64,000 bases of DNA, from NCBI GenBank assembly GCA_965645245.1, contig OZ287070.1, forward strand, positions 2,542,001-2,606,000, read 5' to 3'. The notes beneath the pieces are model-generated. The model was not told the origin of the DNA and did not search any database. It worked only from the letters and a program-made list of their open reading frames with translations. Positions 1 to 64,000 of this stretch are shown piece by piece. The DNA comes from Massalongia carnosa. Taxonomy: Eukaryota. Made by a program: the position numbers and the translations under genes. How positions within the stretch are numbered: the first letter of the stretch is position 1; every line of letters starts with the position of its first letter.

Positions 1-2
1 GG

Positions 3-1595
3 GTTCTTGACCAAGGAAAAGGGGAATGGAAGAGGAAGGATTCAATATTCGAAAATTTAGAGAAAGTAACTGACGAGACGAAGGAGAAGGAGGAGCTATG
101 TCTAAATGTAAACGAAACGAAAAAACCCGGGGCACGAAGGGTGAGATTTGAGCCTGACGTTTGCGAGATGGTTGAGGATGAGAATGGAAACTGGACCGGA
201 ATCCACTACACTGATCAGCAGGAAGTTGAAATAACAGCTGAAGAGAGGGCACGAGAATCAATGCCTGTGAAACGTGACGAGGGAAAGATAAGGAGCCAAA
301 TGAGAAATAAGAAAACCGAGGGTGAAAGCAGCAGCAAGGAGGAACGACCAAAACTCGCTGCTGCTAAGCCGCAGCAGGCAGAAAAAAGAAGCAATACTGA
401 AGCGAAGAACATCAAACTTAAGAAAGGAAAAAACTCGAGGGAATCAGAGAATAATACACCCGATCTTAATACTCTAGACGAAGATGAAACGATTTCTTAC
501 ACAGAAGGAGACAAGAAAGCACCGAAGAAAAAAATGCTAATCAACAACGGCAAACCCATCTCAAGCCAAAAAAGGCCACGTGAAATAGGATTTGACCGAC
601 AAGAACTGCAAGACTCCGGATCGCTCGAGTTCGATGCAGCTGAGCCTTCAACTTTGGCAAATCGCATCCACGATATTTGGGATAAATCAAAATTCACGTT
701 TTACGCCATGGACGTGCCAGACGGATGGGATGAGGTTTATGAAACAATGGAGCCTGCTTTTAGACTAGTATCCCGCTGGATCACCGATCAGACTTTTGAA
801 CACTTCTGGGGTTCCCTTGTGTTTGGCGATGTGGAAACTTTCTCCGATGTTGATGGGCAGCCAGCTACGAGGATCGTTCCCGTTCAGCTAACACCAGTTC
901 AACGGAGAATGCTCTCCGATGATCTGTGGGAGTTAGGCTCAGTGCATCGGTTTCGTTTCTTGCCGATTATCGGGGGATGGGCAGAATCCAAAACTTACCA
1001 TCAGCCTAGCAACAACGTAGCCTCGATGACCACCCTGCACCAAGCCTTCCTGCAAAATTGCTATGCCAGATTCCACCGGTCTTCAGAGTCAAGGCAGCTT
1101 CGGTTCCTTTTCTTTCTGGCAGTCAATCTGGGGCACGAGCTGGCACATCTCGTTTTTCGAAAGAGGAGGCTGGATGAAACTGGAGATATCGAGGAGGAGG
1201 AACCTTACTGGAACAGTGAGCTAGTACATAAAGAGCTAGGAACCGCATGGGAGGACTTTATGTTTGGAGGTAGGATTCAAATGCTCAATGCATCGCCTGA
1301 TCCCTTGTCTCAATATGGTTTGGCAGTGTTGCCCCTGGAAATGGCTCGATGGTCACCTTTCCGAGACAGATTGTGCAGAATCGCTGCACTACCCATGGAA
1401 TGGATCAACGACCAATTCTCGGAAGCTTGGTGGACCGATCCCGCAAAAGCGAACGAAAGAATACCAGGAAATCCTCCACTATCTTCAATCAGAGCCACCG
1501 TCAATCGAACCACCCGCTCCAGCGTATTATTAAACAACACACACGAAGAATGGGAGGGTACGTTCCCCAATGCTAAAAACATTATGGGTCACTAA
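3..1595 (+). CDS. Hypothetical fungal protein with HEXXH motif (zincin-like); 5'-partial
   Basis: Frame is open from base 3 through the 484-aa ORF. Low-complexity K/E-rich N-terminus. C-terminal domain has LGHELAH followed by ELGTAWEDFMFGG. Confidence 0.7.
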   Translation, partial: VLDQGKGEWKRKDSIFENLEKVTDETKEKEELCLNVNETKKPGARRVRFEPDVCEMVEDENGNWTGIHYTDQQEVEITAEERARESMPVKRDEGKIRSQMRNKKTEGESSSKEERPKLAAAKPQQAEKRSNTEAKNIKLKKGKNSRESENNTPDLNTLDEDETISYTEGDKKAPKKKMLINNGKPISSQKRPREIGFDRQELQDSGSLEFDAAEPSTLANRIHDIWDKSKFTFYAMDVPDGWDEVYETMEPAFRLVSRWITDQTFEHFWGSLVFGDVETFSDVDGQPATRIVPVQLTPVQRRMLSDDLWELGSVHRFRFLPIIGGWAESKTYHQPSNNVASMTTLHQAFLQNCYARFHRSSESRQLRFLFFLAVNLGHELAHLVFRKRRLDETGDIEEEEPYWNSELVHKELGTAWEDFMFGGRIQMLNASPDPLSQYGLAVLPLEMARWSPFRDRLCRIAALPMEWINDQFSEAWWTDPAKANERIPGNPPLSSIRATVNRTTRSSVLLNNTHEEWEGTFPNAKNIMGH

Positions 1596-3624
1596 AGGTA
1601 GAAATGCGGTAACTCGCGGAGCTTGATATTTTTGCTTTTTCTAACGTCTTGGATCTGACTTTAGTTGATTATGGATAAGCAATCTTATATAGTAAAAGAG
1701 TTTTCTTAGCGTCAAATAGCGAATATGCTTTCCAAAGAGAATAGAAGCCTAGTGAAATGATCCCCCAAAAAAGTTCGGGATGTCTATGCCCCTGTTTTTT
1801 TGGAGTCATTTCCCTAGATTCTTAATGATGTTCCCGTCCTTCGAGCTCATCTGTGTTAGGATATCGATATTACTCGATAGGTATCAGATTTGGCTTCAGT
1901 TGTGATGCCCAGAGTACTCTGGGGAGCTTGTCAAGTCTTGCACTGCAGTGTCTAAAATAGGTACTCCATATACCATATACCATATGTTTTTCTTTGTGGC
2001 TCGTAAATAAGATAACTAAATAGTGTTGGAGAGAATCGGAAACATATCTCTTCAGCATGCAGCAGATTCATCTTTTTGAAAATCATACTCTCTGCTTTGT
2101 ATATCTGAACGCCTGAACATGATAGATGTAAAGTTCATTGTAAATTGTTGAGCTGAATGTATGATAACAATGAGCTCTATGATGAATTTATATTTACGTC
2201 AGAAGAAATGGATTTATGATGAATCTAAGCCTAAATTTACAAGAAGAGAATTTTGTATGAGCTTGTCTCGCTTGTTACATAATCTCTGCCGTTAGTCCGA
2301 CATAAATCAAATAAGGGTAAAGAAGATACTCTTTCTTCGAGGATTGGGTGTACGTAACTCAGCAACATAATACCTATCGTCGCTGCTAAAGCACCTAGTG
2401 CTAAACAACTCCTACATTGGCTCCAGTTCTGGTTGGTAGTCATCTCCGAGACCACCTCTTCTACTAGAATGTCTACAGCTAGCCTAGGCGAATCGGAAGA
2501 GCATACCTTCAAGAGGTTTCATGATCTTGTTCAAGCAAGCCGCATGACGTATAGCGCCAGACGAGTCAATAATGCGCAAGCGATCCCGATATGGCTCCAA
2601 CGAAATCTTCAAAATACACCTGGTCTAACTAGAAATCTTCTCAAACACCAAACCCATCTGAGAAACCATTCGCGATACTTCCTTTCAATTCCGCTAGCTT
2701 ACGTGGAATCTCCTGATAGAAATCAGTGTCCGACTTTCATATGATCCGGATTTTACGGCTGAGAGAAGTTAAGTTGCCTCTGCCTCGCAGTCAGTAGTGC
2801 TGAGTAAGAGAAGATTTGGGAAATCGGCTTTGACGGGAGAGATCAGATGTATTAGAAACTATAACACTACTGCAAACCTGTTTTCGCTCCGTGCAGGCTA
2901 TCCCGGACTCATGAAAAATGATTATGGTATGCCACTACATTAATGGCCATAAAGCAATCTAGCATTACAGCTGATTGCTTCTCTTCGCGGGTTTCTCTTA
3001 TGGCTTCATTCCGGTTAAAAAAGCCGAAATCTCTGTTGGATTGAGGAGCTGTCATCCAGATGCATGAATCTCGAATATTGAACATTAAGCACTCCGGCTG
3101 CGTTCGGGTAAGATTTGTGATGATGATTCAGATATTGGGGTATCGCTTATCCCGACCCGCTGCACAGTCAGCGCATGAAAGGCAACATTCCGGACCTAGA
3201 GCTTAAACTAGATCTCGGTTTGATTCTGACTTGGTCCAGTCAGTAGTCACTTGGATCCCTATGAGAACTCATAACGCGTGGAACGACCCCCACGGGTCGC
3301 TTACAAGTCAACTATGCGATCTATGTTGGCTGTAAAAAGATCACACCCTTTGGGCCCTATTCTAGTCAGCATACCTGTGTATTCACGTTGCATGCCGTTC
3401 GGTGCTGACTCGTCTCGAGGATTGACCTTGCCAACGGCGAGGGATTTGCTTATTCCTCGACGATTGCGAGTCGCCTTCCGCTGGTTGGTGAAGAGAGAGT
3501 TCCTTGACCATATATAAAGGCCCTGATATCTCGGTCAACATCATCATCGCAACTCAAGCTTAAGCCCAGATCGAACTATCTCAACACAAGTACCTAGATC
3601 TCTTTCGCCCTCACTACCATCACG

Positions 3625-4330
3625 ATGAAGTCCTTTGCTGCAGCCACGTTGGCCATCCTTACCCTCTCCACCTTTGCTCTTGCCGCTCCCACTGCTGAGG
3701 CGCTTCCTAAAGAGTTCGAGCCTATCACTCGAGAGGAGATTCTCAAGAAACTTGGCGAAAGCCCTGAGACCACATTACAGAAGCGTACACCAGGGGGAGT
3801 AAGTCTTTGTGCTCTTTAGCCTAGCAAAAGCATTTTTCAAAGCTCTTCTTTCCATTCTTGATGTTATGAAGATTCATCCCTAAAAATTATCTAACATGGT
3901 GTCTGTCAAATTATAGGTGAATCTCTGCACAGGTGCGAACTGGTCCGGCCAATGCGGTTACGCAGTCCAGCCATTGAATCAATGCATTTTCTTAACCTCG
4001 CCCTGGTAAACTCCTCAAAGCCCCTTCTCTCGCCCGTAATAATCATGTCTGGATTGCTAATGTTTGCCTTATGGTGCAAAGGCTCAATGGCGTTGGCTCG
4101 TTCGGCCCGGACAGAGGCGCGACATGTTACCTTTCCAAGTATGTTCTCCACACCTTTACCCTCCTTTTATATCAGGATAAACATGAAGCAATGGGCGCTA
4201 ATCTCAATTTTTCCTCTTTAGCAACAACAATTGCAATGAGGCCGTCGCCGGGGTGAGCTATCCGGGTAATAGCAACGTCCGCGGCATTCCGGGCCTAAGC
4301 AACTCCATCACCACCTTCATGTGCGAGTAG
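3625..4330 (+). CDS. Small secreted Cys-containing protein, about 142 aa, 4 exons (3625-3798, 3917-4005, 4082-4138, 4222-4330)
   Basis: Signal peptide MKSFAAATLAILTLSTFALA and Kex2-type LQKR site. GT-AG introns splice in frame to TPGGVNLCTGANWSGQCGYAVQPLNQC...VGSFGPDRGATC...SITTFMCE*. Confidence 0.8.
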
Positions 4331-4847
4331 CTCCGTGCTCTTTTCTCTAGAACGGGTACCTCTTGAGATCAATCGTTCTTTCACCCGTGTAGTGTTCCTT
4401 GCATCATAAAGGTTAATCACGGTGGATAAAGGACATTGCTGGTTGAGGTTCCAGGTTTTTGTTAAAGCACACAAAATTGAACAATGTTCAAAACCTCCGA
4501 GTTGATAGTTTGCGCGCAGAATAAACAGAGCAAGCTATATGATATATATCTCTTACTGTAGTGATGATTGACTCTTCACAAATGGGAAGTGGATCTGAAT
4601 ACTATGTGTTGATCAGCCAAAGAAATATCGTAGCAACCGCTTTTAACCCGAACATGCTTCGTTTATTCAATAGCCCGGTTTTGTACCCAGCTTGTTCATG
4701 GACAGAGTTTTTGTTTTCCTTGCTGAACAGTATTTCATTAATAAAGTCGAGATAAGAGCCTATGTCAGTTTGTACCTTCACCTATCATTGCCGCGCTCTG
4801 GTATTCTTATTTGTTGCGTACATTGTAGCTCCTGAGCCTTCTTCGTC

Positions 4848-5073
4848 ATGTTTGCCTTCTTTGCCTTCTCCGTTGCATCTGCTGATGATGATGATGATGA
4901 TAATTCTTATTCCGATGTGGTACCGGCCGAAAGCCGGCCCATGCGGGCAAATCTATGGAATTATATAATACATGGAAAACCTTTTAAGGAAGAAAAACCA
5001 AGTAATCCGACATCTCTCCGAATACTTTTCGAGTCTCGGTCGAGGGATCTATCTGAAGAACAGTTGACCGGTG
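4848..5073 (+). pseudogene. 5' part of a small gene apparently interrupted by the LINE; continues after 9992
   Basis: ORF MFAFFAFSVASADDDDD...EEQLTG reads on as AGLVAYN into a possible GTAATG donor when the LINE and one ACCGGTG copy are removed. Confidence 0.35.
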
Positions 5074-5245
5074 ACAGGTTAAAGGAAAGGAAAGTCGCCT
5101 TTTAGCGACTTGACGTGTGGTTGTCAATGATATAAATGCTGTGCTGTCATTGAGAACTGAGTCAGTAAGCCGGTCTTCATTAACCAAGCGGTGACTAGTT
5201 TCATCGCTCTGGATGAGTCGGTAATTAGTCGATAGTTGTTTGTGC

Positions 5246-8200
5246 CTATAGAACGTAACATTGACTGTCTGTTGCTGTTAAGTTTGCAAACATGATTACA
5301 TGTTTCGCGGTTTGTTTCGGCCAGCCACATGGACAGTCTGGTGTTAGGACGTCGGGGACGTGACGTCTAAATAGAAAGTCGGCTAGGCCTATCTTTTCTG
5401 AGCGTATCTGGATAGTTAGAGCGCTTTCTGCTTTGGCTAGAGTTTTGTGTAATTTGATGCGTTTTTTGGTTAGTGGGGCTGCCTGTGCTGGAGTAGGCGT
5501 AGATGTGCGATTCTGATATGTTTTCCATGAGGTCTGCCATGCGTCTATATATCGTTTTTTTATTTTTGCGGTTATTTTACCTTGAGCCGCCCGCGCCTCT
5601 TCAATTTCTCGAGCTGTATTCGGGGGGGGTTCGGCCCATGGTGGGTGCGCTACCGGCGACGCGATTTTATGTGTGTCCGATATTATTTTCTTGGCCCATG
5701 CGTGTTTCAGCATTCCCGGGGTACTCGCAGGAGCTCGTTTGCGTCCAGCCCGGCCTCTGAGTTTGTTTGCAATAGAGTTGCATGCATTGATGATGAATTT
5801 CTTTTGACCTCCCTGACACAAGCGATGCCTAGCCTGCGTCTGAAGTTGATCTAGATGTATGTCAATAGGAGCTATGTACGTTTCTGCTTCCAATACCGCT
5901 ATTGGGGTCGCCTTAAATGCTCCAGCTATAGTTCGTAAGCATTTATTCTGTATGACGGCTAGCTTGTTTGAGATGCCGTTCGATTTTTTTATATCCTTTG
6001 GCATGTGCCATATAGTAGAACCATACGTTATGGCCGGGCGAACTCCGGCGGTGTATATCTGGCGGGCTTTTGGAAAGGTGGCGCCCCATGTGGAGGTAGA
6101 AATTTTTGTCAGTGCCCTGGATTGTTTTGTCAGTTTTTCCTGAATCTTTCTGATATGTGGACCCCATTTCAATTTGGTGTCGATTCGGAGTCCCAAGATT
6201 CTAATGTCTGTTTTTGGTTTAATGATGCTGTTTTCTATCTTAACAACAGCAGTCATGTTAAATTTCTTCGGATTTCTTGACAAGTGTATCAGTTCGTACT
6301 TTTTCGGTGCAAAAACCGATCCGTGCCGAATGGCCCATCTTTCGCATTTCTTGTGAATTTCCTCCAGCGTTTTGCAATTTTCTTCAGTGCTTTTCCCATA
6401 TGCTAACACGTTTATGTCATCTACGAAACCTATGGCGCTCGTGTTGGTTCCGGGTCTTTCACATATGTCTAGTAGGTCTGCATTATAGAAAAGATAGAGG
6501 ATAGGAGAAATAGGAGAGCCTTGTGGTATTCCGGTTCTTACTTCGAATATGTCTGTGACTCGGCTATGTATTGCTAGCGTGGTACTTCGTTCGTTTAAAA
6601 AAGTGTCTACCCAGTCAGTAATCCATTTTGGGATTTTCCGTTTGCGCAGGTTATGGATTAAACGTCTATGTGACACTGTATCATAAGCTCCTGCTACGTC
6701 CATGCTCAACAGAGTGGCTACTTTGTCGTTGCCTTGTCCCCATACTGTGTGGATTTGTTCCGTTAACAATTCCAGTGCAGTTTCTGTTGATCTTCCTCTT
6801 CTGGCACCCATCTGGGTATCGGGTAGAAGTCGGTGTGTTTCCGCTATGTGGGTGATTTTCTTGGACATGATGGATTCCATAACCTTGCCAAGCGTGTTCA
6901 GGAGTGCTATAGGACGATAGGCGTTCGGAGCCGTATAATCATCTTTGTCTATCTTTCTCAGTGTGATTGTGTTTTGCGGTCTTGAACGCGCGTGGATGAT
7001 ACGCCTGATCTATGCATGCTTGAAAAAAAGGAGTTAGTAAATCGGACAGCTTTTCGGAGCACGCCTTTACAATTCTGTTGGTTATTCCGTCCGGACCAGG
7101 GGCCGTGTCGGGCTTGAGTCGGCGTATCGATTCTGTTACTTCCGATCTGGTTACGATTGTGGGACAGTGAGGAGGACTAGGATAAAAGGAGCCCTCTATG
7201 TCGCTGAGATCGGCAGGAGGTGCAGGTGGAAAGAATTTCTGTTTCAGCATCTCCGTTTTTTCCTCGAACGTGGAAGCTATTTGATCGTCTCGGGTGAGGC
7301 TAGGCATTTTTGGAATTTCTCTTGGCTTCTCACTTTTGTCCTTTGCCCACTTAGCCAGCCGCCATAATCCCATAGGCGATTCAGTAGCTTTTTCTATTTC
7401 CTTGCGGAACGACAGTCTCTTGGCTTTTTGAATGATTTTTTGTTTTCTATGATTAGACTTCGTGTACGTTATCCAATCTGAAAGATCTCTGGAGTTCGTC
7501 CAGGCGCGTCTAAGCCTGCGAGTTTCTTTCGTGATTACACTGCATTCATCATTCCAAAAGGGCTTGGCGTACTTACTGGGTCTTGCCCATGGTACAGTAG
7601 CGTTTATGACTTCTCGAAGGAATTCTTGAATCGTTATCGTGTAGGCTTCGATTTCGTCCGGAGATCGGGGAGAGAACGGAAGGGGAGCCCGTTTTTCGGC
7701 TTCCCTCAATTTTTCCATGTTTACCCGCTTCCAGGCCCTGCGTTCAACAATTGTTTGAGGCTCACTATTAAGTGTTATTCGAGTTGAGATTGGTATATGA
7801 TCGGACGATTGATTAAGTTCAGGTCTTGACATGCAATGTTCTAGTCTCGCGACTAGGTCGTCCGACATGAATACAAGATCGATAGTGCTGAACGATTGTC
7901 TTGCCTCCCAGGTGATGGTGCCTTTTGGTAATGTCAGTGAAAGGTTAGCTTCTTCAATCACGTCTAACAGCTGATCTGCACTCGCATGTTGAGTTGTTCT
8001 CGTTGAGTCGTTCCAAAGAGGATGATGTAAATTGAAATCCCCTAATAAGACGTGTTTTACGCCTGCCGTTAATTGACGTTTCACGGTTGGTAGAGTGGAC
8101 GGACAGTCTACGGAGGAGTAAGAGGCGGGAGAAGGGTTGTACACGTTGTGAATATGAATTACTTCTGACGTTTCTCCAATTTTTGTGCGAATTATTAGCG

Positions 8201-8456
8201 TGCACATGTCGGGTGATGGAAATTTTACTTCCCAGCTATCAGGGTCAATTGAGTCACTAATATAGAAACATACTCTTGTTTCTCCGCTCGGGCGGTATAG
8301 TAGGTGAAAGCCGCTTTGATGAGGACTTAATGTGGTGAGAGCTGAGGGATTACGCCAGGGTTCTTGAATAGCAATGATATCGTAGTCCTGAGTGTTCGGG
8401 TCTGCTAAGAGAGGTAGCTTAGTACTTACTCTGTCATTTCTGACATTATACTGCAA
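5246..8456 (-). pseudogene. LINE ORF2 (endonuclease-reverse transcriptase), split by a frameshift near 6970 and another near 5285
   Basis: APE motifs IQEPW, LLGDFNLHH, SDH. RT motifs APGPDGI, YRPIALL, GIPQGSPISP, FVDD. C-terminal CPCG..H knuckle. Confidence 0.92.
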
Positions 8457-8475
8457 TATAGGGAATTTTTATCCC

Positions 8476-9957
8476 TCATAAGACGTCCATGATTTCGACC
8501 TGAGAAGTCGAGGAGACGGCGCTGATTGATGCGTTGGAGCTAGGCGTAATCGGAGCTGTAGACTCGTCTCGCGGCCTGATTGGGGGTCTGCCTACAACTG
8601 GTTTTGCAAGAGCTTTTGTCATGTTCTCTGGATTCATGATGCCCGTGTCCGCCCATGTGATTCCGATTTTAGGGGGAATCGGCGGTGAACCTGGTGGGGG
8701 TGCGGTCTTTCGTTTTTTGCTGCTTGTATCGGTTGAATTTATGACTGTTGTTTCCTCTTGAAATCTAAACACTGTTGGTGTTGGGACAGCGACTGGATAA
8801 AACGGAACCCGATTTTGCATAGCCTTGTCTGCTTTGCGTTTTTCCGATTTCCTGATTTCGCAGGATGTGGACCAGGCTTCATGGCCTTTTTCACTGCATG
8901 CAGCACATCTTCGGTATCTACCCGTCGTTTCCATGTTGCATTCGGTGCTGGGATGGCCCCCGGCGCAGTGGCCACAGGCGGTAGGATTTGGACATGAGCG
9001 ACCTATGTGACCGTATTTGTGACAGTTGAAGCATTGCGTCATGGTACATCCCTTGGTGAACCTTTCACAATCTTTGATTTCATAGTCGACCACAAGGCCT
9101 TCGGCTATGATCCGGTTGGCCGTTTCGGCGGTTGCGACTTCCATATGTAGCGTAGAATACGTCTTTTTTTCCCTTATAGCTTTGACGGACCAGGCTATTT
9201 TCTTGATCTTCAGGTTCGGGTGCAGACGTGCGTTAGCGGCCTGTAGATACTCTATAGCCTGCGATTGGTTGGCGGTTTTGATATTTTCGACCTTGACACC
9301 ATTTACCCTGATAGAGTACGTTCGTGTCTTTACCGCGGCTGATTCGGCTACAATTTGAACCCACTCCGGTTTCTCTTGTAGGAGCTTTTTGGCCTCTAAA
9401 GATTCGGTATGAATCTTGAGATCTCCGCTCATGAGACGTGATATTCCCCGAATCCCCTTCGTCTCACGTTGTAGTGTCTCCACGAGATCTTTTGTTGTCA
9501 CGTTCTTTAGTTTTTCCTTGTCTATTGTGTTCGGGACGACGATGGTTATTCCCCTGGCCTTTCGAATCTCTTGAGGCGAGGGCTCGGTGTGCTTTAAGTG
9601 TGCAGTTGGCTTCGTGCGACGTGGGACCGGTGGGGCTTGAGCGGCCTGGCCTCTGCTGGCAGCGGCGGCGTAGTTATCCGAGTTTGTTGTGACTGCTTTT
9701 GCTCCTTCGATGCGAGCAAGGCTTTTCTGGATTTCTGTTAACGTGACGTTTAGAGTCTTCGACGTCTTGTCATCGTCGTTGTCGTTGTCGAAATTTCTCT
9801 GATTTTCGAGAAAAATTTTCACTTCCTGCAGGACCATGGTCCCCTCCGGTTCACCCTCATCTCCTATTCCTACAAGATAATCATTTATCTTGTCCAGCAG
9901 ATAATCTCTCTGCTGCGTGTGCGCGACCACGAACGATTCTTCGAATTCAGCGTTCAT
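8476..9957 (-). CDS. LINE ORF1 (gag-like nucleic-acid-binding protein)
   Basis: Three Cys/His knuckles: QCFNCHKYGHIGRSC, CGHCAGGHPSTEC, CAACSEKGHEAWSTSC. Confidence 0.9.
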   Translation of the reverse strand: MNAEFEESFVVAHTQQRDYLLDKINDYLVGIGDEGEPEGTMVLQEVKIFLENQRNFDNDNDDDKTSKTLNVTLTEIQKSLARIEGAKAVTTNSDNYAAAASRGQAAQAPPVPRRTKPTAHLKHTEPSPQEIRKARGITIVVPNTIDKEKLKNVTTKDLVETLQRETKGIRGISRLMSGDLKIHTESLEAKKLLQEKPEWVQIVAESAAVKTRTYSIRVNGVKVENIKTANQSQAIEYLQAANARLHPNLKIKKIAWSVKAIREKKTYSTLHMEVATAETANRIIAEGLVVDYEIKDCERFTKGCTMTQCFNCHKYGHIGRSCPNPTACGHCAGGHPSTECNMETTGRYRRCAACSEKGHEAWSTSCEIRKSEKRKADKAMQNRVPFYPVAVPTPTVFRFQEETTVINSTDTSSKKRKTAPPPGSPPIPPKIGITWADTGIMNPENMTKALAKPVVGRPPIRPRDESTAPITPSSNASISAVSSTSQVEIMDVL

Positions 9958-11178
9958 GTTGTTCCTTCGCTCGGTGATTATCCCCACCGGTGCGGGACTT
10001 GTAGCTTACAACAAGTAATGCTAAAATATGTTAAGGATGCTGACCTTATTGATTCTCTTGCACCTGTGATATCAATGATAATCCGTCTTGATATTCTCCT
10101 TCCCTGGTAGTCATTTGTCAATTGATAAACTTGATTTTATTCAGAGGGAGAAGTTGTGTTAGTAGCACTGATGTGCAGGACCATCGCAATGAGTTGTATA
10201 TCGTTGCATCTGCTGATCATTTGATCTTTTAATTCTTTATTAAATTTACCTGTCCACCTTCGCATTTTTTCGTTTCTTTTTTTCTTTACCTTTTTTTTTT
10301 CCTCCAACGGTTGCACGATGACTAGAAACAAAATGACGTAGATGACCGAATGTACTAGATGAAGCATACCATATAGGAGATACAGAATGTGAAGAGGACA
10401 AATGAAACAGATGAGGCAGAGAAGGTGAAATTGGAGGAGGTGACGGAGGTGGCTAAGGTGGAGGGGTTGCATTGAAAGCAACTTACCGTTGGAAAAAGCT
10501 ATGTAGTAGCGAAATGATTGGCAAAGCGCGTTAGACATTCAATTGTAAAAGAACCTATCACTTTGTCAAGCACCAAGGCCTGAACTGAAATCCTCCTTTG
10601 ATTTGTGGATTGAGGTCTGCTTCCCCTTTTTTTTTACCGATTGTTGTGGCACAGCGCATCTAGATTCTCTGTTCCTGCATCACGTACAATATACTCGATA
10701 AAACAGTGGAAACTTGCATACTCTGAGGCTCTGTGTGGGTGTGTATGCTCCACAGTCGGGACTTTTATCTTAGCTCCTTCCAAGACCGTTGGAATAATAT
10801 CCTCGGACCTGATTCCCTCGATAGTCTTTGCATACTGGTAAGCCAAACGGAGTGGAATGAGATATTGTACAGAGTACTCTGGGCTCTGTGCGTGGGTTGT
10901 GAATGAATATCCTTAGGAATGCTAACTATAATTAGCTCTATAGAGTACACTACTCTGTACGGAGTACATTACTCTTGATAGATTAAACTATTGTAGAACG
11001 CGCTGAAACTACGAATCCAACAGATTGGAGTCATAATCAGCCTCATCGGGAGCTTCGTTTCATCCGGGCTCAGCATGTTTAGAGTTTCCTTAGCACATGA
11101 TGAATGCATGTACCCTTCCTTGATGTTCCAAGCTTGATTCTCTTCATTTTCCCTTTCGTTCTGCATATCTAAATATCT

Positions 11179-12373
11179 ATGATGAGTTATATTTTCCTTG
11201 CCCTACTTTTGGCAACGGTTGTTTCTCCAATTGAGGTGGCGCCTGGCTCCGACTGTGCCTCATTTTGCATGAACGATCCTCGCGATAATCCAAACGATAT
11301 AAACTCGTCCATCACCCTGGCCGACTAGCTGGCCCGCAACGACTGGGAGCTCGTGGGCGCCAACTCTACGGCCGTGGAGCGGAAGTTCAAGAGCTGCGTG
11401 AAATGTGAAAGCACTAGCACGCAAAACGATCCTGGGAGCGGCAAGCCGATATTCCATGGTTTCTATGTGAGCTCTAGAATTGGCTAGTGGATTGCTGGAA
11501 GGGCGATTGAAAGCTGATCCGAGTAATGTGATAATATAGGGAACATGAAAGCCACCCTTAACAAACGAATCTTCCGGTTTCCCGACAGCAGCAACGTTAC
11601 CGCCGCCTATTTCCAGTGCGGTTCCCTCTGCAGCGGGGCCCAGAATGGGATGAAAACCGCCATGATAGATGGGATTGGCCATGCGACAAACACCAGCCAA
11701 TACAACTACTGCTGATATGGTAACGGGAGCCTTTTCAGATAATGTTGATACCTGCGTGGCATGTTTGAAGAGCGTACCGTCTTCAAAGACGCTGGCCAAC
11801 TGTGGGTTTTTGGTAAAAATTCCCGGAGCAAGGCAATGCTAAATGATATAACCCTTCATAGACGTTCGCGCCCTGAACGAGACATGCCAGCAAAAGCCCG
11901 TAATTGGCACCAACAACTCCATCAAACTGGCATTCGATCTCTCCGTGACACCCTCAAGTTCACCACCCACAGCCGGGCCAAATACCTCATCCACGCCTAG
12001 CCAAACCTCACCGACCTCCGCAGCCGTGGTGACCGTAATAGCCTTCTCAAAGCCCACGCCCTTCAACCTCAGCACCCACAGCCGCAACCTTGGCGTCGGC
12101 CTAGGCGTCCGTCTCAGTCTCGGCGGCGCCATCATCGGCCCCGCAATTCTCGGGGTCGTGCTGTTCCGGCGCCATGCTCGACGCCGGCGCCTTCGCGCCG
12201 AACAAGCTAGGCTCGAGCGACTGGATCAGGCTGCGCAGGCTGTTCCCAGGAGCCAGGAAGGGCTGGCGCAGGAGGACATGACCCCCGAGATGGCGGGATC
12301 GGCGGTGACGCCGGAGTTGAACGGGGTGCAAACGCTCATTGAGAAGGATGGGAAGCCGATGGGGGGTTTATAG
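11179..12373 (+). pseudogene. Degenerate secreted/single-pass Cys-rich membrane protein gene
   Basis: ATG at 11179 gives a signal peptide then IEVAPGSDCASFC. In-frame TAG at 11326, then RKFKSCVKCES. The 3' ORF 11945-12373 has an S/T-rich stalk, a GVGLGV..GAII..GVVLF TM helix and a basic RRHARRRR stop-transfer. Confidence 0.55.
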
Positions 12374-13898
12374 GGCTCTACAATTATGACTGAGGCTCTC
12401 TCTGAGTGATATACCTAGGCGATGTTTATAGGATGTAATAAAAACACAAATGGCATCAAACGATGCAAATGGATGAGGGCTTTCGCTGCAAAGCCGTGAT
12501 TAATTAACTCCTGAAATCCCAACCCAACCCACGACAACTGAACCTCCCCTCCCTAGCTCAAACCTCAAACCCATAGCTCTCCTTTCTTGAATGTCGAGTA
12601 TCTCGATCTGAACGTTGACGAACTGAAAGTTGTTGAGTGCGCTTCATCGCTGGACAGTAGAGTAGATGTTGCTAGAACTAAAGATTTTAATGCTTTTCAT
12701 TCTCCTTCTAGAAGTCGATAGATTATGCCTCGATCACCACCACCGCTGTGTCCTTTCGTATGCCCAAACTCAAACTCTTTCAGTCGTAGCTCCATGAAGC
12801 TCTCTACATCCTTCAACCGCATAGCCGGGATATCTCATCTCCTCATATGCGGTATCTCGCTTCAGCTGCTCTTGATGGCACAATTCTTCTCTTACCGATT
12901 CCTCGTAGTCAAAAGGTAGTCAAAAAAGCAAGCCCTGATATTTGATATATCCACCAAGCAGCATCCTACAGATACCATCTTTCGTTGTATCTTCTCACTG
13001 AAAAAACTTAAGCGTGTCTTACTTGGACTGTGCTACATGATTCTTGATATGGTAGCTGTCGTTGTCGCTTCCATGAAAACAAAACATACAAGATCGCCAC
13101 TTCATGTGCCTCGCGTCAAGTCGCGCCGGATCAGACCGGCCACATGGCCAATGCATAGACTTGTGGGCTCGTGGAGGTAAGCGACCGAGTCTCCAATGTC
13201 CGTATGAGCTTCGAAAGCAGTAAAAAAATTGAGCTACGTAATACCCGTGCTCATGAAAAGCCAGGGATCTATTGGTAATTCAGAAACTCTACGGAGTAGT
13301 CCGTAGACGGAGAGGGTTTCCCAATGGTCAGTAAGATTCGCTTCGAAAGAGCACCTTCCCGCAATTGCCGGTCCGAAAATGCCGTCTCGCTAACTGACTA
13401 AGTAAACCACGCACGGTATAGTTATGACGCACTCCTGCATGCATAAAATCAACTCTACCTTAATGCACCTAATATCCCGTCTCCGGAGCGTCGACTTACC
13501 GATCCCTTGCATAACTCTCCCTCCCCCACCCACTCTTCGGGACATCCTAGCCGGAAAAGGAATCCTTTCGTCCGCCTGTTGAGGGGGTTTGGCGGAGGAA
13601 ATACAGAAGGAGGCAGGGGGGGAGGGGCAGGAAGGAAGGACCGAGTATAGTATATCACCGGAGGGACTTTGGTGTGCTTCATGCGTGGTTCGGTAAGAGG
13701 GGAAACCTTTGATGGCATGGCGTGGACGGGGCAGATCTGTCTTTGAGGAGATTTGTGCAGTACTTTATAGGTATTTCATGTAAGATTGGTTCGTTAAAAA
13801 AGTAGAAAGTACCAAACTTTGGTATGATCATGAAGATCTCGCTAGGTATTGATTGGATTAGAGGTTATTATTATTTATACGTGACACATCATCAAGTT

Positions 13899-15349
13899 TC
13901 ATGACGCGTGACCAGGCCCTCCTGTCGCCGGTGAGTGTAGAATCTCATCCGGGCCACTTTCACCCCCTCGCGCCATCCTGTTTGGCACATTGGTCGGAGA
14001 CGTATTATCCTGTCTTGTATCCACAGCGAGAGCACCGCCGCGGCTCGAGGGCGCTGCCTCGTCGTCGGTCGCGGAAGGAATTCTCTGCAGCTTCCCGCGG
14101 ATATTTGACTGATCCGAGAGCATATAGGGGCCGTCGCGAGAGCTATGGGAGAAGCGGCCGAGAAGTGAAGAGGGAAGGATTATGCGGAAGAGTGAGCGTA
14201 AGATAGGAAGACACGTGCACACAATGCCGATGCCGGATTCGATGTTGATCCACTGGTCCAGATCGACGACGGACCCTGCCAGGGGGGATGAGTGCTTGTT
14301 TTGGTGGATAAAACGATTGGATCTTGCTTACATGTTATGTCGCTGAAAACAAGTCTCTCAACAAACAATAGTCGTATCACACCGGCAATGCAGACACTAA
14401 GATTGAAAGTGAAGACTGTCAGCCAAAGATATAAGCGCATCAGCCATGGACACACGTACAAGCCACCGAGAGCAAAGGTTCCTATAAGGCCAAGTTTTTT
14501 TGGCAGATTCATATGAAGATTCCAAAGCCAGGGAATGGGCACTACCCACACAAAAATATCTGTGAAGATACTAGCAGCCGCTAAACTATACGTCTGCACT
14601 TGACCATTGATGCAATGCCCACCCGGGATGGATTTATCCCAGAAAAATCGGACAGGGGTGCAGTTAAAGGTCGTGACAGACAGTGTAGCAATACACCACA
14701 AGATAATGATGACACCCGTGACGATTCCAATCGTTGTGAATCGATGCGTTCGGAAGATGCGGTGGTAGAGAAACAAGAGTGAGAGTTTGGCGAAGGTGAT
14801 TGAGAGTGCAAATGCAAGTTGACCCACAAAGCTTTGCTGAAAATAGGATTTAAGCCATGGTCTGAGATTTCCCAAATATTGGAATTTACCTTGCTAAAGT
14901 GACTGAGCTCGCTTGGCGAAACCATCACCATATGTTTTCCAGCCCCAAACCGCACAGCTAAATGACAAAATAATGAGCTTTGAACCTCCTACTTTCGTGA
15001 TCATTCTCGGATTGGGCGTACCGTAGATTTGAGAAAAGTTAAGGACCGTATTGAAAACCTATCATATGTCAATATTTTCCTTGCTCTTTTTACCCATCTC
15101 CCCTTGTGCCAGACGAGAAGCAAGAAAGTAAGTAACAGTGAGATAGTAAGTTTTGAGGGGAAGGCCAAGTCGTCTTACCAGAGCGACTAGTATGAGCCAA
15201 TCATCCAGGCCCAATTTCGCAGCAGCCACCCTCCGAGAAATGAAGCGCAAAGCAACAGCAAGCCATACCAGCCCCAAGACGATTGAGAAAGAGGCAATGA
15301 GTTCTTTGCTTCGATTTTTATTGAGGGAAGGAACAAGATCCCCACACAT
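13899..15349 (-). CDS. PTH11-like (fungal rhodopsin-domain) integral membrane protein, multi-exon
   Basis: Motifs AVALRFISRR..LGLDDWLILVAL, FGAGKH, KLSLLFLYHRIF, CTPVRFFWDKSIPGGHC, DIFVWVVPIPWLWNLHM..KKLGL, CTCLP across GT-AG separated exons. Confidence 0.88.
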
Positions 15350-17626
15350 ATGTCGGAGAAAGGCCACGGTATCTGCAATAACCTTAGTCCTATATATGAC
15401 GGCATCACTCTACCGTCGTAGATGTCTTCGGAGTGAGGTTGTTTTTCATCTCAAGTCTTGAGTTGTGACGCACGAGCGCTCACCTTTTGCATCTAACGGG
15501 CTGCATGTCTTGGCTGTAGCTCCTTGGACGGCAGCGAGAAATGCGAAACCCTTCTGCGTACAGATGCATGCTAGATCCTGGCCGCACCTATCTTGAGCAA
15601 AACCGGCGAAGATTCCAAAAGTTGGGCCTTGCTATACATACGATGTATAATTAGATTGAAATCTACAATGCGATATTCTTCCACATACTCACAGCGCATT
15701 GGGGTAAATGGGCGAAGGGCCCGGCGGAGACACCAGGTGGAGGGCCCCCGGCACCTGGAGCTCCTCCTCCGAAACTCGGAGTTGCTCCTCCCCCAAAGGA
15801 GGACATAACATCTAGCGCTGCACTTCAATGGAATGCTGTGGGAAATATCGTAATGGGAAGTTCATTGGAGGCCGAGGTCACCGCAATCCGAATTGAAGTT
15901 GAAGAGACGTCCAAAAAAGCAAAGAATTGTCAAGGCGCCCCCGGGCCTTTTGAAAGGTGGGACGTGAACCCTTGGACGGCAAAGAGAATAACTCTAGCGC
16001 AAACTAAATTTATCATGCAGCAAAAGATTGACGGCAAGCTCTCAAATGTCCCTTGAAGACCCTGGATGGCCCCCGTACTTTTTTCTTTTTCCCCAATGAC
16101 GGCACACTAGCGCGTATTCGACGTGAAACCCACGCTATAATGAAGCATTGCCTTTCCCTTCTCATCCCTAACGGCGAAGGCAACGCATGGGTAATTCCTT
16201 GCGCGAGTCTAAGTACTCCGTACATCAAACACCATGGCTGCCAGCCATCCACTTAAGCTTCTGAAAGTCGTCAGATTGGGGAATTAAGGGACTTGCACCT
16301 GACTGCCGGAAAACCCATAGCTCGGTACTGTCTGCCGCAGAAGCCCTGATCTGGTTGACCCTTTCTTTGGTTTGATCCTCAGGAGTGCAGCAGACGCAAA
16401 GGAGTTGATGGCATCAACCCGTCGAGAATTGCGGATACGACCACTGAAATCATGTCAATGCCGACTCCAACCCAGTCCAGATTTATGCATCCAGAAGATG
16501 CTAGATGACGTTAACAAATACAGTCTAGCGTGAGGAATGGGACTGCTTCGAGTTAGCTTGCTAGCTAGTTAACTAGGAGAGGTTGGAGGCGTACTGGGTA
16601 CTGGGTACTCGGCACGTGCTCGGTACTACCCTCCCCGCACTCCGCTCCTGCGTCCCCCCTCCCGGAACACGAGTTCAGCGGACGAGAATGTTCTCGAATG
16701 AAAAGTCAAAAGAGACCACTAGATACTGAGCACAACAGTCGACAACCTTAATTTTCCCAATCAATCTTTTAAATGCCCAATGATACCCTTGGGTTCCCGA
16801 CACTCAAGACGAGTAGTCGAGTTAGCCTGAACCGCAGACATTTCAATAAGGCGTTACGGCGAGCTTCAGCCCACATAGAGCGAGAGTGAGGGATCCGAAA
16901 CACTTACTCTCAAGACACTAAGCTTTTATGAAGCAATTCCTTATTTTTTCTTGTTGTCCTAGTATATATTGATTGAACGTTGCTCATTCTCGTTCATGTT
17001 GCATTAATAGCTTTGTCCATCTTCATCCGGTCCGCGAGATCGAGGCTTAGATCCATTAGGAATTCATCGGTAATCTTGAGCGGGCAATAAATTCCGTTGA
17101 TTGCTACTTTTCTATTGATTGTAAGATGAGGCTCGAAGTTGTTCTTTCTGTTTCTTACTCTAAATAGGCCCGAAAACAGGAAGGTACAGGAAGGGACATC
17201 AGCACACTTGCTGAAATTGATGTTTTCCGTCCCCGCCCTATCTCTGCTTGACCATTTGAGATTGAGTGTGATGCACAATCAATTACAATGACTATGCTTG
17301 GACAGGTGCAGAGTACTAACGAAATGACAGATTAGTTCCCTTGCAGTGCTGCAGCTAAAATTGACGTGTTTGCTTGGTCCCTCAACTTTCGAATCAGGCT
17401 TCGTTCATTGACTGATTAGCAAGTTATGACTGTCATGGTCAGCTCGATCGTTCGTTGCTATATCCCAAGATCAGGCGAGGGGAGCAGCCACACACCCTTC
17501 TCTTACGAAAATGAACAGAATCTCGGTCAACTAGGCATTTTCTCTCGACTGAAGCAGAACCAGGAGAATAGCACAAATATCATCTTGTTCCTCTCTCTTC
17601 AATTTTTGGACCAAATCTGCTGCAAT

Positions 17627-19397
17627 ATGGACGGATATATTCTGATAACCTTTCTTGGAGTTTTCTCTGTTGTTGCAGCTAACGCGAATGTCGATCTTAG
17701 ATTGATACTGTTGAGTGGTAGCAACGCTTGGTCGCCTGCGACGGAGATATTCTTTCCTAGTGGTTCTGGTTTGTTCAATGATACGACAAGAAGATGGAAT
17801 ATTTACAATGCCCCAACCTACGCTGCCTCTATTATACCTGGGTCTGAAGTCGACGTTCAGAAAGTAATAAGTATCTCATTTCAAAAATCTAAACGCCACA
17901 CGGGATATACACAAATATAGAAGTTACGGTTATGTTGGCTTACTACATCTTTTATCTTTCAAGGTCGCTATTGCTCAAGCTTATCGCATTTCGTTTCTTG
18001 CAACTGGCGGTAAACATGGATACGGCATGACTTTTGGCGGGCTTGAAAATGGGCTCGAGATTGATCTTGGTCATTTTAAGTCTGGCCAAGTCGATGCGCA
18101 AGCCAATACGCTCACTATTGGAGGTTCTGTTACTTTTGCGGAAATCGTTGATCCTCTCTATAACGTTGGGAAGGAGATTCGTGAGCTACGTTTGAATACG
18201 TTCGGATGAATTTATGCGTAACTTTTATAGAAATCGCCTCTTGTCCTTGTGTTGGTATAATTGGCGCAACTCTCGGTGGTGGGGTAGGTCGATATCAAGG
18301 AATCCATGGCTTGATACTTGATGCTCTTATCTCGGTCCGTCTAGTGACAGCGAAGGGGGATATCATTATTGTGTCTGCCTCCGTACACTCCAATCTGTTC
18401 TGGGGCTTGCGTGGGGCTGGATTTAACTTTGAGATAATTCTTTCTGCAAAGTACAAAATCGCAGACCTTACTAATAAGGGTACCGTCATGAGTGCGGACC
18501 TTGTGTTTCCAGCAAGCATCAATGTTTCGTTTTTTCAAGCCACCTAGGGTTTTCAAAACAACATCCCACCCCAGCTCTCTCTATTTTCCTGTATTCTTTA
18601 CAACGAATCGACCGGGGAAGTGAGTTTTCATTCATACTATTTAGAATCTACCGAACTAACATGGCTTCTTCGCATTAGCCTTTCCTCGTCCTAAGTGCTG
18701 TCTACGCAGGCCCGCGATCGGAAGGTGAGAAGCTAATGAAACCATTCTCAGACCTGAATCCCCTTGCCAAAAATATCTCTATTATTCCTTGGAATCGCGT
18801 GTCAGACTCAGCAAGTTTTGGCTCTATTGCCGCGGCATGCCAAAAGGGTAAATTGATGAGCATATACTGGCTCGGCATCAAGACCTTTGACGAAGTCACT
18901 TTTGACTCCGTCTCCGAAAAACTTTCTAGATTCTATGACGCAATCCCCGCTGCTAGAGGGAGCGCGATCGGAATGAAATTCTTTGCCAATCAGGCTGTCC
19001 TGGCGGTTCCTGACGATGCGACCGCAAATTCATGGCGAGACATTCAGGCTCAAATGTACGTATACTTGCCCCGATGCCAACTAAGCTGTGGATCAATCTC
19101 CTTAGCCTACTCTTGCTGACAGGAACGGACAGTTTACTGCAATTTACATGGTCTGACCCTAAGTACGAGGACTCTGTCAACGCGTTCGCACGAAGTCTCC
19201 GCGCCGACCTCCAAACTACTTCCAGGTACAAGTCGCTTGAAGCCTATGTGAACTATGCACATAGCGACGAACCGCTGGCCTCGAGGTATGGGGCTAGGAA
19301 GCTAGAACGATTAGTTGGGTTGAAGAAGAAATGGGACCCTGAGAACTTTTTCGAATTTAATAATGCACTGGCTACTACACAGTCCATGATCCGATGA
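17627..19397 (+). pseudogene. Secreted FAD-binding (berberine-bridge-like) oxidoreductase with an in-frame stop
   Basis: Signal peptide, FLATGGKHG, CPCVGIIGATLGGGVG, NLFWGLRGAGFNF, YVNYAH..YG..KLERLVGLKKKWDP. TAG at 18545-18547 lies within an exon, and the frame continues after it. Confidence 0.8.
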
Positions 19398-21084
19398 TTT
19401 TCGTAACAGTTTCGCAGTATTTGGTTTCCGAACCAGATGTTAAATCAGCGTCATCGAGGATTTCTTTTGCTCGTTGCTTTTACCATTCAAATATTTCACC
19501 TTGAATAGCTAGATCCTAATGTTGCCTCCTCATCCATGACTTCTAGATTGTGAAATTTTTCTCTACCCATCTATTCCCTTCGCACTTCCAAATAGCCATA
19601 AAACCCCAGGAACGAATCCCCCAACCGAGAAAGCACATCGACGCTTCAGCTATACAGGGTTCCGCCAAAAACCAGTATCGTTCCACCCCCCCCCCGGGAT
19701 TCAAAAAAGTGGACGGACGGACGTAGCTAGCCCAGTCTGCTCAGAATATCCAGCAAAACATAACCACCCTCCTTCCCCTGCCACAGTCGGAGGTCTGAAG
19801 TCCCTTTCCCGAAGGATCGCTGCCTGGATCCGGACGTCGGGGTATGTAAATACGTACCTAGAAGACTAGGCCTGGGAAACTTGGCGAGGATTGCATATTA
19901 ACCAAAAAAAAAGAAAGGGAAGAAGTAGAAGTAGAAGAGAAATTAGTGGCACGACGGAGAATGGCAAGTTTTCTGCCGTGACGAGATTGTGGTGGTGGTG
20001 GTGATGGTGGTGTCTTAGATTGCAAGGAATATGGCTTGGGGACTGGTGGTGGGGAATAAAGCAGTTATCGATATTGCCACCGAAGATGGTCCGAGCCGTC
20101 GTAGTCATCCCCAACTGGACTCCCCGGCTATGCTTTCGCCATGTGGGTTGTGATTTAGGTAAATTTCATGAGGCTGAGGCTGAGGCTGGGGCTTTTGGCC
20201 TGGATCATCACATCAGCCTGCACCTCTACACAATCTATCTAAAGGTCGTTAGAGATCTACTGACCTGAGAGTTGCAAGGTTTCTGGCGCTGCTCGTATGT
20301 AGATCATCGGTGCCTTGGGAGGGGAGTCTGTAACTTACCTCGAGCTCACGATAGCAAATGACCTGAAAGAGCATCACGATAGAATTTTGTTTGATTTCTC
20401 ATGCGTTACATATTCTTATCTCGATAGGCAATGATCTAGATTAGGATAAATATCTGATACAGGGGACGACCATATCTTATCGTATCAAGGCTGTGCACGC
20501 AGATCAAGCGCATGGGGTAATTGTCAGGGGGTTGAAACACTCTGCCTGGACCCTCTTTCGCACCACCCCCCTCCGAAAGAGGTATTATGCATTTGTATTC
20601 TCTGGAAGGGAAAAGCGGACTGACCGGTTTTCAACGTGGCTTTGGGAAATTTTATGCAAGTGAGTTTCTAGATGTGATGGGTATGGATGCATATGAAGCA
20701 AATCTCTGGCAAAAAAGGCCAAAGCTTATATAAAGGAGTGTGTTACATAATACAACGAAGTGAGTGCAAATATTCTGACAAAGGAAATATCGTCTAATGG
20801 CAATAGCGTTTGTGGTTTGGAAATTGGCTTGAAAGGAATCACTTATGACACGCTGAGTGAACATGGAAAAAAGAAATAAAAAGACAGTTTAAAGACCCAT
20901 GAAAGAGAAACACAATTCAAACAAAAACCCATAAACCCCGACCACTCTTGAAAGCAAGAGGTTTGTATACTGAGGCCCAGTGTCGATGATGATCCCATAA
21001 CCTCGATCTATAAAAATGTGCTTCCGTCTGTACCTCCCAGACTTGACATGAACTTATCGGTGTTCTTGCTACCCTAAGCCAGGA

Positions 21085-21872
21085 TCAACGACAATCAGGT
21101 TGAACGATCGGCGGCTTGATAGGATTGTTGGGATTGTTTCGCACGCAGAAGTTTGGAACGCCAAAAATGTAGTCATCTTTAGCATCATCGAAGGCCTTGC
21201 CACAATTTGGATCACTAAAGACAAGAACTCCGTTAGCTTCAATGGCCAGCAGGAGCTGCGAAAGTTTAAGTGTGAGAGTTTGAGATCATACTCAGATCCG
21301 CCCTTGGCAGAATTGAACCATGAGCAAATATCATGGGTGAAACAGTCTTGGGTGCTATTGATATTCGCATAAGTATATTCCGTTTGTAAACTAATGACAG
21401 GTATGCTTGGAGGGACATACTAGGCATTCAAGTGTGCTCCGTTGGGCAGAAGTCCGTTGCAGCCAGGGCCACATCTGGAGTTAATCAACATACAAGGTAA
21501 TAAGACTCCATATGTGTTCTAGCTCACCGTCCATTGCAGCTATACCTAATCGTATGAATCATGGTTAGTACTAGTAATGTAATGATCAGAGACAACACAA
21601 GGAATCAAGAAGTACTCATTGCCATTCCCCCTAGGACCAAAGTTGCTACCAACAACTCCAGTCCATGTGCACGTCTGATGCAGCGCGTTGACCCATGTTG
21701 CTGTGGCTAGCTGGCCAGGACTGACACAGATGACGCTGCCGATTTCGCCAAACTTGTTAGACTTGTCAAGAGACTTATCGGTGGAAGCAACCGATTCGTT
21801 TCTCGGGTATAAAGGGGCCAAAGCAATAGTAGTTGCAGGCAGGATTTGTGAGAGTAGGAGGTAGAATCTCAT
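21085..21872 (-). CDS. Small secreted Cys-rich protein, about 173 aa, 5 exons including an 18-nt microexon (21528-21545)
   Basis: Exons 21872-21616, 21545-21528, 21474-21421, 21354-21292 and 21214-21085 join in frame by GT-AG: ...EYSCNGRCGPGC...AYTQDCFTHDICSWF...DPNCGKAFDDAKDDY...DCR*. Confidence 0.8.
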
Positions 21873-23972
21873 CGTGTTACACAGATATAGCGCTTGGTCT
21901 ACCGCGTTGAAATATATTATAAAAAAAACGTTCTGAATCGAAAGGATGTTCTGGAATTGACTGTCTTTGAAAGCCATAAGTCAAATGGAACGAGGCCCTT
22001 ATGTAAAGAACATATCATCATGCCGGCATTGATGATTACACAGCCCTGCTGTGTTCTCAACGATAGTCCGAACACTTAAAGTATGGGAAGTAGAAAGAGT
22101 ACATATTAACGACCACGTTTTGCCGCATGAAGCAGCACTGCGCATGAAGTAGCATTGATGCTCCAAATTCCGAAATTGCTACGGGTTGGGAGTTCACCTC
22201 TGAGTCTCCCTCGGATATGCAGCGAAGATTGTTAGTAAGGATTTCGCCCTCCGAAAATCTCAATAGAGTTTGTAAGTCACCCATCAAGAGATGATAAAGG
22301 TTCTTGAGGTTGTAAACGGCTCGAAAGTCTTCCAGAGATATAGAGGTCGAGAAGAATGCTAGAAAGTGGTTATTATATATGATGTCGGCAACATCATATT
22401 AATTCTAGAATTATTGAGATTATTAAAGAACGAAAGTGCACTAGATTACAAAAGTACTCTCAAGTTTGACTGCTTATGACTCTTGTCAACGATGGCTTAA
22501 CAGTACAATCAATCTTGAAAAAGATCGCCAGGAAATAACTGGCTGTGATGTTCATATGATGGAGAAAAAGACAAACCACATGATTGATCGGTACGAATTT
22601 CAATATCAAAGATGCAGACATCGGAAGAGGGAACCGATGAGATGGAAATGGAATCTTCTGGAATCGCTGGTGGACGTGCATAAATAGGAGCAGTTTCACC
22701 CTACGTAATGGTAGAAAAAGTCAATCGTTTCTTCCAGTTTGTTTTGCATGTGCAAGAACTCGTTTGTCGAACTAGTCATATCAATTGCCCAGTGCTACCA
22801 TTCCGCCTGTTGCAGTCACAGTTCCAACACTTCCAATGAATCCAACCACTCAAAAGTCGAGTAACGATTCCATTAACATGATCAGATCTATCATTTTCTC
22901 TGGACCGTTTTATTCCGTTTCCTAGTTTTCTCCGTATCAACGTTATCTTCACGTTTATCCACCTCCGTGCCCCCATTCATTAGGTAACGTGACAGCAGGT
23001 TGCAGCCCCACAAGTTCAGGGTGTAAGTTGAAACTGTTGATGTGTGAAGGGGTTTGTGCTTCTGCGCCCAAAAAGCTCATGTTTGTAGTTCCTGTCAATT
23101 TGATCAGTGCGGGAGAAAATTAGAATTACGAAGCTTTAAGAGAAGCCCACTGGAGGCAAACACAACGAAGTTTGGTGTTCTTGTAGGAATTGCAGATGGG
23201 TTAACAACAGAATGAAAGTAGCAATTTAAATAGCAGTAACTATCAATAATCGCTGCTACCTGAATCCAACCGTCTGATGCAGAAATCATCTTTGGTGTCT
23301 TGGGATACCGAAAATTGATTGTATAGGGAAGGCTTTCTGGAAGTTCTATTCAATGATGTGAAAAAGCTAACTGACTAACCCTACCAATAGCCACGTGACT
23401 TAGCACGACCCACCATAACTATGAGAAGGTTCTATGTCACGTGAGGCCCCTGAGTCAAAGTAAATTAAGAATCACCCTCTGAAAATTCTTTCCTCATCCA
23501 CTTCTTCTCACTCGGCCTCATCCATCTCACTGACTCGTCGTCGACCCCACGTTGTCTCGGTGCCCCTACCTCGCTGTCAGTGCTTGCTGCTTTTCCCCAC
23601 CCTCGGCCACCCGAGATTCATAGCTAGTTAGAAGCCACCTTAAGTGAGCGATGGGCGTACAGGTCAACCAGGGCATCGATCCGGAGCGCCGCCGGGCACC
23701 TCCATCTAGATCATCGCCGTCGGGCACTGCCGTCGGACATCATCTATCGGATCGTTGAGCGTCAGCAGACGCCTCGGGCCTAGAAGATGAGGTTCTCACC
23801 TCAGCACCGACCCCGAGTCACGTGCCTAGGCCTGCCCGGGCTGACCTGTGTCGTTCCCATGCCCAATCAAATTCAAGCATTCAAATCAATTCATCCAATT
23901 AAAAGCCCCCCCCAGCGCAAGCGAAGGTAACGGCACCGATAAGGGTCATAGAATGATTACTGAATACTTCAC

Positions 23973-25528
23973 TTGTCAGGCGGCAAGAACCCATTATACA
24001 TATCTGATAACTTTCTTACTGACCTTTCACTTATACATAATCTTCCTCGTTCAACCAATCCTTCGAGCTCGTCTAACTGTCCTACCATAACCCTGCTTAA
24101 TATGGATAATCTTCCTATCAGCCTATACGAGGTTCTCAATGTTTTTGCCAAGCTTAAAGTAAAAATTCCAGTCGACGCGAGTCCTTGTCTAGTGCCCTTT
24201 GTGGGAAAACATTTAGGGCTTCTTAATGGAATAGCTTTGCTTCTTGTTACAGAGGCGAGCTCAGATGTCGCTGCAGTCACAATCACCAATCACTCGAATG
24301 CTGGTAAGATTAAGACGATCTTTCATCTAGTCAAGAATCGAGTATGCAATAACGGCGAGGAATCGTACTATGCCATGTTCATGACTATTATCAATGAGTC
24401 GAATTTAGAGAACATGTTGTCCGAGCTTGTCAACTTGGTTCTGAAGAATTGTCGATCAAAGATTATGAGCAGAGCTATAAAAATCGAACAAGTCGTCAAA
24501 GACCGCAAGAAGAGCTACGTGGAGCCCGAGAGTTCTGACGAATCAACTAGAGAGGCCATTGTCAAATTTAGAGGTTGGTATCTTCATGAGAGTGCGAAAG
24601 ACAAACCGTGGCCTGAATTTCTTGATCACTGGCTGGAGAATAGTATGAAGCCTCAAATGTTTGCTCCGAGCTCCGAGCTCATAATTGGCCACCGCACGCT
24701 ACGGGAGGTTTATAGTTCACTAGGTCAGATGAGCTTCTCAAGGCCGTGTTCTCGCCTAGATTGAGAAGACGCTTGAAGAAGCTGGCCGCATACTATCAAG
24801 CCTTGAGGACAATCGTGAGACTTGTGCGTCGTGAGAGACAGAAGAGAGAATTCGAACTGGATATTGTGAGTAAAAGAAATGTCCCGGCCTCAAACTTGAT
24901 AGTAACAACCTTGTACAAGCTTCATCCACCAGAACGCATTCATTTATCACCAATCGATTCCCCCCTCAGCCTTATAAATCGCAGCGGAGCAGCAATGCAG
25001 CATCCTCTGGATCCATTTTCTCTGAAGGATCTTAAAAGCGTTGCACCAGGGATCAGAGAGGAAGACATTACGACGGGCCGCGATACGACGAGCCGTATTA
25101 CAACGAATTCAGACGAGGGTAAGGCGTTCGTACATTGCGAATGTGCGCTTGCGATAGCCATGAAGGATCGGATTCTAGGCACAATGGAGATAGGGATTTC
25201 GAAAGATTGTTGTTGGCCTTGCCTAGAATTTCTTGCTAGGTACTCCAAGAAGCGCGGCAAGATTGTGATGTCCGCGACCCACGGGAAGACATATCACAGC
25301 TGGCTGTTTCCAGCAACTGTGCCGTTGGAGATTCATGATGAGATGGAAAAAAGCGCGCAACAGGAATTCTCGAGGTGGCTCCTTGCCTTAAACAATAGAA
25401 GAACCTCAGACTCGCACGCGGACAGCTCGGACATTGGAGAGAGCTCCGAGCCAGAAGGGGACCATAGTTACAAGATATTGGGGGAATCTTTAAAGAACAC
25501 TTACAACCCTCGAGAATCAATATCGTAA
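23973..25528 (+). CDS. OTT_1508-like nucleic-acid deaminase domain protein (probable frameshift near 24715)
   Basis: Zinc-deaminase signature VHCE...IGISKDCCWPC, plus HGKTYHSWLFP and N-terminal LNGIALLLVT...DVAAV. Two overlapping ORFs; true start uncertain. Confidence 0.75.
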
Positions 25529-26429
25529 TCTTGATTCGAATCGCTAATCCTTAGCTCATGCATCTACCACACGCTTATCATCAAAACCTCTTTACTCAGG
25601 CATTAGATGAATGATATGAACACGAACAGCCCTCAGCCATTCAGCCCGCTATAAGAGCCTCCACTCCCGCCGCATGATTCTCTTCATCGCTTACCATCGT
25701 CATCTACCTAAAGACATATGTCTTCATCCCTCACAACAACCTTCTGCCCGCCTCACAACCTGGTCCAGAACATCCTTCAAATCCTCAACCGAGAAGGATA
25801 GGTGCAATTTGCGCTCGTCTCACCCATTGATCTCTCCACAAAACACCATCTCGGTCGGTCCTGGCCCTTGTTTTGCCTCTGACACCAAAACAATCCCTCA
25901 AATCTATTTGACAAATCTGTATAACATACACACACTTCTGCGGCTACTTCCACTGGAACCTGCTAATTTGAAGTATTACTGCAAGGCAAGGCGCAAGAAC
26001 AACTTAATCTTATGAGCATCAAAGAAATAATTTCAGCAGTGTATTTGTAGTCTTAGCTGAGTAACTTATGTTAACCTAACTAGGTTGTGATCGGACAGTT
26101 GATGGCTACGATTACTAGATTAAGCTAGGTTGCATTCGTAGGGGTTTACCTTAAAGACTGTGATGGTATTTTGACATGATCTTAATTATCCAGAAATATG
26201 TTCGTCAAAATGAGTACATCAAATCGTTCTCGGTTTGTATGTATTTATGAGCGATTTTTAATTGAAATGACTCAATATTGACTTGCGCGCGCAAGATATG
26301 TCATCGCACTTCGTGAAAGTCAGCCCCTCGAGCTCCGACTGACTCAGCGGTCTCTGAAACCGATTCTGCACATGTCGTAGCTCCCTGAACAACCTCAGTG
26401 TGCGTAGAGCAAGCTGAACACCTCCTAGA

Positions 26430-28212
26430 CACCCCGTCTGTGTTAGGACTTCTGTTCTTCAGATAACACACTGCTTTGATAATTTCAGGCCATAGCCCCT
26501 TCGGTAATTTCATAGCAGACAATACGGACCGTACTGAACTCATCAGAGTATAATTCAGACGTTCCGCCTTTCCATTTTGCTCAGGTGTGTATGGGGCACT
26601 AGGTCTCCATTTGATGTGATGTTTCTTCAGATAATCCTGGAAGGCTTCACTTTTATATTCACCTCCCCCATCGTTATGAAGTGCTCCCATCTGCATGCCA
26701 GTCTCCTGAGACGTCCATTCGATATATTCCTTTGTCTTCTCAAAGGCCTGACTCTTCAGTTGCATCGGATAAACATGATATGTCCCAGTGGCGTCATCTT
26801 TAAAGGATATGTAATATTGCAATCCATTTCGGGAGGCCGGGTATGGACCTCCTAAATCACTATGAACCCCGTCCAGGAACTTTGTAGTACGAGGCATACG
26901 AGTCTGTGACGGCTTTCTTTGCTGTCGTCCTTTCATGCATGGCCCACAAATTTCCTCTGGGACTGGTCCTTTCACGTCAATTCCTTCAGCCATTTGTGGA
27001 AGTCTAAGAACATTCCGGTAGCCGAAGTGGCCCATTCTTCAATGCCATATTTCAATAGTCGGTTTGATTGCATTCACAATTGGTGTAGTGTTTGCAAAGT
27101 TCGTATGCATTGTCACCTCCGAGGTCTTTATCCGAAGAACATACTGTCGGTCGATAACATCAGCCAGTCCATGAAGTTTGCCTTCATGGAGAATCTGTGT
27201 AGCCACACCTATCTTTCTCAGAAACACCTCATCTCCTTCGATTGCAAGAAGAATAGTGCTCAACAAATTGTGACCGAGGTCTAGTGCCCAGCTGATATTC
27301 TTCACTGTAAGGACATTGATGTTTTTGTCCTGTTGTACCATATTCAGGACGACGTCTCCATACCCGAAGGCTGGAAGGACTTGTCCAGGGTCTGTCTGAA
27401 ACTCATGATAGTACTCGGTGTAGGTCGAAAAGAAGTCTCGATTGGAAAAGAAATGGTCGGTGGCCCCAGAGTCTATGATTACTCTGGGGTTTATGACCGG
27501 ATCTACAGTTGCTCCTGTCTTACATATCAGATGAACTGCGCCCATTCCCTTTCTTTCTTCAACTTCATTGGTCGGGGTCGGTGTGATTTTTGTATTAAAG
27601 CAAGATAGCGCTGAGGTAGTTACCTCGGGAGTGGTCGTCTCGCTTTCCTGATTGATCTTGTTCTTTTTACAGAACTTCTTGATATGGCCGATTTTGCCAC
27701 ACCCATTGCACGTCATCTTATCCATCCAGCATTGACACTTGGTGCACTTGGATGTTTCTTTGTCGGTCGAGGTGGAGGAGTTGGAATTCTTCCCCGCTTT
27801 CTTCTTGTTGCCGGAGTCCCCTCCGGACTTCTTCTCTCTTTTGGAATAGTTCGCTGTGGCCCTATCCTGATTTGCCAGTAGTAATTCTTCATCTTCTAGT
27901 GCCTTTGCTAGGACTTCTAGGGTCGGAAGATGTTCTTTCTCCCGTGAATCATGGCTAAGAATGGCCAGGTAGGACTTGAAGTGGGTGTCTAGAGAATTGA
28001 GGGCGTGAATGGTAATTGCTTCGTCCATGGTAATATTCAGGTCGGTAATTTCTGCACTAATGTCGCGAATTTTCGAGATAAATTCCGCAACGTCCTTACA
28101 ATCCTTTTGATGAATGGAGTGCAATTTCCCAAGCGTGTTCCATTTGGAGGCCCAATTTTGTAGTGTATAGCGGGTTCGAAGATGGTCCCATAGCTCTTTC
28201 GGTGAAAAGTGT
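26430..28212 (-). mobile_element. Truncated Ty1/copia fragment (gag, protease, GAG-pre-integrase, integrase core)
   Basis: ELWDHLRTRY, CNGCGKIGHIKKFC, IIDSGATDH, IWH*RMGH (premature stop at 27039), VHSDLGGP, DGGGEY, PYTPEQNGKAER. No RT or matching LTRs. Confidence 0.9.
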
Positions 28213-28503
28213 CGGAGAGAGGGTCATTGTGAGCGGAAGGCCCCTCCTTCAGCTCGGGGGAGGCTTACCGCTGGGGGGGATGGATTTGTCCGTTGCCCCG
28301 ACATCGCCGATGGAGCCCGTCCACCAGCGCCTGGAACGAAAGTCCCGGCGTGCGGTAACAGCGATGGGTGCTGGAGTTACCCGCAGCCAACCCCTAAACC
28401 GATCACGGCATGGGGCATGGTTCAACGACTAAATGGCAGTGGCCGGCGTGGGTCCGGCTGAGATATAGTCTGTACGCCCGGGTGGCTCCGGGCGATCACG
28501 CAG
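28213..28503 (+). ncRNA. 5'-truncated group I intron at about L1921
   Basis: Q-like CCCGCAGCCAA, R GTTCAACGACTAAATGGCAGTGG and S GAGATATAGTC elements. Terminal G is directly followed by exon CTCTTAAGG. Confidence 0.85.
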
Positions 28504-28541
<38 letters not shown>

Positions 28542-28647
28542 GCGCGCATGAATGGATTAACGAGATTCCCACTGTCCCTATCTACTATCTAGCGAAACCG
28601 CAGCCAAGGGAACGGGCTTGGCAGAATCAGCGGGGAAAGAAGACCCT

Positions 28648-28905
28648 AATTCGTTTGCGCGCTCAATGGGGTTGACAGGCGCTGGAGACTCTCCGCGCGA
28701 GAGAGCCCTGACGCCTAACGGTAGACTTGCGCAGCCGTGAGGTGATCCGAACGGGGAACTTGTGCGGGAAGGCCTGTAGCCGCCCCAAAGGAATCCCGTA
28801 CCCGCAGGCCGGGTCGAACGCTTGGTGGATCATCGCCAGATTTTCTCGAAGTCTGGTTATGGTATATACAAGCTATTTCCGACGCGAAGGCGTCGGGTGC
28901 ATTAG
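28648..28905 (+). ncRNA. Group I intron at L2066 (258 nt)
   Basis: Inserted at GAAGACCCT^GTTGAG and ends in G. P1 (ACCCT/GGGGT), P10 (CTCAA/TTGAG), P3 (TGATCC/GGATCA) and P7 (GCTTG/CAAGC) pairings are visible. Confidence 0.85.
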
Positions 28906-29300
28906 GTTGAGCTTGACTCTAGTTTAACATTGTGAAAAGACATAGAGTGTGTAGAATAGGTGGGAGCTTCGGCGTCGGTGAAATACCACTATCTTTACCG
29001 TTTTTTTATTTAATCAATTAAGCGGAACTGGGCTTCATCGCTCAATTTCTAGCGTTAAGGTCCCTCGCGGGCCGATCCGGGTTGATGACATTTTTTGGTG
29101 GGGTTTGGCTGGGGCGGCACATCTGTTAAATCATAACGCAGGTGTTCTAAGAGGGATTCATGGAGAAGAGAAATATGTGGTAGAACAAAAGGGTAAAAGT
29201 TCCCTTGATTTTGATTTTTAGTGTGAATACAAACCATGAAAGTGTGGTCTATCGATCCTTTAGTCCCTCGAAATTTGAGGCTAGAGGTGCCAGAAAAGTT

Positions 29301-29534
29301 ACCCGTGGTGACTATTCGCCTTAAGTAGTTTTCTAGTTAGTAGTCCCTCTCATCACGGGGGCTACGGGGGCGACACTGTCAGTGTGCAGGTATCCCGCCT
29401 CCGCGAGGGTTAGGTACATACCTGCAGCCCGGGGCTGTACTCGCCTTGGGTTCACAGATCACGCGACGGTGGCCGCTCTCTCTGAGGCGGTTGAGACATG
29501 ACCGATCCTCAACGTTTACTCATTGGGTTCCGAG
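29301..29534 (+). ncRNA. Group I intron at about L2438 (234 nt)
   Basis: Inserted at AAAAGTT^A(C>T)CACAGGG and ends in G. P1 AGTTACC/GGTGACT has a U.G pair at the splice site; P10 GTGGT/ACCAC. R-like GTTCACAGATCA and S-like GAGACATGACC. Confidence 0.8.
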
Positions 29535-29582
29535 ATCACAGGGATAACTGGCTTGTGGCAGTCAAGCGTTCATAGCGACGTT

Positions 29583-29618
<36 letters not shown>

Positions 29619-29662
29619 GCCGAAGCAGAATTCGGTAAGCGTTGGATTTTTCATCCACTAAT

Positions 29663-29697
<35 letters not shown>

Positions 29698-29927
29698 TGG
29701 TTAGTTTTACCCTACTGATGACCGTCACCGCAATGGTAATTCAACTTAGTACGAGAGGAACCGTTGATTCGGATAATTGGTTTTTGCGGCTGTCCGACCG
29801 GGCAGTGCCGCGACGCTACCATCCCTGGATTATGGCTGAACGCTCCAGAACGCGGCGATGCCTCCCTCGCACATCGTAGTCGGATACGAATAGGCTTCGG
29901 CCCTGAATCTCAGCAGGTCGGCGATGG

Positions 29928-30670
29928 GTCGGGGTTGATTCAGGGGAGATGTCGGGTGGTGGTGGCAACCAGCGCGTTTGGGTTGGGGATTGATTTATCG
30001 GACATTCGAGTGGTGGTTCACATGGATGTTCCGCGCAGAATGGAGGTGTCAAAGTGGCCATTACTAAGCGAGCTCGGCCCTCAGCCCTGTCACTCTGTAT
30101 ATAGTCATCTCCCTTATCTGTAGTAGCAAGCAAGGTCTTCGCCCATCATCATCTATCTGACAGGAGGAATATGCGCAAGAAAGCGCACGGGCGGGACGAG
30201 ACGGCGACATCAGCGAAGTGTTCATCATGATTCGGCCGGAGGTGCAGCCATCGAGCGAGATATTTTTGGAAAGCGAGTCAAGGCAGACCATGAAACGGTT
30301 TATCATGGCGACGGAACAGAACGAATGTCAACGAGTCATATTGGATGAATATATGGATGGACGTCGAGACCGCGAGCAATGTGAAAAAGATGAAGAGTTA
30401 TGTCAGCGATGTCACAACATGCAGGAGAGAAGGAGAGAAATCGAATTGGACGAAGGTCATGAAAATGTTGCAAGCAGTTCCCCAAAGGATTCACCAGAGT
30501 CGTGAGAATTCGATGAACAACAACGAACACGCCGAGGGATTCAAGAACGTCAAACAATGCAGATCAGTCAGGAAAGCACGGAAATCGAACGATTAACGCG
30601 ACATTTGCAATTTTGGCAGGATCGATGCCCGGAATGTGTGTCGATTGAGACGATCGACGATATGCGAGTA
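29928..30670 (+). pseudogene. C-terminal fragment of a RecQ-like (telomere-linked type) helicase
   Basis: VVVATSAFGLGIDLSDIRVVVH, then after removing the 116-bp insert EEYAQESARAGRDG, zinc domain CQRVILDEYMDG..C....LCQRC, stop at 30503, then WQDRCPEC. Confidence 0.85.
30047..30162. mobile_element. Solo LTR, 116 bp
   Basis: TGTCA...TGACA ends with perfect 5-bp TSD GGAGG. Excision restores RMEEYAQE. Confidence 0.88.
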
Positions 30671-31095
30671 GCGTGTGACAGTTCTATCTAAGCCGCTTTA
30701 CTCTAGCGGCGATCTTAATCCATCATGAGTATGTAAAATCAGAATCCTAAAAGTTTCAGGGCTTGCGTGCTAGTCGAAACGACGCGCGCCTCCAGTTCTT
30801 AAAAAGGATTAGAAAGGGGTGGCAAGCTGCTTATTTGATTGGTAGATATTTAAGGTTTCGGGAGCTCTAAACTATCTATAGCTAGTGCGGGAGGGGGGTG
30901 CCAATTCACCAGCGAGAGGGATAGCCGTATCCCTAGCTCTAGCCTATCCTCTAGGTCTACTGGGTTGCCACCGCCAAGCTCAGGGTGCGTCGACGTAACA
31001 GTAGATGAGATTGCATGTGAAATCGCTGAACGGCATGAAGCCTTCATTAAAATCATGGACCGATGAAGATTGAGGAGTATCGGAAACAAGAGTCC

Positions 31096-31367
31096 TGTTG
31101 AAATAAGTATATGACTATGACTATATGACTATGATAAAAATGGTATGTATGACCGTGATGTTAAGGATGAAGAGTGCTGTTCAGCAGTCTTTGTCCTATA
31201 ACTGGTCACGCTCTGCTAAGCGAGGGAATAAGATTATCCGAGCCGATCTAATCTAATCTCTAGGCTAAGCCTAATACGGCATCTACGGTTTCCGTAAGGT
31301 GCTCTGTTCATCTTAGGTAGTCGTAGGTGCTATGTTTACTGTACTGGTAGGAGTTGGATATTTAACA
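31096..31367. mobile_element. Solo LTR, 272 bp
   Basis: TGTT...AACA ends with perfect 5-bp TSD AGTCC. Confidence 0.85.
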
Positions 31368-31928
31368 AGTCCTTTCGCTATCGATTTTCACGAGTATCGA
31401 CAGACTTGAGGCGAGGCTATGAGGAGACTGATAAGAAGATGCTTGCTGATATGTCGATAGTGGAGCGATTCTCTCGCAGTTGTCACATGCATGATGCGGA
31501 TCACATCCGATTGTTGCCTGATCTAAATGATTGCCGACAACTGTGAGGCGACATTGCATGATAGTGATAAAGCACAGTAGCGCTCGTCGGTCGATCCGCG
31601 TGTCCGTTTGCAGTTTGTTCACAAAGTACTCGCTAACGTAGAGCACTGAACGGCCACCTTGCTCCTGACGACCCAATCGACCGCTTTGCTGCAGTAGTTC
31701 GAGGAAATTGTAACAGCCATCCGGAATAATCATTAAGGTGAGTCTCTCGTAGTCCATTCCTTGTCTCAATGCCGTCGTGACGATCATGATCGCCCCTTCT
31801 TCGTCTGCGAATCTTCTTTCATTTTCCGTCTTCGCATAATCGGACATTCGGTCATGATAGACGACAAAATCTAGATTCATCAAATCCTCCGCTGTTTGAA
31901 TCATAGCATTCACTTCACGAACGTATAT

Positions 31929-34715
31929 TGAAGAAGGGTAGTCGTGCGTGCTAATGGAAGGTGGTGGTACGTGATGATAGATGGCGAACTAAGCAGTGAA
32001 CACACACACACAAACGTCTGAATGGACCTACGACTGCATAGACATGAAAAGAACCCGACGACTGAACGACTGAACGACTAGTTGATGCACGAAATGAACG
32101 TGTGTCGATGACTACGTGACACGACGATGATGATGACAGCGTAGGTGATAGAAGATGATGTCCGGAGATGATGAAGAAAACGCCAGCAAAAAACCCGTTT
32201 TATCCCCACACAGGCCTGCCATGTCACCTGACCATAGATGACACATGTCGCCCCACCACATAGCCTCACACCCCAAAGATGCCGTCCCCTGGCATCTGTC
32301 AACACTTCGCCAGCTCACCTCTCCTGACCAATCAGATCTCGTCTCTGAGCCCTCGCCTCGCCTCTAGTCTGTCCGCCTCACTAGTCTGCCCTGCGGGCCA
32401 ATCACAGCTCACATGATCACTTCACATGTGAAAAACACGACTCACATCGACCCCTATCCGCTGCTGAATAGCCTCCATCATCGTCACTATTGCCTGCCAG
32501 CCCTCGGGGGTGGACACGAACTGAATAAATCGTTGTTGACTGACTGATGGGTCTGTTGACGGTGATCTGGACGACTGCATGGATTTAGCCTGAGGCGGAA
32601 TGAACGCACCGCTCGCCCGATAGGCCTCAAATGTTGACGACGTGACCGTTTCAGGTAATGGCAAGGCATCAACCGGTGGTGCAGCTGGTAGGGCTGATGA
32701 TAACGACGGAGGTGCTGACGGTGCTGGTGCTGACGCTGACTGATTAGATAGGCTGGGCCTGTCAAATGGAGTGGAACAATATGAAGCCGGAGGTGCAGGT
32801 AGTGTCCAGCGCGTACGTTTTGCACGTCTAGCCCGTGCGTGCCTAGCTCGGTCTGACTGCCATGGCCCTGACCTACATGAAGGTGGAAACGACCTCACTC
32901 GATTGGCTGACACGGTGGCACTAGCTGAAGATGAACTTGACCGTGCGAGAATTTCTTTCACTTTCGTCAGCAATTCGGTCAAAATCTCTCGACCCACGAC
33001 AGTGTGCAGCAGTATTTTCGTGTTATCAGCACCTGCTAGTTGACATAGGGCGTCCGAAAGGGGAAGACTGGACAGTCGACACATAGGAACTATCCAGGTG
33101 GAGGCCTGCAAATATAAAAATCCTAGTGCCTGACGGGAGATAGATGACTGAATGAGAGGCAAAGTAGACAGATATTCTTCGATATTTGACGAAACGAAGG
33201 CCACTGAATGAACGAATGATGACGCTGAAGGGGACGGTGATACTGAACGCAATGGTGATAATGAACGGGAAGGTGCTATATAGTCGTCAATTTCGACGTA
33301 GCTGACGTCCGGAAGGCGTCCGGCCATAGCTAGCTCCACATTGACCTCAGAGGCTGAATGAAATGATGTTGAATTTGGCCTTTCCGGCCCCTTTTTTGAT
33401 GACTCAATGACTGACTTAGTGTCAGCAGACTCGATAGCGGTGATGACAGGTGCCGAAGACACGGCAGAACGAAAAGCGGTGACGGGTGACGGTGGTGCGG
33501 TGGACGGTGCAGACATGAACGGTGCAGACGGTGCAGATGGTGCAGACATAGTGACTGGTGGTGACACGGCGACTGTTGGACAAATAGACAGCGATTCTGG
33601 ACAGTTTGTATGGATCACATGGGCCTTTTGTGCCCTATATTTCGCAAACAATTCCTCCATGCTCATGTATGACCTTGTCGATGCAACCGAGGCAGTTGAT
33701 GATGACACTGACGGTGCTGATGAACTGACAGACGATGCCCTCGACACGGAGATGGACCGGCTATTTTGCTGTCGCTTTCTCGGCAGATGACGTCGCTGTT
33801 GCTTGCTCATAGGTGCGCTGGGTGAAGAAGAAGAAGCAGATAAAAATGAAGATGTAGATGGAGGTGTACTAGTGCTAGAGGTTGGTGCACTAGTGGTGGA
33901 CGTGGAAGTGGACGACTCGAACGACTCGGACGACTCGGAGGCAGAAACGGATGCTCTTTTGGTAGGCCTACCACGTTTCGCTCGATTATGGTGTCGCTGT
34001 CGTTGACGTGCTCGTTTTGATGGTAGTGGAGTAGGTGAGGTCGGTCTAGTACTCTCGGACACGGTCGCATTGGCCCAAATGCAGAAGGTAAAGCACGAGG
34101 ACATGGCCATCAGTGCAGTGAATAGAACGACTAGCCATTCCCAGAAATGGACGTCTGGAACGCATGCAGTCGGTGAAACGGTAACGGTAGCGGTAGCGGA
34201 GGTCGAAAAGGTGAAAAAGCTGATGGGGGCCATAATGCTCAGTTTGGTGTGGGAGGACTCGATCGTGCACGGTCGGAGGTGGAGTAATCAGAGGTGCAAA
34301 TTCAGGAGGTTTTTCGACGTTTGATGCTCAGTTCAACTGCTCAATTGCACCAGTACTATCATATATCGCACCGTGGTCGCCAATGGAGAAGGGTAGTCGT
34401 GCGTGCTAATGGAAGGTGGTGGTACGTGATGATAGATGGCGAACTAAGCAGTGAACACACACACACAAACGTCTGAATGGACCTACGACTGCATAGACAT
34501 GAAAAGAACCCGACGACTGAACGACTGAACGACTAGTTGATGCACGAAATGAACGTGTGTCGATGACTACGTGACACGACGATGATGATGACAGCGTAGG
34601 TGATAGAAGATGATGTCCGGAGATGATGAAGAAAACGCCAGCAAAAAACCCGTTTTATCCCCGCACAGGCCTGCCATGTCACCTGACCATAGATGACACA
34701 TGTCGCCCCATCACA
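31929..34715 (-). mobile_element. Non-autonomous LTR retroelement (2787 bp) carrying a single orphan ORF
   Basis: 332-bp direct repeats at 31929-32260 and 34384-34715 (TG..CA; about 3 differences seen by eye). 4-bp TSD ATAT. PBS TGGCGACCACGGTG lies 1 nt inside the 5' LTR. Confidence 0.88.
32422..34233 (-). CDS. Orphan 603-aa Ser/Pro/Ala-rich protein with an N-terminal transmembrane helix
   Basis: Uninterrupted ORF in the element's sense orientation. Hydrophobic FWEWLVVLFTALMAMSSCFTFCIW, followed by Arg-rich patches. No recognisable gag/pol motifs. Confidence 0.65.
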   Translation of the reverse strand: MAPISFFTFSTSATATVTVSPTACVPDVHFWEWLVVLFTALMAMSSCFTFCIWANATVSESTRPTSPTPLPSKRARQRQRHHNRAKRGRPTKRASVSASESSESFESSTSTSTTSAPTSSTSTPPSTSSFLSASSSSPSAPMSKQQRRHLPRKRQQNSRSISVSRASSVSSSAPSVSSSTASVASTRSYMSMEELFAKYRAQKAHVIHTNCPESLSICPTVAVSPPVTMSAPSAPSAPFMSAPSTAPPSPVTAFRSAVSSAPVITAIESADTKSVIESSKKGPERPNSTSFHSASEVNVELAMAGRLPDVSYVEIDDYIAPSRSLSPLRSVSPSPSASSFVHSVAFVSSNIEEYLSTLPLIQSSISRQALGFLYLQASTWIVPMCRLSSLPLSDALCQLAGADNTKILLHTVVGREILTELLTKVKEILARSSSSSASATVSANRVRSFPPSCRSGPWQSDRARHARARRAKRTRWTLPAPPASYCSTPFDRPSLSNQSASAPAPSAPPSLSSALPAAPPVDALPLPETVTSSTFEAYRASGAFIPPQAKSMQSSRSPSTDPSVSQQRFIQFVSTPEGWQAIVTMMEAIQQRIGVDVSRVFHM

Positions 34716-35042
34716 ATATGATGATTTTTTCTTTCTTTCAACGTTGTTCCTTCAGCAACGCTCGCATTGAATGTAAGTATTCTTCGATCCGGAACACGAC
34801 GTGATAACTGATATCGATACGGGCTGTCCATGTGCGATATTTCTTGTCGGCCGACTTCAGACCCATGATATCCCGCAGACAGCTCTCGTCGACGAGAGGC
34901 AGGCTTCCTGTCAGAAAGATCTTTTGTACGGAGGATTAGACACGGCTCCCAGAACCACAACATATGATTGAGGCTCATCCGCCAGTCCTGATCAACCAAG
35001 TACATTTGAGCTTCGTCAAAAATAGTCTGACTAGTCGATTGG

Positions 35043-35114
35043 TGTAACGGGTGGGCAATAGAAGGCCTACCCAAGTGGTGGTGATGATGGTCTTAATGGC
35101 TAGCTAATAGGACA
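35043..35114. mobile_element. Miniature solo LTR-like insert, 72 bp
   Basis: TGT...ACA ends with perfect 5-bp TSD ATTGG. Excision restores helicase TESNRLVR. Confidence 0.8.
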
Positions 35115-37148
35115 ATTGGATTCCGTAAGGCCATGGAGGAAGGTGACAAAGTCTGGATTCAGACTGCTTTCCGGAGTCACCTGTGACGGTGTGAAGGGAT
35201 AAACTGGGTGGTGGCGAACGATAGAAGGATGAAACAAACAAACAAATGACCGAATCAACAGAGCCTCACTGCATCGATGAATGAATCGTCATGCCCATCA
35301 ATGGCCGACTAGCTGTACGAATGAATGTGTCTATAATAGCTGTATGTGTTGATAGCAGTACGAATAAATGATCCGAAGATGGATATCCCGAAAGATAAGA
35401 AGGAAAAGTGCGAGAAAAAAGACTCATATAACCGGAACGCCAAGACGCCAGCACCCGACCAACTGATTAATCACCTGACTTATCACCTGACCTGCCACCG
35501 ACCCGGTGGAGCTCCACTCCACCCCTTTACAACGGTTCAACAGGATATGGAATTGACTATCTACTGGGAGGCTATGCACTAGAAAATATCGAAGATGCAG
35601 AAAGGAAACAAGCAAATGGTGCCCTCTCTATGAGTCTATATAGATAATCGCTTGGCCCGATCCAGCTGCTTGTGTCTTCATCAATACTCGTATTCACCCC
35701 CATTAAGCACCCCACCAAAATCCGAAAAACCTTTACCCTTCAGCTTCGCATGCCACCAAAATTGCTAGCAATCGCAAGCCAACTGCTGAAGCCGGTTCGG
35801 AATAATCTGAAGATTTATTGACCTAAAATATAACCTAATGGCTGCATCAAAAGAACTGGAATTGAGCTTTGTATATACGTTAAAACCTAATCTTTTCACT
35901 TCCTCTTCTTTTCCACCCCACTTTCCAGCTGTCTGGCAGCAGCAGACTGTCCTAATAACTTTCCCTTAACTAATTGATGTCCTCTAATCAACGAGGTCTT
36001 CCGGTTTGAGCTTCGAAAAAGCGATACTGTTGATCAAGAAGGCGTTGCTTGTGTTGGATCGGAGGGAGTTTTTTCAGGATGGGTCCTGAAGTCCCATCAA
36101 CATCATTTGGCAGATAAACTCAGGGCAAATGAACATGTGGAAGGACTGTTAATACGTACAGAGACTTTTTATTGGCTAGGAGGAGGATCATGCGTACGAG
36201 GCAAGTTTCGAGTTCTTTAATCAAGCCTTTGCGACGGCTTTATTGTCCTACCACTTCGACTGATGCGCATTTCTTTCATTCTATTCGCCTCCGGCTCAAT
36301 CATGAAAGTCTTTTTTGGCGATGAATTTCCTCTCGATCGCTTCTTGATAGGACTGAGCGAGAGAAGTATGATTGAATCCGAAGTCGGAGGAAGCATCGGA
36401 GGCCTTTGAAGAGCTTTCTTGATGGGACTGCGTTGTTTTGACTCTATGAATAAATCGGGACTGAGTTTGTTGAAAGATTTCACCAAAAGACTGAACTCTT
36501 TGGTCATTTGTTTATCAATCTTTTCCTTTTCTTTGCTAGCTAGTATTTGCTCTCGTTCCTCGAGAACCTCCGAATTCATGATTCTAGCAGTACCATAATG
36601 TCCCTTCGCTCGATTTGCTCTCTCGTGTTTACGACGAGCAGCTACAAGAAGTTCTTTGTTTGTAATCCTGAGAAGATGACTGCTTGCCAACGCGGATTTG
36701 CAGGCCTTTCCAAGCTTTTCGAGAATCAATTGATTTGAATCATTGTCAGTCAATTGCTCCATCAAATTATTGACTTGATCAGCATTTGCTAGAGTAAACA
36801 TTTGAATTCGTGACTGTCATTGTCGAGGGCGTAGAAGGATGAGGTGGACTAGGAAGTTTTTGAAGAACTATAGCAAGATTGAATGGAAACAACCCACTTT
36901 TGGACCAGGCATGTTGAATATTTTGAGTGGATAAAGCTCTGTTTCGAACCTTTTGATAAAGAATCAGAAAGTCTGATTTATCAATTGAATAAACAACTCC
37001 TAGTCTAGTATACTTCTCCAGTTCCACCCGGTAGGCCGTAGACAATGGATGAAAAACACCAACTTCTAAAGGCTGAAGCATGTCCGTTGAATAAGAAGGA
37101 AGACATAAAAGAATGATGTCTTTTTCCTTACAAAACTGAATCGCTTCT

Positions 37149-40100
37149 TGTCAGGGGAGGGCTGGAGAAATACAAGACTCTATCTTGCAGAACGGATATC
37201 TAGATATGCTAAAACTAGAAGTTGAGAATAATACACAAGACGTCCGATGAAGAGCTCTAAACACCTGGGAAGCCACATAGACTTTATAGCCATGGATTTC
37301 AACTCTCCTATTCTCGACTTGCCCCATCTCTGTTCCTATACTAATTTCCTTAACATGATTGCTTTGACCTATCCCGCCTTTATCTGTGCTGAAGCACTCT
37401 CAGCCATAAGCCTGGATAGTGGAGACGTTGAGATTGGATACGGATTGTAGGAGATTGATAGTGCGCTGAGGGCGGCAGAAGAACGCCTGAGCACGATGGG
37501 TGAGGTTTCACAGCAATGGGCCCTGTTAAATACTAACCCGATCAGGACAAGCGGGAGGGTGCGAAGCGATTCCGTGACAGTAGCTCCCCTCTTCAAGAAC
37601 GAGCTCCTGCGAGTTGACTAAATTTCTTGGCAACGACAGCGGGGAGTTGTACATGGGGTGATGTGTGGTCCGGCGGCGGCAGGGCAAGCAGAATGAAAGT
37701 CGTCTAAGGCTTGCTGACAATTAGTTAGGAAGTTGAATGGTTCCCAAGTAGGGGTATGTCCTTCCCAATTGACGAAATACTGCAACAGAGGCGGCTGATA
37801 ACGGCGATCGTATTTTGAGTTCAGAATGCTGTTTACATACCATTCCCGTTGCCCGTCTTCTGCGATAACAGGATCACGCGGTGCTGGGTGTTGACCGGGC
37901 AAAGGGTCTGCAGGGTCGTGTTGCAAGAGATTGACATGGAAAACAGGATGAATCTTGACAGTCTCTGGGAGTTCCAACTGTACGATTAAAGGATTGTTTG
38001 GGAAGACACGATTCACCCGATATGGTCCTATATTTCTGTCGTCCAATTTCATCGTAGATCTGGCAGTCTGGATATTCTTTGTGTTTAACCAGACCATATC
38101 TCCGACAGAATAACGAGGGCAGGGACGACGATTTGCGTTGGCGTTGGATTTATATATGGCTTGGGCAATTAGCATTTCGTCACGCAGGTGAGAATCTAAT
38201 TTCTGCATCCTGTCAGCGAATTATCAGCAGCAATCAGATTTGCCCGGGCCTGGGTCGATATATTTCTGGTAGAGGTTCTGCAGGTTCAAAGCCCATGCGG
38301 GGGTGTTGCCCTGAATTTGCTAAAAATGGCGATGCCAGAGTGCTAGATGAATCAGTGTTATTGGCAGCGAATTCAGCGCCAGGGAGAAATTCGACCCAAT
38401 CATCCTGCATATAATTCACATAAGCCCTAAGGTAATGCTCCATTGACGCATTTGCTCTTTCCGTTTGACCATCTGTTTCAGGATGATAACTGGTTGATAA
38501 ACGAGCATCAATCTTTAGTCGTTTGCACAATGTTTGCCAGAAGTCCGATACGAATTGGGATCCACGATCAGATACTAGAACATCTGGCAGGCCATGGTGT
38601 TTCCATACATACCAATAGAAAGCTGTTGCGGCTTCTTCGAATTCCATCGTTATGGTAGGTGCGTAATGCTTTTGTTTGGATAATCGATCAACGAATACGA
38701 GAATGTAGCGATAGGTGACTCCCATAAAGGTACTTACGGGGAGAGGACCGACGTAATCCATGGATACGTCGCGCCAGCGGCGTTCTGGCGGAGGCAACGG
38801 TCGCAACCATCCTTGATATCTTTCCCGCGATGGTTTAGACCGTTTACACACATGGCAGTTTCGCACGAATTGCTGAATGGTCTTATGCATACTGGGCCAC
38901 CAATAGGAGCGGTCGATAATCTCGAAGCATTTCGCACGTCCTGGATGGCCACCTACCACACTATCGTGGGCTAATTGCAGAATCCTGAGTCTCAATCTGT
39001 CTGATTTTGGTACATATCGTCGATTTCGGAAGTAAAGAACACTATCCCTGTCTTCGCATTCAGCCAACTGAATTCCGCTGTGATATCTGGTTCCGTTTTG
39101 CAGCATTACTAGAATTTTCGGGGCAAAGCGATCTCTTTGAATGGCTTGATTCCAAAGCTCGTCGGTAGGGATATCCATCGGGTCATTGTCAGAGGCGATC
39201 TGATCTGAATCTGGATCGAGTTGAGGTTCGTCAGTATGATTATCATCTTCGTTGCCTAGATTTTCGGATTCATCGAGTTCGTGTTCCTGTTCTAAAAACG
39301 CAGGTGCTAGCCTTATGACTTCTTGTTCTAGGAAAGCGGGTGCTAATCTTATAGCAGGGCATAAATTCAGGTCTCGGGCAACTCCTTCATCTATATTATG
39401 CGATTTGATGACAGTTTGATGTTGAAATTGTCGGCGTTCTGTCATGGAGTGACTGGGCACCTGCCAGTTACACAGTAGTTCATTGAATCAACCTTAGCTC
39501 ATTGAACCAACCTTAGCTGCTTGAACGAAGCAATAGCCGGCTAGCCGATCCGAAAGGAACTAAGCTTAATCCGGTCCAGTCAGGGCAAAGGTAAGTGTTC
39601 CGACTGTCAATAGTGTCATGGCGATAGTTTCATGCCGACTTGGGGGAATTGGATCAACGGCTGGATTGGGACTGGTTCCGTTCGCCAGAGTCTTATACTC
39701 GCCCACGTTGGATTTTCTGTTTCTTTTCTCCTTGTCGAACGTCTTGTCCACCTAGCTAGACAATCAAGTAATACGTTTGCACCATCTGAATTTCTACCTG
39801 ACCTCGCACCGTGACAGGTTCGTCTGTTTCATCCCTTCTTTAGGGAGATCTCCTGATCTCCTTGTTAGGGCGTCTGGTTTCCCACCTGCTTTTCCAGGGC
39901 GATAGATTATTTTATAATCAAATCGGGATAAGAACTCGCTCCAGCGGGCTTGACGGCGTCTCAACTGCTTGGAAGACGTGAAATATTCTAGATTTTTGTG
40001 ATCTGTGATTACATTGATTGGGTGAGCGGAACCCTCCAACCCGGGTCTCCATTCTTCGAAAGCCCGAACGATTGCCATTAACTCCTTATCATAGATTTCA

Positions 40101-43100
40101 TAATTACATTCCGCCGGATTGTGTTTCTTGGAAAAGTAACCAATAGGTCTTAGAACACTGTTCTTGTCATATTGCGAAAGAATTCCGGCGGATATATAAT
40201 CAGAGGCGTCTGTCTCCACGATAATTGGCTTGTCTGGATCGAAGTGCAATAAGACTACGTCTGAGGTGAAGGTTCTCTTCATAGTGTCGAAAGCTTGCTG
40301 ACATTTATCAGTCCATAAAAATTTCACGTCTTTTCGTGTGAGGTTGGTTAATGGGCCAGCAATCATGCTAAACCTCAGAATGAATCGTCTGTAAAAGTTC
40401 GCAAACCCTAAGAAGCTCTGTACGTCTTTCACGTTTTGGGGAGTGGGCCAATTAATAACAGTTTCGACTTTGGTAGGGTCCATTTTTATCCCCTCTGTGG
40501 TCACGATTAGACCTAGATATGAGACTTCTTTCACTTGAAATGTGCATTTAGTGATGTCTGTTTGAAGGCCTGCCTCACGCAGTTTGATCAGAATTCTTTT
40601 GATGTGAATCTCGTGCTCTGATTCAACGTCACTATATATCAGAATGTCATCCAAATATGCGGTGCAAAAGTCGTCCAGATACTCTCGCAGAGTATCGTTG
40701 ATAAAGTGCTGAAAAGAGGCGGGTCCATTACACAACCCGAAAGGCATTACCAGGTACTCAAATAGACCAAATCTTGTGCGGAATGCGGTGAGTTCTTCGT
40801 CGCCTTCCTTTATACGTAGGCGATTAAAGGCTGCTATTATATCTAATTTAGTAAATATTTTAGCTCTGGAAAAACGATTCAAGGTCTCGGCTATCAATGG
40901 CAACGGATATCTATTCTTGATAGTGACGGCATTCAGGCCTCTGTAATCAACACAGAAGCGAAGGCCCCCTCCGGGCTTTTTCACGAACATGACAGGAGAC
41001 GCCGCATGCGAACGGCTGGCACGAATGAACCCCTTGGCCAAATTATCGTCTAAATACCGACGGAGTTCTTCTATTTCGTCGCGGCTCATGCCGTATAACG
41101 CTTGATTTGGAGGTTGGAAGCCATCTTTCAAATTGATGGCATGGTCGTAGGGTCGGCGCTCTGGAAGCACTTCAGATTCTTTTCTAGAAAAAACGTCTAG
41201 GAATTCGTGATATTGTTTCGGTAAGATGGTGCTCGGGTCAACGTTCTTTCGTTCCCGAATGGCTTCAAGCTCTTCTTGAGTTACGGATGTTTCTAAGGTT
41301 AGCTCCTTATTCATTTTGCAGATGGTCATATGCATATCCTTATTGCTAGGGCAGGCCTTCGGATTCAATGGTGGAAAGGCCTGCATCGCTATTAGGCTAA
41401 TGGATGAGCTAGGGTCGGAATGACTGGGACTGGGACTGGGAGGTGCTTTAATTCCTAAAAAGCGATCGATTTCATGAAGTGAGATACTAAATATCTCGTG
41501 ATTTTTCTTTCTAGCAAGGCGATCGAAAGTTACTGCGCTGACTTCGCAAATTTGTGACGAATTGCTGCAGGATTTCTGAGTTGAGTTGATTTTCTGAACT
41601 GAGCTGGATATCTGAGTCTGATTGGGTTTCTGGATTGGACTGAGTGTCCGAACTGATTGGGGTCTGACACGTACATAGCTTTGTGATCGTGGTCTAATTT
41701 TCGGAGTTGTGCCTCTCTAAATGGCGGTGAGTATTCGGCTTAGGCCATCTTCTTTTTGATATTCAAAGATGGAGAGCTCGGGTTGACTGGTCTGCAGAGC
41801 TGTTTCTTCTGATTGCCATACCTTCTGACTTTCGGCAGGCATAAGGAATTCTTCTTCTTTCGTGGTGGCTGAGTGCACTATTATAGGTGAAGGGTAGTGT
41901 GCAAGGCAAAAGGGGGACGATAGGGACAAGGTGTTGTTGGAAAAGTTTGTAATGACTCCGTGTCTGCGAAGCCATGGGTGGCCCAAAACAATGGGGTAAT
42001 GTCTTAATCCTGTTACATAAAGAAAGAGCTTTTCTACATGCCCATTTAGGTCCATGGTAACTTCGGCGATGTGAGTTATGTTGCCAGTCAATGCTGGCTG
42101 GCCATCGAAGCCGGAAAGTCGTCTAGGATATTTCAATTGGTGTAAGGGGAAGTTATGAAACGCGCGAAATCTTGATCAATAAAAGAATATCCAGATGCAC
42201 TACTTTCCACAAGAATCAAAGCTTTTATTTTGTTTTGAAAACGACGTAATATACAAGAGATAGCCATATGACTATCTCTAAATGTCTCATCAGTTTCAAA
42301 AAGAGTAAGAGCAGACGCCGCCGAAAAACGATTGCTAGACATGAGCGGCGGTGTAAACGATGTGGACAGCAGGCAAGAAGAAATCAAGAAATCTGGTTGT
42401 CCTTGCGCGCGACTATGCGCAGAGACTAAGCCTTTTCCACCTCCTGGGCCTTCGATATCTGTGACGTTGATATCGGCGTTGATTGTGCATTTGATGATCC
42501 CTCATATAGGACAAGGGAGCGAACCGCGGTTGTCTTTCGATTCGGGCAGTCACCAATGGTACCCGGATGTTGACGTCGACAATAGAAGCATAGCTTTCAG
42601 TCATCACAGATCTTACGGACTCCTGGATCCGTCAACTTATGGCCTCGAACGGCGGCCATTGCTGAACTCAGATCCATGGGATCGCCGCCGGCAGCGGCGA
42701 CAGGGGCAGCAGGTGTGGTGACGGCCGGGGTGATGCGTGTGGTCATGTTGGAGGTGCTGGTCGTGGCAGGTGCGTTTCCTCGTCTAGTGGTCGGAGGATT
42801 GCTGGCATTGGCAGCAGGGGTGGTGCGAGAACGGCGATATTTTAACTGACTTAGGTGCCAGTCGGTGTCGGACCACATCTGCACATGATCGTTAAACGTA
42901 ACGGGCCTGGACCCATCTGTTTTTCGCCACGAGATTGCGGCTGCCTGTGTGGCGTAGTTGACATTTGATCGCATGGCGTCGATTAGAGAGGCATCTTCCA
43001 TTCCCGATCGTTCTTTCTTCTGTGTGAAGAGGTTATAGTATTCTTTGAAACTTAGCGTACCCTGTTTGAGGGTGTCACGAAGATAGGTGCGTGCGTCTTC

Positions 43101-43680
43101 TTCTTCAAAGCGATTGCCACATGCCTGGCGCAATTTCATTCGCCAATCTTTTAGACTTGTCAGCGCGCACAAGCCATCCGTTCTATACCTGTTCATCAAG
43201 TTGTGTGCTTTTTTTCCGATGGTAAGTCGGGATTCGGCATAAGTTATCTTTTCGTTCTCTGTAGGATAGCGGTCATGGTTCACATGCATCCTCTGTATCA
43301 GGCTCTGTTCCCATGAATCGAGATTTTCCATGTTGCCGTCGTATTCGGCAATGTCCGGCAGCTTTTCTGACTTGGCCGGTTTGTCTGTGGAAAGGTTCTT
43401 GGACATAGCAGCTGTTACGGCGGCCACGATCGAAGTAAGGAACTCGGGACTGAGAGAGGAAGAAGGGGAAGACGTGGAAGGTGGTGTAACGATGGTGGAG
43501 GCTTGTCGTGCTTGAGCTTCCTGTTCCAATTTCGCTATTTGGTTTTGCAATCTCTCCATTTCTTGGAGGAATGGAAGGGGGTTGGCCTGCACGTAGGCAA
43601 GCTGTGCATCTGTGCTTCCAATGGGCTGCTCGGGCATAAGTTGTCCTTGATCTTGCTTTGACATGACTGATTATCTATAG
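37149..43680 (-). mobile_element. Ty3/gypsy chromovirus retrotransposon, degenerate, 5' LTR missing
   Basis: gag 42597-43664, protease remnant about 41900-42250, RT/RNaseH 39817-41386 (YLDDILI, TDASD), integrase 38234-39439 (HPG..C..C, SDRGSQF, GQTER), chromodomain 37618-38208. PPT GAAGAGGGGAG and 3' LTR 37149-37579 (TGTCA..TGACA). Confidence 0.93.
39440..39816. mobile_element. Solo LTR, 377 bp, inside gypsy pol
   Basis: TGTCA...TGACA ends with TSD CGTTC/GGTTC (1 mismatch). Excision restores DETDERRQFQHQ. Confidence 0.8.
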
Positions 43681-45333
43681 GTAAAAAATGAAAAGAGAAA
43701 GGAAGAATAGTGCTTTGAAAAGCAGTTCATAATGAATTAATTGAGTTGATAATGCAGATAGAAGAGGGAGAAATGTAAAAAATTTTGATGTACCGGAGTC
43801 CACGGATTTAATGCGGGTGCTTACTAACTAGCGTGTTGCAAATGGGGGTGCGTTGCAAATGGGGGTGAATACGAGTAAGTGAACAGTTTGGTCAAACAGT
43901 CTTTCTGCCCTTTGTCCCTTTCATCCATTTGTGTTTGCTTTAGAAGGTCGTTCCGATGCGTCCCTTTCAGTCCTTTCAGACCTCCGTTGATTGCCCCTAT
44001 GATTGCTTGATGGTGACCGGCCACCTACGGTTTCCGTGGATGGAAATAAGGTTTAGCGTCCCGGAGCTTTCGGTTGAACCGTGACATCACCAGCACCACG
44101 GTGGCGCAGGTTGACAAGCCTTTCCACGTCATGGCGGTAACACCGAGCTTTGCGCATCGGGCCTGCAATTGATTCTGCAGAACGACGGTCGGCACCACGC
44201 CGATTGTGACTTGATCCATTTGAGCATGAGCAGCCAACATGATGATTTCGATCTTTCCTGATCCCATGGACAGCACCACAATATGGTTCGCGCTGTTGCT
44301 CTGAATGTCATGAAGCACGCGATCCTGATGTGGCCGAAACGTCCCGCCCGGATGAATGAGTTGCAAAGCGGCCAAGAATGTAGATCTCGACGATGCCACC
44401 GAAAGCGATCGGAGGTCCGAGGTTGTGCACTCGCTCAGAGCGCGTTTGATCACTGACGAAGTGACCGCCGAAGGCGAAACCGCTCGACTACGACGAGCAC
44501 CCATCGACTTGAGGATTGACCTTAGTCGCTCTATCCCATAGTTATCCTTAATTCCACTGTAGGTATGGTGGAATATAATTGTTAGAGACCAGATTTACTT
44601 AAGCGGCGTACATGTCATCTGAAGGGGTACGATAGAATAACATTCAAGGGTAGGGTGCCATTTCGCGTCCTGAGCCGATTTACTTGATTCGAGCGGCCAG
44701 TAATAACCCGGATTCGAAATATTAATATGTGTCAAAAGGAAAAAAATTCGATCTTATTGTGATTTTATAAAAATCGCGGCGCAAAGAGTGTTTGAAGTGG
44801 TTTTTGTTACAGCGGTACTCAGTACTGCTAGCCAGCGGGCGCAATACATGAGCGCCTAAGTAGGTACGGTGACGTACCAGCTTGCTTAAAAGGATGTCCA
44901 TTGAGACATGCGAGCAAGCTCGTCTATACAGCTAATCTAGACTAGTCTCAATCTGGACCTGCTCCTATCATGGAATCAAAGAGTTACCCGGTTAAGCCGG
45001 ACTTATCACGGAGATAAGCAAGTGTTAAACTACGAAAGCATGCTATGTTATATTACCGTGACAATCGATTCACATCATCAAGTCACATCTATTAATTAGT
45101 TCCTTCCTCATTATAAGGCTGCAAGTTAGTGTATGTACCCCGTAGACAAGGGCTGATCCACAAGGCTAGTTATTATGCTTGAGAGTTACTCGTATCCTAA
45201 GTGCGCTTAGCCACTTTGGGGGGATGCGGCTGCTGTTGATTCGTGCGCCTGGTACAGAGCGATACAAGGGCACGGATATATAGAGGTGGCTACTTAAGAC
45301 ACTTTTGATCTTTTGATCTTTCAGGTCGCTACA

Positions 45334-48300
45334 ATGATGTGCAGCAGAGATACAGTCAAGGTCTCAGGTCTTAATATCTGGGCCAGTGGCGAGCAAGATG
45401 GTAATGGACCCGAAGTAGAGTAAGACAAACGATTCTTCATGAAGCCGCAGCATCACTGACAGGCGTTTAAGTGTTATTGCAGTTCAAGGTCTCGGTGCTC
45501 ATCCATATTACACATGGATTTCGAGGCCAAATTCTGCGAAGCAACCGAAGTCCAGAGAAGCTCATCGATTCAAGTTCTTAAAAAGCCGTGCTCAGACAGA
45601 CAAACTTTCCGATGTCGCTCAAACGACATCCGACACTGCTGAGGTGATGTGGCTTCGAGACTTATTGCCGAACTTCGCTTCAAATACTCGAGTTGCGACA
45701 TACAGTTACGAGTCAGACTGGCGAAAAGCAGACATCAAAACAAGTCTCCGCAGATGTGGGGAGCAGTTTCTTAATGTTCTTTATCAGAATCGGTTAAGTG
45801 AAAAGGTCAGTAAAGCGATCGCGGGAATTCTTCATTTTTTCTTATTAATAGTCTATATAGCAACGTCGTCGACCCTTAATTTTTATTGGACATAGCCTTG
45901 GAGGTTTAATTATTAAACAGGTCGGTCTGGCTTGACACTAAATTTTTTAAATTACTAAGGTCCTCTTTATAGGCTCTAGTATTAGCCAATCATAGCGAAT
46001 ATTTTAGAGATATTAAACTGTCCACGACTGGGATCATCTTTCTTGGAACACCACATCAAGGAAGTGACGCTGCAGTATATGGTACATGGCTTGCTCAAGC
46101 AGTAGGACATGATAAGACATTATTAGAGTCTTTGAAAACAAACAGCCCTACTCTTCATGATGTAGCGCGGGACTTCGAAACAAGTTACATCAAAGTTGAT
46201 GTCGTTTGTTTTTATGAAGACAAGAAAGGATCATACGGACCTTGGCAGACTCAGGTCTGATAATCTCTGTTTTCACGCTCAACTGGGATGAAAGCTTATG
46301 ACTCATAGCTCGTTGATTATCAATCAGCTTCTTTGCTTAGCAAGAGGATCATATATCTCAATACAAATCACTCGGGGTTGAATAAATTCAATGGCCCTGA
46401 AGATGAAAATTTTCTCTTGATAAAGCCAGAAGTTCAAAGAATGATTCAGAATGCGTCTCAAAGAGTCGAGGAACAGTATTACTGTATGATTTATATTCCT
46501 TACTCTAGATTTCATGTTGTTCAAGGCTTCTCTGACTTTTTGTCAGCACCTGTTGAAATCAGCGAAAAAAAATCGTTCCACGTTGAATTCAGTCTTCAGG
46601 GCATTCCTGTGATGAATTATTTTGTAGCCCGAGACGCAGAGATGACTCAATTGACTCAGAATTTACTTCCCACCACCGTAGACTCAATGCGTCGTAAAGT
46701 ATTCATTCTTCACGGACTTGGCGGGATTGGAAAGACTCAGCTCTCCGTTGAATTCGCTCGAAAATATCACAAGAACTACACCGCGGTCTTCTGGGTCGAC
46801 GGTTCGACTAAGGAGAGACTGAGGCGAAGCATTGCTGATCTTGCCGGTCGACTACCACAGCATCAGATATCTGAAAATAGCAGAAATTATTCACAAGAGA
46901 AAAGCATGAAGAACAACGCAGATGTGAATGAAATCGTTAAGGATGTGCTTAATTGGTTATCACAGTCATCAAATAATCAATGGCTGCTAATTTTTGACAA
47001 TGTGGATCGAGAGTTTTCCGTATCAATTGAAGATCCGAAAGCCTTCAATGTTCAAGATTTTTTCCCAACGGCAGATCAAGGATCTATCCTTATCACTTCT
47101 CGACTAGCCAGTTTATATCATTTAGGTACGGATATGAAAGTGAAACCGGTCAATCAATTGCAAGGAGAAAGTATTCTCGAGAAGTGTCTCGGGCAATCCA
47201 TGCAAGGTCAGTGCAATAAGAAGCATACTTGCTCGGGCATTATCTGACATTTGAGACTTATTAGATTTATTCAAGATTGTCAATCTGCTTCAAGGCCTTC
47301 CTCTGGCGATTAATCAAGCTGGTTCATACATGCGGAAAACAGGCACAAACGTGTCTGAGTACATAAAATCATATAATCACACATGGGAAAAATTAATGAA
47401 CAAGCAGCATCGCTCCACATTTCAAGCAGATACAGATCGCAGTGTTTTGACAACATGGATATTATCTTTCAATCACCTTCAGGCGCAAAGTGAGGACGCA
47501 GCGAAAATTTTAATGCTGTGGGCGTTTCTCGACAATCAAGATCTCTGGTACGAGCTTTTTGCGTCTGCGCTAGATCTTGATATTGTTGACAAGATGCCTG
47601 ATTGGTATATCAGATGTGCAGGTGATGAACTTGAATTCAAAGACTGCATAGGACTACTTTTGGAATATTCCTTTATCGATGCAAGAATTGAATCAAATTC
47701 CTTCTTTATGCATCCTGTGCTTCATCAATGGTCATTTCACGTATTTGAGAAAGAAAAGACTGATATGAGCTGGCTTGCCATGATTATTGTCGCATCCGCT
47801 GTACCTTTAGAGACTGTGCCTAACTATTCTTTCATATCGAGACGTCTTCTGCCACATTGCGACCGTGTTTTCCCATTACTGAAGCATCGCATACAAGAAA
47901 GCTTTGTTAACGAGATAGATCCTTTATCTCTTAGCTACGCATGTCATGAATTAGGTCGTCTGTACTCCGATCAAGGCAAAATGAAAGAAGCCGAAGAAAT
48001 GTATCTGCGGGCATTGAAAGGCTACGAAAAGGCCTGGGGCGTCGAGCACACGTCGACGCTCAACACCGTTAACAACTTAGGAAATCTGTACTTCAATCAA
48101 GGCAAAATGAAAGAAGCCGAAGAAATGTATCTGCGGGCATTGACAGGCTACGAAAAGGCCTGGGGCGTCGAGCACAAGTCGACGCTCGACACTGTCAACA
48201 ATTTAGGAATTCTGTACTCCAATCAAGGCAAAACGAAAGAAGCTGAAGAAATGTATCTGCGGGCACTGACAGGCAAGGAAAAGGCCTGGGGCGTCGAGCA

Positions 48301-49081
48301 CAGGTCGACGCTCGAAACTGTCAACAATTTAGGAACCCTGTACTCCAATCAAGGCAAAATGAAAGAAGCTGAAGAAATGTATCTGCGGGCACTGACAGGC
48401 AAGGAAAAGGCCTGGGGCGTCGAGCACTGGTCGACGCTCCGCACCGTCAACAATTTAGGAGCTCTGTACTCCGATCAAGGCAAAATGAAAGAAGCCGAAG
48501 AAATGTATCTGCGGGCATTGACAGGCTACGAAAAGGCCTGGGGCGTCGAGCACTGGTCGACGCTCAGCACCGTCTACAATTTAGGACTTCTGTACTCCAA
48601 TCAAGGAAAATGGAAAGAAGCCGAAGAAATGTATCTGCGGGCACTGATAGGCTTCGAAAAGGCCTGGAGCGTCGAGCACAGGTCGACGCTCGACACCGTT
48701 AACAACTTAGGAAATCTGTACTTCAATCAAGGCAAAATGAAAGAAGCCGAAGAAATGTACCTGCGGGCATTGATAGGCAAAGAAAAGGTCTGGGGACCTG
48801 AGCATAAATCGTCGTTAGACACAAGATATAATTTAGGAGTTTTGTACAAGGAAAGATCTATGTTTGAGGATGCGACACATCACTTCAAGCTTGTCGTACA
48901 AGGCTATACAAGTACACTAGAATCCGAACACTGGGAGACAGTTGATGCCCAGAATGAACTGAAAAGCTGCGACTCTGAACAGTTAAACAGCTTAACTGAT
49001 GCATCTGACACGGATCATGCCTCAAACTATACCGCAGAAAACGATCGACTAACTGAAACTTTGAGATGGAAATCATATTGA
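45334..49081 (+). CDS. Fungal NLR-like STAND protein: alpha/beta-hydrolase (SesB-like), NB-ARC, TPR; multi-exon
   Basis: VIAVQGLG, MWLRDLLP, FIGHSLGG, GIIFLGTPHQGS, HSGLNKF; P-loop GLGGIGKTQL, WLLIFDNVD, ILITSR, GLPLAINQAG, MHPVLH; then TPRs. Confidence 0.92.
47951..48832 (+). repeat. Seven highly conserved 126-bp tandem repeats encoding 42-aa TPR units
   Basis: CAAGGCAAAATGAAAGAAGCCGAAGAAATGTATCTGCGGGCA recurs with 126-bp period. Confidence 0.95.
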
Positions 49082-51028
49082 CGATATAGAGAGGCTGACC
49101 GAGACAATTGCGGTGTTTGAGCATTTCATTTAAAACTGGTTTCTTGTCATGAGTATGCATACATCAAAATGATTCAGCCAGGGTAGAAGATAATACCGGG
49201 ACATGAGAAGAGAGGTGTACATACGAGGAGGCTTTTTGATATTATTTTCTCTAACGTGCTCATTGATTCAGGTTTTAGTCTCAAAAGATCTTTTATCTAT
49301 ATATCACTACCGATGTACGACTTTTCATCTAAATATCATCTCATTATCATTATCTATTGTTTGCGGAAAATCAACGCTTAGCCTGCCTAATTCCTTTACT
49401 CAAGGCCTGATGACGCGGACATGCCTCTCGCCCTAGGCCTCCACGCCTCGCCCTATCTATATCTGTGGCTGAGATAGTTATCTGTTTCCCTGTTCTCGGT
49501 TATTCGCTTATCTCCCCATACAGTAAGTGAGTAAGTAGTAAACCCCAGTCACGAGTCGGCTGGCGGCCTGGTTCAAATGTAAAGCGACAACACTAGAATA
49601 TCGCTATTTATGCAGTGTCGACGCAGCCAAATGTAAGAATGTGATGAGTATGTAGTTCTATATAGAGACTGGATATTACATTACTTGTCATCTGACAGGA
49701 CGAGTCCCGCAGGGTGAAGCTGTATTTACAAATTATACTAAACTGGAGACCCTTGCTCAAGGAAACGGATTGTCACCGCTCAAGGCAGGAGACATTGCTT
49801 CGTTTTTTATTGCGGGCAAAGTTGAGAATCCCGATCATCGGAAATCAAGATTTCTGCGGGGTGAATGGCTATTGCATAGGATTCGTCATGAGAAATGTTC
49901 TTTCTAGATAAAGTATTGGGCATCTTTTATGAATTGTACAGATATTAAAGTCTAGATTATAGAGGAAGCATTGATTGGCATTTGTTTGGGTGAAAGGGCA
50001 AAACTCGCCATGTAAAAACGATCTTTATCGTCAAAGAGAAATTAGCAAATTAACTTTACAGCTCGCCTTGTCTCAATGAGAATGGAGAGTCATATCAATG
50101 GTAATATCTGTTAAGTGACTTCTTTATAGCTTAGGCTTATTGAAAGCTCGTAGCTTTTTGGAAGTGTGGGGTTGCAACAAAAACGATGTCCATGAGCGTA
50201 TGAAGAAAATGCGGCTTCAACAAAGTAACGCCATTATGGCAAGCTGTCAAAACATTAATATGGCTTCATGGGAAATGGTATTTCACAGAAGACTCAAGGT
50301 ATTACTTATTCCCAGCCTCATTCGCAATCGATTTCTCGGAGGAAATTCTAACTCTGTTACAAGAACCTTGACGGCTCCTATCACGTCCACCTGTATCGAA
50401 AGTAAAGGAGTACGGAAACACCGTAAAAAACTCAATCTCGTTACGCCAGGAACTCGAACGGGCGTATAAGACCATCGAATCTTTCCACAATCAGAATGTC
50501 GAATTTGAAGCACTGCTGGACAGTATGGCTAATGAGGTGAACGAGACAGACTCCATGGCAGAGGCCGATTATAGAAATATGATAGAAGGACTCGAGACGA
50601 GAATCGTGGCACTAAGGAAGAGGTTGAAAATGAGGAGGAACGTCGTGATGTGCTGCTCAAGGCTTCCGATCGCACTGTCGCCGCTGAGGAGAATCTGTAG
50701 GAGCTCGGGGGATGGATAGGATAGTTTCCACGGCCGTGGTGGAACAGACCACGCCTCTCATTGAGTCTGACAATTAGTGGAGCTCGGAAGCACAAGGCGC
50801 TCTAACCCATTTCTTTTTTTAGTTTTGTTTATTATGATGACACAAGCGTAGCGTTACTTGGGAGATAGGTTTCATGAAAACCGGATATACAAGGTGCGAG
50901 CGAAAACCCATACGTCGAGTGGTGTAGAAATCATGCGTTAAATTAACTCCCGCTGTTCAAATTAATATACTTCTCGCTCAGACCGTTTATAAAGTGAGTG
51001 AATCATGTTCGTTTTTCGTCACCGCAGA

Positions 51029-51330
51029 ATGTGTGATTATATCAAGGCTACATATCAGTGCGGACATATCCGCTATTTAGTAAAAGCCTGGTATTTTAGA
51101 TATAAAAAAACGCAAAAGACGTCTCCCCCAACGTGGTGGCTGAGTGAGTTAGAATCATCCTACATTTTCAAGGTTGAAGCATTAGTAACCTTTTTGTTGG
51201 CAGAAAAAGCGAGCCTAACGTGAAATGCGGTCCGTCTGCAATCGTTGTCGTCCCCGTCGAATGGATTCTTTTCATCTGCTTCATCTTTCTGTTGAGAATA
51301 TCGAGAATTGATCTTCAATCTTTCTTAATA
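51029..51330 (+). pseudogene. Remnant of a small Cys/His protein gene (MCDY..Y.CGH.RY type)
   Basis: MCDYIKATYQCGHIRYLVKAW followed by intron-like signals. The downstream frame looks broken and the end is approximate. Confidence 0.4.
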
Positions 51331-52857
51331 GGAGAATGCCGTAAAACTCCACATTTTATCTAGGGTTCGGGTTTTCTCGCTCTGGCCTATATGCTTCAGT
51401 TGAGAACCCATCATGGACTTCTACGTCGCTATTTATTCGTCAACCACAGACTGCGATTGCCACCTCTGTTATCAAGCCAGAATATGAAACGCCCATAAGT
51501 CTCATAACAGTTCTCCTCTCTCAGATGCACGTTGACGGTGAGTCTGTTTAATCGTACATTCACAAAGTACCCTCTAACAAGCACATAGAGCAGTTTCGTG
51601 ACATTCCGCTTCCACTACCAGCCATTTCCCAATAGCCCAGTATGTCTGGTGGATGACACTAGCGGCTTGATTTGCGGACGTTCATGAAGTAGACGGGTAT
51701 TGCGTTCATTCCCAGCCAAGCAGACGGCAAATCAGGAGCCCAAGTATGAAGATGAGTGCAGCTATCAAGCAGTTACAGGAACCGATTGTGGATTGGAAGG
51801 GGTCATATAAAAGGACCCGGGGAGATTGAGTGACGTGCCTGTCGCCTATTCGGTACAAGCAAGTTTTTGGATAACTCGGCTTGTATTCACCTTGTCTGTG
51901 AGGTGATTAAATTGCGTTGATAGGAAGGTTGCGGAAGGAGGTCGGGTCTTTGACATGCAAGGGGTAGACCTGGATGTTGATGTCCAACGGAGGTTGAGAG
52001 CTGTCTCTCAGCAGAGTAGGTCTAGCTGAGCCAGAAAAGGGAGTTGTTGTTGCTGTGAAATGCGCCCAGATGACGGGCTGGCCAGAGAGGCCGGAGCTGA
52101 AGCAAAGATGATTTGCATTGTATTTGATTGAGGCGTAAATAATATTAGATACGGGATTCGCCACAACCGATTGCAGAGATAAAGAAAGATACACGCGAAA
52201 CGGAACCTACAGCTCCTGCAAGCTCCTGCAACTGTTATTCCAGCGACTACATATCCGTGCCACCCACATCGCTCGGTTCGCCTCGCTTATTTGAATACAT
52301 CTGCCACAATCGTAGAATGGTCTAGCAGAATGTCTAGATCCGGAACGAGGTAGTTCACAGTATACTTACATTGACCAAATCGAGAAAATGTGGCTTTGTC
52401 AACGTCTTCTAGTCTTTGAGTATACTACTTGAACTGCTGCTTGGTCCGTAGATCATAGCATTGCCGCGCTGATTGCTAACGTTACGAATCTTGAAGTTAG
52501 ATGCTGAGTTACAATTGGCCTAGCTTTCTCTTAGGTGGTCTGAAAATCTAGACAAATCGGTAGTTCGATAGATTCCTCTTGTGGTTGGTCAAGACGGTTA
52601 TATCATCCTCTCTCCTACGACTAACACTCCTAGTAAATATCAAAAGGTAGTATAGTGGATAGAAGATAGAACACTTGCTTTGTTCTATATGGATAGACAT
52701 GTACGGTATCCTACTATTAGACTAGCGATACGTCTAGCCATTAGCGTGCGCCATACTCGTGCGGTAGAAGGTGAGTGCGGCTGAAATGAAGTAGCCTGAT
52801 TTGTACATTCTAACACCTTGAGGGTTGAGCCGTATGAAGCCTAAGTCAGACTATATA

Positions 52858-55328
52858 ATCGTCGGCTCGTTTAGCTCCGTTGGATCCGACTAAAACAACT
52901 TTTCTTAGCAACCACCTTGATTTATTGACTCTAAATTTCGAAAATTGATACGTATAGCCCTTGCAGCATTTATTCGGTAAAATAACTTCTCAATTACCTC
53001 ATTTGCAGCACTGTATCGCCTCCGTCGCATTTCCAGCATTTAACCTTCGTCGCATTTTCAGTCTGCCAAACCAACCATGGATCGTTCCAACGCCGCCCCC
53101 CTCACCCCCCTCACCTCATTGGAAGAGGCGAAGCAATTTTTGGAGGAACATCCATCCGAAAGCAAGACCACGGCAGCGATAATTTTTGGCCTCAATGTCA
53201 AAACATTGACGGCCTCTATTCGACGGAATTCTAGAACGAAAAAGGGAGTACAAAATCGAATGATGAAGGATCATGAAATAAGAGCTCTTGATCAATTTAT
53301 TCGATCTTTATTGGCACATGGAATTCCGCCTACACATCAGATTGTTTTCAATGCAATTGGAAGTCTGAAGAGAGCTCATGATCCTGCCTTCGTAGGTCCA
53401 TCTCAAAGATGGCTTCGGAGTTGGTGGAAAAGTAGCGATCTTCATAAAATAAAGACAAAACCATTGCCAATGACACGTTTTGAAGCAGCCCACGAATCAG
53501 GTTTGATGCAATGGTTTGAAAATTATAAGCTTGTTTTAGAAGAATTGGAAATTCGTCATCGACGAAACATTCTGAATTTCGATGAGGCGGGGTTTCGTAT
53601 CGGCTGCATGAAGGGGCAGGAAGTTCTGCTTCCCCTAGATATCAGACAATTTTACGCTGTTAGCCCGGAAAACCGCAGATCTGCGACCATCATGGAGACA
53701 ATAAATGCCGCCGGCGATTTCCCCCCCCCTCCCATGATTATCATACAAGGGCATGACATCATGGCTACCTGGTTTTCAGAAGATTTGCCGCAGGGCACAC
53801 GTATCGTACCTTCGAACAGTGGTTTTACATCTGATAAGATAGGGATTGAATATCTGCAGCATCTCATCAAGCACACAGATTGCGGACCTGATGCGGATTG
53901 GAAATTGCTGCTGATGGATAATCATGGCAGTCATATAACTCCTGAATTTGTCAAATTGGCTAATGAGAATCGGATTCGTCCCTTTCCATTTATTCCGCAT
54001 TTGACTCATTGCATGCAACCATTGGATGTGGGCGTATTTCAGCCTTATAAATATTGGCATGACAAAGCTATTTCGGAATTTGTTGCGAAGTCATTTATTG
54101 ATTATTCTTTGACTCAATTTCTGCAAGATCTCGGCAAAATCAGAAATCAGACATTCAAGCCTTCTACAATTCGACATGCTTTTGAAAAGTCGGGAATGTG
54201 GCCTATTAATCCGAAGCAATGCGTCAAACTTTTGAAAGTTTTCAATCCTGACTCTGATCTAGTCGAGACTGATCCTAAGTTGCCACTGCTACCTCGTCGA
54301 ACTCATCCTCAGGAAATAACTGATATAGAGTATGATTTTCAGGAATGGGGTCCTAAAATTCAGAAATTCATGCAATGGAGCGATCCAGTCCGTGCTGAGG
54401 AATTTAATTCCTTCGTCACCAACACTAGCGAAGTCGTTTCGAAATCGATTCTCAAAGAGGCAGAACTGACAATGTGGCAAAAGACAAGAATGCAACAGTT
54501 GCATGGTCGGAAACTATCTCGCAAGCGATTGAAGCCCGAAACAGGAAAATTGGGACTTACAAAGGAAGATGCGGATGAAGCTATAGCCATAAAAACTCGA
54601 CAGGAAGAGGAGGCTGAGAAGAAACGGGCGGACAATAACTTCATGAGATTATGGCGAGGTGAAAGGGACGACATTCATGTCAAGGGGGTTGCTGCTCGAA
54701 AGGCAGAAAGAGATCGCGTCAAAAGACTGAAAGAAATGCAGAAAGGATTCGGTGCCATTCCAGCTGAGATGTATGAGGCAATTCCTGACCCCGAGGCATT
54801 ATGGAAGGCGACGAATCATGTGTGGATAGCTGAGGAGGCGAAAAAGGAAGCCAGGAAGAATCCACGTGCCAGTGCCAATGCCAACTATGAAGAAGACGTC
54901 ACGTTTATTGTAGATGAGGCTGGGACTAGAAATGAAGATATTCCGGACATTCCAGAAGAAGAAGCATGGCTGCGTGATGATTTCGTATCTTTCGATCTAG
55001 GTTTCGAACCGGGAGATGCTTGGGATGGGGAAGATGCGGGGTATGCGGGGTATGCGGAAGATCAGAATGATCAGAATAGTCAGGGGGATCAGGGGGGTCA
55101 GGGGGGTCAGGGGGATGATTTTAATCACGGCTTTGATGATGACGATGCCTTTCGAGCTTTTCATGAAATTTAGAATCAATAAATCAAGGTGGTTGCTGAG
55201 AAAAGTTGAAAAAGTTGAAAATTTTCTGATTTTGGCAGGATGCATCGCTTGCCGGGATGCTTCGCTTTCCCCGACTAAAAGGCGAACGCCTTTTAGTCGG
55301 ATCCAACGGAGCTAAACGAGCCGACGAT
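52858..55328 (+). mobile_element. Intact pogo/Fot1-family (Tc1/mariner superfamily) DNA transposon, 2471 bp
   Basis: Perfect 38-bp TIRs ATCGTCGGCTCGTTTAGCTCCGTTGGATCCGACTAAAA, TA TSD, and an uninterrupted transposase. Confidence 0.95.
53077..55173 (+). CDS. DDE_1 (pogo-like) transposase, 698 aa
   Basis: NFDEAGF, LLLMDNHGSH, HLTHCMQPLDVGVFQPYK; acidic C-terminal tail. Confidence 0.95.
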   Translation: MDRSNAAPLTPLTSLEEAKQFLEEHPSESKTTAAIIFGLNVKTLTASIRRNSRTKKGVQNRMMKDHEIRALDQFIRSLLAHGIPPTHQIVFNAIGSLKRAHDPAFVGPSQRWLRSWWKSSDLHKIKTKPLPMTRFEAAHESGLMQWFENYKLVLEELEIRHRRNILNFDEAGFRIGCMKGQEVLLPLDIRQFYAVSPENRRSATIMETINAAGDFPPPPMIIIQGHDIMATWFSEDLPQGTRIVPSNSGFTSDKIGIEYLQHLIKHTDCGPDADWKLLLMDNHGSHITPEFVKLANENRIRPFPFIPHLTHCMQPLDVGVFQPYKYWHDKAISEFVAKSFIDYSLTQFLQDLGKIRNQTFKPSTIRHAFEKSGMWPINPKQCVKLLKVFNPDSDLVETDPKLPLLPRRTHPQEITDIEYDFQEWGPKIQKFMQWSDPVRAEEFNSFVTNTSEVVSKSILKEAELTMWQKTRMQQLHGRKLSRKRLKPETGKLGLTKEDADEAIAIKTRQEEEAEKKRADNNFMRLWRGERDDIHVKGVAARKAERDRVKRLKEMQKGFGAIPAEMYEAIPDPEALWKATNHVWIAEEAKKEARKNPRASANANYEEDVTFIVDEAGTRNEDIPDIPEEEAWLRDDFVSFDLGFEPGDAWDGEDAGYAGYAEDQNDQNSQGDQGGQGGQGDDFNHGFDDDDAFRAFHEI

Positions 55329-55518
55329 TAGCATTGTTGCGGATTTACTGAGACTGTTCCACCCTTGAAAGATGGATGTTCGTTCCTGTGTAAGTACGTC
55401 TGCGCCCATTTCGTTCCTTTGGCCCCCACGTGGCGCTCTACACATCCGGATTGCCACAACGCTCATATTGGCATACCCTTCGCACTTGAGCACGAATCTA
55501 ACTCCGCACATCTTGTAG

Positions 55519-56982
55519 TGCAGCCAGCTCGCCCATGCGTCTGGCTTTGGCGCAAAGCTCTTTTTCCCAGGGAGCGCTGGATATCAAGCGACCGAACAGT
55601 CGTATTGGTCTCTGCAAGAACGCTCACTCACTCCCACCTGCATCTTCGTCCCAGACGCAGCTCACGATGTCTCCAAGGCTATCTCGATCCTTTCCGATGA
55701 CAACAAGTGTATCTTTGCCATCAAGGGCCAGAGTCATGCACCGGCCGCTGGCTTCGCCAACATCGACGACGGCGTGACCATCGACATGACAAAGCTCAAC
55801 TCCGTGAGTGTCAGCGAAGACCATGTCGTCGCCCACGTTGGCGCAGGAGCCTCATGGTTAGACGTCTACTCGTATCTCGACGCCCTGAACCTGTCAGTTG
55901 CTGGCGGCCGGAACGGAGCTGTCGGCGTGGGAGGATTGATGTTGGGTGGTGGGATATCTTACTTTGCTCCGCGTGTTGGGTGGGCGTGTGACAGCGTGAT
56001 CAACTTTGAGATCGTGCTTGCGTCTGGACACCTGACCAACGCCAACGCGACCTCTGCGCCCGATCTTTTCCGTGCCCTCAAGGGCGGCGCCAATAACTTT
56101 GGGGTCGTGACGCGTTTCGATCTCGCCGCATTCCCGCAGGGCGAGATCCTGCAGGGGCCCATCAGTAGTCCTTTCTCTGAGCGCGAGGCCGTGTTCAAGG
56201 CCTTTGTCAACCTTGCTGGATCCCCGCGTTATGACCCATATGCGTCGTTGGTGACCGGGCTGACCTGGCTGCCGTCCACCGGCTGGGGGAAAGTGACGAC
56301 CACGGCTGCCTACACGAAACCAGCTGCCAACCCGCCCGCATTCATGGAGTTCATGACCGTGCCCAACACGACGAGCGCGCTCAAGCTCACTAAACTCAGC
56401 GCAATTGCAAACGAGACCGCCACGCCGCTCTGGGAATGGATCTTCCACACGGCCACCTACGGCGTCTCGGCCTCGCTGCTCGGCAAGGTCACGGCCAGCT
56501 TCAACGCGACCCTGTCGACCACCACGATCCCGAGCCTCATCCTTTGGACCTTTGCCCTGGAGCCCATCCCCACCGCCATCACGCAGTACGGCGACAAGAA
56601 GGGCGGCAACTCGCTCGGCACCTCTCCCCAGGCCGGTAACGGCGTGGTGCTGCTGCTGACGGGCATCTGGAACAGCACGACGGACGACGCTCTGGTGGCG
56701 CAGACGGCGGGCAAGATGCTCAGAGACGCCAATGGCATTGCAAAGAGCATGGGACTGCTGCGTGAGTTCCAGTACATCAACTACGCGGATCCAGGCCAGG
56801 ACCCTATCGGCAGCTACGGGGCGGCGAACGTGCGCCGGCTCAAGGCAGCGAGCCGGAAGTATGATGCGAAGGGCGTTTTCCAGAAACAAGTTCCGGGAGG
56901 GTTCAAGCTGCCTTTGTTGAGAATTGAGCCGAGATGTCTGCTTATTAATAAGAGCACTAACCGAATGCGGATCAGGCACTAA
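55519..56982 (+). CDS. FAD-binding oxidoreductase (main exon; N-terminus unclear, C-terminus extended by LTR sequence)
   Basis: Frame is open from 55519: SYWSLQ..PTCIFVP, FAIKGQSH, VGVGGLMLGGGISY, DLFRALKGGANNFGVVTRF, YINYA, KYDAKGVFQKQVPGGFKL. Confidence 0.88.
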   Translation, partial: CSQLAHASGFGAKLFFPGSAGYQATEQSYWSLQERSLTPTCIFVPDAAHDVSKAISILSDDNKCIFAIKGQSHAPAAGFANIDDGVTIDMTKLNSVSVSEDHVVAHVGAGASWLDVYSYLDALNLSVAGGRNGAVGVGGLMLGGGISYFAPRVGWACDSVINFEIVLASGHLTNANATSAPDLFRALKGGANNFGVVTRFDLAAFPQGEILQGPISSPFSEREAVFKAFVNLAGSPRYDPYASLVTGLTWLPSTGWGKVTTTAAYTKPAANPPAFMEFMTVPNTTSALKLTKLSAIANETATPLWEWIFHTATYGVSASLLGKVTASFNATLSTTTIPSLILWTFALEPIPTAITQYGDKKGGNSLGTSPQAGNGVVLLLTGIWNSTTDDALVAQTAGKMLRDANGIAKSMGLLREFQYINYADPGQDPIGSYGAANVRRLKAASRKYDAKGVFQKQVPGGFKLPLLRIEPRCLLINKSTNRMRIRH

Positions 56983-59900
56983 GGGTTATTTCGGCCGTGG
57001 CAACACATCACTAATCATTCGAGATGTCATCCATCTGCCAGCTAAGGGAGGCAAAACGGAATATATTGTTAGATGGTGAGGCTACCATTGGTTAGATGGT
57101 CAGGCTACCATCAATATAGGCATCCATCGTGAGTCACACGGGTGTCTACCAGGCACCTATGGAGGTGCCTAACAGGCAGCTATGGGAGCCCTACAGCATT
57201 ACTGCTGTGTGACTGCTATAAAAGCAGGTAGATAGCCCACATAGATAATAACCCTCAATGACATGTATGCTTCTTATTTGCCCTACTTCCGTTTCATGAT
57301 CAATAGCCTGGTGTTTCAACAGGTTATGAGCCCGGTCAGCTATTAGAGAAATAAGAAGCCATTGATATTCGACTCCACCCTACTTCGTTTCGTCCCAATG
57401 TCTTCATCAGCTGCGTCAACGTCGACCACCCCGCTGGGGTCCGGAAAAGGGCCGGAAGAAGAGTCGACGAGTGAGAATGTTGATGGCCAGTATAAGGCTG
57501 GTGTGGGATTAAAAGGTGAGATCAAGGTGACAAAACTGACACAGGATAACTTTCGTACCTGGATGAAGATCATGCGACTTAATCTAATCGGTAAGAAGTT
57601 GTGGGGTATCGTCGACGGTAAGACAGCACGCCCCAGCGATTCTAGACCGAATGATCAGACGTCTTGGGAGTTTGATAATGCAACGGTTATGACCTACATC
57701 ATGACGTCTGTAGACGACGAGCAGTTGCAGCACATCGTACTCTTGGACACCGCCAAGGAGCAGTGGGACACGTTGTATCGAATTCATCAGGACATAGGAA
57801 AAACACGGCTGGTTCCCCTACTGCGAAGACTGTCAGCGTATCGAGCTAGACCTTTACAGACGGTGGAACAGATCGCGTCGGAGCTTAGAAAGATAGCTTC
57901 AATCATAGGAGAAATCAGACTTGAGGAAAAGCCTTCGGATTTCTTTCTAGCTCGTACCCTTCTAGACTCGGTGGACGGCAGCGCGTATGCAATGGCCCGA
58001 GCCCTGTTGGAAGAGAAAGACGATTTGACCATGTTGATGGTCATCGAAAAGTTCAAAGAAGTTGAACAGAAGAACAAGGACAATGAGGTAAACATTCACG
58101 AAGTTGCTAATAGGGCGTCATCCGATCGAAAGTTCAGTGGAAAATGCTACCATTGCGACAAAGTGGGGCATATAAAGACCAGCTGTTTCTTATGGTTGAA
58201 AACGGATGAGGGCCAGAAGCATCAAAAGGGGAGTGAGAATACTGATCATATGTCGAATAAAACCCGAGGTAAATCATCGAACGGGGGACGGGGCCGAAAG
58301 CCGAAGAAGTCGGAAGAGGCACGACTGACCCGAGAGGATGAAGATGACGCTCGATCCGAAGCCAGCGATGCTTCAGAGTACGCCAGGATGGCTGTTGAAG
58401 ACGCTGAAGAATATATTCAGGCCGCCCAATTCGAAGCCCAGGAGGAATATGCCCTGGCCGCGACTGCACGAATGGGGGCTGGATCTGAAGCCCAGGCCGC
58501 TCGATTTGGCGCGATTGCGCAAACGGGGGCTGGCACTCCATCGAAGGAATGGATTATTGACTCCGGAGCGAGTCGGCACATGACTCCTGATAGGGGGTTA
58601 TTCGTCAGCATGATGCTGATTAGGACGACAGTGAGGGTGGCCGATGGTACGGTCATTTTGTCAATTGGTAGAGGAGACGTCCTTGTACGGATGAGAAACG
58701 GGGAGAAGATACGACTGACTGAAGTGTTATTTGTCCCCGAACTCGATACCAACCTACTGTCGATACGAGCTCTTCAGGCGAAGGGAATTTCCGTCCGCTT
58801 CGGCCTGAATGGAGTCGAAATCACCCGCGGTGAGGCCTTATTGGCCACCGGAGTGTTGTCCGGATCGTCGTACCTATTGAGGCTAGCCAGAGAGGATGTG
58901 GCCTTGATTACTGAGGTAACGAAGGAGAAACACTCACCGAACCCGGCTCGGGATGATTATTTGTTATGGCATGCGCGAATGGGGTATATCAGTCTCAAAA
59001 GACTAGAGAAACTTCCATCATTGACCACCGGAACGGGTGCGATCAAAGGAGTGGATGCAACCGCTCATTCTGATAAGTGCGTCACCTGCAAATATACCAA
59101 AATGACGAAGGTAATCAGTCGAATGCCGCCATTGAAATCAACGCGACGAGGAGAACGTTCGTTTTCGGACTATTGGGGCCCGTACAAGGTAGCGAATCTT
59201 CAAGGATCACAATATTTCCTGTCATTTGTCGATGATTTTTCTCGTCGATCTGAGGTGTATTTTGGATCGAGGTTGACCCTGAAAGAAAACTTTCAACGAT
59301 ATAAAGCGAAGTTCGAAGTCGAGACTGGAGAGAAGCTAGGTCTAATTCGTACGGACAACGCAAAGGAATATCACGCTTTGGAAAAAGACCTTCTGAAAGA
59401 AGGCATTCAAATGGAGTTTACAGACCCGTACACCCCTGAGCAAAACGGGGTCGCTGAGCATCTGAATCGAACCCTAATGCAGATGGTTAGGGCTATGCAA
59501 CTATGGGCTGGATTGCCCAGGGAATTTTGGGGGGAGGCCTTGATGGTCGCGAATTATCTTCGGAATCGGCTCCCAACCAATACACACGGAGGGAAAATGA
59601 CTCCATACGAGGCCTGGTACGGCCGAAGACCGGATCTGGGCCACTTACGAACCTATGGATGTTTGGTTCATGCCCGTATCCCCAGCGAAAGAAGAGACAA
59701 AATGGATGTCGTCTCATTTCAGGGAGTATTCGTCGGGTACCACTCATCAAAACAATATCGAATTTATAACCCCAAAACGAAGAAAATCGGATGGCATTCG
59801 AGCCTTGATTTTTTCGAGGACTGGCCTCGGGGACCATTGTTTAACGTTCCTACCGAGTCAGGGACATGGGAAATTGACACAATTGACAGCGATTACGAGC

Positions 59901-61761
59901 CCGACAAGTATCTCGACAATCAACTCATCACCAACGAGGGGGGAGATAAGGTCATTGGTGATAACGGCCAAAACAAGAATTTATCAGTAGGGGCTGACCC
60001 CACATCTCAAATTGAAAATCCTGAAGAGATTACATCGCCAGTGGGAGCTGATCCCGCCTCTTCAAATGAAGGAATACCCACGATTGGACTGAATGCTCAG
60101 TCAAACACAGGTATCCCTGCAACTATCGAAGGCAAATCGCCCAGAAAAAGGACTCCTACAACGACTGCATTCACCCGATCAAAGAGAGAGAGAAAGCCGT
60201 ACGACAAATACGCATTCGACAATAATCAAGCTCTTCAAACAAATGACGATCATGATCCCACTTCGTACAGTGAGGCCGTCAACGGAAAAGACTGGCGAAA
60301 ATGGAAAATAGCCATCAAAGAAGAACTCGATGCCCTACTGTCAAACGGAACATTTTTGGTGGTAAATCAGCCCTCGAATCGAGACCTGATCACGTCCAAA
60401 TGGGTATTCAAGGTAAAACGTCATGCGAATGGAATGATTGATCGCTACAAAGCACGTCTGGTAGCCAGAGGATTTAGTCAGAAATACGGAATTGACTATA
60501 ATGAAACGTTTGCCCCAACCCTGAGATGTGAGACACTCAGAATTCTCTTTAGGATAGCCGCCGAACTGGATCTGGAAATTCAACAGGCCGATGTATCAAA
60601 CGCGTACCTTATAGGTGAATTAACAGAGGAAATATACATGGAGATACCTGAAGGACTTGAGGTCAAAGGACATGAGAAAGCAATTCTTCTAAAAAAGGGA
60701 TTGTACGGCTTGAAGCAATCAGGGCGAATTTGGAATCAACGTTTCAAAAAATTCGTCATAAGCATCGGATTCAACGTTATTCCGGCCGACAATTGTGTCT
60801 TTTATCAGCAAAGTTATTATAGCCATCTATGTGGACGACATTTTGTATTTCGGACAACAAAACTCGGATATCAAAGCTGTAAAGATACTTATCAGCGAAG
60901 AGTTTAAGGTACGAAACATGGGGGAACCACGCTCAATTCTTGGTATACGCAGCACCAGAGATAGAGCAAAAAGAACAATCACCATGGATCAAACAGCCTA
61001 CATTGAGAGGTTCCTTCGCGATTATCAGATGGACCAGTGTCGGCCCGTTTCCACCCCTATTGAGGGACGCTTGTCGTCTGCAAACGAAAAAGACGTTCGT
61101 ACCAATCAGCTGGAATATCAACGACGAATAGGAAGCTTGATGTATGCCATGACTGCAACCCGTCCTGACTTAGCCTACTGCGTGGGAAAATTAAGTCAGC
61201 ACAGTCATGATCCAACCGAATCACATCGCAGCGCTCTGGATCGAGTCTTTCGCTACCTGAAAGCCACGTCAAAATTGGGATTGATCTTTGACGGTAGCTC
61301 CGAAGTAATTGCATTTGCCGACTCCGATTATGCTAATGAAAAAGCTGACCGAAAGTCAACTCACGGAATGGTAATGAAAATTTTCGGGGGAGCGTGCATC
61401 TGGCGAAGTGCCAAACAGCGATCGACGTCATCATCGAGTACCGAAGCCGAATACGTCTCCATGTGCGAAGCCGGAAAACAGCTCGTTTGGGCCAGCAGAT
61501 TAATGAGTCAATTGCATCTGCGTCCCAACAAGGCCATTGACTTGAAGGGTGACAATCAGGGATGTTTAGCACTTATTAAAAATCCTGAACATCACTCTCA
61601 TACAAAACACATTGACGTTCAATATCACTACATTCGGGAAATCGTCGACGATGGGTTAATTCGAATTTCCTACGTCCCCACGGCCGAAATGTTAGCTGAC
61701 ATATTCACCAAGCCTTTGCCACAGGCATCATTCGAACGGCTCCGGGCAAGCCTAGGGGTGA
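56915..61761 (+). mobile_element. Ty1/copia retrotransposon, near-complete gag-pol with one frameshift near 60800; 3' end interrupted
   Basis: 5' LTR TGTTGA(56915)..TCAACA(57321), then GGTTATGAGCCC. CYHCDKVGHIKTSC, WIIDSGASRH, integrase TDNAKEY/PEQNGVAE, RT YKARLVARGF/YVDD, RNaseH ADSDYA/KHIDVQYH. Confidence 0.95.
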
Positions 61762-63613
61762 TGTCAGGCGATTAGGGGTCACATGACCCGCCATGGGTCA
61801 CATGACCCACGAACCCCTATGAGATATCCCTCAGTTAGCTAGCCTAGACCTCCCATAGATCAATACACACCACTCCTTTTCACCCATATTCCACATTAGC
61901 CCATACAGCTTGATAGTTATGAGCCCGGAGAGCATAGAAGCTTCAATTCCTACTCATTGATCTAGTTGAATAAAACCCTCTTCCCAAAACGATCCAACAA
62001 AACGATCAAAATGGAGGAGACCAACAAAGCAACGATGATCGCCCTAACTCCCAAGAATTATCATCTATGGATTAGGGAATTACAAGGAATATCCAAGAAA
62101 GCGAAGGTATGGCAATATGTGGACCCCAATAGTTCAAAACCGGAGCCCGAAGAGGGAGAATATCCGGAAGTTTCACAATATCAAGTCCCTATTCAAGCAC
62201 AGCCAGCAGGTGGAATTGCTTACCCCATTATAGAAGGTGGAGTTGTAATAGCCACGAAATCGGCTGAGAAATACGGCGATTTATCGGCTGAGCAAAAGGA
62301 GGACTATAAAATGGAGATATCAGCCTATAAGATGAAGGAAAAACAGGTGGAGAAGGTCGCCCAAGGACTCAGAATAGTGGACAATGCACTAAAGAGCTCC
62401 GCACGAGCATACATCCCCCCCAATAAGATGGCTTCATCGGTTAGGGAAATAGTGAAAATTCTGGCTGCAAGATATAAGCGGTCAGATGACCAAGTCATAG
62501 AGCAATTGCATGAGCAATTTCTAGCCCTAAAAACCCCGCCCATTAAAGGTAAAATAGAGGCATGGGTAGCTGATTGGGAGAATATTAAGGGACAAATTGT
62601 TGAGCTCAATGTAACGGGCCTATTTGGCTCCGAGACTATATTCATCAATGAATTTCTCCAATCAGGGAAGAAATGGGCTCCCAATTTCTGTGAAAACTGG
62701 GTAATGCAGCATAGGGCTGCTAAGATGACGGTTGAATTTTACGAGACAACCAGGGAATATCGTTTAGCCGTGGAATCATTCCTGAATGAGGCACAATCAA
62801 CGTCTAGAAATCAAGCTAATGCAGCCTCGCTGCAGGGGCAAATGCAAGACGAAAATAAAGGTCCGGGGCCTAGCCAATCAAGTCAATGGAATGGCCAATC
62901 AAAAGAGGCCAGATTCAAGGATACAAAGTGCGTATGTGGGAAAATACACCTGTTCAGGCTATGCCCATATATCGTCAAATCAGCTCGGCCCCCTGCATGG
63001 AAGGAAGATAAAACCGTACGCAATGAAATACGTCAGAAAATTCAGTCAAACATTCGGTTTTTCATGGCCATTAAGAAGGTCATCGACACCAACATACTAG
63101 ATGGAATAACTGAGGAGTCAGTCAAAAAGAGCTCCCAAAAAGCAGAGAATGATCAACATAATCAGGGCAATCACATTGAATTGCCTAGTCAATCCTTCTC
63201 GTTTGCGAACGTTACATCTAGGGCAAATAACCCCTTGCATAAAAGCGTCATCTTTGACTCTGGATGCGATAACCCTCTGACCTATGATAAATCACGGTTT
63301 ATAGGAGAGATAACCCCAACTTCGTCAGACATGTGGGTGGACACCCCCGACGGGGAGATGAAAATCCATGGTCATGGCACAATGAGGGTAAATGGCCTAT
63401 TGAATGGCCAGAAAAGGAAGCTATTATTCGAAGGAACAGCTTATATTCCTGATTCATCAGTGACGTTGGTTTCGGCCAATAAGTTGAAAAAAAGAGGCTT
63501 TTTCTGGGATATGTTCACTGATACCCTTATAGTTAAGGAGACAGGGCAACAAATATGTGAAATAAAGGAGCACTATGGGCTCTCAATCATAGAATATAAC
63601 CCTGAATCCATAG
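61762..63613 (+). mobile_element. Second Ty1/copia element (5' LTR, gag, protease), inserted in the last codons of the first
   Basis: LTR TGTCA(61762)..TGATA(61915), then GTTATGAGCCC. ORF 62011-63663 has CVCGKIHLFRLC and IFDSGC. Confidence 0.85.
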
Positions 63614-64000
63614 TGTTGAACCTAGTGAGGTTCGTGAATAGAGGTGAACTCTTGATAATATGAATGTCTAGAAGGAAAGCTCTATCTCAGTAGCTAATAT
63701 TACATTATGTGCGGCGAGCTAGCCCACACTAGGCCTAATAAGGCCATGCTATCCCTCAGGCCCCTGAGCCACCACCTAAGATCATCACTTAGTTTCACAC
63801 ACCCCTTCAGCTTCTATGCGATCAGTGTAGAAGTTGATTTCTGATCCTATTTGCTGAGTTCTGATGCTATCGTGAAGTTTGATGCTTTCAAGGCCCTTCC
63901 TTTTTAGGCCCTTCCTGAGACGGCTGTTTAGGCCCTTCTGCCTTGACTAGTCCTAGTAGGTTGATGAATTCTTTGTGCCGCTGAATGGGTAGGGCCTTAG
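63614..64000. mobile_element. Probable further LTR-type insertion truncating the second copia
   Basis: The coding frame ends shortly after an abrupt TGTTGA start. The right boundary and TSD were not identified. Confidence 0.4.

Follow-up and report, generated by a model that had tools for sequence, protein, structure and literature searches.

The locus described here, in a contig of the fungus Massalongia carnosa (OZ287070.1, assembly GCA_965645245.1), raises two questions: how an LTR retrotransposon without gag or pol is moved, and why it should carry one long, uninterrupted reading frame. Such non-autonomous LTR elements are usually regarded as carrying either gag alone or no coding sequence. 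The stretch of DNA that we analyzed, called the window below, comprises 64,000 nucleotides, and the element, which belongs to a family named A here, occupies positions 31929-34715 of its minus strand (2787 bp).

Structure and Insertion Site of the Element

The element is bounded by two LTRs of 332 bp with TG..CA termini, the 5' LTR at 34384-34715 and the 3' LTR at 31929-32260 (minus strand), which differ at 3 of 332 positions, and it is flanked by the target-site duplication (TSD) ATAT, at 31925-31928 on the left and at 34716-34719 on the right. Both the near identity of the LTRs and the 4-bp duplication had been proposed in a first-pass annotation, and both were borne out. The primer binding site (PBS, 34365-34382, minus strand) begins one base past the 5' LTR. 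At the other end, a G-rich tract presumed to be the plus-strand primer site adjoins the 3' LTR (32261-32277, minus strand) and is preceded on its 5' side by a 19-nt hairpin (32278-32296, minus strand), so that the announced GATGCC..GGCATC hairpin and G-rich tract were both found. The tract is not all-purine, and that of family B, introduced below, is similar.

As also predicted, a single sense ORF of 603 aa (32422-34233, minus strand) fills most of the interior, with 1812 of 2123 bases. This interior, 85% coding, differs from that of a LARD, which is non-coding and several kb long. The ORF, hereafter the cargo ORF, starts about 130 nt past the PBS, which is the usual position of gag, and half of its residues (50%) are S, T, P or A. 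Its stop-free frame extends over 621 codons, whereas those of shuffled sequences (n = 300) averaged 128 and never exceeded 220. Three further A copies that are intact carry an ORF of 647-654 aa, relative to which that of the window element is 162 bp shorter. No coding sequence for reverse transcriptase (RT), RNase H (RH) or integrase (IN) was found in the element by ORF analysis, Pfam or comparison with the helper families. Contigs from three runs cover the element; contigs cannot show expression.

The insertion splits a decayed helicase remnant (31362-31928, minus strand; Helicase_C, E 4e-9) that continues with stops past 34720. Removal of the element in silico gives the frame ...KIIIYVREVNAM. 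The restoration of the helicase motif IIIYVREV noted earlier therefore holds for the frame, but not for an intact host gene: the remnant has a stop 5 codons before IIIYVREV and further stops upstream, and its closest paralogue also carries stops. A solo LTR of the sister family C lies 470 bp away from the element (35190-35531, minus strand). It has its own CG-centred duplication of 4 bp, which contradicts the 5-bp duplications ascribed to the other LTR insertions of this region. The rest of the window is dense in ORFs of other transposons, and judging by its ORFs the host appears to be an ascomycete.

Copies of Family A

The genome search with the element scored 103 candidates, of which 40 gave a total of 56 matches; these comprise solo LTRs and, on many contigs, full elements. 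With the C-terminal 92 residues of the protein, 23 genome matches were obtained, 19 of them from 18 family A copies and 4 from another family; family A thus counts at least 18 copies. Fourteen copies (the window element and 13 others that were fetched) were compared. The ORF is uninterrupted (603-654 aa) in 4 of them, whose LTR pairs are 98.2-100% identical, and broken by stops, frameshifts or deletions in the other 10, of which the 8 with measurable LTR pairs show 86-97% identity. This split is the pattern expected from decay after insertion, and the family, an LTR retrotransposon lacking gag and pol, is both young and multi-copy. Two other groups of sequences were set aside. Elements having only the first 575 bp in common with family A, considered as a possible helper, are actually truncated A copies, three of them with the same flank. 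Two matches at contig C20 (~969 and ~979 kb), considered as a third cargo family, are decayed A-like fragments.

Primer, Helper Families and Target Sites

Comparison of the PBS with host tRNA 3' ends revealed a match of 18 nt to the 3' end of the tRNA-Arg(TCG) gene, the post-transcriptional CCA being counted. The PBS reported by the first-pass annotation is thus real, whereas its resemblance to the tRNA-Asn primer site of Ty4 did not hold. The 14-nt core of the PBS occurs 70 times in the genome and 0 times in a reversed control. These sites were traced to three autonomous Ty3/gypsy families (B, D and E), and they also led to two further families without gag and pol, C, which has an ORF of 470 aa, and F, which lacks a long one. 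The 18-nt PBS is identical across families A, B, C and D. According to Pfam, B and D encode the protease (PR) in ORF1 and RT-RH-IN in ORF2, with no chromodomain match on the pol of either, and family B includes copies with open gag-PR and RT-RH-IN frames.

The terminal signals separate these families into pairs. A and B, and not D, share a stretch of 41 nt across the LTR end and the PBS with 93% identity, the 3' end of the 5' LTR being like that of the B LTR, and the 19-nt hairpin before the 3' LTR is identical in both. C, D and F carry an alternative hairpin, with two paired stem changes relative to the A/B version, and the LTR termini of C and F resemble those of D. Since F, of which one copy was seen, has D-type signals without a coding ORF, the protein is not required for the parasitic lifestyle. 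Family E was rejected as a helper: its PBS is the same, but its LTR ends differ and nothing else is in common. Wheat partner pairs are likewise defined by common PBS, LTR ends and polypurine tract (PPT) (PMC11302176; PMC9744471).

The duplications measure 4 bp in families A, B, C and D. Counting only insertions with two agreeing flanks, and leaving out copies whose flanks disagree, TA-centred duplications were found in 14/19 cases for A and 8/11 for B, against 0/15 for C and 0/11 for D, while CG-centred ones represented 1/19, 1/11, 14/15 and 7/11, respectively. Fisher tests distinguish the pairs from one another (p between 1e-3 and 1e-5, with 9e-5 for A vs D and 1e-4 for C vs B) but not the two members of a pair (p = 1 for A vs B and for C vs D). 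As the integrase determines where an element inserts, these matching preferences suggest that A is probably integrated by the enzyme of B, and C by that of D. Taken with the terminal signals, they designate B as the likely helper of A and D as the likely helper of C. The search for an autonomous partner in the genome thus led to family B, by its LTR ends, PBS, hairpin and target preference, and the earlier proposal of a distinct family without gag and pol, likely mobilised in trans, agrees with what we observed. Whatever the role of its protein, the window element is very probably a B-dependent non-autonomous gypsy element.

The cargo ORF contains an inverted repeat of 23 nt (32744-32766, minus strand; read as PFDRPSLSN), a motif of the nucleic-acid level that is also present in family C, in the pol of helper D, in the non-coding family F, in copia leaders and in another repeat family. 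A degenerate pattern of this motif has 93 occurrences in the genome and 0 in the control; 20 further sites comprised 4 D-type pol, 7 copia-like leaders upstream of gag and 9 members of a separate repeat family in which long ORFs are lacking. A match between the cargo protein and the start of the helper D pol (PFNRPGLLNQ) was considered as a trace of pol ancestry and rejected, as third positions are conserved (10/12), the sequence forms an inverted repeat, and copia and non-coding contexts contain it too. Both sides of one stem pair are changed in 2 of the 6 sequences compared, and two A copies break another pair. An RNA hairpin at this place is plausible, a dyad DNA site being the other reading. 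The pattern has 0 matches inside four full B copies. An internal repeat that is D-like and has no match in B hints at a switch of helper by A, although so widespread a motif is no proof. Co-divergence is the other reading of the relation between A/B and C/D.

Selection on the Cargo Gene

The cargo proteins of A and C are homologous (BLASTP E 8e-36), while blastn aligns nothing at the DNA level. Both proteins retain the N-terminal hydrophobic segment and the C-x-P-D-V-H-x-W-x-W motif leading into it, a helical block, the motifs VSANRV and SGPWQS-x-RAR-x-AR, and the STPEGW helix pair at the C-terminus. By the Nei-Gojobori method, 418 codons compared between A and C give a dN/dS of 0.41, and the 191 codons of blocks selected by eye give 0.35; dS is ~1.4. 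Identity per codon position is 0.54/0.63/0.41 with 0 stops, whereas neutral simulations to a similar divergence, which serve as a control for the protein-guided alignment, remained flat at 0.52-0.58 with 16-25 stops in 6/6 runs. When the C-terminal block was aligned as DNA, blind to the frame, differences between A and C were mostly at third positions (28/41, 25/40, 15/40). Between a young and an old family C copy, dN/dS is 0.51 (p = 4e-4). The comparison of A with C thus shows purifying selection on the cargo protein.

Within family A the picture is different. Pairwise dN/dS against the window copy ranges from 0.52 to 1.16 (13 comparisons); it is 0.85-0.91 at sites common to at least two copies and 0.90-1.03 for singletons, and 3 stop-creating sites are shared among A copies. 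The helical block is the sole region with a lower value, 0.29, on 12 transitions. As controls, gag and pol of helper D gave 0.13 and 0.20. Random stops with dN/dS near 1, which the first-pass annotation regarded as speaking against a functional gene, are thus partly seen in A, where 10/14 ORFs are broken; purifying selection stands for the A-C comparison and not for substitutions within A. Indels of family A are multiples of 3 in 29/41 cases in the ORF vs 6/37 outside it (p = 1e-6), a bias that slippage at 3- or 9-nt tracts could favour, and the shared ORF indels are so in 13/13 cases, two compensating pairs set aside.

These data raise the alternative that the open frame matters more than the protein, translation shielding the RNA from nonsense-mediated decay or keeping ribosomes on it for packaging, in which case residue conservation would largely be the relic of an older function. 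This alternative accounts for a frame that is kept in A through all shared indels while substitutions are near neutral, for an ORF occupying 1812 of the 2123 interior bases, and for the fact that one conserved block is a nucleic-acid motif. It accounts less well for the third-position differences of the C-terminal block in the frame-blind alignment, for the dN/dS of 0.51 between C copies, and for a hydrophobic segment and short motifs that survive a dS of ~1.4, and we consider it rather unlikely. The long-run constraint on the cargo protein is real but weak. A largely disordered chain in which the functional islands are short would be expected to show this, and so would a function that is fading in A. 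On these sequence comparisons, the orphan protein is probably functional.

Predicted Topology and Origin of the Cargo Protein

The A protein has a single hydrophobic segment, at residues 34-52 (34078-34134, minus strand; KD19 2.2), which agrees with the N-terminal transmembrane helix of the first annotation and is retained in C. It is predicted to be a membrane helix and is preceded by the C-x-P-D-V-H-x-W-x-W motif. There are 0 basic residues before the segment and 12 K/R after it, which suggests a signal-anchor in A with the N-terminus outside. In C only 1 K/R follows the helix, the basic patch is absent, and a second, weaker hydrophobic stretch is found near residue 205. The ORF1 products of B and D have no strong hydrophobic segment. 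Env proteins are laid out as a large ectodomain followed by a C-terminal membrane anchor. The env-like reading proposed earlier is therefore not supported, as the predicted topology of the cargo protein is the reverse, with an N-terminal anchor and a long tail of ~550 low-complexity residues.

The full-length AlphaFold2 model has a mean pLDDT of 34 and is mostly disordered with helical islands. Its best-predicted part is a C-terminal helix-kink-helix (residues 564-593, STPEGW; 32455-32544, minus strand), where A and C differ mostly at third positions, residues 561-590 reaching 65-75. A second predicted helical block (residues 341-433; 32935-33213, minus strand), also conserved between A and C, gave a pLDDT of 67 and a pTM of 0.43 when modelled alone. 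Foldseek, which had been suggested for these helical islands, returned no match of this model at E <= 0.001 in PDB or BFVD. With regard to a possible capsid fold, the best VIA result for this model (Z 6.2, rmsd 2.7, 70 aligned) lay within background.

Sequence searches were equally negative. In Pfam, nothing was above the cut-off for the A protein (DUF6535, on the hydrophobic segment, remained below it at E 0.014) and there was no match for C. The homologue search with the A protein gave 0 matches among 7987 candidates scored; that with C gave 1, which is 100% identical. A profile of the C-terminal half gave 3 matches in 1.84 billion representatives, all of them pieces of A or C copies. No usable match was found in the ESM Atlas for either protein, and the best E in a PDB sequence search with the cargo protein was 0.64. 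As protein libraries hold limited fungal repeat sequence, these negatives do not show absence elsewhere.

As an alternative origin of the ORF, we weighed a structural protein that derives from gag or replaces it, has diverged too far to be recognised and co-assembles with the helper Gag. The position of the ORF, ~130 nt past the PBS, is that of gag, the protein has Arg-rich patches and helical blocks, and the wheat studies describe non-autonomous elements with divergent gag, co-assembly being proposed for Quinta and Sabrina (PMC11302176; PMC9744471). On the other hand, Pfam gave no gag match, a six-frame comparison with the gag ORFs of B, D and E matched only at the hairpin, and the hhalign probability did not exceed 0.2% for helper gag or ORF3. 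The ~90 ordered residues of the model would moreover be too few for a two-domain capsid. Comparison of the A cargo with the gag, pol, antisense frames and ORF3 of the helpers (tblastn, six-frame HMM, hhalign) revealed nothing except the 12-residue motif. By these tests, the ORF is not a gag derivative, a pol antisense or a deletion product of a helper, which the first-pass annotation had named as grounds against its reading. We consider a structural protein of this kind very unlikely.

The protein might also act in trans on the host or the helper, as an anti-silencing protein, as a restriction factor for copy number or as a captured host membrane-protein gene carried as cargo. A membrane anchor with a disordered, motif-studded tail is typical of regulatory proteins, and the predicted anchor and tail fit this type; moreover, two separate families keep the protein. 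However, searches of the genome with both protein ends gave 23 and 27 matches that were all A- or C-type copies or fragments, with no host paralogue outside repeats, and a benefit in trans would also reach ORF-less copies, which would make it harder to keep by selection. We therefore consider this explanation quite unlikely.

Proposed Mechanism

The reading that we favour, tentatively and at a little less than an even chance, is that A is copied and integrated by B and that its ORF encodes a selected, membrane-anchored accessory protein aiding its own RNA into the helper particles. The enzymes of B would copy and integrate family A in trans. The cargo ORF would be translated into a protein with a single N-terminal signal-anchor, a small N-terminal part on the outer side and, in the cytoplasm, a long tail that is mostly disordered, and its co-translational insertion, which is the most speculative step, would tether the encoding RNA at the ER. 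The Arg-rich motif and the helical blocks might then contact RNA or the helper Gag, and the RNA would be brought to the membranes where helper particles assemble. Such a cis-acting benefit to the encoding RNA would explain why a parasite keeps a selected gene, as a gene on a non-autonomous element should be most easily kept if it favours its own RNA. A signal-anchor would do so by default, since the mRNA is held at the membrane during insertion of the chain.

For Ty1, co-translational ER targeting of RNA is reported to nucleate assembly sites, and Gag to show no cis-preference (PMC3945221). Assembly of B and D particles at the ER, modelled on this copia element, is speculative. Ty1 is autonomous and its targeted protein is Gag itself, so that ER targeting serves as a lead on how such a system might work.

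Comparison with Known Elements

A precedent is found in wheat. In the RLG_Sabrina variants NA2-NA8, whose partner is RLG_Wilma, gag-protease is replaced by unrelated coding sequence, in some cases without homologue, and Angela elements are described as switching helpers (PMC9744471). Gag-less coding parasites and changes of partner are therefore already known. Like A, these Sabrina variants are non-autonomous gypsy elements with coding sequence and no gag, with only the PBS and short terminal motifs in common with their helper. The Sabrina variants are plant elements of 6.6-7.6 kb with short proteins that differ between variants, whereas A and C are fungal elements of 2.4-3.0 kb with one predicted-anchor protein of 470-654 aa in two families, with two helpers and differing target preferences. 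RLG_Quinta (partner RLG_Cereba) also resembles its partner by LTR ends, PBS and PPT and has an intact ORF with a domain of unknown function, but this ORF has clear gag homology (PMC11302176), of which none was found in the A cargo. More generally, gag-only semi-autonomous elements (Quinta, Sabrina_SA, WHAM) have a recognisable gag, unlike A as judged by Pfam, six-frame HMM and hhalign.

TRIMs, including the fungal Helenus, resemble A in keeping LTRs, PBS and PPT, the last being presumed in A, and in being moved in trans, which is probable for A, but they are <1 kb and encode no mobilisation proteins (PMC10886601), compared with 2787 bp and a 603-aa ORF in the window element. Fungal Helenus has 5-bp TSDs and copia helpers (PMC10886601), in contrast to the 4-bp TSDs and gypsy helpers of A. 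A survey of fungal LTR elements mentions autonomous/non-autonomous pairs, and the word 'transmembrane' is absent from the portion available (PMC3248453). Word matching in open-access text retrieved no fungal case of a non-autonomous LTR element that encodes an orphan membrane protein. Mammalian MaLR elements carry a single internal ORF. They form a large non-autonomous LTR group with mere traces of retroviral homology and may be likened to A by description alone, being vertebrate and related to ERV-L (PMC6466679).

Significance

A bolder reading, which we hold to be unlikely, is that A and C are satellite retroelements with a dedicated hijacking protein, a membrane-tethered adaptor that would park their RNA at the helper assembly site and so win packaging, and that would have been retained as a portable module as each parasite became specialised on one of two helper integrases. 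If true, this adaptor would be to retrotransposons what helper-exploiting proteins are to phage satellites. If, conversely, the protein is dispensable, family A is a non-autonomous gypsy family like others, apart from its unusual interior. In this genome, A/B and C/D form two parasite-helper pairs whose cargo is homologous and whose terminal signals and targets differ; the non-coding parasite F adds a natural control, and the pairs and F all have young copies. Helper specificity and cargo function are thus testable by swaps. That such a parasite should keep a gene under selection implies that its own RNA benefits, and this bears on how parasite RNAs compete for packaging in the particles of another element.

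Genomic Context of the Element

The family A element interrupts a decayed helicase remnant (window 31362-31928) and is not the only LTR sequence in that region. A solo LTR of family C, the second family devoid of gag and pol, lies at window 35190-35531 with its own 4-bp duplication, and shows 92% identity with the LTR of a full C element. Only 470 bp separate the two insertions, both of which are located within one decayed helicase region. An N-terminal fragment of a DEAD-type helicase was also detected at window 44025-44504 (E 6e-5), which is possibly the other half of the interrupted remnant, with nested insertions between them.

Further along the window, an NB-ARC-like ORF (46441-47247) is located upstream of a 583-aa ORF (47330-49081) containing seven TPR-like repeats of 126 bp, and together they represent a fungal NLR-like gene. 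A 698-aa DDE transposase-like ORF (window 52856-55330) is flanked by inverted repeats of 40-44 bp.

Autonomous Gypsy Elements

Both likely helpers, the autonomous gypsy families B and D, carry a third ORF downstream of pol, at L096:7716-8546 for D and within the 3′ portion of a B element (L072). The two ORFs share homology (30% over 60 aa, E 8e-8), and neither gave a match in a Pfam search; for that of D, the protein database yielded only two close matches. Comparison of this ORF between two D copies revealed 9 changes, too few for an informative dN/dS. Between the D subfamilies represented by L096 and L110, dS was 0.06 in pol vs. 1.24 in the gag ORF, a discrepancy that suggests a gag swap through recombination. 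A third autonomous gypsy family, E (L097), presents the same tRNA-Arg PBS as the others, with LTRs of 171 bp lacking TG..CA ends.

Mutation Bias in Family A

In the family A alignment, single-copy mutations show a mild RIP- or methylation-like bias in raw counts, uncorrected for dinucleotide content: C>T changes are in excess where the next base is A (69), as are G>A changes that follow a T (50).

Repeats Lacking Long ORFs and a Shared Inverted Repeat

Family F is a non-coding LTR element with an interior of about 1.6 kb (L085; G000:C9 near 877-879 kb), and in the single copy seen, the PBS junction, hairpins and LTR ends are all of D type. Another repeat family, of about 1.9 kb (L261:642-2494; related L262-L264), has no long ORFs, starts with 23-bp tandem repeats and contains several B-box-like GGTTCAAGTCC motifs together with the 23-nt inverted repeat found in the cargo ORF of the family A element (window 32744-32766). 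This inverted repeat occurs at 93 sites genome-wide (for example L236:2961, L252, L242:2997 and L096:4211), and near-identical versions lie inside gypsy pol and both cargo ORFs. They also occur in copia-like leaders, in an LTR element that is non-coding and in this unrelated repeat family. The inverted repeat is possibly a common packaging or dimerization hairpin, or a host-factor site.
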